Origin: Octopus vulgaris | Lineage: Eukaryota | Assembly (NCBI GenBank): GCA_951406725.2 | Contig: OX597833.1 | Location: forward strand, 24,986,001 to 25,050,000 | Direction: 5' to 3' | DNA: 64,000 nucleotides | Shown: in pieces, positions 1 through 64,000 of the stretch | Numbering within the stretch: position 1 is the first letter of the stretch | How the letters are laid out: each line of letters starts with the position of its first letter | Notes under the pieces: model-generated | What the model was told of the DNA's origin: nothing | What the model saw: the letters and a program-made list of their open reading frames with translations, nothing else | Database searches by the model: none | Program-made: the position numbers and the translations under genes

Positions 1-444
1 AACTAACCTGATTAAATTAAATCAAGCCAATCTTCCATAAGCCCTCAGATTCTTCAGCAAGAAATAGCTCAAGTCGGAACAGATATTTACACGAGGCATA
101 CCCAATCCTGCCAAGGCAATATCTGACCTAAAATTTTCAAATCGTCGCACTCGCGCCAAATTTATCGGCAGCAAATAAATCGTCGATTCCATTACGGAAT
201 TAACCAAAAAATTCATAATTAATCAATATAGGGTGGCAAGGAAAATTTTGTAGAATTTTTTTTGCCACCAGCGGCCCAGTGGGAAAAAATTAAATAGTCA
301 TAGACCATTTTTAAGTTCAACATTAACAATTAAGGAACGGCCATAATAGGCCATTCACCCACTAGAAATAACAGCCAAAGCTTCTACCGCAAATAAAGAT
401 CAATTCCGTAAACAGGAGAAAATTAAAAAAACATTTACCCTGTA

Positions 445-551
445 ATTTCTTGTACGGTATACCGTTTCATCTGCTGTTTAATGGTAAACTAACCTGATTA
501 AATTAAATCAAGCCAATCTTCCATAAGCCCTCAGATTCTTCAGCAAGAAAT
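445..551 (-). ncRNA. Type I hammerhead ribozyme, copy 1 (predicted cut between 453 and 452)
   Basis: Minus strand reads ATTTCTTG-CTGAAGA-ATCTG-[extended hairpin]-CAGAT-GAAA-CGGTATACCG-TA-CAAGAAAT: 8-bp stem I, canonical CUGANGA/GAAA core, 5-bp basal stem II, stem III and GUA triplet. Confidence 0.9.
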
Positions 552-930
552 AGCTCAAGTCGGAACAGATATTTACACGAGGCATACCCAATCCTGCCAA
601 GGCAATATCTGACCTAAAATTTTCAAATCGTCGCACTCGCGCCAAATTTATCGGCAGCAAATAAATCGTCGATTCCATTACGGAATTAACTAAAAAATTC
701 ATAATTAATCAATATAGGGTGGCAAGGAAAATTTTGTAGAATTTTTTTTGCCACCAGCGGCCCAGTGGGAAAAAATTAAATAGTCATAGACCATTTTTAA
801 GTTCAACATTAACAATTAAGGAACGGCCATAATAGGCCATTCACCCACTAGAAATAACAGCCAAAGCTTCTACCGCAAATAAAGATCAATTCCGTAAACA
901 GGAGAAAATTAAAAAAACATTTACCCTGTA

Positions 931-1037
931 ATTTCTTGTACGGTATACCGTTTCATCTGCTGTTTAATGGTAAACTAACCTGATTAAATTAAATCAAGCC
1001 AATCTTCCATAAGCCCTCAGATTCTTCAGCAAGAAAT
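931..1037 (-). ncRNA. Type I hammerhead ribozyme, copy 2
   Basis: Same motif as 445-551, shifted by 486 bp. Confidence 0.9.
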
Positions 1038-1419
1038 AGCTCAAGTCGGAACAGATATTTACACGAGGCATACCCAATCCTGCCAAGGCAATATCTGACC
1101 TAAAATTTTCAAATCGTCGCACTCGCGCCAAATTTATCGGCAGCAAATAAATCGTCGATTCCATTACGGAATTAACCAAAAAATTCATAATTAATCAATA
1201 TAGGGTGGCAAGGAAAATTTTGTAGAATTTTTTTTTTTGCCACCAGCGGCCCAGTGGGAAAAAATTAAATAGTCATAGACCATTTTTAAGTTCAACATTA
1301 ACAATTAAGGAACGGCCATAATAGGCCATTCACCCACTAGAAATAACAGCCAAAGCTTCTACCGCAAATAAAGATCAATTCCGTAAACAGGAGAAAATTA
1401 AAAAAACATTTACCCTGTA

Positions 1420-1526
1420 ATTTCTTGTACGGTATACCGTTTCATCTGCTGTTTAATGGTAAACTAACCTGATTAAATTAAATCAAGCCAATCTTCCATA
1501 AGCCCTCAGATTCTTCAGCAAGAAAT
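1420..1526 (-). ncRNA. Type I hammerhead ribozyme, copy 3
   Basis: Same motif as 445-551. Confidence 0.9.
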
Positions 1527-1903
1527 AGCTCAAGTCGGAACAGATATTTACACGAGGCATACCCAATCCTGCCAAGGCAATATCTGACCTAAAATTTTCA
1601 AATCGTCGCACTCGCGCCAAATTTATCGGCAGCAAATAAATCGTCGATTCCATTACGGAATTAACCAAAAAATTCATAATTAATCAATATAGGGTGGCAA
1701 GGAAAATTTTGTAGAATTTTTTGCCACCAGCGGCCCAGTGGGAAAAAATTAAATAGTCATAGACCATTTTTAAGTTCAACATTAACAATTAAGGAACGGC
1801 CATAATAGGCCATTCACCCACTAGAAATAACAGCCAAAGCTTCTACCGCAAATAAAGATCAATTCCGTAAACAGGAGAAAATTAAAAAAACATTTACCCT
1901 GTA

Positions 1904-2010
1904 ATTTCTTGTACGGTATACCGTTTCATCTGCTGTTTAATGGTAAACTAACCTGATTAAATTAAATCAAGCCAATCTTCCATAAGCCCTCAGATTCTTC
2001 AGCAAGAAAT
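1904..2010 (-). ncRNA. Type I hammerhead ribozyme, copy 4
   Basis: Same motif as 445-551. Confidence 0.9.
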
Positions 2011-2064
2011 AGCTCAAGTCGGAACAGATATTTACACGAGGCATACCCAATCCTTATCTGACCT

Positions 2065-2896
2065 AAAATTTTCCTTGCCACCCTATATTGATTAATTATG
2101 AATTTTTGGTTAATTCAATGGAATCGACGATTTATTTGCTGCCGATAAATTTGGCAGTGCGACGATTTGAAAATTTTAGGTCAGATGCCTTGGCAGGATT
2201 GGGTATGCCTCGTGTAATATCTGTTCCGACTTGAGCTATTTCTTGCTGAAGAATCTGAGGGCTTATGGAAGATTGGCTTGATTTAATTTAATCAGGTTAG
2301 TTTACCATTAAACAGCAGATGAAACGGTATACCGTACAAGAAATTACAGGGTAAATGTTTTTTTAATTTTCTCCTGTTTACGGAATTGATCTTTATTTGC
2401 GGTAGAAGCTTTGGCTGTTATTTCTAGTGGGTGAATGGCCTATTATGGCCGTTCCTTAATTGTTAATGTTGAACTTAAAAATGGTCTATGACTATTTAAT
2501 TTTTTCCCACTGGGCCGCTGGTGGCAAAAAATTCTACAAAATTTTCCTTGCCACCCTATATTGATTAATTATGAATTTTTTGGTTAATTCCGTAATGGAA
2601 TCGACGATTTATTTGCTGCCGATAAATTTGGCGCGAGTGCGACGATTTGAAAATTTTAGGTCAGATATTGCCTTGGCATATATATATATATATATATGGA
2701 AGATTGGCTGGTTAGTTTACCATTAAACAGCAGATGATATACCGTACAAGAATTACAGGGTAAATGTTTTTTTAATTTTCTCCTGTTTACGGAATTGATC
2801 TTTATATATATATATGGCCGTTCCTTAATTGTTAATGTTGAACTTAAAAATGGTCTATGACTATTTAATTTTTTTCCCACTGGGCCGCTGGTGGCA
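2065..2896 (+). repeat. Inverted continuation of the same ~486-bp repeat, degenerating into (TA)n-interrupted pieces after ~2677
   Basis: From ~2065 the sequence is the reverse complement of the unit (e.g. GATTTAATTTAATCAGGTTAGTT at 2280-2302). Small deletions occur near the junction and (TA)n insertions at ~2678 and ~2803. Confidence 0.95.
2238..2344 (+). ncRNA. Type I hammerhead ribozyme, copy 5 (inverted block; predicted cut between 2336 and 2337)
   Basis: ATTTCTTG 2238-45, CTGAAGA 2246-52, ATCTG 2253-57, CAGAT 2316-20, GAAA 2321-24, CGGTATACCG 2325-34, TA 2335-36, CAAGAAAT 2337-44. Confidence 0.9.
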
Positions 2897-3599
2897 TATG
2901 TGTGTGTGTATATATATATATTGTGCTTATATATGTGTGTATATTTATGTATTTATTGTTAACAAAGTATGTCATATTAACTAATTACTTGTTTTGAAAT
3001 GATGACCATGACCATCGAACAGTCTGATCATATGTAATTGTATGTTACATTGGCCATGAAATACATTTTTGACGAGAATTCAATGTGTTTAATTTTAGCA
3101 AATAGTTGTAGCTGCAACATTCTATAATTTTCGTTGTGAGTATGAAGTTAAATCTTAATTCAACAATCCCCAGATTAATAATCTATGGAGATTATCTTGT
3201 TATCAAACAAATCTCTGAATCCTTGTATCGTGTTATATCATCTTAACTGGAGAATTTGGTTCTCGTCTTTCGTGTTTCCGATTCTTTCGTCTTCCCTCTC
3301 GCTCATTTCTTTTCTCACGTATAATTACTTGCAGGTACACTCACACAACTATAAGCTCGTACATTGATATTTGTGCATGCATACAATCATTTGAGCGCAC
3401 ACGCATCCTCAGATTTATGTATCAACATATATAAGAAAAAAAAATTAGACACATCGGCGTATATACACGCACACACATATAAAACAGATACATACCTACA
3501 CAGACACAGACACACACGTGCGCTCGCTTTACTATCTGTGCATGTCATGTGTGTGTGTATAAATGTATTATTTTAAACGTATGGATTCTTGTTCTTGGT

Positions 3600-4360
3600 C
3601 CTTGATTGTTATATTATTTTGGGGAAACTTTTCTGTTGCCTCTTAAACTTCCATGGTCAGTTTGACCTTTTCGTTGTCCTCCCTCTCATTGTCTTTATCA
3701 CAATTTTGGATAAGTGAGCCGTGAATATCTCAACATCTTATGAAACATAACACCATATTGTTTCATACTTTGTCAGTATAATCTTCACAAAGGCTCTAAC
3801 TATCTTTCTTGTTAGGGTGGATATTATCCAACCCGTCTTTATTGTTATTTTCTGGATTTTTCCGCCAGTCTAACTTTTACATGTATAAACGCAAGTCTTT
3901 GAGCCGGTGCAGCAATTGGTGGTTGTGCTTCTGCTTTTTCGTTCTCAACTTCTTAGTCATTGACATCCTGTTCAGCTTCCTGTTCATTGGTTCCCGGGAT
4001 CGAGGACTAGGGACACCTGAATCTGTAGCCTTATGTATAACAAACAGAATTCCTGCCCAATGCCACCAGTATGGCGGCCTTTGTTGCTGAACCTACGATG
4101 AGGCATATATTCAATTTTATTTATCTCAATGCACAAACTCCACCAGTATTGTGCCACAAATGTGTGACAACGAGACTGGGAGCAACTACGTGCCGCTCTT
4201 CCTGAATGTGACTCTGTTACTCTACCGAATTTTATGATTGTAATGTGCATTAACTTGTCCAGTGGTTTCAATTCTACCACAATTTTAATGACCAGACACG
4301 TATTCACACATGCCTAACTTCATCAATAAAAGAGACACTCTATTAGTGTCCCCTTAAACA
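3600..4360 (-). mobile_element. Possible highly decayed LTR-retrotransposon 5' region (gag-like)
   Basis: Non-microsatellite, higher-GC block. The minus strand has a TGGTGGCA PBS-like motif (~4061-4068) and a broken C-x-C...H...C knuckle-like stretch (~3700-3755). Many stops; weak. Confidence 0.25.
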
Positions 4361-5056
4361 GTTCTATTAATGACAGCAGGACATATCTTTGTGCGAGAAG
4401 CAAAGGTACGTTATCTTCTTTCTTGTTATTTTTTTTAGAAATGTAAGGACACGTTTGTTTTGTGACAAACCAACACAGCGTTGTTGAATTACCATCGACA
4501 ACTTAGTATCTATCTGTTGTCTTTGGCAACTATTACGAGCAAAAGTAACACTGCAAACACTTTTGTTTCCGTTATGTTAATTAATGTTTTCCCTTATTAT
4601 ACTTGTATTATTTTTTCCTATTTGACAAAGCACACACGCGCGCGCGCGCAATAACTATTAGTTTCTAATTTTCAGTGCTCAGAGTCAGTCGTTTTCAAAC
4701 ATCGAAAGGAAAGTGAGTTCGCTTTTCTTTTGAAATATTGAAATATTCAGTTTGTATGTTTTTGAAATATGAAAGTGTGAAGAAAACTCTTATCTTTATG
4801 TTTTTGTCTTTTAGTTAAAAATCATTGTGAATAACACGTAGAAAACGACTGCTTCAAGCACACTTTTTTGACTTTATTTTTGGTTTTCGTAGTAATGTTA
4901 CAAACTCCATACGAGCGAAGTCATGAAATTGCTTTGTTGTTTAAACAATGTTTTAAAGTAACATTTCTAAGTAATACTTTTAATTAATGTTTTTAAAAGC
5001 AAGAAGTGTGTGCGGTTCTGTATTTAAGAGATGAGAAATTATGTACATTATTTATA

Positions 5057-5402
<346 letters not shown>

Positions 5403-7040
5403 CGTAAGAAGTGTGTATGCGGATGTTCATTTTGCATGTACCCGTGACGCCGCATATTTATACACGTAAGAATACTCATACAGACACAAATATCCACAAA
5501 TAGGCACGCGTCCATGTACACATTAGCATATGTACACATACGCAAACATAGACATCTACGTACACATATTAAAACATATATCAATAAAACATATTTCGAA
5601 AGCAAGGATGGTTGTATTTACAAAAAGAAACTCAGTCGCGTGTATACAAGGCGCTAAGCGCTCAGTTCTCTTGTACAATCTGCTACTGCTTTGAGTCAAA
5701 ATTCAAACTTTTTTTGTTCAAGCAAAGGTCACGCAGCACCTTTGATTTGAAGCTCCCCTTCCTGTATGGTTGGGCAATATCTACAACATAGCGGGTAGAG
5801 CAGGTAATTTTGATTTCCCGTAGACTTGTCTCACATAAAACAACATAAAAAAATAGCCAAAGAGTTAATATTTCAAACGAAAAAGCAGGCTCGGTTTATC
5901 AACTATTGATCGGAAACTAGTAACTCTGAGCACTGGAAACTGGATCCTTTCATTTACAATGTATAAAGAATACTCTGCTTTTGTTTCGAGCCGTATAATT
6001 TATCGCTTCTAGTATATTCATCCATACATATCTTAGTGTGTATGTGTGTGTGTAATAATATGCCAAGGGAACGCGTGTCTATGAAGTGTTCAGCGTTTTG
6101 CACGTTAATTTAACGTGAAGGCTGTTCTGTCAATTGGATCAATAGTAGCACTGGTCATCATAACTGACGGCGGAGTTCCATGATGAGAAAAAGAATATAC
6201 ACATATTTTTTCCATTGAATTTCCATTTCAAATACTTTTCGTAGAACACTTTGTGTTTAATTCAAAGTACATTTGCCTGAGGGCACTTTTCACCACTCGA
6301 AAAGGTGAGGCGACATAGAAATTAAATGTAAACACTAAAAATTAATTATGTGTCTAAAATATATATATATTTTTTTATTAACTCTATTAGTATGATTTTT
6401 CAATATTACACTAAGTAATATATAGTTTATTTCAAATCACTTCTTTTAGTTCAATTTCGTATGCGGGAAACATTATAATTAAAGACCAGAGCTAATGTCT
6501 AGACTAAAGCACTTCCTAACTTGGTGAATATCAATCTTATCCGTCACTTCTGCGGTTATTTCCTTGTTGCCTTCTTTATTTTATGTATAGATTGCATTTC
6601 TTAAATTCCACTTCTTTTTTTCTTTGCTAACGTACTTTGTTTTTCCTTCTTTCTCACATTCAATCTAAGCTATTTATTCACCCTCACACAGATATCAATT
6701 ACTGGTAGTGAGAAGACCAATTTACGATGGAAACGGGTGAATGAGTCTAAGAAACCAGTCGTTAATAGAGGAACAAAGTGAGCTCTACTTCCTGAAGTAT
6801 TGTGAGAAGCGTTATACTTATGGCTAGAACCGTAATTCGCATACACACACAGTTTTGTGTGTGTACATGTTAATATAGACACACATAAACACACGTATGT
6901 ATGCACACGCTTTCGTCCATATGTATGGTTCCTTAATTTAAAAAAACAATTAATAATGCGTGTACACAAATATATGTACGTATATATGTATGTATATATG
7001 TATACATGCATATATATGTGTATATATACATACATATATA

Positions 7041-7048
7041 CGTATCTA

Positions 7049-7092
<44 letters not shown>

Positions 7093-7100
7093 TTTATCTA

Positions 7101-7148
<48 letters not shown>

Positions 7149-7162
7149 TCTATCTGTCTGTC

Positions 7163-7197
<35 letters not shown>

Positions 7198-7226
7198 TTC
7201 TTTCTATCTATCTATCTATCTATCTA

Positions 7227-7313
<87 letters not shown>
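7041..7313. repeat. Compound (CTAT)n/(CTGT)n microsatellite
   Basis: Direct reading. Confidence 0.95.
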
Positions 7314-7314
<1 letters not shown>

Positions 7315-7340
7315 CATCTTTTTATCTGCTTATGTATGTA

Positions 7341-8358
7341 TACCAATATTCAATTTATATCAAGATTTCTTGCCAATATAGAAAGAACCGGTTTCTTAAC
7401 TAGATCCAAGGCTCCTTCATTGGAATTTGAACATCAACAACATTGTATTTTTGTTTGTTTGTTTGTATGTATGTATGTATGTATATATGTATGTATGCAT
7501 GCATGTATGTATTTATGTATATTTGTATGTATGTATGTATGTATGTATGTATGTATGTATGTATGTATGTATGTATGTATGTATGTATGTGCAGATTTGT
7601 ATGTTTTATATATGCATTGTCATGCATATAGGTACACATCTAGATGTGCTCTTATATATCTAAATAATAAACTTCTGGAAAGTTTTAAAGATTTTTCAGT
7701 TCCAGTGATAGATTGTATCTGTAGTCTTCGAATTAGCGTCCTCCTTTCTGGTTTTGAGAAAACTAATTTCTCAAGAATGGTATTCAGGCAGTGTGTTACA
7801 TATCCCAGGGTCCCAATAATTACAGGTATAAACCTGAACTTGTAATCTGGATAAAGTAACTGCAGATTTCTCAATAGTTCGGCATAGGTGTTCTCTTTTT
7901 CACTGTTCTTCAGCTTTATGTTAACATCCACTGGGCAGCTAATTTCCACAACTGTGCACAGTTTCTCTTCTCTATCCCAAATCATTATATCAGGTCTGTC
8001 GTGCTTACATTTTATTGAGGTCTTCATTGGTATATTCCATCGGTATTCCTTTTCATTATGAGTATCTATGGCTTCTACCATATTGTGGGTTTTTATTTCT
8101 TCGTCTTCGGGATTATTCTTCCGACATATTTCATTATAGAGTATCCTAGCTACAAAGTTATGTTTCATCGGTAGATAATACCGTGATGACATTTTTGGAC
8201 AACTGCTTATGAAGAGGGTGATATCTTCAGTATGAAGCCCACAAAGTCTTCATCGGTTGTCACACTTTACAGATTTTCCCGCATCTCTATCCTTTTTGTG
8301 CATCAGGTACTTGGTTGATATTTTCCGTTCCTTGATTGCAAACGCATACTCTTCAAGG
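7341..8358 (-). mobile_element. 5'-truncated R4/Dong-like non-LTR retrotransposon (CCHC knuckle + REL endonuclease), flanked and interrupted by (CATA)n
   Basis: ORF 7620-8192 contains RPDIMIWD...VVEISCPVDVN..K..EK..Y..L..PVIIGTLG (PD-(D/E)xK REL motif). The zinc-knuckle region lies upstream at 8190-8270. Confidence 0.85.
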
Positions 8359-8588
8359 TGTATGTATGTATGTATGTATGTATGTATGTATGTATGTATG
8401 TATGTATGTATGTATGTATGTATGCATGTATGCATATAATTATTACTATTATATTTTTCTTGCAGTGAATGTTTCAAAACCAAATGCATACGTTTTTACC
8501 TTTTGATGGTTCCGGGAAGAACAATTTCAACAAAGAGAGTAATTCAGCTTATGAAGGAAAACATCTTGGTTCCTTAATTTAAAAAACA

Positions 8589-8634
<46 letters not shown>

Positions 8635-8699
8635 CTGATGTTACTACTGATGATGATAATGATAATAATGATGATAATGAGATCATGTACTTGTGGTAC

Positions 8700-9020
8700 A
8701 TTATAAAAAAAATGTCTGTTTTTCGAAGAAACTTTCTATGAGAAGGAAAAAAATAAGATGTCCTCTTAGTAGGTGAGCCACTGAGTGTAAAGCGAATATC
8801 CTCCAACTCCTATGGATTAATTTTAATGCTAAGGGTATATGACTTCTTCCTGATGTGTTCTCGAGTCTAGGTTCGCAATCAGGCATTCAACTTATAGTCA
8901 ACTGTCTCATCTACAGCTAAAAACATACGCAAATGCTTTAGATTAAAAGCTTTATATTTTCCCAAAAAGTTAATGGACCTTTTGAAATCAAATTTGTTAT
9001 AAGGCATCGGGATACCACTT
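8700..9020 (-). mobile_element. Very decayed R4/Dong-like fragment (zinc-knuckle region)
   Basis: LRMFLAVDETVDYKLNA resembles CRxC....ETVDHL..GC of the better-preserved copies in this window. Confidence 0.3.
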
Positions 9021-9059
9021 CCAAGCGGGGGAAAAAAAGAAAAAGAAAAAAAATTAAAC

Positions 9060-9153
<94 letters not shown>

Positions 9154-9244
9154 CATATGCAACAAAAAAAAAGAAAGAAATTTTGATGATTTTCTAAGAA
9201 CGTTAAGATTCTTGAATCTTACTAACGACTGGATTTTACTGAAG

Positions 9245-9305
9245 ATGGCATCGGTGAAAACTCATTGTGGCTTTTGCGGTAAGAAGAAAGGAGTTCTTCC
9301 TGCAA
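9245..9305 (+). CDS. Candidate first coding exon (MASVKTHCGFCGKKKGVLPA, phase 1)
   Basis: AAGATGG Kozak-like start and A|GTAAGT consensus donor at 9305/9306. No matching downstream exon identified. Confidence 0.25.
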
Positions 9306-9949
9306 GTAAGTACCTTTTGTTGGATGTTTTCTGTTTGTTTAGTGTTTTAATATTTCTTTTATATTGTGAGATAGGAAAATTGGAAGGGTACCGGAGAAGA
9401 TGTTTTGTGATTTGTATTTAAGTTCTGTTCAGTTCTAGGTTAAAGTTCCTACAGTTTGTATCGATGCATCCATTTCCAATGAGGAATTGGGGTCGATTCG
9501 CTAACCTGAACTCTACCCTTAAGTATTTGGCTTGTATCACTGTCAGAAATCATTACTTGCTTCTGTTTTGAGTTAAAATCTTCCTGAGATCAACTTCACC
9601 TTTCATATTTATGGGAACAGCAAATCAACTAACTGGCAGCTAGCACTTGGGTACTTGGGAGTATGTTTGATAGACAATCACCAGGTTTCATATATGTAAT
9701 ATAATTAATTTAAAAACTTCGATCAAGTCAGACTATCTAAGTAATTAGTGGAGAACAACCCATTCTAGTTTAATTTAAATTATAAAACAAAAATAAAAAC
9801 AAAAATTACAGTCAAGTATACAGATAACTCCAATAATAGTCGAACATTTTGGACAATACAGGCGATGCAAATTTAAATGGAACTGGTTTTAAAGCCATCC
9901 GTTAAAATCAAGCACGCTAACCGTAAACATCGCATCATTTCTTATATGC

Positions 9950-10156
9950 AGAGAATCAGGTCTACATTATCAATCATGTGTTTTCGTAAGGCAGTTGAGG
10001 GAATGTGGCAGTAGGTCCAACGAAATATTAAATGTTGCCAAACCCTTGAAGAAATGCATTGTGTAGAACATGATGTATGGAGTGCTCGCGTGAAATCCTC
10101 TGAAGCGTCAGGGAAGACGGCCAAACTACAAAACTAAACTAAAACTTAACTAACTA
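9950..10156 (+). mobile_element. Decayed RTE-clade LINE 3' end with (AACTA)-like tail
   Basis: VEG...NIK..LEEM...W.ARV pattern typical of the RTE C-terminus, followed by AAACTAAACTAAAACTTAACTAACTA. Confidence 0.35.
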
Positions 10157-10410
10157 CCAGTAAAACCCTTTATTTCTCTAATCCTCAATGTATCTCTTCT
10201 TCCAAATTTCACACAGAAAAGCACTTACTCCTAATATTTTCCCCATCGAGACTTCAACTCTGTGAATTTCTTTCATTGCCTGTACATTTTAGGCAAACAT
10301 TAACCAACCAATTTTCTGGTTGAACACCAAATATAAAATGACTTCAATCTGGAAACTCATGCAAATATTGTCATAGACACAACCCTTTCTGGTTTGGCTA
10401 ACTTATAAAT

Positions 10411-10700
10411 GAAAGAGAGAGAGAGGGGGGGTAAGATATAAAGATGAAGAGGTAGAGGTAAATAGCGTGTAAAGAGAGACATGGGGGGAGAGAAAAGGAT
10501 TGTTATGGATAGAGTGGGATAGAGTGAGGCAGAGAAGGAGAGAGATAGGGGGAAAGAGGGGAAGAAAGGGGTAGAGAAGGTGGGGAGGTAGTGAGAATGA
10601 CAGACAGGGACAGAAATAGAAAGATAGATAGTGAGAGAGAGGGAGGAAGAGAGATGGATAGAGAGGGAGACAGGTAGAGAGAAAGAGGGAAAGATAGTAG
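10411..10700. repeat. Degenerate GA-rich polypurine tract
   Basis: Direct reading. Confidence 0.85.
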
Positions 10701-11128
10701 AAATACTGCATTTTTGTACAAATAAGAAAGAATCGCTGCGCATGATATAAAGCATTGGCCGGGAGACATGGGAAGAGACTGAAAAACAGCAAAGGTAGTG
10801 AGATGCATGTAACAGGAGAAAGAAAAGAAAACGAATAACGGAAGAAAAAAGAAATTGCAAGACGATCAAAGCATGAGCTATTGCACTGAAGAAAGAAAAG
10901 GAGTGAACGGGCGAGATTTAAAACCGTACATGCTAGGGAAACGAAAGGTAGAAAAAATACACACAGACATACATGCGTATGTATGTATGTATGTATGTAT
11001 GTATGTATGTATGTATGTATGTATGTATGTATGTATGTATGTATGTATGTATTATATATATATATATAAATATATATATATGTATGTATATATGTCTATA
11101 TCTATATCTATCTATCTATCTATCTATC

Positions 11129-11169
<41 letters not shown>

Positions 11170-11461
11170 CTTAGGATGTACGTAGTTACACACGCACAAC
11201 ACACAAAATACCTAAACAGAAGATGATACTCGCCAAATGTGTAGCGCGGTAGAATCGAACCCAAACAACCAGCTTTCGAAGCAATGTTCGCAAACAGTAC
11301 GGCGATGGTAGGTTCATGATAGGAACCGTAGTTACTGTTATAAAAACAATCATTAAAACACTGAAATCATTCTATAATTACACTACAAAATAGCAAATCC
11401 TATTGCTATTCCACCTTTATAAATCTTCTTATTTATAATTTTATGCATAATTTACAAAAAT

Positions 11462-11652
11462 TGATTTAAAATTTTGGCACAAGGCCAGTAATTTCGGGGG
11501 AAGGGGTAAGTCGACTAGGTCGACCCCTAATGTTCAACTGGTACATATTTTATTGACCCCGAAAGAATGAAAGGCAAAGTCGAGGTCGGCGGAATTTGAA
11601 TTAGAAAACTTAACGGTAGCCGAAATGCCGCTAAGCATTTTCTCCGGCGTAA
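11462..11652 (-). mobile_element. tRNA-derived SINE family A (Nin/Deu-like central domain)
   Basis: Homologous to the TSD-bounded copy at 21090-21297; GCCTTTCATTCTTTCGGGGTC core. Confidence 0.75.
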
Positions 11653-11787
11653 CATAGTGACATTATGTCGAAGATTTTAGATTACGGAACAAGTTTGTTT
11701 GAAGTGTGTAACGCACAAACACGTTTCGTATGAAGTACAATAATATAGACGGGGCAGCTGCCGCCGCCGCTGCTGCTGCTGCTGCTG

Positions 11788-11869
<82 letters not shown>

Positions 11870-12499
11870 GACTACGACTACTACTACTACTTGGATATGA
11901 AGGAGACGATCGATAAAGTGAATTGCATAATTCTGACTGAATTACAAACACTTGTGATAAATGCACAAGCCACAATTATTGGTAGCTGCGGCAATGAACT
12001 ATTGTGATAATGTCAATATAAGTCCCAGGATACAAACTGAAAATAATAACAACAACAATAACAATACAAATAATGAAACCAAAACTGTTATATATTAATT
12101 CTTAATTATATTTACTTAGTAATTAGGCGTAGTAACGATTTATAGTGACATTTGACATTTAACAAAGGATAGATTAATATTACTGTTTGTTGCCAAGTTT
12201 ATACTGAGAATGGGCTAGAGAAATCTTTTAATTACACAGACATCTATAGAGAATATGATTTTATGAATTATACACACACAGACACACACACACATATATA
12301 TATATATATGCAATGTGGAGGAGGTAGGTATGTTGAATTTTCTAATTAACCATCGATCAATAATCTTCCTTAGTGTTATATTCAAGTCTTCAAAACGATA
12401 ATGATGTGCAGAATCGCTAACGTATTATTCGTAACCAGCCATGAGTTCTTGGAGTATTTCTGCGAGTTTTTCTCCTAATTTGACATATGTCTGCATGTA

Positions 12500-13200
12500 A
12501 GCTATGCTCCGACTAATTTAAATATCGAAATCATATACACGGCACTATACCATTTGAACTATAAAAAAAACTGCTTGATTCTGTTGACACAACAACTTTC
12601 ATGACGTCTGTAATAAACCAAGGCGTTACTTTTAGTACTACTGCCTCCCTTTTCGTAGAGAGACCCACGAAGAAATGCTGAAGCACACTCAGGACTGCTC
12701 AACATGGCAACGATGTCGTCTGCAATTGACCAATGGGTATCCGAAATTCATTAGAATTACTGTAGCTTCGCTTCCCTCACACCTCTACATATCCAAAGTT
12801 GATCTTATTAAACCTACCTTGATAAATTTTGTTACATACTGTTTAGAATGAAGAATCTGACACTACATACGTGCATCTGGTTAACTTAGTATCAGAACAT
12901 TGGCCATCAGTTTATTCTACGTTCTACACAACTTGTGTTAAACCTGAAAACTGACTGAAGATGGTTCCTTGTGTTACACAATTTGCGTATTTTTTCATGT
13001 GGGCCATTACCTTGTAATCCATGAAAGTTTATACCCACAAAATTCACACTTAAATGCATATTTATTTTGGTTATATTAAAGACGTAAACATCGATGATTT
13101 TATCTTCTATTTCATGAGAAATCTCGCTTCACTTGAACCGGAAAATCAGTTCGTATTGTTTTATGGACAAACATCCCCATTTCATGCAACAAGATCGACT
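12500..13200 (+). mobile_element. Decayed Penelope-like 3' region (GIY-YIG C-terminus remnant + pLTR with hammerhead-like remnant)
   Basis: SAI.. and L.I....LIKPTL remnants at ~12715-12825; AACTGA-CTGAAGA-TGGTTC...GAACCG-GAAA-A-TCAGTT at 12949-13151. Confidence 0.35.
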
Positions 13201-13799
13201 GACATGTTATATAGGAGATCTGGTGTATACCTTCAATGAGCCTCGGTTGTATTACTTCTTAACTTTGGTTAACATTATAAAAATCGAGTAAACGACAAAA
13301 CGAAAAATCTACAATTCTTGATGCACGACATAAATTTGGTTCACTTCCTAATGATGCACTTCTTTTGACGCCACAAATTAAATCATAGTCTTTCGTATCT
13401 TGCCCATGTCCACACATTGCTTTAGATGATGCAACAGCTTCAGTATAACCTCAATAACAAGCTTCGATACAAATAGAATTTTGCTTGAGATGGCAGCGAA
13501 GCATCTTAATAATACTTCAACAAAGTCAGAAAGAATCAGCAACGGTTCAGATATTGTCCATATAAAATTTAATTTGTTATGAGCTATGTTGTGTGTGTGT
13601 GTGTTTTCTTAGCCATTCATGCTACAATAGCGACAGCCTAAATTTCTTCCATATTCTTGCTCTGTTAAAATGTTTAAGAAAAATTATATTAATGTATTTT
13701 GCCTGTGGAAGTTCCATATTTTTTGTGCAGCTGAAGATAGCGCTGTATTTTAATTGATGTAATATTTGCATTGTTCAAATAAATAGAGCCGCTTGTTCC

Positions 13800-14290
13800 A
13801 ATGACATTCTTCGTCGCTCTGAGGAGCGCGATGTCATCGGTGAAGTCGATGTCTGTCAGGCGCCCCGACCCACACCACGGAATCCCAAATCCGCGTTGGC
13901 GCATTGCCTCACGCATGACGAAGTCGATCGCCATAAGATATAGGAGAGGGGATAGAATGCACCCTTGCCGTACATCGGTCTCAATGGCAAAGAAGTCGGT
14001 GTAGGCCGTCTCCGTTCGAACGCAGCACCAAGACTCGCAGTAAAGGCTCCGAATGGCGTCGATGAAACGCTCAGGAGTGCCGAAGTCACGAGCGATTCAC
14101 CACAACGAACTTCGGTGTATACTGTCGAATGCCTTGAGAAAATCAATGAAAATGATTGATTGCCGTTGCTGATATTTAAGGCTTGGTTCGATAATGTCAC
14201 GCAACGTGAAAATTTGTTCATTGCACGAACGTCCGCATCGAAAACCGGCTTGTTCTTTTCGGAGCCTCTCATCCACCGCCCGCTTAAATT
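13800..14290 (-). mobile_element. RTE-clade LINE reverse-transcriptase fragment
   Basis: One frame reads EQAGFRCGRSCNEQIFTLR...FIDFLKAFDSIHR...VRQGCILSPLLY...DIDFTDDIALL, with an internal stop. Confidence 0.9.
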
Positions 14291-14695
14291 CCTCTGTTTT
14301 AGTCTGGAGGACTATAATAAACTAGAGGGAGCTAAGAACTGATCCAAGGTGGATTCCTACTTGTACACTAAATTCCTTGCTATACGGTAATGTTCTCTGG
14401 ATTATATATATTAGCAATAGTTATAACCAGATTGAATATGCAGACTTATTCATCTTTGGAATGTATTTTCCCTTATTTTACAATTTTATATTCCATATTA
14501 TGATGGGCTTTATGACCTATGTGTGTTTTCCGTAATCTGCGCAATGGAAACGCGTTTAGGTCACAAGCACCATAATAAATATGGTATATAAAATTATAAA
14601 ATAAGAGGAAATAAGTTCCGAGAATGAACAAGTCTCTATATTCTATATCGTTATAATTATTGCTAACATACATACAAGCAGAGAGAGATACATGC

Positions 14696-14789
<94 letters not shown>

Positions 14790-14794
<5 letters not shown>

Positions 14795-15267
14795 TATATT
14801 TCGGAATGGTCATATTGCCAGTTTAGCCAATAAAAACACACGCACTATATATTTGGTGTTATTTTGCTTCAGTGATATTTATTTTTTACATTAATCTTAA
14901 TCTTATTTCGGCCAGAGTTCTTTCGTCACACTCCTGTGACCGCATCAGTGGTCCTTTGTTTTCTTCTTTCGTATTTGTGTCTCTCCTTACTAACCGTCAG
15001 TCATTTTTTATTTCTATTGTATGTCTTCATTTGCGCATGCTTATATCTCTATGTACGTCTATGTTTATTTAGTGTGTGTGTGTGGGGATGCCTGTAATAT
15101 TTGTATCTTCTGTTTATATACATTCATGTAATTTGTATTTTGTTTTTGTTGTTGTTGCTGTTGTTCTAATTTTGGTCATGTGTTTACATCCATCCATTAT
15201 TATCATTACATATGCTTGTATGTATGTATAACAACAATATTAGTAATAATAATAATAAATCTAATCG

Positions 15268-15321
<54 letters not shown>

Positions 15322-15332
15322 TATATATACAC

Positions 15333-15373
<41 letters not shown>

Positions 15374-15749
15374 TATATATACATACATATACATACATAG
15401 ATATATATACATATATATAGTTATTCATTTCTATTTGTTTATTTATCTGTGTATTTATTTATTATGTTTTCGGGATCCTCTATCGTCATATGTTGTGGTG
15501 TGTGCTATTGCTCCATTCTAGTTTTCTATTCAGGCTAGGTTTATTTTCTATTATATGTGTAGCTTCTGTAATTTGTCTAATTCTTGCATCAGTTCTATGT
15601 GTGGACAATATCTTAATCTCTATGTTATTAATTGATCCCCCGTGTTCCTGTTCGGCGTGTTGGTACAGAATCGATGAGCTTTTACCATCCTTGAGTTGTC
15701 TCCAATGTGCATTCACCCGCTCTCCTATGCTTCTTGCCGTTTCCCCTAC

Positions 15750-15752
<3 letters not shown>
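14790..15752 (-). mobile_element. 5'-truncated Penelope-like element (GIY-YIG endonuclease C-half + pLTR) embedded in (TA)n
   Basis: [16 protein letters not shown]...SILYQH...IKIL...[17 protein letters not shown] in ORF 15486-15875. (TA)n on both sides; hammerhead-like motif downstream on the same strand. Confidence 0.85.
14910..14954 (-). ncRNA. Minimal hammerhead-like motif in Penelope pLTR (variant core CUGAUGC)
   Basis: GGACCA-CTGATGC-G-GTCACA-GGAG-TGTGAC-GAAA-G-AA-C-TC-TGGCC. Confidence 0.55.
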
Positions 15753-15786
<34 letters not shown>

Positions 15787-15814
15787 CATATATATATATC
15801 TGTATATATATATG

Positions 15815-15874
<60 letters not shown>

Positions 15875-16118
15875 TACATGTTATATTAAATTAGAGATAA
15901 AACCACTATTAGGTAAATCAAACAGTGAAAATCATAAGCCAATTCATAGAAATAAAATTAATTAAAAAATATAAAAAATATAAAATATATAATATAAAAA
16001 TCCAATTAAATATTTAAATTAAAGTTAAAATTTTTAAAAATTATTTAAATTAATAAAAATATATATACATATATACATACATATATATATACATAAATAC
16101 ATAAATATATATACATAT

Positions 16119-16192
<74 letters not shown>

Positions 16193-16325
16193 GCGGCGAA
16201 GTAATTTATTTTACTAAGCCCTTTTATATAATGTAATAATTTGAATTCGCCTTAAATGGTCCCTTTGCATACTGAACACTTGGTGAAATTGATTAATAAT
16301 TAATTAATTTTACCCTCAATTGTTG

Positions 16326-16375
<50 letters not shown>

Positions 16376-16380
16376 AGTGT

Positions 16381-16668
16381 GTAATTTGTGAACGGGGTGA
16401 GGGGTCTATTCACCTGTTTGAGATCCACTTGCAACAGTTAATGATATATAGGCGCAGGCGTGGTTGTACATTAAGAACTTTGCTTTCCAGCCACACGGTT
16501 CTCAGTTCAGTCCCACTGCATGACATCATACGCAAGTGGGCTGAAACTGTGTGGCTGGAAAGCAAAGTTCTTACCGTAGAACCACACCGCGCCTATATAT
16601 CATTAACTGCTGCAAGGTAAGTGGATCTCAAACTGGTGAATGGACCCCTCGCTCTGTTCACAAATTAC
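16381..16668. repeat. Long imperfect inverted repeat (~135-bp arms, ~17-nt loop) including a SINE head
   Basis: GTAATTTGTGAAC...TCCCACT (16381-16517) pairs with AGTGGG...GTTCACAAATTAC (16535-16668). Confidence 0.9.
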
Positions 16669-18084
16669 TGAAAGTTTTAACCCCAGTTTTCTTTAAATGG
16701 GTCTAGAAAAAGAGTTTGCATAGATTTATTCTGCATAGTAGAAGGCAACTGCAAATCGCTAATTTTGTCAAATATGGGATTTTATTCGATCGCTCTTTAA
16801 GTCCTCCCTTAGTTCAATTCAACTCTTCAAGGGGGAGCATGCTTTCATATCTTCCTAGTCTTATGAACGTATGATACTGCTGTTTTAAGTCACCCAACTA
16901 GGAATGTATGTGTGTGTGTGTGCGCGCGCGCGTATGTGTGTTGTGTTGTGTGCGGTTGCAATTTCGCTTCAGTTCATCCGGGGTAATTTCAAAACATTTC
17001 AAAACATGAAGCGCTTAGCATGAAATCTGTGTAAATTTTTATCTGTTAATAACAGATGCAAATAAAGCTAGTTTCGGTTAACTAAATAAAAAAAAAGAAA
17101 AGCAATATATACAACAATTTAAAGTAAAAATTGGTGAAATGTTGCATAAAATTGAACATTTATTTAACTTGATTTGATATCAATGAAGTTATTCTGGCAG
17201 CCTTCGTTTCCATGATCAGTTAAATAACAATAGTCAATACGTCATGTTTGCAAACAACTGATATCAAAAGAGTCAAATGTAGTCGACTTGTTTTTTGCCA
17301 TTTCAATGAATTAAATATTATCGAAGTTCAGATTCTGCTGTAACCTTATCGAATTTTTAACAGTATAATACTTTACTTCAATAAATAAATCTTCATTGTA
17401 GAAAACATTTGTAAACGAAAACAAAAAAATAATAGTTTTGAATCCAGCGCTAAATGGTCGCTATTTTATTGTTTACATTATCGACTGCGTTTGCCTGTAG
17501 TTTAGTCATTAAATTCTTTTGCAACTCACTAAACGCTAGTTGTTATAAATTAAATAATTTAATGTGTGCGAATGTATTTGTCGGAACAAAATGAATCAAG
17601 TTAATTGAAGAATACCAAAGGGGAATTGAAAAACCCCATATGGGACAAGTCAGACGAGTATTGTGCCAATACACATCAATAGAAAGATTGGATTAGATGA
17701 AATGGAATATAAATAAATGGCGTAAACAAAGAGTAATGCAAGTAACACAAACATCCCGATTTATAATCGTATAAAAATATAGCATCCATACATGTGTTAC
17801 CGAGGCAAGCTACGTTACTGTCGAAAATATACTGAAATCTCATCACCTACGACTTAAGTTAATTGTATAAGGTTTCCAATCATTGAAGATCACCTTTTAT
17901 TTTGATTTGATTGTGTACGTCTTTCTGCGTTTCTCTGTGTGTGTGTTTGTGTACCTCTGTACTTGTGTAAATGTGCGGGTATGCACATCTTCAAACGCAC
18001 GCACATACATGTCTACATATTTACACCCCCCCCCCACACACACACGCACACACACAGGTGTGTGTATGTATGTGTGTGTTTAAT

Positions 18085-18760
18085 ATATTACTTATTTACC
18101 TAAGTTTTAAAATCATCTCTATCGAAATAATCACATTGCGCAGCAATACAGCGTTCTTGCATTTGGAAGTCGATTTCCGTAAGCGAGTCAGGCACCTTCT
18201 GTGAATCGTTCTGGTTCTCGGCAAATGTTAAAACGACGACCTTTGAGCTGCACTTTCATCTTGATGATGAGATGGAAGGCTGCAGGTACTAAATCTGTTA
18301 AATGAGGCGGGTGCAAAGCGATACTATGTCGTTTTTGGCGGGAAACTCATTACTGAGAAAAGCTCTGTAAAGAATCCAATTGTTCGTGCTCCACAGATAC
18401 GGTCACTTTAACCGAATGTATTCCCTGAAACGCTTCGAAACGTCGCAGTAAACTCTCGATTGACGGTCTGGCACTGTGGGACGAATTATCGATGCAAAAT
18501 ACCAAATCTCTGGGGGTGACGCTTGTGGCAAGCCTTCCAGATCGCTCCTCGTCGTCTTCTAGGGAATTTTCTCCGCTTTTGAAGCGCCCGTGCCACTTGA
18601 AACACTACGTACGAGCCGTTACCTCATTGTTATAAACTTGCCGAAGCATGCTCAATGTCTCCGTAGTAGACTTCCTAAGTTTAATGCAAAATTTCACGTT
18701 GGATCTTCGTTCCAACTTCCTGTCCATGACATGTGGACAAAGCTGCGTGTCGTTCAATAA
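18085..18760 (-). mobile_element. Internally deleted mariner transposase relic
   Basis: N-terminal MDRKLERRSNVKFCIKLRKSTTETLSMLRQVY...FKWHGRFKSG..SLED and C-terminal HPPHLTDLVPAAF..KMK..LKGRRF (YSPDLAP motif remnant). Confidence 0.8.
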
Positions 18761-19043
18761 TAGATAAAAATAATAATAAAATAATACTCGTTAAGTACAG
18801 GACATCACAAACGAGTGGAAAATACTTAAAGACACGAGAGCTAAGTATAGGATAAAATACCCAAAACTTCACAATAAGTAAAGGACATCACCAGCGAATG
18901 AAAAATACGTAAACACATAACGAGAGACAGGTACGGGGAAAAATACCAAAAGAAATCTAACTCCTCAGTTGTCGACGGTTTATTATTCCCCATTTTGTAC
19001 TTTCAGTGACAAAACAGGAAAACTTCATAAGACAGCAAAGTTT

Positions 19044-19074
<31 letters not shown>

Positions 19075-19489
19075 TGACAACATATTTAAACAAACATTTC
19101 TTTCTTTCTGGAGGCGTCGAATGTGTATCGTATCATACAGTAATATTTGGAACACAGGATAGCCGTGAAAACAACAGAAAGACTGTGTATTTTACCCTTA
19201 TTTGACGGAAAATGTTGAGTGCAATTGCTCGTTATATGCAGTGGAGCGGATACTGAGACTCATACTTTCCAGTGTATAGCATAAATGGCTAACACAATTT
19301 GCAGAAATGAAATGAAAATAAATTAAAAAGAAAGACTATTCGGATTGTCCTGTGACGGGTATTTGAATAAGAGGTATCTCTCATATGTGTATCTTAGTAT
19401 GTCGTTGTTCTTTGTTTTTCAAATACATGCCACTTACTGCTGCTAGTTATTTCTCTTAAGCTCTTTTTGTTTTATTCATGGAAACATAA

Positions 19490-20658
19490 TCTTTATATAT
19501 ATAAAACTGAGAATGTGTCTGTCTGTCTGTATGCCTGTCTGTCTGTCTGTGTGTTTCCCTAAAACTTGAGAACTACACGACCATTTTCATTCAAATTTCA
19601 CACATGCCTTACTTAGGGTCCGGGGAGTGTTATCGGCAAATATTTTTTTAACTTTTTGCTTAGGGCGAGCCCACAGCAATATCATATCTTCTCCACTACG
19701 ATTCCCTAAAACTTGAGAACTACACAACCAATTCCATTCAAATTTTACACATGCCTTACTTAGGGTCCATGTAGTTTCATGGGCAAAAAAATGTTCAACT
19801 TCTTGCCTAGCAATATCATATCTTCTCCACTATTTCAGTATTACGTGTTAAAAGTGAAACAAAAACGTTTCTCTATTTTATGTCAGATACTTTCACTTTA
19901 ACAATAAAAATAATAATAACAATTGAATTATATATAGTAAGTAATAATTAAAATCAAACTAATGTATAATATAATCGTAACATAACAAAAGTAAAAATAG
20001 CAATTGGTATAAAATTGCATCAATGACTTGAACTTGAATAAGTGGTTTCACATGAATGGGAATAAATTAAAAATAAAATTATCTTGCAGAAATGGAATAG
20101 TCCAGATGGATAATAAAAAATTAAATTAAAGAAAAGACTATTGTCTATAAAGTATACAATGTAGAGAAAAAAGAACACATGGAGGAAAGCACCTTCGAAA
20201 AGTGCCTTGGTGCAACTATGAAAGGTATCTAATCAGAGGCGGTAAATTCGCCACAATAGAAGCAAGGTTCGAGTCAACGGAGCGTGCAAGGGAGTACTCG
20301 ACTCGAACTTGCAAAGTGGAAATATTTTATTTCTACCTTTATATCTGGGACGTAGGACGTCCCGGAAAAAAATTAAAAATTCCCCTCTCACTCAGAAGTA
20401 GAGGTAGGCTGGATTGTAGCCACACTTCTATACAAGAGGAAGGACAAGATACAATTGATCGAAATTACAAGAGACAGGCTAACAATTCTAGTCTGTTATA
20501 TATTTTGAGTATTGTTATCGCTAGCGATATCAAGATATAACTTTGTATTTTGTATTTTATGTGTAGATGTATATATATAGATGTACATGTAATATGTACA
20601 CACATATATATACATGCACTAGCACTATGACCCGGCAACGACGGGTCTTTAATGCTAG
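19490..20658 (+). mobile_element. Non-autonomous Helitron with internal ~145-bp duplication and an internal coding-like fragment
   Basis: A|TCTTTATATATATAAAA start, (TGTC)n, 3' hairpin GACCCG/CGGGTC (20629-20647), CTAG|T end: AT target, no TSD. Confidence 0.8.
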
Positions 20659-21089
20659 TCGGTTATAAAAGAAATCTATTCCGTTTTGAGTATGACTACT
20701 TCTCCTGTCTGTTACAAATAAGAACGCACAACTGCTGTACTGATGCCGCCTGTTGAGGTAGAAACATATACTAATGATTATCCTTTTGTTGTCAGATAAT
20801 CGGACTCTCTTTTCTTCAAGAGAATTTTTGGTTATGGAGATTATCTCCCCTTCTTATATGGAGTCGGCACTAATAGCTGCAAACGGTTTCTTCTACTATT
20901 CCAAAAATCCAAGATAACTTTAAAAATCAAGAAATTATCGTATTTCATATATATTTATTGATGATTGTTTTATATATATATACTTCGTTTTTGTATTTGT
21001 TTTGCAAGATTATTTATGTGAATTCGTGTGATAAAACAAATTTCGTTGTGTCTAGGGACAGTCATCATGCCTATATTAACTCACGTACT

Positions 21090-21297
21090 AATGCGGCGAG
21101 CTGCCAGAAACGTTAGCGCGCCGGCGAAATGCTTAGCAGTCGTTCGTCTGTCTTTATGTTCTGAGTTCAAATTCCGCCGGGGTTGGCTTTGCCTTTCATC
21201 ATTTCGGAGTCGATAAATTAAGAACCAGTTCGGTTGATGTAATCGATTGGCCCTCCCTCACCAAAATTGTCGGGCCTTGTGCTTAAAGTAGAAAAGA
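21090..21297 (+). mobile_element. tRNA-derived SINE family A with 17-bp TSD
   Basis: ATATTAACTCACGTACT at 21073-21089 and 21298-21314; B-box-like GAGTTCAAATTCC. Confidence 0.9.
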
Positions 21298-21669
21298 ATA
21301 TTAACTCACGTACTGGTTTAATTCTACACCTTTATTAGTGAATTAGCTAAATATCCAACTAACTAAACGATTGTTTGTTTAACTTGGTTAAACAGTAAGT
21401 CGTGTTTTAATAATTTTTTTGTCAAAGATCTGCTATTTGCAACATTTTCAATGACTTTTCTCTTAAACCGTTGCGGAGGCCACATTTGTATGTCTGAGAC
21501 GTTGTTGCGTGCCTGTGTGCGCGTGTCTATGCATGCATGCATGTATGTATGTATGTATGTATGTATGTATGTATGTATGTATGTATGTATGTATGTATGT
21601 ATGTATGTATGCATGTATGTATGTATGTATACACACACATATGTTTATAAATATATATGTATGCAGTTG

Positions 21670-21830
21670 GAATTTTAAAAAAACATAACAAAAGACGAAG
21701 ATGGGTGTGAAAAACAACAACAGGTGTATTAGTTTAACACTCAGGAAGTGAGAAAGACTTTTATGTTTCGAGCCTACCCACTTCAACAGAGAGGAACACT
21801 GAAATAAACAGAGAAGTAAAATAAAAAAAA
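21670..21830 (-). mobile_element. Short interspersed repeat with degenerate hammerhead topology (probable Penelope pLTR)
   Basis: Homologous to 36277-36450 and 57700-57870; CTGTTGA-A-...GCTC-GAAAC. Confidence 0.55.
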
Positions 21831-22204
21831 AAAGGTTTTATTGGATAAACTGGAAGCAAGGAAATGTATGGATTACAGTGTGTAAGTATATTGTTAAAAC
21901 CCCCATTTGGAAATAAAAAGTCGAAGGTCTGCTTGTATGAATCCAAGCCACATTACCTTTACACATGACAGGTTATCTACCATGGAATCAAATTATTTCT
22001 TCGAATTCTCTATCCCTTTTAGTAACTTTATTCTTGCCAGCTGCATTTGTACGTTGTTGATGTCTAAGATTTTATAAACTTCTAGGGCACATAAAATAAT
22101 ATATATACATATTTTGTAAATTATAATTATAGGCTTATAAGCGGTCACTGCGTACTAGCTACAAAAAATAGTCAAATATTAGGGCATATAAGTCCTTGAT
22201 GGAA

Positions 22205-22254
<50 letters not shown>

Positions 22255-22625
22255 AGTACGCGCGGGAATTTCCATGGTAATTGTGCTGAAAGATTGCATC
22301 AACGTTCCCTCTAATTTCTTTCCCTTAGATTGATTTAAGAACAAAAATTTAATAGTGTTGTGTAAACAAACAAACAAGTGCGTATTCTGTATTGGAATAA
22401 GAAATAGAGACGAATGAAAATTTTGTAAATAATAATTATCATTCCCACGCGTACAGTTATCCATTTTTGTTTTCCGTCGAGGTCTTCCATGACCCAATAT
22501 TAGATTATTTACTATAGCCGATACACTGTGATCGGATATAAGATTTAAGCTTATAATAATATTTACAGAGTTTTCAATCCTCAGCGTTTCTTAAAAGAAC
22601 GTAGAATATTATATACATACATATC

Positions 22626-22690
<65 letters not shown>

Positions 22691-22701
22691 ATATATATAT
22701 A

Positions 22702-22760
<59 letters not shown>

Positions 22761-22779
22761 ATATCTAATATATATATAT

Positions 22780-22834
<55 letters not shown>

Positions 22835-23001
22835 GTATGTATGTATATATATATATATATAGAGAGAGACTTTGTCACACTTGCTTCACGCTGATCTTAT
22901 TGGAGGATTGAGTTTCAAGTATAATGACATTTATGGAATACTCACCCACATCACGCCTTCATTAAAGGAGAAGATGTCCTCCTCATTAATTGTTCTGCAT
23001 G

Positions 23002-23090
<89 letters not shown>

Positions 23091-23094
<4 letters not shown>

Positions 23095-23285
23095 GTTTAC
23101 TTGTTTCAGTCATTTGACTGCGGCCATGCTGGATCACTGCCTTTAGTCGAGCAAACTTAGCAATTCAAAAAAAGTGACCGATAGAATAAGTACTAGGCTT
23201 ACAAAGAATATGTCCGGGGGTCGATTTGCTCGACTAAAGGCCGTGATCCAGCATGGCCGCAATCAAATGACTGAAACAAGTAAAA

Positions 23286-23328
<43 letters not shown>

Positions 23329-23729
23329 ACTGCGCCATTCGTTTACTTGTTTCAGTCATTTGACTGCGGCCATGCTGGATCACTGCCTTTAGTCGAGCAA
23401 ATCGACCCCCGGACATATTCTTTGTAAGCCTAGTACTTATTCTATCGGTCACTTTTTTTGAATCGCTAAGGTATGGGGACGTAAACACACCACCATCGGT
23501 AGTCAAGAGATGTTTTTTTTTTGGGGGGGGGGTCGAACACAGAGACACAAAAATACGTACATACACACACACATATATATAGGGCGGGTTTCTTTCAGTT
23601 TCCGTTCCCAAAATACATTCACAAGGCTTTGGTCGGCCCGAGGCTATAGTAGACACTTGCCCAGTGGAACTGGACCTGGAACCATGTGGCTGGTAAGTAA
23701 GCTACTTTCCTCACAGCCACTCTTGCACC
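23091..23729 (-). mobile_element. tRNA-derived SINE family B (CORE-like) with a duplicated-inverted 3' end
   Basis: Homologous to 44892-45260; main copy 23336-23729, extra segments 23091-23155 and 23156-23290. Confidence 0.85.
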
Positions 23730-23733
23730 AATG

Positions 23734-23798
<65 letters not shown>

Positions 23799-23811
23799 TT
23801 GTGTGTATGTG

Positions 23812-23862
<51 letters not shown>

Positions 23863-24616
23863 TAATGCACGTGTGCATATGCGTTTGAAACGTTAAAAAC
23901 CATGAACAATAAGTAAAATTTATTTGCTGAAATCAGTGAATAGAACTGTTGAATAAATGATTAGAAGCATTATATATTTTACTTGAAATATTTTTGTAAA
24001 TGCTTGGGATTATTTTCCCTGCTTCCTTCATCGTATCCTGTATAACATTTGTGCGTATAAATTCCTTAGCAACATTGTTGATAAGAATGCTCTCGTCATT
24101 AAATTATAATAATCAAAACTTGGCGTGATTTAGGTTAATCAATATATTAAATATTGATATATTAATATTAGTTATACAGCTTTGAAGTTAAGCTGGGCAA
24201 GTGACAATCGGAAACTGCAGTTTCGATACTCGGTCTCATTCATATAATTTGCAGAATAAATGCGGAACAAATCTAAGGGAGACAACTCCTATTGACTTAA
24301 TGCAAATATTTTTACTTTCGTCGCGTTTTCTCTAACTAGGTATTTCTGCGTGAGATAAACAAAGGTAAATGCAAGATGTTTGAGTGGATAGAGGTATTGG
24401 ACGTTCGTATTCTGCATTGGGCAGTGAGCGTGAGTGTAGTTATCGCACGTAAATCAATAAGAAGGTACCAAGTTCTATACACTGCCTCATACGCGAAGAC
24501 ACCGATCATATTTTAGTATGGCGAAATAAAATTAGCTTTAAAGAGGGGCCTTGGTAAAGAATGGGCCAGTAGAGAGGGCTATACCACAGCAATGGAGCGG
24601 CTTTCAGTGAGCGATA

Positions 24617-24938
24617 AGGATGATGATTTGCAGAATTGTGAAGACTACCTAATAATGATGATGATGATAATGATGATGGAGAAGTTGGTGTTGTTGGTGA
24701 TGTTGGTGTTGGTAGTGATGACGATAATGATGATGATGAAGATCATGATGATGATGATCATTATGACGGTGAGGATGTCAATGATGTTCAAAATGATGAT
24801 GATGATGACGACGACGTTCATAATGATGATGTCGATGACGACGATGATGATGATCAGGATGCCGATGATGCTGATGATGATGCCGATGATGCTGATACTG
24901 AGTATGATGTTGACATTTATAATGACGATTACGATAAC

Positions 24939-25000
<62 letters not shown>

Positions 25001-25030
25001 CGACGACGACGACGACGATGGCGACGACGT
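24617..25030. repeat. Degenerate (GAT)n/(GAC)n microsatellite
   Basis: Direct reading; explains the poly-Met ORF. Confidence 0.9.
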
Positions 25031-25689
25031 TAGTGATGTATATTCATTGAGTGACATTGCTGTTGCTGATATCAATGATGCTGATCGTATCGCCTGTACA
25101 TTCGATCATCACTTCGAATACACGAGCAATCAGCAGAACACATAGCGTACATGTAAATGGCAAAGGATACAAAAACGTGTATTGTACACTGACTTGACTA
25201 TGTACAATAAAATACTCAGTAAAACGACAGCCTTGGAATATAGACGATATCTCCTAAGTATTGTTGTAGTGCGTTACCTTACTTCATTTGGCATGAACAC
25301 TGCAATAATTGATAAATTAACAACAACAACAACAACAATGATAATGTTATTAATTCTTTCTACTAAAAGCATTGGGGCTGCTAATTTGGGGAAGTAGTCA
25401 ATCATATCGACCCGTTTGCTCATCTTATATTCTCGCTCTCGAAAGGATGAAATGCAAAGCAACCTCAGCAAATACATTGCAGAACGTTAATGCCGCTTAG
25501 CATTTTGTCCGACGAACAAACAATTCCGTCGGCTCGCCGCCAATGTTCTCTCTATTAACCAAAACGGGTTAACAAAAAAGATCGAGAAGTGTACAGAATG
25601 ATATAAAGCTGAGTTTTGTAAACGCGTGTAAACAATTAAAATAACATAAGTAAAAAGAAAAAAAGAGGAGGAAAATAAAATTCATACAA

Positions 25690-26924
25690 GAATTCCCTAA
25701 AAGGGCAGGGGAGGCCTACGAGTGCTGCTCGTGGTAACTCGACAAACCATGGTCATCCTGACCACTAAAACAAATGTTTTCCCAATTCACCTATTTCCCT
25801 GTTCACTTTCCCGGGTCTGTAGGCGCATGCTCCGAGCAAAACCGTTCACTCATCGTCCCTCTCACTCACTTTGCAACAAATTCGATGAGGCTGCCCTGAT
25901 TTTCCTTCTCAAGTGAAACTTGGTAAACCTGATAATGAATATGTCTGATTTCAGGACTAACAGTCTTCTTCAACATAGACTCTCTTTCGTCAAAGCCACA
26001 AGACAGATTACTCTGCTAGTCCTTTGCGGCGAAAGTAAGACAGTGACATGATCTCATCTCTATACGGAGCAACCAGTGTTTTAAAGAATTCCACGAGTCA
26101 ACAATATTTGAGCACTTCAGGAGTGCATGCTGAATAGTTATGTTGCTTGCGCCCATTTAAGGTGAGTATGAATGACAAATCTTACTTGACTGCAGAGCTT
26201 ATCCCATACCAATAGAGTGCCTCGGGAACACTGTCAGGTCAGAGACATTTTGGATTTATGTATTAGTTCTAGACCCAAAGTTCTTCATAACAGCCCAGGC
26301 TGTTGATTTTCATCGACGGCCTTTGTGTCCCTGAATGAAGCAGAATGGAACTTCCACAGACCGGATTGACCTACGTGTTGAGGGCTTTGGACATTTGATG
26401 GAACTAGGTGCCAGGTATCCTACTTTACTCTATACTTGATGAAATCGATGAACTGAAGTAAAGCGAGTCTGAAAAACTGACCACGACTGCCCACCATCAA
26501 GGAAACGCTGAAGATGCCGCAGACAAAGCGTATCATCAGACCCGGCATGCCCGATCTTCCTGGCAGCAGATGTTGAACTGGAGCACAATAGTCAGTTGAT
26601 AATACATGACGGACGAGATGAAGCTGTTCCTCAATTTTGTCTTGGTTGTCGACCATGTGGAAAACTTTCAGTTGATCTAAAGAACCATTTCAGATTCATT
26701 TTCATCATCACCATGATGTATCCAACGAGTTGGGGTTTGCCATGGATAGGTCTATTCGGAAAGAAACATGTTTGCACATTACTGATCAGACCATACTTCG
26801 CTAATGCCTTGTCCAAAATTTTGAGATCTGTGGTTAATACATTTAAGGACCGAAAATTGTCTCTGTGATCCCTTTGTTTGTGTCTTTTCTCAATAGCGCA
26901 ATCGGTTCGCTTGACCATCTTGCT
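25690..26924 (-). mobile_element. Decayed Tx1/L1-like LINE (RT fragment + C-terminus)
   Basis: DNFRSLNVLTTDLKILDKALAK..LISNVQTCFFPNRPIH matches Tx1/L1 RT motifs; the C-terminal part is homologous to 41785-42230. Confidence 0.65.
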
Positions 26925-27057
26925 GTCTTCTTCTTCTTCTTCTTCTTCTTCTTCTTCTTCTTCTTCTTCTTCTTCTTCTTCTTCTTCTTCTTCTTCTTCT
27001 TCTTCTTCTTCTTCTTCTTCTTCTTCTTCTTCTTCTTCTTCTTCTTCTTCTTCTTCT
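26925..27057. repeat. (TTC)n microsatellite
   Basis: Direct reading. Confidence 0.98.
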
Positions 27058-27334
27058 AATCAGGACTCACGCCATTAGCCACAAAGAATAATCTCAAATT
27101 CGAGCCTACTCTAAGCTACTAAGAATGCGTGTGGCAACTTGAAGATCCACCCACCGCATGTGATAGACTGGCGGTTGCACGGGCGCGAAAGCTACGTTGT
27201 TATTCTCATACCGTAAACGGTGGCTTTTAACGGGTGGAGAGCTGAACCATCCTAGGGTACAGAGGATTCGCAATCTAGACTAGGGTCTGAAAGTTTTACC
27301 GCACCATAGTGGGTTACACCATGGTTTCTCTGCT

Positions 27335-27537
27335 TTGTAGCGTAAGTAGGAAGAAAGAGTGAGAGAAAGTTGTGTTGAAAGAGTACAGTGGGGTTCACCA
27401 CCCCTCCCCGCGGGAGCCTCTTGGACCTTAGGTGTTTTTTCTCAATAAACTCTCACAATGCCCGGTCTGGAAATCGAAACCGATTTCTTACAACCGCGTG
27501 TCCGCTGTTCTAACCACTGGGCCATTGCGCCTCCACA
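27335..27537 (-). mobile_element. tRNA-derived SINE family C
   Basis: Head GTGGAGGCGCAATGGCCCAGTGGTTAG (A box) and GGTTTCGATTTCC (B box). Confidence 0.75.
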
Positions 27538-27781
27538 CCTGTTGCTGTTGGTTGCGCTTTTTCTATTGTTGTTCTCATTGTCGTTGTTGCTGGTTACTGT
27601 TGTCTGCAGTAGCTGTGGTTCTTGTTTTATTTTTCTTGTAGTTACTACTTATGTTGCTGCTACTATTGCTGATTATTGCGTCAGGTTTAGTGATAGGAAG
27701 CGTTGACAACGAGCGATAGCTTCACCCTCAAAATTACCTCCTACCTCTCTCTCTTGCTGGTTCTTCAGCAACAAGGAATTT

Positions 27782-30620
27782 TAATAATAATAATAATAAT
27801 AATTGTGTACAGTGCTCAGGTGCACTACAACTCATCTAAAGTGTATATATAATCAGGTGAAGTTTCGGCGGATTTCGGAAAGCATGAGGGCCTTAAAAGA
27901 TGCAGTGTCATGGCAGTCAACAACTGACGCAGGCAGTTTATTCCATGCTTCAGCAACTCTGAGCGTGAAAAAATGTTTCCGAAAGTCATGGGAGCTGTAT
28001 TGTTTTCTGACTTTGTAGGCATGTCCACGTGTGTTAGACACATGGAGATCAAAAAGGTGTTCAGTGTTGTTGTTGGTGAGGTGGTTGATAACTTTGTGGG
28101 TGTTTACCAAGTCCGTCGCCAAACGCCGGAGCTTCAGTGAATCCATGCCCAGGGAAACAAGGCGCTCAGAATATGGTAGGTGTCTGATGGAGGGTATGCG
28201 TTTGGTTGCACGTCTCTGGACAGATTCCAGGAGGTCAATGTTCTGTGCAAGATAGGGGTTCCAAACTGATGATGCGAATTCCAAGTGTGGTCGTACCATA
28301 GCTGTATACAGTTTTAAATAGATGGCTGGAGAGCGGCTAACAAAAGACCTGCTGAGTGATGCCAAGACACCCTCGGCCTTCCTGACAATCTTAGAGATAT
28401 GCTTTGACCAACGCAAATCACTGCTGACAGTGATGCCTAGGTCACGCTCGCAAGAGGATTTCTTGATATCAGTGTTGTGGAGGGAGTATGTGAACGCAGG
28501 GTTTTTTCTCCCAAAATGCATGGTGGTACACTTGTCCACAGCCAGTTTCAGTTGCCAGTCTGTGATCCATTGCTGCATTGTGTCTAGGTCTGATTGCAGG
28601 AAAGAGTTGTAGACATCAGGATCTGTCCTCTTGATTTCAAGGTACAGCTTGATGTCGTCTGCATATTTCAATACTGTGGCATTCTTTAAATTGGCATCTA
28701 TGTCGTTAATGTATGCCACAAACAAGAGGGGGCCAAGGACAGATCCCTGTGGTACACCCGATGACATCTCATATGGTGTAGAGTGCTGTCCTAGAACTGT
28801 GACTACCTCCTTTCGGCTGAGGATGAAGGATTTCAACCAGTTAAAAAGGTCATCCCCCACACCCATTGCAGAGAGTTTCACCATAAGCCTTTTGTGTGGC
28901 ACAGAGTTGAAAGCCTTAGCAAAGTCAAGGTAGACAACATCCACCCATGAGCCACTGTCAGTAATCTGAGTAATGTCCTCAAGGAACTCGACAAGCTGGT
29001 CACTGCAGCTGGAGTTAGGGACAAATCCATATTGTGAGGGTCGGATGAGACTGTGAGAGCTCCAGAAGTTCCAGAGTGTTTCTCTGACACACGATTCCAT
29101 CAGTTTTGCAATACAGCTAGTGAGACTGACTGGGCGATAGTTGACAGGTGATGTGCGGTCGCCCTTTTTGAACAGAGGAATGACACTGGCAGTTTTCCAC
29201 TGCTCCGGAGTAGCACCATTGTTGAGACAGTACTGGAAGAAAATAGAAAGCTGGTGTAAAAGGAAGTGCCTGCCACGTTTGAGAAGCAGGTATGTAACTC
29301 CATCGAGACCAGGGGAGGCATAGTTGCGCTTATTTTGAAGGTGACGTCGCAGCATTGCAGGTGTAAATTCCATAGTTGTTATGGAGTTTGCTGTTAGTGA
29401 TGGTGAAGATGGTACATTTTGACTTTCAACAGTGAATATGTTTGCATAGCACTCGGCAATGAGTTCTGCGCATTCCTTGGGGTCGTCAGTGATCTGGTTT
29501 GTGTGAGGGTTGCGAAGAGGGCCCACTGGAGAGTGAGGTCTCTGCTTTGAGTGCACATATTTCCAGAAAACCTTGCTGTCAGGATTGGCTGCTATGCACT
29601 GTTCAAATTCAAGCACTGCTTTTTTTGTCACTTGCTTGAGATGGTTGGAGGATTTATTCCGCTTCTTCCTGTTGGTGTCTGATTTATGCAACCTGTATTC
29701 CCGTTCAGCAGTCCGACGTTCCCTCCTGGCAAGTCGGACCGCTGAAGTTTCCCAAATTGCCCTTTTGGGGCGGTTCTTCTTTTTTTGTTTACGTGGCACT
29801 GATGCTGCACATGCTGCCCATATTGAGTCCAGGATACTCTGGAGTATAGTATTCACATCTCCAGAGTTGTAGAATTCACGCCAGTTTGGGTGCTGTAGTT
29901 CAGTGTGGTACAGGTTCCAATCTGCTCTCTTCCAATCGAAGGAAGCAGATTGGAGATGGTTCAGGTTTTTGTTGCCCGCAAGAGCCAGATTGGCGATGAT
30001 CATAGCATGATCAGAGTCACCTAGAGGTTCCTCCGTAGTGCAATTGATAACCGCTTCAGGAGTTGTGGTGAAGAGCAGGTCCAAGGTGTTGTCGCCTCTT
30101 GTTGGAGAGGTGACTACTTGTGACCAGTTTGAGTCCAGCACAAGCTCAACAAAATCGTTTGCACTCTGTGGCCAATGGAAGGTCTCCCAATCGATCTCAG
30201 GATGATTGAAATCGCCTGCAATAAACACATAAGTGGCTGTTTTCCTGGCAGCAGCTCGGAGGACATTGCAAAGCTGTGTGTCCCGATGGTAACTTGGGGG
30301 ACGATAAACAACGCCAAGCAGGAGTGTTGACATGGTCATACGCACGTCACAGAAAAAAACTTCTTCTTGTGATTCGTTCAAATCGGCACAAGGAATTACC
30401 AAAAAATTTGAACGAACGTAGACCATCACACCACCACCACGGCGGTTAGTGCGGTCCTTACGGAAGAGGTTGTACCCCGTAATGTTGAAAACCCCATCAC
30501 AGAGTAAGGAATGCGCCCATGTTTCCGTGACAGTGATGAAGTCAGGGTCAACACTTCTGACGTAGGCGTTGAACAAATGTATTTTGTTGCATAAACTGCG
30601 AGCATTTAAGGACAACAATT
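27782..30620 (-). mobile_element. Young CR1-like LINE, lacking ORF1/5'UTR, with 3' stem-loop and (ATT)n tail
   Basis: Uninterrupted ORF2; short 3'UTR with TGTAGTGC/GCACTGTA stem followed by (ATT)n. Confidence 0.92.
27853..30618 (-). CDS. LINE ORF2: APE endonuclease + reverse transcriptase (921 aa, no ATG start)
   Basis: APE motifs NARSL, ITVTETW, YRPP, GDFN, LDL, SDH; RT motifs NYRPVSL, QYGF, LDFAKAF, GVPQGSVLGPLLF, YADD; C-terminal RGH..K, WNKLP. Confidence 0.95.
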   Translation of the reverse strand: MLSLNARSLCNKIHLFNAYVRSVDPDFITVTETWAHSLLCDGVFNITGYNLFRKDRTNRRGGGVMVYVRSNFLVIPCADLNESQEEVFFCDVRMTMSTLLLGVVYRPPSYHRDTQLCNVLRAAARKTATYVFIAGDFNHPEIDWETFHWPQSANDFVELVLDSNWSQVVTSPTRGDNTLDLLFTTTPEAVINCTTEEPLGDSDHAMIIANLALAGNKNLNHLQSASFDWKRADWNLYHTELQHPNWREFYNSGDVNTILQSILDSIWAACAASVPRKQKKKNRPKRAIWETSAVRLARRERRTAEREYRLHKSDTNRKKRNKSSNHLKQVTKKAVLEFEQCIAANPDSKVFWKYVHSKQRPHSPVGPLRNPHTNQITDDPKECAELIAECYANIFTVESQNVPSSPSLTANSITTMEFTPAMLRRHLQNKRNYASPGLDGVTYLLLKRGRHFLLHQLSIFFQYCLNNGATPEQWKTASVIPLFKKGDRTSPVNYRPVSLTSCIAKLMESCVRETLWNFWSSHSLIRPSQYGFVPNSSCSDQLVEFLEDITQITDSGSWVDVVYLDFAKAFNSVPHKRLMVKLSAMGVGDDLFNWLKSFILSRKEVVTVLGQHSTPYEMSSGVPQGSVLGPLLFVAYINDIDANLKNATVLKYADDIKLYLEIKRTDPDVYNSFLQSDLDTMQQWITDWQLKLAVDKCTTMHFGRKNPAFTYSLHNTDIKKSSCERDLGITVSSDLRWSKHISKIVRKAEGVLASLSRSFVSRSPAIYLKLYTAMVRPHLEFASSVWNPYLAQNIDLLESVQRRATKRIPSIRHLPYSERLVSLGMDSLKLRRLATDLVNTHKVINHLTNNNTEHLFDLHVSNTRGHAYKVRKQYSSHDFRKHFFTLRVAEAWNKLPASVVDCHDTASFKALMLSEIRRNFT

Positions 30621-31059
30621 TGTTTAGAAGTAAATGTTTAGAAGTAATTGTGAAAAATTTGCCTTTGCTTTGAAAAGCTTTCCTAAATAGATAAAAACAT
30701 GGAATTAACCTCGGCGGAATTTGAACTCAGAACGTAAAAGGAAAAGCGGTATTAACCTGGTCGGCTTCATATCAACATAGAATCAACAAATGCATTCCTT
30801 TAAAAAGGAAAGAAGTCAAATTCAGGGAGCTTTCAAAAGATTCAGTTACGGTGATGACGGCAACAACAAGAACAGCAGTGACAACAATAGCACCATCACC
30901 GCCGCCACCACTACCACCGCCGCCACCACCGCCGCCGCCACCACCACCACCACCACTACCACCACCTCATCCCCCCTCCATCCCACCCGACAACAGCATG
31001 GACAATAACAACAAAAGGGAAAATAAAAAAAATAATGATAATTGTTATAGGAATAAGGG

Positions 31060-31514
31060 TTGAAAGTGGGGAGAGGTTTAGTTGATTAATTCGACTTTCG
31101 GAAGATGACCTGTACTCTAAGAATGAAAAGTAAATTTAACTACGGTAGGATTTGAAATCAGAATATAAAGAGATGGAACAAATACCGCAAGACATTTCCT
31201 CTGAAGTATTAACGATTCTTATTTCTTTATTGCCCACAAGAGATTAAACATAGAGGGGAAAAACAAGGACATACAAAGGGATTAAGTCGATTACATCGAC
31301 CCCAGTGAGTAATTGGTACTTAATTTATCGACCCTGAAAAGATGAATGGCAAAATCGACCTCGGCCGAATTTGAACTAAGGTAAAGACAGACGATATACC
31401 TGTCTGTTTCAGATCCTTGCTGTGACTTGAACAAACAGTACAAACCCCCGGTAGATACACTCTCTTCAATCAACAACCTCATGAAATTGTATATTGTGAT
31501 ACGTCTAGAATAAC

Positions 31515-31564
<50 letters not shown>

Positions 31565-31587
31565 CAACAACAACAACAACAACAATA

Positions 31588-31663
<76 letters not shown>

Positions 31664-32310
31664 CAAATTTTGGCGCAAGGCCAGCAAGTTCAGGGGAGGC
31701 GGTGAATCGATTACGTTGATCCAGTACTCAACTGCTACTTATTTTATCGACCCCGAAATGACGAAGTCGAATTTGAACGTAGAACGTAAGGACGGACGAA
31801 ACACCGGTGAGCATTTGCCCCGACGTGCCGTAACAAGAAGAAGAAGAAGAACAACAACAGTAATAATTCCTTTTTTACCACAATGACAATGACGTGAGAA
31901 GACATTACAAATAGATGTTGCGGCTCAGTTACGGAGAATAATAAAAATAATCAATTTTATATAAACACAAGTTCCGAGACTTGGTAAGAGGGAAAATTCC
32001 ATTGCGTAGATCACTAGCGAAGAACATGTACCTTATTTTATCGACTCCAGAAAGATAAAAAAAACGACATAAGTGAGATCTGAACTCAGAACCGTAAAGA
32101 ACTGTAACTATATACTGCATGACATTTTGTTCAATGTTCTAATAATTATGAGAATACTGATATTGACACAAAGAAGCACATTTAGAGGGGAGGTGGGCGG
32201 TAAGAGTCGATTATATCGATTCCAATACTTGTCTGATATTTGTTTTATCGACATCAGCATCATGAAAAACAAAACTGACCTCGGTGGAATTTGAAATCAG
32301 AACATTAATG
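31060..32310 (-). mobile_element. Cluster of decayed SINE family A copies interspersed with (AAT)n/(GAT)n
   Basis: Repeated TATCGACCCCGAAA / GACCTCGGCGGAATTTGAA-like motifs at ~31130, 31325-31378, 31658-31830, 32035-32100, 32240-32305. Confidence 0.75.
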
Positions 32311-33714
32311 TTCCTTATTAAATAACACAATCAAAAATTATCAGCTTCCGCTGCTGACCGGCGATCAGAAGAAAAGAACTTATTGATTTCGAACATCGAC
32401 TAAACGCAAGAAATTAATAGGGGAAATATACAGTTAATGTAATCGAACACAACATTTGAGTGGTGCTTTGTTTTACCAATCTCGAAAGGAAAAGAAAAAA
32501 ATTCAGATTATTTGAACTTTCAAGTACTTAAGCACCACATATTGCCAAGTGCTCTGATAAATAAAATTGACTTGTAATAACGGCGCAAAGCATGAAAAAG
32601 TTTTACAAGAGGCTTGAGTCGATTTAACTTCGAAATAGCAATCAAATTTCCCCCAAATCACTCTATACTGACGCAAATGACTAAACGACGCATTATATAT
32701 GGTTGTTTTAGATACTGTTATAAAGAACAGAATGGAATATCAGCCTAACATGTAATCATACAATCGCTGAGCTAAGCTTATACAATGACGTCAGCAGGAA
32801 AAGCTGATCTGGTACTATATTTAATTGACTCTTAGACAAAGGTAAAGTATATCCCACTTCCGATTGCCTTCAAATATAGACGTAAGGGGAAAGCAACTTA
32901 ACAGAAAGAGAAAGACTTAATCCGTTAGGCTATCCTGGTATTCACTGCCTTAATTGGGTTTCCGTTTTAACGATCGTTAAAGTATTTAAACTGTGAATAG
33001 CTGTGTGTTTAAAAAGTCAACATCGCAACTACTAAGTTCCGATTTGTATACGGAGGCCTAGAATAACCAATAAGTCGAACGGAAAAATTGTTAATCGGCG
33101 CAGCTCATTGCGTTTAAACGTCACTGAAGTCAAATCTGCCTTTATCCTCTCGAGGTTATTAATACTGGTACAGCCGAATACTGGCACAGCTTAGTGTCAT
33201 TCCGGCTGTTACATCTTGGAAGTTACGTTGTTTTACCACTGGAAGATGGTGAAGTCCTATGTTTGCTCTACATGGTATTTAAATCAATTAACAATTAACA
33301 AAAGCTTGGTACATTTAATTAGGCCATAACCAATTTCCAGTGATGGTCATGGTTTTAGATTCGAGTCAGCCAAAGCATGGTTGATGAGATTTGAAAAAGG
33401 AAAACTATGTTGTAGCCCGTCGGAGGGACCATTTCGGACCTTAATTGGCAATTAAAGTTATCCGAGGCTTTAAAACCATCTCCTCATCGATGAGTGAATT
33501 TAGGGTGTTGTATAGGATGTATTATAGTTACACCTTTACTCTGCAGATATATATATATGTTACCATCGACAACCATCCGAAGGTATGAGAAAGTCTGTGA
33601 GGGCTCCCATGTATCTTCTGAGGAAGCAATTCAAGGAGCAGATGACTAAACAATCCAATTCGCACAATGATCTTCCGTTCCATTACTAACAGTCCTATCT
33701 ACATAAGCGAGTTC

Positions 33715-34230
<516 letters not shown>

Positions 34231-34779
34231 TGCATGTAAGTATAAACAGATGCGCTCATATATTGCACACATTAATCTACAGTTTGCTCACCTAAATTTG
34301 AAGCCAATCATTTTAGATACAGGAAGTTAATTCTTGCAGAACGGATGTTATGGTCGAAGAATTATTAAAATTGAATTTTCGTGTTGTCAGAGATGTTATG
34401 CTTCTTGTAGTTGATTTTTGTTGATATTGAAGTTGCTGTCACTCCTACCATAAGCTATATATACGTATGTACGTGTGTGTGTATGTATGTATGTATGTAT
34501 GTATGTATGTATGTATGTATGTATGTATGTATGTATGTATGCATTTATGTATGTATATATGTATGTATGTATTTACGTGCATGTAAGTATCTGTGTATAT
34601 GTATGTGTATACATATATTTATATATATGAATATCTATATATATTTATACATGTATGTATATATTGCTTGTGCATTTGTGCATGCGTGTGAGTGTGTGTA
34701 TTTATATATGTGGATATTTGTATGTGCATCCATTTGTATATATTCGGATGGATGTTATGTGTATGTTTTTGTATGTAGC

Positions 34780-35353
34780 CGCTAATGCATCGTTTCAGTA
34801 GTAACTTATGTGTCTATTTAAAAGTATGTCTGTAAATATACGAATGTATATATATATATACAAACGCACATATTCATATATACATATATATGTATGTCTT
34901 TATGTATGTATGCGTGTTGCGTGTGTATGCATATGCATATATGCATGAATGTATATATGTGTATATTTGTATATGATTTATAGTTATGTGAGTGTGCATG
35001 TGTACAAGTGTGTATTTGTCAGTGTCTAAATTCATATATGATAGTACTTGCACTTCACACATATAGCAGCGCTAATGCATCTTTTCAGTAGTAACTTATG
35101 TGTCTATTTAAAAGTATGTCTGTAAATATACGAATGTATATATATATATACAAACGCACATATTCATATATACATATATATGTATGTCTTTATGTATGTA
35201 TGCTTGTTGCGTGTGTATGCATATGCATATATGCATGAATGTATATATGTGTATATTTGTATATGATTTATAGTTATGTGAGTGTGCATGTGTACAAGTG
35301 TGTATTTGTCAGTGTCTAAATTCATATATGATAGTACTTGCACTTCACACATA
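34780..35353. repeat. Near-identical tandem duplication, period 290 bp
   Basis: CGCTAATGCATC...CACTTCACACATA at 34780-35063 and 35070-35353. Confidence 0.95.
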
Positions 35354-35413
35354 CATACGCACGCATACATACGCACGCATACATACGCACGCACACATAC
35401 ACACACGACACAT

Positions 35414-35447
<34 letters not shown>

Positions 35448-35671
35448 GCAAAACTATATATAGATATATATTTGCACATACATATACGTTTGGAGTGTGT
35501 ATGTGTGTGTGTCTATGAATGCAATCGTATATGTGTGTGTGTATATATACATACATATACTTGTACAAACATATATATATATCCACACACAATATAATAT
35601 ATATATATTTATATATATATATATATATATATATACATACATATACATACATATGTATATATATATATATT

Positions 35672-35745
<74 letters not shown>

Positions 35746-35763
35746 CATACATACATACATACA

Positions 35764-35794
<31 letters not shown>

Positions 35795-36049
35795 GCATGA
35801 ACGTATATATATTTTGTAATTTATTAATTTTAATTAACTATTTACAGAAACAAATTTATAATATTTCAGAAAAAGAATGCCACCCAATTAAAAGTTAATG
35901 AATGCATTAATGAAAGGCGATAAAAGCACACAGCAACGTTTGCCATTTTTATCTCTTCCATTAAGACAGTATTTAGCCCCACCCGTTCACCTGTCTGAGC
36001 ACAATTAAAAAATTAGAAAGAAAACAACATTCTCCGACACATATCTTAA

Positions 36050-36444
36050 GTCTTTTATCTATTTCTTAACGTTATTAATTGGACTGCAGCTGTGCTGGTT
36101 CTCCAGATAAAGGGCCGTGGTCAAAGAAAACAGCCTCAGGACAATTTTTAATTCTGGCTCGTCATGTTCACTTTCTCCGAACCTCTAATTTTACGGGGAC
36201 GTAAGCAATCCAACAGCGGTTGTCAACACAAAGACACACACAAACTTATACACGCGCATAAATATACGCCCAGCAACTACACGTTCTTTATTATATCTCC
36301 TTGTTTGTTTCTGTGTTCCTTTCTGTGGAAGAGCATAGGCTGAAACATTAAAGACTTTTTCACTTCCCGAGTGTTAAAGTAATACATCTGTTTGTTGTCT
36401 ATACCATCTCTCTTCGCCTTTTGTTTTTTTTTTGTGAATTCTCC

Positions 36445-36490
<46 letters not shown>

Positions 36491-36810
36491 TCATATATGT
36501 ATATATATATATATATACAAATAAAGATACATACGTATGCATATATACATACATACACACACGCATGCACACACACACACACACGCACATATATATATGT
36601 ATGTATATATGTATATATGTGTGTATATGGCGAGTTTCCACAGTTTCCGTCTACCAAATTCATTCAAATTTGTTCACCATACGGCTAATTTGTTCACCGT
36701 GGGGCTATATTAGAAAGCACTTTCCAAATGTAAGGTGTTGTGCTGTGGGACTGATCTAGAAAACTGGTGGGTTCAAAGCAAACATCCTAATCACACAGCC
36801 ATGCCTGCGT
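36050..36810 (-). mobile_element. Decayed SINE family B split by a pLTR-like insertion (36277-36450) and microsatellites
   Basis: 3' part 36050-36240 and head 36620-36810 align with 44892-45260. Confidence 0.6.
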
Positions 36811-36979
36811 ATATATTGAAAAGACCTGATAGATTGTCATTTTCCAGTTATTTAGTAGACTAAAACATCTCTAAGGGACGTTGAACATTTGAAAACTAGG
36901 TAAAAACCAAGAGTCTATGTATCTGCTAATTAAAACTATAATCATAATTAACTGAAGGCTGTGTCCTACCGCTTGAGTT

Positions 36980-37240
36980 TCACATCACTGCGATCTCCAG
37001 TTAAGTAATGTTTCACTTTCAATCTTTGTATTTTATCGATTATTTATTGGACATCTTTACAAAGTTCTGATAATATTAGAATCCCGTGCATGCTTTTCGC
37101 ATTTAGCTGTTGATATTGGAAACTCGTCAGTGTCTTCTTGCTTCTTTGAAGGCGAAGTACTTAGGCATTACTATACTGCACATTCAAAAGCAACGATTAC
37201 ACAGTGCTTCATCATTTGCTCAGTCAAACTCATGTCTCAT
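36980..37240 (-). mobile_element. hAT transposase C-terminal dimerisation-domain relic
   Basis: FPISTAKCEKHARDSNIIRTL resembles the P.STA.CER.FS..N.I.T motif. Confidence 0.4.
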
Positions 37241-37332
37241 ATTATTTACCTGACAATTAAGTTAAAATGAAAAAGATAAAAAAGAAAGTTAGAGCTCTTC
37301 AAAGTGGAGTCCTAAAAAACTGATATATTCTG

Positions 37333-37371
<39 letters not shown>

Positions 37372-37477
37372 ATATGCATATATATATATATATATACATA
37401 TGCATATATATATATATATACACACATATACATATATATATACATACACATACATACATATATACGTTATATATATA

Positions 37478-37519
<42 letters not shown>

Positions 37520-37526
<7 letters not shown>

Positions 37527-37735
37527 TTGTGTGTCTGTGTTTGACCTCTTACCATTATTCGACAACCGATGTTGTGTGTTTACATATCCGTAACGTAGTG
37601 GTTAGGCAAAAACATCGATGAATACGTCCGATAGAATTAGGACCGATAGAATAAGTCCTGGGTTCAATTTGTTCAACTCAAGTTTGTGCTTCAGCATGGC
37701 CCCAGTCTAATGATTGAAAAAGTAAAAAATAAAAG
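37520..37735 (+). mobile_element. SINE family B 3' half
   Basis: GACAACCGATG...GACCGATAGAATAAG...CAGCATGGCC...GTAAAA. Confidence 0.7.
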
Positions 37736-37745
37736 AACACACACT

Positions 37746-37776
<31 letters not shown>

Positions 37777-38049
37777 GTAATATTAAATATTAGCGACCCA
37801 AAGATATATTTTTATATCGATCTGAACATGGAGGCCGTGTTAGAACACCGAATACGGTGCGTCATTAGCCTTGAGAGATCCTTTTATATGGACGCTTGGT
37901 GCATAAAATTACACACATTGTTCGTAGCACACGAAATTCGTCTATCATGGGTACTTGAATTCACATATCACGTGATTTATTCTATTGAAACTCATTAGAG
38001 GGAAGCACTGGTGATCGCATGCCAATCAAATCTCTGTGCTACGATATTC

Positions 38050-38420
38050 AGAAGTTCAGTAGGTTGTCAGACGGTGATGTCGCAAATAGCTATCAGGTTT
38101 GTTAAAAATCAATTATTAGCGAAGGAAGCAGTTACGACAGCCAAATTCGTGCTTTCAAGAGGGGAATGTGCGATGGAGTTGCTTCCATGAACTGGCCCTG
38201 ATTGAAGACCTTCAATTCGTAAAAGAGATGTAAGTGAAAAATTCTGACATCCAAGGCCAATGCAAGCCGCTTGACGAAGGCAAAGAAACCTCCAAACAAT
38301 CTGAAGAATTCTCTTTCTTTGGGAATGTTCTGGCTCTTCGCAGATGAAAAGAACTCATACCGGCAGCTGATGGCTCTCGGACCGACACCGGTCCGCGGAC
38401 CACCATTTTGAGAGGCAGTG
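38050..38420 (+). mobile_element. Tc1/mariner (maT-like) transposase fragment joined to a hAT-Charlie-type terminus
   Basis: MFWLFADEKNS (first catalytic D motif); 38378-38419 reads CACTGCCTCTCAAAATGGTGGTCCGCGGACC on minus, like MER5/Charlie ends. Confidence 0.5.
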
Positions 38421-39060
38421 GCTTAAAGAATATATAGTATTTGCGAGTGGAGATAGCTTTCGTCACTAGCAAGTGGTTGTGTCACCCGAGGTCGGATAAC
38501 ATCCAGAAACCTAGGTCTGTGTGTATCACGTAAGGGAGCGATGGCATCCCTTGCAAATGCTATACGCGGGCACAAACTGGAACAGATGTTTTCCTGTGGC
38601 TAAAACGACAGTAACATCGTCCTTGATAATACTACTAAGTTATGTTGGCATATAAACATTACTGGGCCCTCCCTGTTTATATTGGTTTAGTTTGGTCTGT
38701 TGTATGTCCTGTTTATGTTACCGACTTCGACCCTCTGCAAATCCCAAATTTTATTTTGGTTCGCGGGAGCAACTACCTTCAAAGTCTTATCTTGTCGTTC
38801 ATTGCTCTAAATAAGGAGTAAAAGGACAGCCGACAACTGATGAAGGGTCATTTTTATGTCGTCTTATTTTTCATTGTTTCTCTCGTTCTTTGCGTTATCT
38901 TTCTCGTTATTTTCGTATTTCATGTTGTTTACGTTTTGTGTACCCATATATGCATACCTATATACATACATATGAATGTATGTACATATGTGTGTATATA
39001 TGCATATATATATATTATTGATATTGAGAAAAAGAGAGATTGACAGAGAGAAAGAGAGAT

Positions 39061-39095
<35 letters not shown>

Positions 39096-39244
39096 AATGT
39101 AATATGTGACAATTATTCGGTAACCATGATAAAACTCCGAGTCTCTTCAGTTATCCGGCCATCGATTACATTTATAGATAAATTCCTCTATTTACATGAT
39201 ATCGAGTTCTGTTTCTTTCTTTTGTTGTCTAACCGTTTTTATCG

Positions 39245-39444
<200 letters not shown>

Positions 39445-39447
39445 ATA

Positions 39448-40740
39448 TCTCAAGTCACCCCATAAGTTCTGTCCGAATTTTGAATAAAGAAAACATGTGA
39501 TAAAATGTTATATTTAATTGAAATTGAATCATCAATGTACTTTTCCTGATTATCTATAACTTCCTTCCATCTATTTACAAGCTTTTTAATCCCATCAGTG
39601 TAAAACTCTTTTGGTTTCAAAGCGAAGAACTCTGAAATATCAGTTTCGACCTCCTCCCGGTTTTCGAAAGTTATTTCCCACAAATGATTCTCTAAACTAC
39701 GAAACAAATGGTAGCCTGAAGGAGCAAGGCCGGGAGAATAAGAAGGATGAGGAATTTTCTCCCGACCAAGTTCTTCGATCTTCTGTGATGTGATCTTTGC
39801 AGTGTGGGGTGGCGCATTGTCTTTATAAAGCATCACTCCTTTTCAATTCACGAAAGCGGGTCTTTTTTTCTTCAAAGCTTGGTTCAAACACTCTAATTGC
39901 TGACAGGAAACTTGAGCATTGATTGTTGCATTAGGTGGTAACAATTCAAAGTGAATTACTCCTTTGCAATCCCACCAGATTGACTGAAGAACCTTTTTTC
40001 TCATGAAGTTCCCTTCTCGGTTGTGGTTGAGCTTTTTTCCTTTTACCAAGCCACTGTTTACGACGTTTAACATTTCGATAGAAGATCCATTTTTCGTCAC
40101 CAGTCACAAGTCTATCAAAAAAGGATGAAATGAGATCGCGAGAATGGAGAAAAGAGCAGATGTCAAATCGGGATTTGTGGTTGTTTTCGGAAAATTCATG
40201 AGGCACCCATTCTCCAAGTTTAGGAAACTTTTCAAGTTGTTGAAGATGACGATGAACATTTGTATAGTTTGAACAAAGCCTTATTGCCAGTTCTTCAGCT
40301 GATAATGCAGAATTCTCTTCAAGGAGCTTGTCATCAAGGAGCTTATCATGAAACTCAATTGGACGTCCTATTGGTTCTTCATCCTCAAGTCTGAAATCTC
40401 CACTTCTGAATGTTGCAAACCATCATCTGCGATTTCTTTCATTCAAGCATCCTTTCCCATAAACTGAGTGTATGTTTCAAGTCGCTTCGGCTGCAGAGTT
40501 TCCGTTTTTGTACCCATAAAGCATTATGTGCCTCAAATACTCTTTGGATACTTCCATGTTAGAAAGGGTTTTATCAAAGAAATTTTAATTCTATTACTCT
40601 GTAAAATAATATTTATTAGTGTAAATGTACACAAATGCAAAAATATAAATTTAAATTCCATTAGACATTTAAAAATACTATTAAGTTTTATTCAATTTAA
40701 AAACGGTAAAATCGGACAGAACTTATGGGATGACTTTATA
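39448..40740 (-). mobile_element. Full-length (~1.29 kb) defective mariner transposon
   Basis: TIRs AAGTCAYCCCATAAGTTCTGTCCGA at 39452-39476 and 40712-40736; transposase pieces WVPHEF, VTGDEKW, DNAPPH, YSPGLAPSGY, with frameshifts. Confidence 0.95.
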
Positions 40741-41784
40741 TATATAAATATATGTATGTATTTATGTATGTATGCATATATGAATATATGTGTGTAGGTA
40801 GGTAGTTATACAACATGTTTACATGTACATTAGGCCAATCATTACCTTATATATCAATCCGTTTTGTATATGTTCTTATCTGTGTTTTGGAAAAGACGCC
40901 AGAGGGACGCCAGTGTCATTTTCTAATAAAATCTAAGCATGTTTTATGAATGTGTTTCGGTTGTAACTGTTATACATTTTTAACCATAATAACTAAATAT
41001 TTCAGCAAATTTGCGAAACTAGAAATACTTTTAATATTACCATCATTATAATTCTCAAGTTTTATGTGATTATAGATCTTATTGAAGCTTTATAGCCTAT
41101 GTGTAATAAATAATATATAGTGATTTACTCTGCCAGCAAAAAATATAAAATTCTCATATTTTCATGTATTGATGGATATAAATTTTAAAGAAATTCTTTT
41201 CCATTTAGCAATCAGGTGCTTTTCTTCACCGCCTTTTATTGAAAGAATTTTGCATTCATGGAAAACATGAAATTCTTATTTCTTAATCAAACCAACTGAT
41301 TGCGTTATGCAAATATTTGTAGTTCTTTCAATTGAAGCTTTAAAGTTTTTAGATATACACCACAATGTTATATGGTAGATATTCAATTTAGCTGCAGATG
41401 TTTTCAATGTTTACAATATTTTATCTGGTTGAAAAAAATTAGTTAACAGCCTGATACGATTAGGTATCTGTCTGTGAAGTTCACCAACTCTTAAAAAAAT
41501 TGTATGTTGCAAATTCTGGAGATGTTATTAATTTTGCGACTACATATCTGAGAAACGCATCAAACTTTGACAGGGTTACAACATTTGGAAAAAAATATAA
41601 GATCTCACTTTTTAGACAATTCCTTTCCAAAATAACGGCAGATTGTTTTAAGTCATTTAAAATTTAAATTTGAATGTGAAATTTAATTTTAAAATGACGA
41701 GCTTTTTTCGTAACTTATGAAATTATTCCATATTCTTTACTTTTTCTGTGACGCACTATAATTAATGAATGAGACAAGATTTTA

Positions 41785-42230
41785 AAAGGTCGGCCAGCAT
41801 TCTTCTGTTTGGTGGCTTTGGCGAAAGAGGTTGTGTGGTGGATAAGACTGATTAGGCTGGAGACAGCTTCCATTTTAGCCAAGCCCTCATCAACTTCTTC
41901 AAGTTCCACTTTGTGCCGTCTCACAAATTTGTTGTAAGTTGGGTAAATGTGACAAGGGTGGTTAAAGTGGATGAGCCTGCTCTGAGCATGCGCCAAAAGA
42001 CCGAGGGAAGGTTATTGGGAGAGAATAGTTGTGCTAGTTGTCAGTGTGATCGTGGTTTTGTGAGTTCCCTTCAAAGAGTTCTCAAGTTTCCCACTTTTGA
42101 AAAACATTTTCTTTTTTACTTGTTTTTTTCCTCTGTCTGTTTTTGGCATATTTTCTTTTCATATCTCCATGTAACCCTATCATTCATTGCATTGTATCAA
42201 TTTGTAACATCCGTGCACTTTGCTTAAGCC
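41785..42230 (+). mobile_element. Tx1/L1-like LINE 3' fragment
   Basis: VALAKEVVWW...FFKFH...ALSMRQ is homologous to VALTKESL...FHLRRK...ARSMRL at 25800-26010. Confidence 0.55.
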
Positions 42231-42236
42231 CTAAGA

Positions 42237-42341
42237 CCTTCTTCTTCTTCTTCTTCTTCTTCTTCTTCTTCTTCTTCTTCTTCTTCTTCTTCTTCTTCTT
42301 CTTCTTCTTCTTCTTCTTCTTCTTCTTCTTCTTCTTCTTCT

Positions 42342-42376
<35 letters not shown>

Positions 42377-42377
42377 T
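42237..42377. repeat. (CTT)n microsatellite
   Basis: Direct reading. Confidence 0.98.
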
Positions 42378-42414
42378 AGAATAATGATCCCAATTGTGAA
42401 GAAAATATTGATTA

Positions 42415-42470
<56 letters not shown>

Positions 42471-42949
42471 TAATTACTATAACGAAGATGGAATGATGAA
42501 TATGATAACGATGCAATACATATGAAGATAAAATTCTTATTATTGCAATAAAGCGATGAAATTATCTAGTAATACTGATCTATACCTAAGGCGTTTAATA
42601 AGAAATCTCCGGTGAGATGAAAAACTGATAATTTGCATAAAAGTAGATACGGTTTTCTTTTTAGCAATAAGTATTCAAGTATTTTGTAAATAAACATTAA
42701 GCTGGGAATTGGAAAAATAACAAAAAGGACTTTGCTGAATAATTAGGTGTAACGAGATTCTATGTTCTTTTTAGTAAACAGGTGTAGTCTCGTTTTATGC
42801 AGCACGGTTTCTTTTTGCTCTATCCCTTAACTTAACTGCGGTATTTGATGAAGCGCGTATTAGTGTTGAGTCTTTGTTATAGGAAATGCTGTCTGATGTG
42901 CGAGTCACTTCACTTGATGTATAGTGCGTTTGGAGGAAAACCAATTCTC

Positions 42950-43830
42950 AAGCTGTCACAGTCAATAGAGGCTTGTAGAAGATATCAGTCACAGTGATCT
43001 GGGAGAGAGCCAAGGTACTCACGAAAATTATTAGAATAGTATATTCTGGATGACTTTCAAAGAGAATATTATGGATAATTTCTAGACGACCTCGGCCTAG
43101 TACAGCAGGTTCGGGGGATTTTGTTTTGTTCTGCATATATTCTAGAAGCACAGGTGTGTTGGAGCCGTGACAGGCGCTGGGTAATGAAACCGTCTAGCAA
43201 CCTATCATTCTATGTCTGTGCAATGGCGTTTATGAGATCTAGCTGTCATCCGAGTCTGCAGTAGATCCATCATCCTGTAGGGAGGATGAATCTACTGTCT
43301 TTATTCTGACAAAGAAAAATAGGTACTTTTCCAGTGTCTGGTGATTATGACAAGGAAGATGAATGGTGACCGCAATTAAGCTATCCTTATGATCTCTACT
43401 CTTTCAATGTTGGAAATACATCTGGATATGTATGGGCAAACCTTGGTAAAAGTTTTCTGAAAGAAAACTAGCAGTTGTTCGTGCATGCAAGCTACCCTCC
43501 TTTGAACACCCCACCGATGTACATCTAAAGAAAAGGCTATTAATTTTAGACAATACAGCTTAACACCAGTGATACAAAGGGCGTTTCTAAAAGAACGAAA
43601 AGACCTGAACAGATGCCACAAGCAATATTGTCTGAACCTTGACATTTTTTCCTGTTCACTACACAGAACTGGTATACTTTAATCAACGCCGAAAGAATAA
43701 AAGACAAAATTTGTCTAGGGTGAAATTTTTGATCAATGAACAACTTTCTGTAACAATGCTTGGCCTAGGACATTTTGGAAATTGTTCATAATATCCTATT
43801 TGAAGATCATCCAGATAAGCCAACACCTCG
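42950..43830. mobile_element. Two divergently oriented decayed LINE (RTE-like) fragments
   Basis: LEIIHNILFESHPE (minus, ~43040-43100) vs EIVHNILFEDHPD (plus, ~43775-43818). Confidence 0.35.
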
Positions 43831-43924
43831 CCAGCCCCGAGAATTGCTAAGTTCAGTCATTGCTAATAACTTCAAACGCATCTCTATAGAATGGGACATC
43901 TTGTGCCATTCTGTCAAATATTCT

Positions 43925-44737
43925 GAAAATGGCAAATATTGGGTTAAACTAAACAGAAAAGATATAGGCAAAGCAAAATCCCAACCATGGCTGAGAAGCT
44001 CAGGACTAAAGCAGAGACTGGAGGATTTTAATTACATCACAAGATCAAAGCCTTCCCACCAGAAATCAACAAAAACATGCGGCGAAAAGAAATACAAGTA
44101 GCTATGGAGATGGAGATGGAGAAGAAACAATATATCATAGATGGACATAGAAGCAATAAATCATATTGTCTCTGGCTGCCTAGTCCTGGCTAAGAAGGAA
44201 TATATTCAAAGACACTACAGTGTTGGGACCTATATACGTTGGAAGCTATACCAACACTATGGAATAACAACAGAAGAAAAATGGTACAGACACACGCCAG
44301 AAATGGTCACAGAAAATGAGAAAGCAACCATAATTTGGGATATGCCAATACACACAGAGAAATTAAGGCCGATAGGCCGGATATAACTGTCGGAGATCAA
44401 GAAAAATGCTTTCTAATCCATGTATCAATACCAACAGATGACAATGTTTCCCTAAAAGAAACGGAGAGATTTCAAAATACAAAGATCTGGAACTAAAGGT
44501 AACTTGAATGTGGAGCCTAAAAACAGAAACAATTCGTATTACAGTAGGCGCATTAAGTATGATAAAAAACATTCAAACAAATACATAACAAAAACATATA
44601 GCACTGCACATCCTACGTACAACACTTTCAATACAGGGAAATAAAAGCATCATAACAGATCACAGCACATACCCAAGGCACACAGAGATGCGCTCGGTAA
44701 TGCAGTGAAAGCACGTGATAAAAATAAAACTGCTGAA
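43925..44737 (+). mobile_element. Decayed R4/Dong-like LINE 3' fragment ending in (AAT)n
   Basis: GKY...WLRSSGLK, HIVSGC..LAKKEY.QRH, WDMPIHT, RPDI motifs. Confidence 0.85.
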
Positions 44738-44847
44738 TAATAATAATAATAATAATAATAACAACAAAAACAACAACAACAACAATAATATTAATAATAA
44801 TAATAATAATAATGATAATAATAATAATAATAATGATAATAATAATG

Positions 44848-44889
<42 letters not shown>

Positions 44890-44891
44890 TA

Positions 44892-45260
44892 GGCGCAGGA
44901 GTGGCTGTGTGGTAAGTAGCTTGCTAACCAACCACACGGTTGCGGGTTCAGTCCCACTGCGTGGCATCTTGGGCAAGTGTCTTCTGCGCAAGCCCCGGGC
45001 CGACCAATGCCTTGTGAGTGGATTTGGTAGACGGAAACTGAAAGAAGCCTGTCGTATATATGTATATATATGTATATGTGTGTGTGTTTGTGTGTCTGTG
45101 TTTGTCCCCCTAGCATTGCTTGACAACCGATGCTGGTGTGTTTACGTCCCCGTCACTTAGCGGTTCGGCAAAAAGAGACCGATAGAATAAGTACTAAAAG
45201 GTGGTGCTCCAGCATGGCCGCAGTCAAATGACTGAAACAAGTAAAAGAGTAAAAGAGTAA
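44892..45260 (+). mobile_element. tRNA-derived SINE family B (CORE-like), near full length
   Basis: A box TGGCTGTGTGG, B box GGTTCAGTCCC, CTTGGGCAAGTG core, (GTAAAAGA)n tail. Confidence 0.85.
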
Positions 45261-45285
45261 TAATAATAATAATAATAATAATAAT

Positions 45286-47366
45286 CAACTGCTAATTAAT
45301 CGTATGATCCTTGAGAACTGTCACAACAAGCGCAGGAATCTCAGCTCCGCATGAATTGACTATAAAAAGGCCTTCGACAGTAAACCGCATCCATGGATCT
45401 TGAGATCGCTGGACATCTTCAAAATTTCCCCTGTGATTTCAAGCTTCCTGAAGCACAATATGTCGTTGTGGAATACGAATCTCCAATTGTACCACTCTAA
45501 TGGAGTACTTGCCTCAGAAAATATAAACATCAACTGTGGAATTTTTCAAGGTGACTCACTTTCACCTTTAATATTCTGCATAGCCCTAATACCCCTTACA
45601 TGCGAATTAAACAGAACAGGGTATGGGTATAAAATTGCCAATAAAAAAATAAGCCATCTATTTTATATGGATGACTGAAAACTCTATGGTAAAGACAATA
45701 ATGAACATGAAGGCCTATTGTGAACTGTGAAAGCATTCAGCGATGACATCGGGATGGAGTTTGGACTTGAGAAGTGTGCCAAGGCCACTTTCCAGAAAAG
45801 GAAAGTGAAGACCACAAATTCAGTCGTGTTAGATGTTGACACAGTCATAAGAGAGCTTGAGCAAGAACAAACATACAAATATTTAGGGATAAATGAAGGC
45901 TCTGGTATTAAGCATGCAAGCATGAAAGAGAAGATCAGGAGGGAATGTTATAGGAGAGATCGTGCAGTCCTGAAATCTGAACTAAATGCACGTAACAAGG
46001 TGTTAGCTATAAATTCCTTAGCAGTTCCAGTTGTTACTTATAGCTACAATGTGTTGAACTGGAATATGAGTGAAGTAAAGAATATAGATAGGACAATACG
46101 CAAGCTGCTGAGTTGTAATAGGATGCACCACCCAAAGGCAGACGTAGATCGCCTTTACCTTCCCAGAGCCCAAGGAGGTCGAAGCCTGATCCACTTTGAA
46201 CTAGCTTACAAAACAACCACAATTGGACTGGCCAAATATCTTGAAATAACGAATGACTGGATGCTAAAGCTCGTGGAAAATCACGAGAGACGAAAGAAGC
46301 TTCATTCTATCATAAAGGAAAGCAAAAAATTTGCTATTGATCTCGTGCAGGATACCCAAACTGAACAATCCGAGGGCAACTATTGTTGCAAAGAAGGTGA
46401 AAATAATGGCAACGAAAAACGCGCACGAGCAATTGGGATAGGTGGGAGGAGAAACCTCTGCACGGCAAATATGTGGCCCGCAACAAACAAGCTGATGTTG
46501 ACCAGAAGCAAACCCATCAGTGGCTACGGAGCTCAGGGCTAAAAGCAGAGAGCGAAGGTTTCATCCTGGTTGCTGAAGATCAAAGCCTGTTAACCCGGAA
46601 CTACCAGGCCAATGTGATGAAAAATGGAGCAGAACCAAAATGCCGATTTTGCAACGACATGATTGAAACAGTGGACCACCTAATCTCTGGATGTAAAGTC
46701 TTAGCGCCAGTGAAGTATAAATTAAGACATGACAGAGTTGGCCAATATCTACACTGGCTAATAAGTCGGCATTACAATATCAAAACTGCCGACAAGTGGT
46801 ATAATCACCACCTTGAAGCTGTAACTGAAGGAGAAAATGTAACAATTCTGTGGGATTTTCCAGTACATACAGACCGAACCATCAAAGCCAATAAACCAGA
46901 TATTGTTGTGAAAGACCAAAACAATAAAGTTTGCTTATTGATCGACATGAGCATCCCCTGTGATCATGATATCCCAGCGAAAGAGTTTGACAAGCTCAGA
47001 AAATATAAAGACCTACTCATTGAAATTGAGAAAATGTGGCATCTCAAGGCGGTTACAATACCAGTGATCGTAGGAGCACTAAGAGTGATCAAGAAGGGAA
47101 CCGAAAATTATATGAGAATGATCCCTGGCTTACCATCCCTGCAAGAAGTGCAAAAGATTGTCTTAACTGGTACATCACACGTATTGAGAAGAGCATTGTC
47201 GATGTGAGAACTATTACTACCCATGTATTTTAATTTAACTTTAAAAAAAAATGAACGAACTATTGAGTTTAGTTTAATGGCCTACCAATGTATACTATGA
47301 GTTTCTTTGCCCTAGGAGTCGGGAAGACACTCGACAAGAAATGGAAGCAAATTTGGAAGAAGGAAA

Positions 47367-47367
<1 letters not shown>
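45286..47367 (+). mobile_element. 5'-truncated R4/Dong-like LINE (RT + CCHC + REL), flanked by (TAA)n on both sides
   Basis: IDYKKAFDS, GIFQGDSLSPL, YMDD, YKYLG, CRFC..ETVDHLISGC, RHD, KPDIVV..IDMSIP; a few stops and frameshifts. Confidence 0.93.
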
Positions 47368-47435
<68 letters not shown>

Positions 47436-47759
47436 CATAGACAGCCAGACAATATGGTCAACCGTTTCATTGTGCATTTAGTGTTAGGGTCTGTTTTCTA
47501 TAAAAGCAAAATAATGAAAATAGCCCCGAACAGTAAGCACAAAATGTACAACCAATACAATGGGTCAGTTAGCCACTTTGCCCCTTGCAGCCCAGTCCAA
47601 ATTTAATTATATGAATACGGATATCACCACGTAAGTAGTTATAGCCACCGGGCAATGTGCCAACACTACAACATAAAAACTAACACTAAATGGTGTAAGT
47701 GTATGCAAAATAGAGTACATGACAATGACCAGGTCACAATGCCTTAGTATATGCCTGTT

Positions 47760-48100
47760 CTAACTGGGAAAGAAATCAAAGTTAAACACCCACACATGAT
47801 AATCAAGCATAGAAAGAAAGAAAAACTGCTTAGTGATACACACTGCAATCGATTCTCGCTCAAATTTTGCACCAAAAGCAGAGGAAAATTTCTCAAACTA
47901 CAACGATATCGAAATTGAAGCGTTCAAGATGTGGTGCATGAATGTGAAAATAGCAGCTGTTATAATTAGAGCGTTGGCGATGACAAAAAACATATGAACA
48001 AAAATATAGAATCTATACCTCTACACTGAATATTGCACACTATCGAAAAACAAAAAAATCTGCTATAAGTAGTCCACATCCGACGCAAGATACTACGAAT
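47760..48100 (+). mobile_element. Very decayed R4/Dong-like REL fragment
   Basis: Y.DIEIE..KMW....AVIIRAL remnants. Confidence 0.45.
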
Positions 48101-48473
48101 TCAATATTACAATACAAATAAAACAATCCTGAATTACAAGACACACTCCACAGAGTAAGTATCAAATAAAATTAACAAATCCCATATGCTTTACAGGCCG
48201 GATACACAACAGAATAACACAAATTGCATTACACATACTGCATTATACAAACATTAATACAACAAAAGACTGCGACCAAATCCCATATAAAGGCAATCTG
48301 AAGCAATATAATACCGGATAGAGTTTGTAACTCCTCTCCCACCACTACCACCGAGAAAAAAGGAAAAAAGGAAAAGAACACACAATACTTCACACTTCAG
48401 CAACACGAAGGTGTAGCAGGGGATGCAGTAGCAATGTACCTGAAACTGTCAAACGTGCATAATGATCATGATA

Positions 48474-48514
<41 letters not shown>

Positions 48515-48951
48515 GATGATGATGATAATAATAATAATAAAAACAACAGCAACAACATCAACAACAACAATAATAATAATAACAAACAGTAATCATAATT
48601 TTTCACATTGGGGTAAAATGTCAAATCATTACCATCATCCTCATCCTCCTCCTCCTCATCATCATCATCGTAGTCGTCGTCGTCCTCATCGTCGTCGTCG
48701 CCATCATTATTTTTATTATTATTGAGTGAGAGAGCAGCGCATGCTATCAAAAGTGACATAAGGGTGCAAATATACGAAGCCCTGTAAACTCATCATGACT
48801 ACCCGTCTGATAAGGATACACCAGGCATATGCATCACAAGCCCATCTTTTATACCAAAGCAAAACATAGATGATAATACTTCCAATCAGTTAATATCAAA
48901 AGCCATGAGTGTTACGGCCTGGCACTGCATCAAGGCAATAATAATAATATC

Positions 48952-49020
<69 letters not shown>

Positions 49021-49022
49021 TA

Positions 49023-50354
<1,332 letters not shown>

Positions 50355-50479
50355 TATGGTTTCCTTTTATTATAACTTTATTTCAGCTGCCTAAGTACCG
50401 GGCATCCTCCGGGGGCCAAGAGTAGCAAGTGCACTTTTATTTTGCTAAGCATGATAAAATTATCGTCACAGTTATTCCA

Positions 50480-51690
50480 TTTTAGATGGAGAGTGCTTTC
50501 TGTAGTATATGGGCTATACCCAATAAGGTTATCCTTTGTAGTTCACAGAGATTGAAGTTACCACGGAGTTGCTTAATATACTTCTCAGCTCCATTCTTTA
50601 TCATTCCCAATGCACCAATTACTACTCGTATTATCGTAGTACAACGCTTCCACATTTTTGTGATTTCAAGTTGCAGATCTTTATAGTGAGAAAGCTTTTT
50701 GTATTCCTTTCTTGAGATATTTTGATCTTGTCGGACAGATATATTTATTAACAGACAAGTTCCTCTTTTGTAGTCCTGGAGTCAAATTTTCTGTCTGTTT
50801 GTATTGGGAATTTCCAAAGTATGGTTACACCCTCGCTATTTACTACAACCTATGGACGGTTACCTGTACCATTTATCATTGGATTTAATTGTGTAGTATT
50901 TTCAAGCATTATATTAGATGTACTGCCCTAGACGGTCATGTCTTATGAGGTACACCTTCTCAGCAAGGACTGGGCAGTCAAAAACAACATCATCAATTGT
51001 CTCTGTGAATTTTCTGCAAATTCTGCACGAGGTGTCAGATCCATCTTTAAGGAAGTTTGCAAGGTAGTTTCTGGTAGGTAAGATCTGACCTTAACAAAAC
51101 TTTGATTTCCCTTTCAGACCTGCCCCTTTTAGCAATTGGTACATTAGAGTTTGATCTATATCTAGTTTGGACAGACAGTTAGGGTATTTTCCTTGCAGGG
51201 GTTTACCTTTCCAGTTGTCTTCGATATTATTCATGCAAGCCTTCTTTGCTTTTTGTTTGATGATCTTTGCATCAATGAGAGGTTTGTCACTATTTAGATC
51301 TCGTTGGCCTTTCAGATTGTTAATTTCTAAATCAGGAGAAGCAATGGTAGGTCTGACAGTATTTGGGTGACTTCGGTCATTTTTATTGTTAGACTGAAGC
51401 CTACTTGGAATCTACATATTTCAGTGCAGTTCATTAGAGCACATCACTTGTACATCATTGCAGATGTGGGGGATTGTTCGAGCTGTATCAGGCCTCTTCC
51501 ACCTATTTTTCTTGAGAGATAAATCCTGTCTACATCTTATTTTGGATGGTGCATTCAGTACCTTGTAAGAATTTTACGGATCTTTCCATCCATATTCTGC
51601 ATGTCCGTGAGACTCCACTTAATGATATCGAAGTTAAATGTGGTTACTGGTATAGCCAAAGAATTGATCGCATTTACTATGTTAGCAAAA
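50480..51690 (-). mobile_element. Decayed R4/Dong-like LINE
   Basis: CRICRKFTETIDD, RHDRLGQY, YKDLQLEITKMW, VIGALG motifs on minus, across frameshifts. Confidence 0.75.
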
Positions 51691-51694
51691 TAAT

Positions 51695-51727
<33 letters not shown>

Positions 51728-51742
51728 AATAATAATAATAAT

Positions 51743-51848
<106 letters not shown>

Positions 51849-52173
51849 GTTACTATTATTATTGTTATTATTATTATTATCATTATTATGGGAAGACTGC
51901 ATTCTCTTGAAGAATTTATATCAAAACGTTTACGAAGTTGGTCAACATATCCGTATTCTTTTTCTATTAGAGATATTTTTAAAGAGATAAAAGTCTGATA
52001 ATATTTTTGGCAAACACTACTCGAAGAGATATATTGTAATATTGCTAATTAGATTTCTTGTCTATGTTTGCAATTTCGAACGACAGTTTTAAAAATTGTT
52101 TTATGATATTATTGAGAAAGAAATTGTTTACGAAATCCCGCTATGTAATATATAAGAATAAAGACATATATAC

Positions 52174-52239
<66 letters not shown>

Positions 52240-52379
52240 ATATATTTTCATTTATTTATCGATTTATCTATTTAAATATAAATTAATGTAGTTATGAGCG
52301 TCATTTAACAGTATTTATAGCTCACGAGATGAAGTGCTTTTTGTTGGTCTTACCTTAACAGAAAAGTAAACCATATGTA

Positions 52380-52498
<119 letters not shown>

Positions 52499-52859
52499 GA
52501 TGATGATGATAATGATAATGATGATTATGATGATGATGATAATGATGATGATAATAATATTATTATTATTATTATCATTATTATTATTATTATTATAATT
52601 ATTATTATTATTATTATTATTATTATTTTTTAATTATTATTATTATTATCATTGCTACTATTATTGTTGTTGCTGTTATTGTTGTTATCGTTGTTGTCGT
52701 CGCCGTTGTGCGCATCGGTTATCAAAATCTAGACATCATGACTGATACTATATGCTCAGTGAACATTGTAAACGCTGTAAGACCTGAAATGCAGAAATGG
52801 AACGGCGACAACTAGGCCGTGACCAGTGGGAATTGATACAGTAGGCGTTCTAACTGAGT

Positions 52860-53340
52860 CTGCGCGCTGAAATTCATCTCGCATGTTTGGAGTGAGATAC
52901 ATTACGGTAAATTCAGACGGCTATGTGATGCTACGAGACAATGATTCTAGAGGTGAACTATTCAAACCTTACAGAATTCCGGCAAGGAAGGGTTGTGCTG
53001 GAACGCCATATGAGTACAACTTATTGCCAATCCTTCGGAAAGCATCTGAAGGGGTTGGAGAATGGCCAAGTCTTCACGAGCCCCAATTTCAGGCTTTCCA
53101 ATTCCTCCGGTTAAAATCCCATGGATCAAATATGTGGGGTTAGGGAGGAGTTGAGAATAACACCAACAGCTCTGCTTGCAACACCGAACCCGTGCTCGTG
53201 GACAAGATGAAGGAGGATTGTGAAGGTCTTTCCCCAGACACAATGAGTAAAGCATAGCGCATGTTCCTGAACCGTGTGGAAGCCGTGGAGGAAGCTGAAG
53301 GCGGCCAATTTGAGAAGATTGTTATCTCTCAGCCATAATC
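52860..53340 (+). mobile_element. Tc1/mariner (maT/DD37D-like) transposase C-terminal relic
   Basis: NPMD..MWG, LVDKMKE, MFLNRVEAVEEAEGGQFE. Confidence 0.7.
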
Positions 53341-53456
53341 TAGTTGATATTCATGGATTTTTAAAAATACATATATGTATTATTGCATTAGAAATTGTGT
53401 TTTAATTTCCTTTTACTGGAACTATCAAATTTAGCTTGCACATCCTGCACATAGTT

Positions 53457-54117
<661 letters not shown>

Positions 54118-54559
54118 ATTACAATTTGCAATTATTTACAGAAATAAATTTCGATTTGAAATGGACACTATATATATTTAAATTAATCGAGCAGAAACAA
54201 CATTCGCAATTTCAGTCTGCTATTACACAAGGCCGAAAGACATGGACGGATGCCAAAAAGAAGATTGCATTATTAGAGACATTTCATTCTTTGCCTAGGC
54301 TTTTTATTTCAGGTTGGTTGCTGTTGCTTGGGCTGTTGTTATTGTTATTTATAGTGATGGTGGGCGAAGTTGATATTTTTGAAGAAATATCTTTTTATTA
54401 AATATTTCTTTTATTTTCTCGTTTTGTCACCATAACTAATTAAACAACATAACTAACAAATCTTTCGTTTCTCTCTCTCTTTCACACACACACAAACACA
54501 TATATCGATATATGCATATATATATATATAATCATAAATATATACACATCTAATTTGCC

Positions 54560-54592
<33 letters not shown>

Positions 54593-54611
54593 ATTTGTCT
54601 GTATGCTGAGA

Positions 54612-54915
54612 TCCCCATCGGTCATGACTGACCATGTGATTGCACCTAGAAATTTACCCTCCTAGGCACAAGTCCGGGCAAGGTTGTTTATAGAAGACTA
54701 GCAGTTGCCCATGCATACCGGTCTCCTCTCTACACGCCGCCAGTGTTACCCGATACAGTTTGGCACCCGTGACGTCGCAACTCATTTCTACAGCTGAGCG
54801 AACTGGAGCAAGACCTTTTCCCCAAGAACACAACACGCAGTCCGGTCCGGGATTCGAACTCGCAACTTCACGATCGTAGGCGCCACGCTCTAACCACTGA
54901 GCCATGTGCTTTCAC
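54612..54915 (-). mobile_element. tRNA-derived SINE family D
   Basis: Head TGGCTCAGTGGTTAGAGCG (A box), GAGTTCGAATCCC (B box), followed by a non-tRNA body. Confidence 0.8.
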
Positions 54916-55185
54916 GTGTGTGCATATATATATATTTATATATATAATGAACAATAAATAATATATATATAAAAAATAAATAATATATAATATATAGAGA
55001 GAAAGTGAGAGGGAGAGAGAGAGGGAGAGAAAGTGGTCGAAAATGCCGTCAGGAGAAACCTAAGATCTCACAATAAATTTGACTAACTGCAACATATAAG
55101 TTATACTTATTTAGTGCTTTGTCCCTTTCCGTGATTCGCCAAATGTATGTATGTATGTATGTATGTATGTATGTATGTATGTATG

Positions 55186-55230
<45 letters not shown>

Positions 55231-55558
55231 GTCTGTCTGTCTGTATGTCTGTCTGTCTGCACGTATGTACGCAAGCATGTGTGTGTTTATAAGTGGCTGA
55301 GTGTAGAAATGTGTATAAATATCAAAATGTAAATGGAGAAATTCGAAATATATGTATATATATATATTTTTCACATACATATATAAATAGATAATTAAAT
55401 AGAAATGAATATTGAGAGAAGGAAAGCAACACGATACTTTTTACTTCATAGAAATATACCTAATTTATGATATATTCTGTTTTCTTCGTATATATAATGT
55501 AGCACCATTATATCTCTATATCTATCGATCTATCTGTATATTGGTTTTGAATTACGTT

Positions 55559-55627
<69 letters not shown>

Positions 55628-55799
55628 GTATATGCATATATAAATATGGTATAATATATATAACCTACACATATATGTGTGTTTTTGTGTATGAATATAC
55701 ATAGCTGTATGTATGAATCAGTTATGTGTATAAACAAAACAAATTAAATGTAACAGTTTACGTTTCACATACTATATATATATATATAAAATACATACG

Positions 55800-55852
<53 letters not shown>

Positions 55853-56089
55853 ATAAGCTGGAGGTGGAAATAGCATAGAAGTAAGTCTAAGACATTTAAA
55901 TTAAAGAGGGAATTTAATAAAAATGATTTAATAATTATGTAAAGAATATATTACTGGCTTCGATGTATGACCTATGTTGAGTGTGCGCCTTAGACTCGGC
56001 ACTCGACACACAATATCGGATGGGGAGCATACGCGAAACGGCGAAAGATTGTCGCTGGGTGCGCTCAGTAGCCTAGATATATATATATA

Positions 56090-56156
<67 letters not shown>

Positions 56157-56309
56157 ATAAACATAATCAAATAGGGTAATAAAATAAATTATTATTACCA
56201 GTGGCGTAGCACAAAAGACGAGTATAGAAATATAATAAAGGCTTCCAAATCCAAATAAGGCTTCCAAATAAGTGTTTCTAGCACTACGCTTCCTTATTTG
56301 GAAGCCTTT

Positions 56310-56352
<43 letters not shown>

Positions 56353-56559
56353 GATATAAAAATATATATGTACGTATATATATTTTTACATATGCATATA
56401 TATGTATATCATATATAAATGTATATATATATTTATTTATTTTGCTATTTTATTATATATAACATAAACAACAACATTAATAATAATATTAAGGATAATA
56501 ATAGGAGACTACATCAACAGACAAGTAAAATTCAATAACGTATTACACACATTGGAACA

Positions 56560-57290
56560 AAGAACATCGCACATATACAGATTATCTTATCAAGGCTGTC
56601 ATTAGGATTATGGCAGAAAGGATGGGATTGTGAATTACTGAGAACAGAACAGCAACGGATACTAGAGGAAATAAAGAATCGTGGTGGGAAAAGAGAAACT
56701 GGGAAAATATAAACTTCCTGAACAATACTTTTCAGAAAAAGAAATGTAGAGCTTGAGAATGAATGGAAATTCGAAAAAGTTAGGATGAAGTTTAGTGTAG
56801 ATACAAAAGGCCTGAATTTTGTTATTGAAAAACTGAAGCAGTGCATACATGCAAAAAAAAAAAAAAGCAAAGCTAACTAGGTCTGGGCAACGGGTTAAGA
56901 AATACCAGCAAAACAAGTTGTTTAGAACCAACCAAAATAGATTTTACCAAGTGATTAATGATGATAGAAAACGTGAAAGATTAGTTCATGATGTTGACGA
57001 AGGTCGACTTTTCTGGGGTAAAATATAGCGTACGCAAGAACAACATAATACTACAGCTGAATGTCTCTGCAGCCTGAAGCAAACCACTTCTTATTTCTAG
57101 CAAAAGGCTATCCTCTTCACAGAAGACAATATCAGAAATATGAGTAAAAAGATAAGCAGCATGAACCTATTGATGTACAGGCATTTTAGATAAAAAAGTT
57201 CAGTTGTTGCCATAAATTGATCGCGGAGCAATTTAATGCAAATATCATTCCGGGCTGGTTGACAAAAGGACGGACGGTGACAATTACAGA
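56560..57290 (+). mobile_element. Decayed R4/Dong-like LINE, region N-terminal of RT
   Basis: IEKLKQ.I.AK...YQQNKLFRTNQNRFYQ and PGWLTKGRT motifs. Confidence 0.65.
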
Positions 57291-57544
57291 CGAATTTCCT
57301 GCCTCCCATTAATGTGGAAGTTACAACCAGGAGGAATTACAGAAGAACTGTATACATTTTTTAATGGCTATGTGAAGTTGAAACAGCGAGAAAGGGGATG
57401 GCAGTTATTAGAGGGTGGGAAAGGGTCTATTTCATAGATGCTTTTAGAGTTGCTAAGGGGAATTCGAAGAAAGAAGTTCAGTTGGCATTGGTCACTTCAG
57501 CCATGTAACTATACATGGGCTATTGGTGATTTTTCCTGATTTGG

Positions 57545-57870
57545 ACTTTTCCGTTTTCCTTTCCGACAAAGAGCTATGCACGAAACATCAAAATCTCTCT
57601 CCTCTTCTTGAGCATCAAACCAATACATTCATTATGCACATCCTTTTGTCTGTAATTGTTATTTTTAACATTTGATTATTTGATTTGATTAAATATATAG
57701 TTAAAATTCACATAAAAACAAAGGTGGAAGAGAAGTGAAGAAAGAACAAGCAGGTGTATTAGTTTAACACTCGGCAAGAATGAAAAAATCTTTGACGTTT
57801 CGAGCCTATGCTCTTATACAGAAAGGTTTGAGATGGAAAAAACGGAGAATGAGAAAATGTGTATGGATTA
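57545..57870. mobile_element. Two inverted copies of the pLTR-like repeat with degenerate hammerhead topology
   Basis: Plus copy 57559-57593; minus copy 57790-57825 (CTTT-CTGTATA-A-GAGC-ATAG-GCTC-GAAAC-GTC-AAAG). Confidence 0.55.
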
Positions 57871-57929
57871 ACGGTTCGACATGGTATATATATATATATA
57901 TATATATATACACTCCCACACACATCTAT

Positions 57930-58130
57930 ATGTGTCTGACTCGTATTTGTGCTTGTCCCCAAACCACTTGACAGCAAGTGTTGGTTTCTTTACGTCCCCA
58001 TAACATTCGTGCTTCAGAAAATTTGACTGTTATTGTAAGTACCGGGCTTTAGAAAAAAGTACTGGCATGGATTCGTTCCTTCAAATACATTCAAGGCGGT
58101 GCTAAATAAGCAAAAGAATAGATAAAAGAA
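57930..58130 (+). mobile_element. SINE family B 3' half, decayed
   Basis: TTGTCCCC...CTTGACA...TTTACGTCCC...TAAGTAC...AAGGCGGTGCT. Confidence 0.6.
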
Positions 58131-59889
58131 ACACATGCATACATACACACATACACTCACACACAGACACTCATACATACACACACGTACATACACATAT
58201 TTATTTCTATATATAAGCGTGTGCGCGTGCTTATGTGCTCTTGTTTTTGTGGGTGTGTGTGTATATATATATATATTCTCCAACTGAATCTAGATCCAAT
58301 TTTATGTTGCTGTTAATAACTCCTTCATGTCCAGAAGTTAACAGAAGAGAGTCTGTAAGTCATACTCATTTCAATATGGCCGTCGAACTTCCCGTCAGCA
58401 GGTTCTCTCTCTATGCTAAACGGAAATCATTAGTCAGTTGTAGTGAGTGTTATATTTTCGGAATATAGCGAAATACACCATTGTGTTCACTAGAAGAAAT
58501 GCATTGTAAATTTATCTGCTCTATCTCTCCTCCTTCTCTACCACCTCATCATCACCATCATCGTCGTCGTCGTTGTCATCGTCATCATCATCAGCATCAT
58601 CATCATCCACATTATTGTTATGTGGATATAATTAGCTGTCAGCAGTTCTATTTTAATGCGTGGTTTCTAGAAATATAAATGGTTACTTTCTCTCTCTGAA
58701 ACTGTATTTAAAAATAATTTACAAAAATTCTCCCATCAATCTTATTGTCTTTTTTTCCAGATTTGTTTGGTGGGGGATTGAAATTCTTCAATGTAGAGAT
58801 GGAATTATATTTTAGAATTTTATTATGATTACGGGATTGATATTTCATTTAGGATGCACTTCCTTTCCTGTGGATCCTTGCTCACAATATTTGGATTACT
58901 AATGTTGGCCTCCGTATCTATATGTTTTAGTAGATAGCGTAAATTTTATTCGTAGATACATGTATATGACTATACCATCTCATTAGCTAACTGTTTCTTT
59001 TTAACGACCGTATATTATGCAGTTAATGTATTCTGTTCGATTTCAGGTGTTTTGTGAAATAAAATTCTACTCTAGTAAGAAGGCCTTCATCATGCGCTTT
59101 AATTTAAATCTCTCACTTTCGGCTTTGAGATCCGTACTTCTTGGGAAGTGGCGTCACTTTTCTTTCTATTTTCAATATCTTCCTATTTTTCAGGTATTGG
59201 GCATGGCGTGTTGGGCCTGACGTGAGGACCTTTCCTAAACATCTTAGCATGGCATTCTCTTAACCCATTTTAGTTTAATTTTGAAATGTTTTCATGATTA
59301 TTTCTCCTTTTTGCTCACAACTGTCTGCCATTTCAATCTCAGTTTTGCATTTGTTGGCTTCCATAATGACAGAAGTAGCTTTTAACTTTTTCACCATTTA
59401 TGTACTTATTTCTGTATTTCCCTCATAACTGTCACTTAGCCAGTTTGTGTACGCATAATAACCGAAAGCCGAACATTCGTAATATATAATTAATGCGATG
59501 TAAATAACAATAAATTTCAATATAAGTACGAACATTCGTAATCTATAAATTATGTGATGTAAAGAGCAATAAATTTTCAAGTAAATTGGTGTAACACTTA
59601 ACTTACACAGTTAGCTTTTGGAAATTTCGACAATTTCTAACACTGAGCTACATATTTGAGAAGATGAAATAATAGAAATAAAACTCTACACAGGTACGAA
59701 GTGCTGAGAGGTGGGATTTGTGAGGTTTCTCGATTAATCGTAGTTAACAGCCGACTAGTTCCTTGTGGATTGTATCATCCATGTATTCATGTATATATTT
59801 ATTGTGTATACTGCTTACCTGATTTCATTCCCACATCTCGTCTGTTTGTGTGAAACTCTCATACGAAAAGGAAGTCTGTGTTTGTATTG

Positions 59890-60300
59890 ACTTCTACCTC
59901 CTCGACATGCTCCTTGACTTCCTCCTCTTCTTCCACCTCTTTCTCTTCTCCTTCCTCATCTTCTTCTTCCTCCACTTGCTCCTCCTTCTCCACTTCTTTC
60001 TCCTCCACTTCTTCTTTTTCTTCTCCTTCCTCTTTTTCCTACAACTCTTGTTCTCCTTCCCTTCTACTTACTCTCCTTCTACATACACCTCTTCCTCTTC
60101 CTCTTCCCCTTCTACTTCCTCTTCTTCTTCCTCATTTTCTTCCCCCTCCACTTCTTCCTCCTCCACTTCTTCATCTTCCTCTATCTTTTGTTTTTTGCTT
60201 TCCCCTTCTACTTACTCTTCTTCTTCTTCATCCCATCTTCTTCTTCTTTCTTTCCTTCAACTTCCTCCTCCTCTTCTTCTTCTTCCTCCTCTTCTTCTTT
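59890..60300. repeat. Degenerate (TTC/TCC)n polypyrimidine tract
   Basis: Direct reading. Confidence 0.9.
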
Positions 60301-61444
60301 TTGTCAGTTTTGACGAGCATATCAAAGATGATTGTCGTCAGACGGATGTGATGTGCCGCGTTTTGTATATGTTTATATAACTTCTTGCCTGTTTTAAGGT
60401 GGAAGTGTTGGCATATTGCCCAACACTTGTTGATATTCCAATTCGATCATATCTGTGCATATATTCAAGTTTGTTGATGTTTCTACTGTCCCATTGTGCT
60501 GGTTGAACATTCTGCACATGTTGTTAGAATCTGTTTTCATTATTTTGTTCATATAATTATCTGTTGTAAGCTATTGGTCTTGTATATCCCAAATCAGTTC
60601 TGTTTCTATTTTTACTCCAGAGACAGAGTTGAAATTGACTTTAGTTTACTTCTCAGTCGAGCCTTGCGAGCTATTGGCATAGAATGGTTTTGCTCTCCAT
60701 TTCTTTACTATGTTTTGGAAGTCTGTTTTCATGTTTGTTTTTGTCTCTTTAACCATCTCTGTTTACTTGTAATCTAAATTTATTGTTTCAACATAGTTTG
60801 ATTCTGCTTTGTACTTTATCGATTCCTTGTGTACAGAGAAAAGTATTTTTCTTCATGTTTCTTTATTACATTTATCAATCTTCTATTCTTTGTTTCTAAA
60901 TATTTTTCCAGTCTGACTGTTCTATTCTATAGTAGCTTTCTATTTATATTAGGCTTCCGTGTGAGTGGAGTGGCTATATTGTGCCTATATCTGCTTTGGA
61001 AGAGTGACTTAAGTTTCTGAAGTGTTGCTGTTGTTGTTGATGTTGCTATTACCACCAGGGTATCTAAAGCATCCGAAAAATGTTGTGTGGCATTTGATCT
61101 AATTGTACTTGGTCTGGTTTCAAATCTCACTCTCCCGCTTTACCTTTTATCATTCGGGGTCGCTGAAATAAAGTACCAGTTAAGTACTGAGTCAATGTAA
61201 TCAACTAACTTGTTCACAAAAGCTATTGTGCTTAAATCATGAATATTTATAAGTATGACGGATTGTTAGAATCATTAGATTGTCTGATCTTAGAGCCAAT
61301 TGTGGCCCTTTTGGCTTTTCTCCCGATGAGATGCGACAAAATAAAGTACTAGTTAAATATTGGGGTAAACGTTTTCAAGTACACCCTTTCTTCAAATTTA
61401 CTCTATTTGTGCCAAAACTAGAAGGGATTCCGTCATTTCAGTCA

Positions 61445-61835
61445 TTTAGTCCTTTACTTACTTCAGTCATTTGACTGCCGCCATGCTGGAGCACCGCCTT
61501 TAGTCGAACAAATCGACCCTAGGACTTAATTTTATAAGCCTAGTACTTATTCTATCGGCTCTTTTGCCAAACCGCTATGTTACGGGATGTAAACACACCA
61601 ACATCGGTTGTCAAGCGATGGTGGGAGGACAAGCATAGACTCACACACAAATATATATATATATATATATATACGACGGGCTTCTTACAGTTTCCATCTA
61701 ACAGATGCACTCACAATAGTTTGGTTGGCCCGAGGCTATAGTAGAAGACACTTGCCTAAGCTGCCACGCACTGGAACTGAACCCGGAACCATGTGGTTGG
61801 TAAGCAAGCTTCTTACAACAGAGCCACGCTGCACC
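61445..61835 (-). mobile_element. SINE family B, near full length
   Basis: Aligns with 44892-45260; flanked by decayed family A copies (61080-61420, 61865-62065). Confidence 0.85.
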
Positions 61836-62369
61836 ATGTTACTTTTATCAATAATTTTATTAAAATGGCAAGCTGGCAAAAATCATTAGTTCTTCGGAAA
61901 AACTGATTAGCCGCATTTCTTCCAGCGCTTTATGTGTCGAGCTCAAATTCTGCCGAGGTGGATTTTACTCTTCATCATTAAGGAGTCGGCTAAACAAGTA
62001 CCGTTTCAGCACTGGGGACGAATACCCTTCTAAAACTACTGACCTTGGGTTGAAAACTGAAACCACGTAATATGCAGTGGTCAGTGTGAGGCTAAATCAA
62101 ACATGGCGAAGCTTGAATGATCTGTTTTTGTTGTTACCGTTTTGTTTCTGAATGTTTTTTTATTCCTTTTTTGATATTCGCGCACAGTTTGGTAGGGAAC
62201 AGTTTTACGTTGTACGAGTCGTGCTTGCGCAGTGTCATGCTTAGGAAGTATGGTGTTTAGGCAGTGTGATTTTTAGGAGAGTTTTGCGAAAGAGAGAGGG
62301 AGAGACGGAAAGAGAGAGAGGAGAGAGAGCGAGAGAGCGAGAGAGCGATCAGATTCACATCGAGAAGGA

Positions 62370-63150
62370 TTGTGGATTATTACAATGGCATGATAAAAGT
62401 GTGGGAATAAAAAGTTTTGAGTGTTAGGTGCTTACTAGGGTAGACATGGATTTGGGAGTGAGAAAAATGGTTGGAGTGGGGCAATGGCTTCTGAGGTGTA
62501 GAAATGAAGACTGCGTAGGCTAGGAATTCATGACGTGTTAAGGGAAGTGGATGCAAGGGAGAGGAAGTGAGGGTGATGGATTTAGTTGCGTGGAACGAAT
62601 GTGTATAGGAGCGAGTGGGGTTTGTTCTCAGTTAGAGCCATAAAGAGCAAGCAGTTGATGTCATAGATGAATGGGATAATGGAACAGGAGAGGAGAGTTT
62701 TTGAAAGTGGAATGAAGTGCATAGGGTTTGGGAAAATGGTACAAGGCGGCACGGATTTTCGAAAAGTATTGAGGATAAAGTCCTGTATAAGGAGACAGGA
62801 AGTTTTGCAGTGGAGAGGTTATGGAGAAAAAGTGGAGAAGCGATGTAATATATAAAGTTGGAGAGTAGATGAAAGCCACGAAGAATGGGTTGCTGCTTCA
62901 GATAAAAATTAACAGATAGCGTGTAACTTGATTGAGCAGGGAGGATGGAAGTTAGAATCAGCTAGGGGAAATGAGAAATTGCTTAAGGAATATGTGAAGA
63001 ATGTGGAGACGCATGCTGGTGGAATAAAAAAAAAGAAGAAGCAAAATGTAAGAAAAATACTCAGATATTACGACAACATTGAATTGGTAAATTGAAAATG
63101 TTGAATACAATATTGGCCAAGATAGATCCAAAATGCGGGGCAAGATCGAA
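62370..63150 (-). mobile_element. Possible ancient LINE RT C-terminal relic
   Basis: LYRTLSSILFE resembles LY..L.R..LEY; otherwise heavily mutated. Confidence 0.25.
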
Positions 63151-64000
63151 TGGTGAGTTGAAAGTACGACAATAAATGAAGAGAAGAGAATGAACTGACC
63201 GGATAAGTTGAGCGTAAAGGTATTAATTAGAATATTAACAATGAGAATAATAAGCAAAGTGAAATTAACATTTTGTTGTTGTTCAGTAAAATATTAACAA
63301 TGTTGAAGCGTCATAGATATTTCGACATTCATCGCCTCTTCAGAAATTTAGATATTTACAAGGAAAATTATAAAGGAACGAAAGACAAAGCAGGAACAGA
63401 GAAGTATATGAATATACATACATTCATGCATGCAAACATACATACTTATACATGCATAAAAACATAAATACACAACATATATGGGTGTATGTATGTATGT
63501 ATGTATGTATGTATGTATGTATGTATGTATGTATGTATGTATGTATGTGAGTGTGCGCGCGCATAATGGCGTACACACACATGTATGTGTGTATATACAT
63601 ATATGAAACATTTGAGTGATAGATAATCGACCCTAAAATCCTCTAGACGTATACATGCATACATACATGCATATATATATATATAAGTATGTGTATGTTT
63701 GTGTTTCTCTATGTGTTTCACTGTTTGTATATATGTATATATATACATATATATATATATATACACATATGTGTGTGTGTATATATATATATTTATATAT
63801 ATGTATATATACACATTCATATATATGTGCGTATGCAACCTTTATTCACTACTATTCATACACACATTCTCACACACATATTCATGCATACATGCATACA
63901 TACTTATATGTATGTGTGTGTGCGCGGGTAAGTGTGTGTGTGTATACATATATACTACACACGCAGAGGAAGAACGAGAGAAAGAGAGAGACAGAGAGAG

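Follow-up and report, generated by a model that had tools for sequence, protein, structure and literature searches.

A dispersed hammerhead ribozyme repeat of Octopus vulgaris with a Penelope-like insertion footprint

A 486-bp repeat in Octopus vulgaris is a dispersed mobile element that occurs in short arrays, not a local satellite. It is very probably a non-coding, non-autonomous non-LTR retrozyme that borrows the reverse transcriptase (RT)/GIY-YIG protein of Penelope-like elements (PLEs). The kind of element is known, and in all likelihood its insertion signature ties it to the PLE machinery. Animal hammerhead repeats have been known for decades, and PLEs have been suspected as their movers on the basis of co-occurrence and sequence likeness. 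The mechanism is called unresolved in the text available from a preprint, which suggests local growth of arrays after insertion (10.64898/2026.07.22.740005). In contrast to local growth, the arrays described here appear to arrive ready-made with a PLE-type footprint. The footprint predicts exact RT start sites (unit positions 131 and 238), a (TA)n target and resident intact candidate enzymes. One assay could address the identity of the enzyme, the choice between circular and linear template, and the role of cleavage.

The hammerhead array in the window

The window is the whole 64-kb stretch of DNA analyzed here (GCA_951406725.2, contig OX597833.1, positions 24,986,001 to 25,050,000). A descriptor scan of both strands found exactly five type I hammerheads in it, confirming the coordinates and spacings given in an earlier note on this sequence. 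Four are on the minus strand, at 445-551, 931-1037, 1420-1526 and 1904-2010, with cuts at 453/452, 939/938, 1428/1427 and 1912/1911. The fifth is on the plus strand at 2238-2344, with the cut at 2336/2337; its stem II carries a 58-nt insert bearing an 18-bp hairpin. The cut sites in the array are spaced 486, 489 and 484 nt apart. Each hammerhead is composed of an 8-bp stem I, CUGAAGA, a 5-bp stem II, GAAA, a 12-nt palindromic stem III and a GUA cut site. The motif thus contains the type I core (CUGANGA, GAAA and NUH) and stems I to III, with stem I open. Stem II is closed by A10.1-U11.1, where G-C is usual. Folding of 2238-2344 yields the hammerhead as the structure of lowest energy (-33.8 kcal/mol, z -5.5, 0/200 shuffles). 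When the unit was shuffled, 0 of 6,000 strands contained even a loose hammerhead motif. The earlier note placed a complete hammerhead in every unit. This holds for the five intact copies in the window, but a sixth copy on the plus strand, at about 2698-2755, is broken and lacks the catalytic core. A partial hammerhead is located at the window edge (1-65, minus strand; the whole motif spans -41 to 65).

The comparison with Rfam hammerhead models that the note had proposed gave a mixed outcome. The unit has no match at the gathering score, reaching 16.3 bits (E 0.22) against a cut-off of 34 for RF00163. Despite this score, the Hammerhead_1 model aligns end to end to the unit ribozyme. The 58-nt insert makes loop II long and lies outside the Rfam model. 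Matches to miRNA hairpins in 1900-2900 are sub-threshold in Rfam and are produced by the inversion of the array, and they were rejected.

The array consists of two arms. Tandem Repeats Finder (TRF) reported a period of 486, 4.2 copies and 99% for it. The left arm is on the minus strand at 1-2073 and extends 1,630 bp upstream of the window (4371-8073 in locus L031, where window coordinates are L031 coordinates minus 6000). It contains 7.6 tandem units in total. Its RNA 3' end is located at unit position 131 against (TA)n, and its 5' end at 315. The right arm, on the plus strand at 2065-2896, is inverted and head-to-head with the left. It starts with unit positions 204-486 and continues with 1-344, after which a damaged remainder (77-94% in parts) stops at unit position 190 instead of the usual 238. 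At the inversion junction (2065-2073) the arms overlap by 9 nt of microhomology. A (TA)n tract at 2678-2697 stands in place of part of the last unit, a second is found within the damaged end at 2803-2815, and a TG/TA microsatellite flanks the right end at 2897-2922. Nine intact ribozymes are present at the locus, of which the left arm contributes eight in succession and the right arm a single one; four are upstream of the window.

The cut-to-cut monomer at 453-938 (minus strand) was used as the reference unit. In it, the two positions at which arms end, sites A and B, are at about 131 (window 808) and about 238 (window 701). The longest Met-started frame in the unit is 64 aa, and an RT + GIY-YIG ORF is absent from both the unit and the array. 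Tandem non-coding units that carry a type I hammerhead in eight consecutive copies, where at least two are called for, give the repeat the anatomy of a metazoan non-LTR retrozyme, a class that is further defined by expression as monomeric linear and circular RNA (PMC7229834; 10.64898/2026.07.22.740005).

Dispersal and age of the family

Many large contigs contain matches to the unit at 96-100%; scoring 40 of 1,302 candidates yielded 264 of them. A ribozyme 20-mer of the window subfamily has 213 exact copies and a marker 16-mer next to site B 3,498; the reversed control gave 0 in each case. The GC content is below 45%. Near-identical units on many contigs and about 3,500 copies of the 16-mer replace the label of satellite, given in the earlier note, with that of a dispersed mobile element. 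Loci were sampled as 40 from the whole-unit list and 40 from the 16-mer list, the latter from the first 70 Mb of contig C1. The 16-mer loci on C1 are mostly 83-95% identical to the unit, with periods of 488-495 bp. The window subfamily is young, as the note had proposed for the family; the family as a whole is layered, with older subfamilies at 83-95% identity. We found no account of the 486-bp family in the literature, and the supplements of PMC7229834 and of the bioRxiv papers and the repeat databases may list it.

Sequencing runs were also compared, and among those listed with the family none is on record as RNA. Runs X16 and X19, labelled as two other organisms, also carry the family, and the longest X19 contig is up to about 5% diverged. 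Contigs of X1 and X7 (guessed to be RNA), X16 and X19 cover all 29 bins of the unit and contain the go-back joint. This joint was dropped as a sign of expression or circles because tandem DNA yields it too. An excess of T>C in X1 (A>G on the ribozyme strand) largely equals genomic lineage variants and was not taken as RNA editing.

Conservation of the ribozyme

Comparison of copies indicates that the ribozyme is under selection. The covariation set contained 19 distinct ribozyme sequences, one per locus, chosen by alignment and not by intactness. In these, 99.1% of pair cells are standard pairs. Two-sided changes are found at five pairs, of which stem I has one, stem II has three and the centre of the stem III palindrome has one, and slid controls gave 0. 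Covariation counts sequences and not events, and the data correspond to about five independent changes, not 21. Besides these compensatory changes, all four bases occur at N7; across lineages, only A and C are seen at H17, never G. None of 11 core positions is lineage-variable, compared to 74 of 347 elsewhere, a difference that is weak alone (p 0.075). Unit-private changes, which postdate insertion, reach the core at the background rate (3/2,057 versus 113/64,889). A core that is constant between lineages but open to private changes suggests that selection acts on spreading copies and not on resident ones.

The stem III palindrome may mediate contacts between ribozymes. A change of its centre from TATA to TGCA cannot pair inside one hairpin, which suggests pairing between two ribozymes in a dimer form. 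Such a form has been described for metazoan type I motifs (PMC4209133). The L076 subfamily breaks the central pair of stem III.

Analysis of whole units with RNAalifold found only one two-sided change outside the ribozyme, so that the backing for the rest of the fold is limited to energy and one-sided changes. Two blocks have no lineage-variable position in 60 loci. The first, window 2270-2303 (unit 421-453), is the hairpin capping stem II; the second, unit 74-113, is a hairpin just before site A. Both are candidate protein-binding or promoter elements.

The insertion footprint

Unit positions count from the cut site along the ribozyme strand, and we scored the footprint over 81 arrays in 79 loci. 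Locus L060 was excluded as a duplicate of L059, and one array at a locus edge was dropped. A single orientation is found in 27 of the 81 arrays. The two-orientation arrays are all head-to-head (54/54), with the RNA 3' ends pointing outward. Among 135 RNA 3' ends, 64 are at site A (120-140) and 67 at site B (228-250), together 131. All 50 inverted arrays with both ends classed have one A and one B end (p 9e-16), and the remaining four, including the window's damaged right end, each have one unclassed end. Selection of the older loci used a word adjacent to site B and so disfavours A+A; the rule also holds in 25/25 classed arrays among the 28 young inverted ones, which had been selected with the whole unit. 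A TA tract touches 130 of the 135 RNA 3' ends, compared to 83 of 1,560 background 25-mers. The 5' ends of the arms are scattered, and the arms are usually joined via an overlap of a few bases. The inverted copy is thus a 5'-truncated arm, and the extension is on one end only. These counts give the inversion a meaning that the earlier note had overlooked, as they are the pattern expected from PLE two-site priming.

It is scarcely credible that the inversion is a fold-back artefact of long reads. Damage in the right arm of the window would be in line with such an artefact, but one geometry is shared by 54 loci from both old and young strata, whose arms are unequal and differ in their A/B ends, which refutes it for the family.

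Spread at the DNA level is very improbable. Unequal crossing-over, Helitron-like transfer or eccDNA would be compatible with the tandem structure of the repeat and would leave the hammerhead as a relic, and local amplification from a PLE terminus has been suggested (10.64898/2026.07.22.740005). However, the 3' ends are strand-specific and fixed while the 5' ends vary, there are no unique termini, and (TA)n is found at nearly every end. Covariation between subfamilies counts against a relic ribozyme. The rule of one A and one B end refutes DNA-level spread unless a DNA mechanism reproduces it. Covariation, dispersal and footprint together support retrozyme-like spread through an RNA, as the note had suggested.

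The putative RT start sites (unit 96-131 and 186-238) have similar sequences, each with a GC-closed hairpin followed by 13-15 AU-rich bases. The longest array, with 14 junctions in one arm, is at L062 (G000:C1:195859501-195869500), where an older copy of the family is located 300 bp away.

Resident Penelope-like elements and the proposed mechanism

Insertions of PLEs have been described as an inverted 5'-truncated copy with a tail of 30-40 bp at one end (10.1101/2021.04.23.441226). In the anole, the PLE protein was shown to cleave AT-rich DNA on both strands and to prime reverse transcription at two sites within the RNA; the segment that separates these sites is the 'tail' (PMC11167929). The octopus genome contains 6,136 GIY-YIG candidates, and intact RT + GIY-YIG frames, identified with Pfam, are present. 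At least three young PLE families have open frames, of 781, 784 and 753 aa (L141-L152, L157-L170). In the 784-aa family, 14/14 copies end at (TA)n, with the two ends about 38 nt apart; its arms in L163 and L164 have one long and one short end. The 781-aa family also ends at (TA)n, with ends 37 nt apart (L144), as does a third family, with ends about 33 nt apart (L148). In all three the arms are inverted, one of them ending long and the other short, with the ends 33-40 nt apart. From a Zn-finger motif before the nuclease, the resident PLEs with RT and C-terminal GIY-YIG were assigned the label Neptune-like, a sequence-based reading that follows 10.1101/2021.04.23.441226. In the 781-aa family, a further frame of about 480 aa lies upstream and matches nothing in Pfam, and a hammerhead-like motif in which U and A replace C3 and G8 is located near the 3' end of the element.

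The element resembles endonuclease-bearing (EN+) PLEs in several respects. Both have the inverted 5'-truncated copy, the tail on one end only and a hammerhead upstream of the RT start sites, and the target, a (TA)n microsatellite, is the same as that of the resident EN+ PLEs. Unlike them, the element has no ORF, has many tandem units in both arms and carries a canonical full hammerhead where that of PLEs is minimal. Its tail, the A-to-B distance, is about 107 nt, about threefold the 30-40 nt described for PLEs and the 33-40 nt of the resident families. The unit shares no sequence with the 60 PLE loci compared, the 781- and 784-aa families among them, save for an unrelated neighboring fragment. 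A retrozyme fragment in PLE locus L113 was rejected as a chimera, being a separate insertion 1 kb from the PLE, and a 70% match (E 0.03) of unit 82-134 to a PLE ORF, in antisense, was taken as chance. The longer tail and the lack of shared sequence speak against a PLE partner. With target and geometry shared but no sequence, the partner would belong to the PLE class, and no particular family is singled out. The element is also unlike Chlamys PLEs such as MRC1, which are described as non-autonomous, algal and resembling the 3' end of their partner, in a clade reported to be without hammerheads (10.1101/2021.04.23.441226).

A LINE of the APE-RT type is quite unlikely as the mover. LINE twin priming also generates inversions, and the window itself contains an intact, uninterrupted 957-aa APE+RT LINE frame (27853-30726, minus strand). 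The element, however, has no poly(A) or tail repeat of its own, and both arms are copies of the same sequence that start at two fixed internal sites, which is the PLE pattern and is matched by the resident PLEs. A LINE mover is thus disfavoured.

Mobilization by a PLE protein would proceed as follows. The arrays would be transcribed from the ribozyme strand, probably by Pol II. Pol III is an unlikely polymerase given the runs of 7, 4, 6, 4, 6 and 4 T on the ribozyme strand of the unit, an argument of the earlier note that the run lengths bear out. The hammerheads would then cut, probably aided by pairing of the stem III palindrome between neighboring units, and release monomers, partly cut multimers and perhaps circles. 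The A10.1-U11.1 closing pair of stem II speaks against this step, as does an amphibian set of hammerheads in which cleavage was reported for only 1/9 constructs tested (10.64898/2026.07.22.740005). The PLE protein would nick both strands of a (TA)n tract, and RT would start inside the RNA at the two fixed sites, about 131 and about 238 nt past the cut, one per strand. Both cDNAs would traverse several units, and their ends would be joined by microhomology. The outcome would be a head-to-head double array within the microsatellite, inserted ready-made.

Circular or linear template

Whether the template is a circle or a linear RNA stands at about even odds. The homogeneity of arrays is what rolling-circle reverse transcription of a single circular monomer would give, a reading proposed in the retrozyme literature that we rate just short of an even chance. 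Units differ on average by 0.79 substitutions within an arm, 0.89 between arms and 4.14 between loci (134 units, 37 loci). We found 16 haplotypes in 29 loci, and 5,702 of 6,068 between-locus differences (94%) are fixed in all units of an array. Variants private to one sample locus, where private means private within 60 loci, are fixed across both arms in L052, L053 and L086, and across a single arm in L048. Homogeneous arrays with the same haplotype in both arms suggest repeated passage through a single unit that is multiplied again at insertion, as a circle would allow. Moreover, arms extend to 14 junctions with clean junctions at the cut site, and the retrozymes of mussel, coral and axolotl are described as circular (PMC7229834). 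A circular monomer has a favourable fold (-145 kcal/mol, z -7.4), but the linear form folds equally well.

The 5' ends of the arms bear on the same question. Within 40 nt past the cut we found 34 of 128 ends, with a hazard ratio of 3.2 in the first pass (p 1e-3) and 3.5 in later passes (19 stops in 191 passes, p 2e-5). Four of 132 arms had been dropped for internal rearrangement, and the 1-40 zone was picked after seeing the data. Only 3 of the 128 ends are at positions 1-5, and the enrichment is broad. We take it as moderate support for ribozyme cleavage in vivo; a predicted hairpin at unit 10-43 could be an alternative RT stop. The enrichment in later passes is contrary to what a sealed circle predicts, unless RT pauses at the ligation bond. 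Linear cut templates account for the cluster no less well than circles do.

Linear templates have close to an even chance as well. They would be partly cut multimers, or cut monomers joined by RT jumping, with circles absent or a side product. Besides the clustering in first and later passes, short double insertions in which both arms end past the cut (L097, L099, L102, L103, L107) are in line with them, and uncleaved RNA is reported as the main in vitro substrate of the anole PLE (PMC11167929). Mosaic arrays fit linear templates and count against a single circle: the array at L062 combines four haplotypes and is mosaic at two sites, and minority variants recur in L076, L078, L082 and L088, although assembly error or gene conversion could cause either. 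On the other hand, pure copying of linear multimers only shortens arrays and leaves many array-wide haplotypes unexplained, and minority variants are rarely common to loci (14/95 seen more than once). Jumps of RT should leave imprecise junctions, of which almost none is seen.

Rolling-circle copying leads to a further and tentative reading that we consider unlikely. The element would parasitize PLEs as a viroid-like circular RNA. It would not stem from a PLE terminus and would have evolved its own two-site landing pad, namely the hairpin and 13-15 AU-rich bases found twice, 107 nt apart. A PLE dimer would write both (TA)n strands by two rolling-circle reactions, and the hammerhead would be switched by dimerisation. 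If this were true, rolling-circle reverse transcription into an animal chromosome would have left its record in these arrays, and the enzyme class behind animal hammerhead satellites would be named.

Relation to known retrozymes and other features of the window

The element shares its basic organization with the metazoan non-LTR retrozymes described from coral, Mytilus and axolotl/newt satellite 2 (PMC7229834; 10.64898/2026.07.22.740005). In these, AT-rich non-coding units, every one with a single type I hammerhead, are arranged in tandem as dimers to multimers, at dispersed sites and alongside PLEs. At 486 nt the unit is longer than the 170-400 nt given for invertebrate retrozymes, but inside the range of 51-972 in the preprint (10.64898/2026.07.22.740005). 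The 58-nt insert in stem II and the 4-bp stem III within the 12-nt palindrome also set it apart. PLEs were proposed as retrozyme movers from shared ribozymes, co-occurrence and pLTR likeness (PMC7229834; 10.64898/2026.07.22.740005). In Xenopus, 24 of 57 retrozyme families match known elements, nearly all of them PLEs (10.64898/2026.07.22.740005), whereas our unit has no similarity to the sampled PLE termini. Head-to-head arms, a (TA)n target and two fixed ends are found here and are unmentioned for retrozymes in the available text of these two sources; the words 'inverted', 'target site' and 'microsatellite' are absent from that of PMC7229834, and 'tail' from that of 10.64898/2026.07.22.740005.

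Several additional features were observed. At 5100-5410 of the window, a hammerhead core of the minimal PLE type (CUGAUGA ... GAAAC at 5318), distinct from that of the unit, lies in a short repeat that has a partial inverted copy across an (ATT)n/(TAA)n tract. This repeat is probably what is left of another PLE-related family. The flanks of L087, L104 and L122 contain further type I hammerheads that are unrelated to the unit. At 34780-35471, microsatellite-rich DNA of the window contains a 290-bp tandem duplication of two copies with 99% identity.
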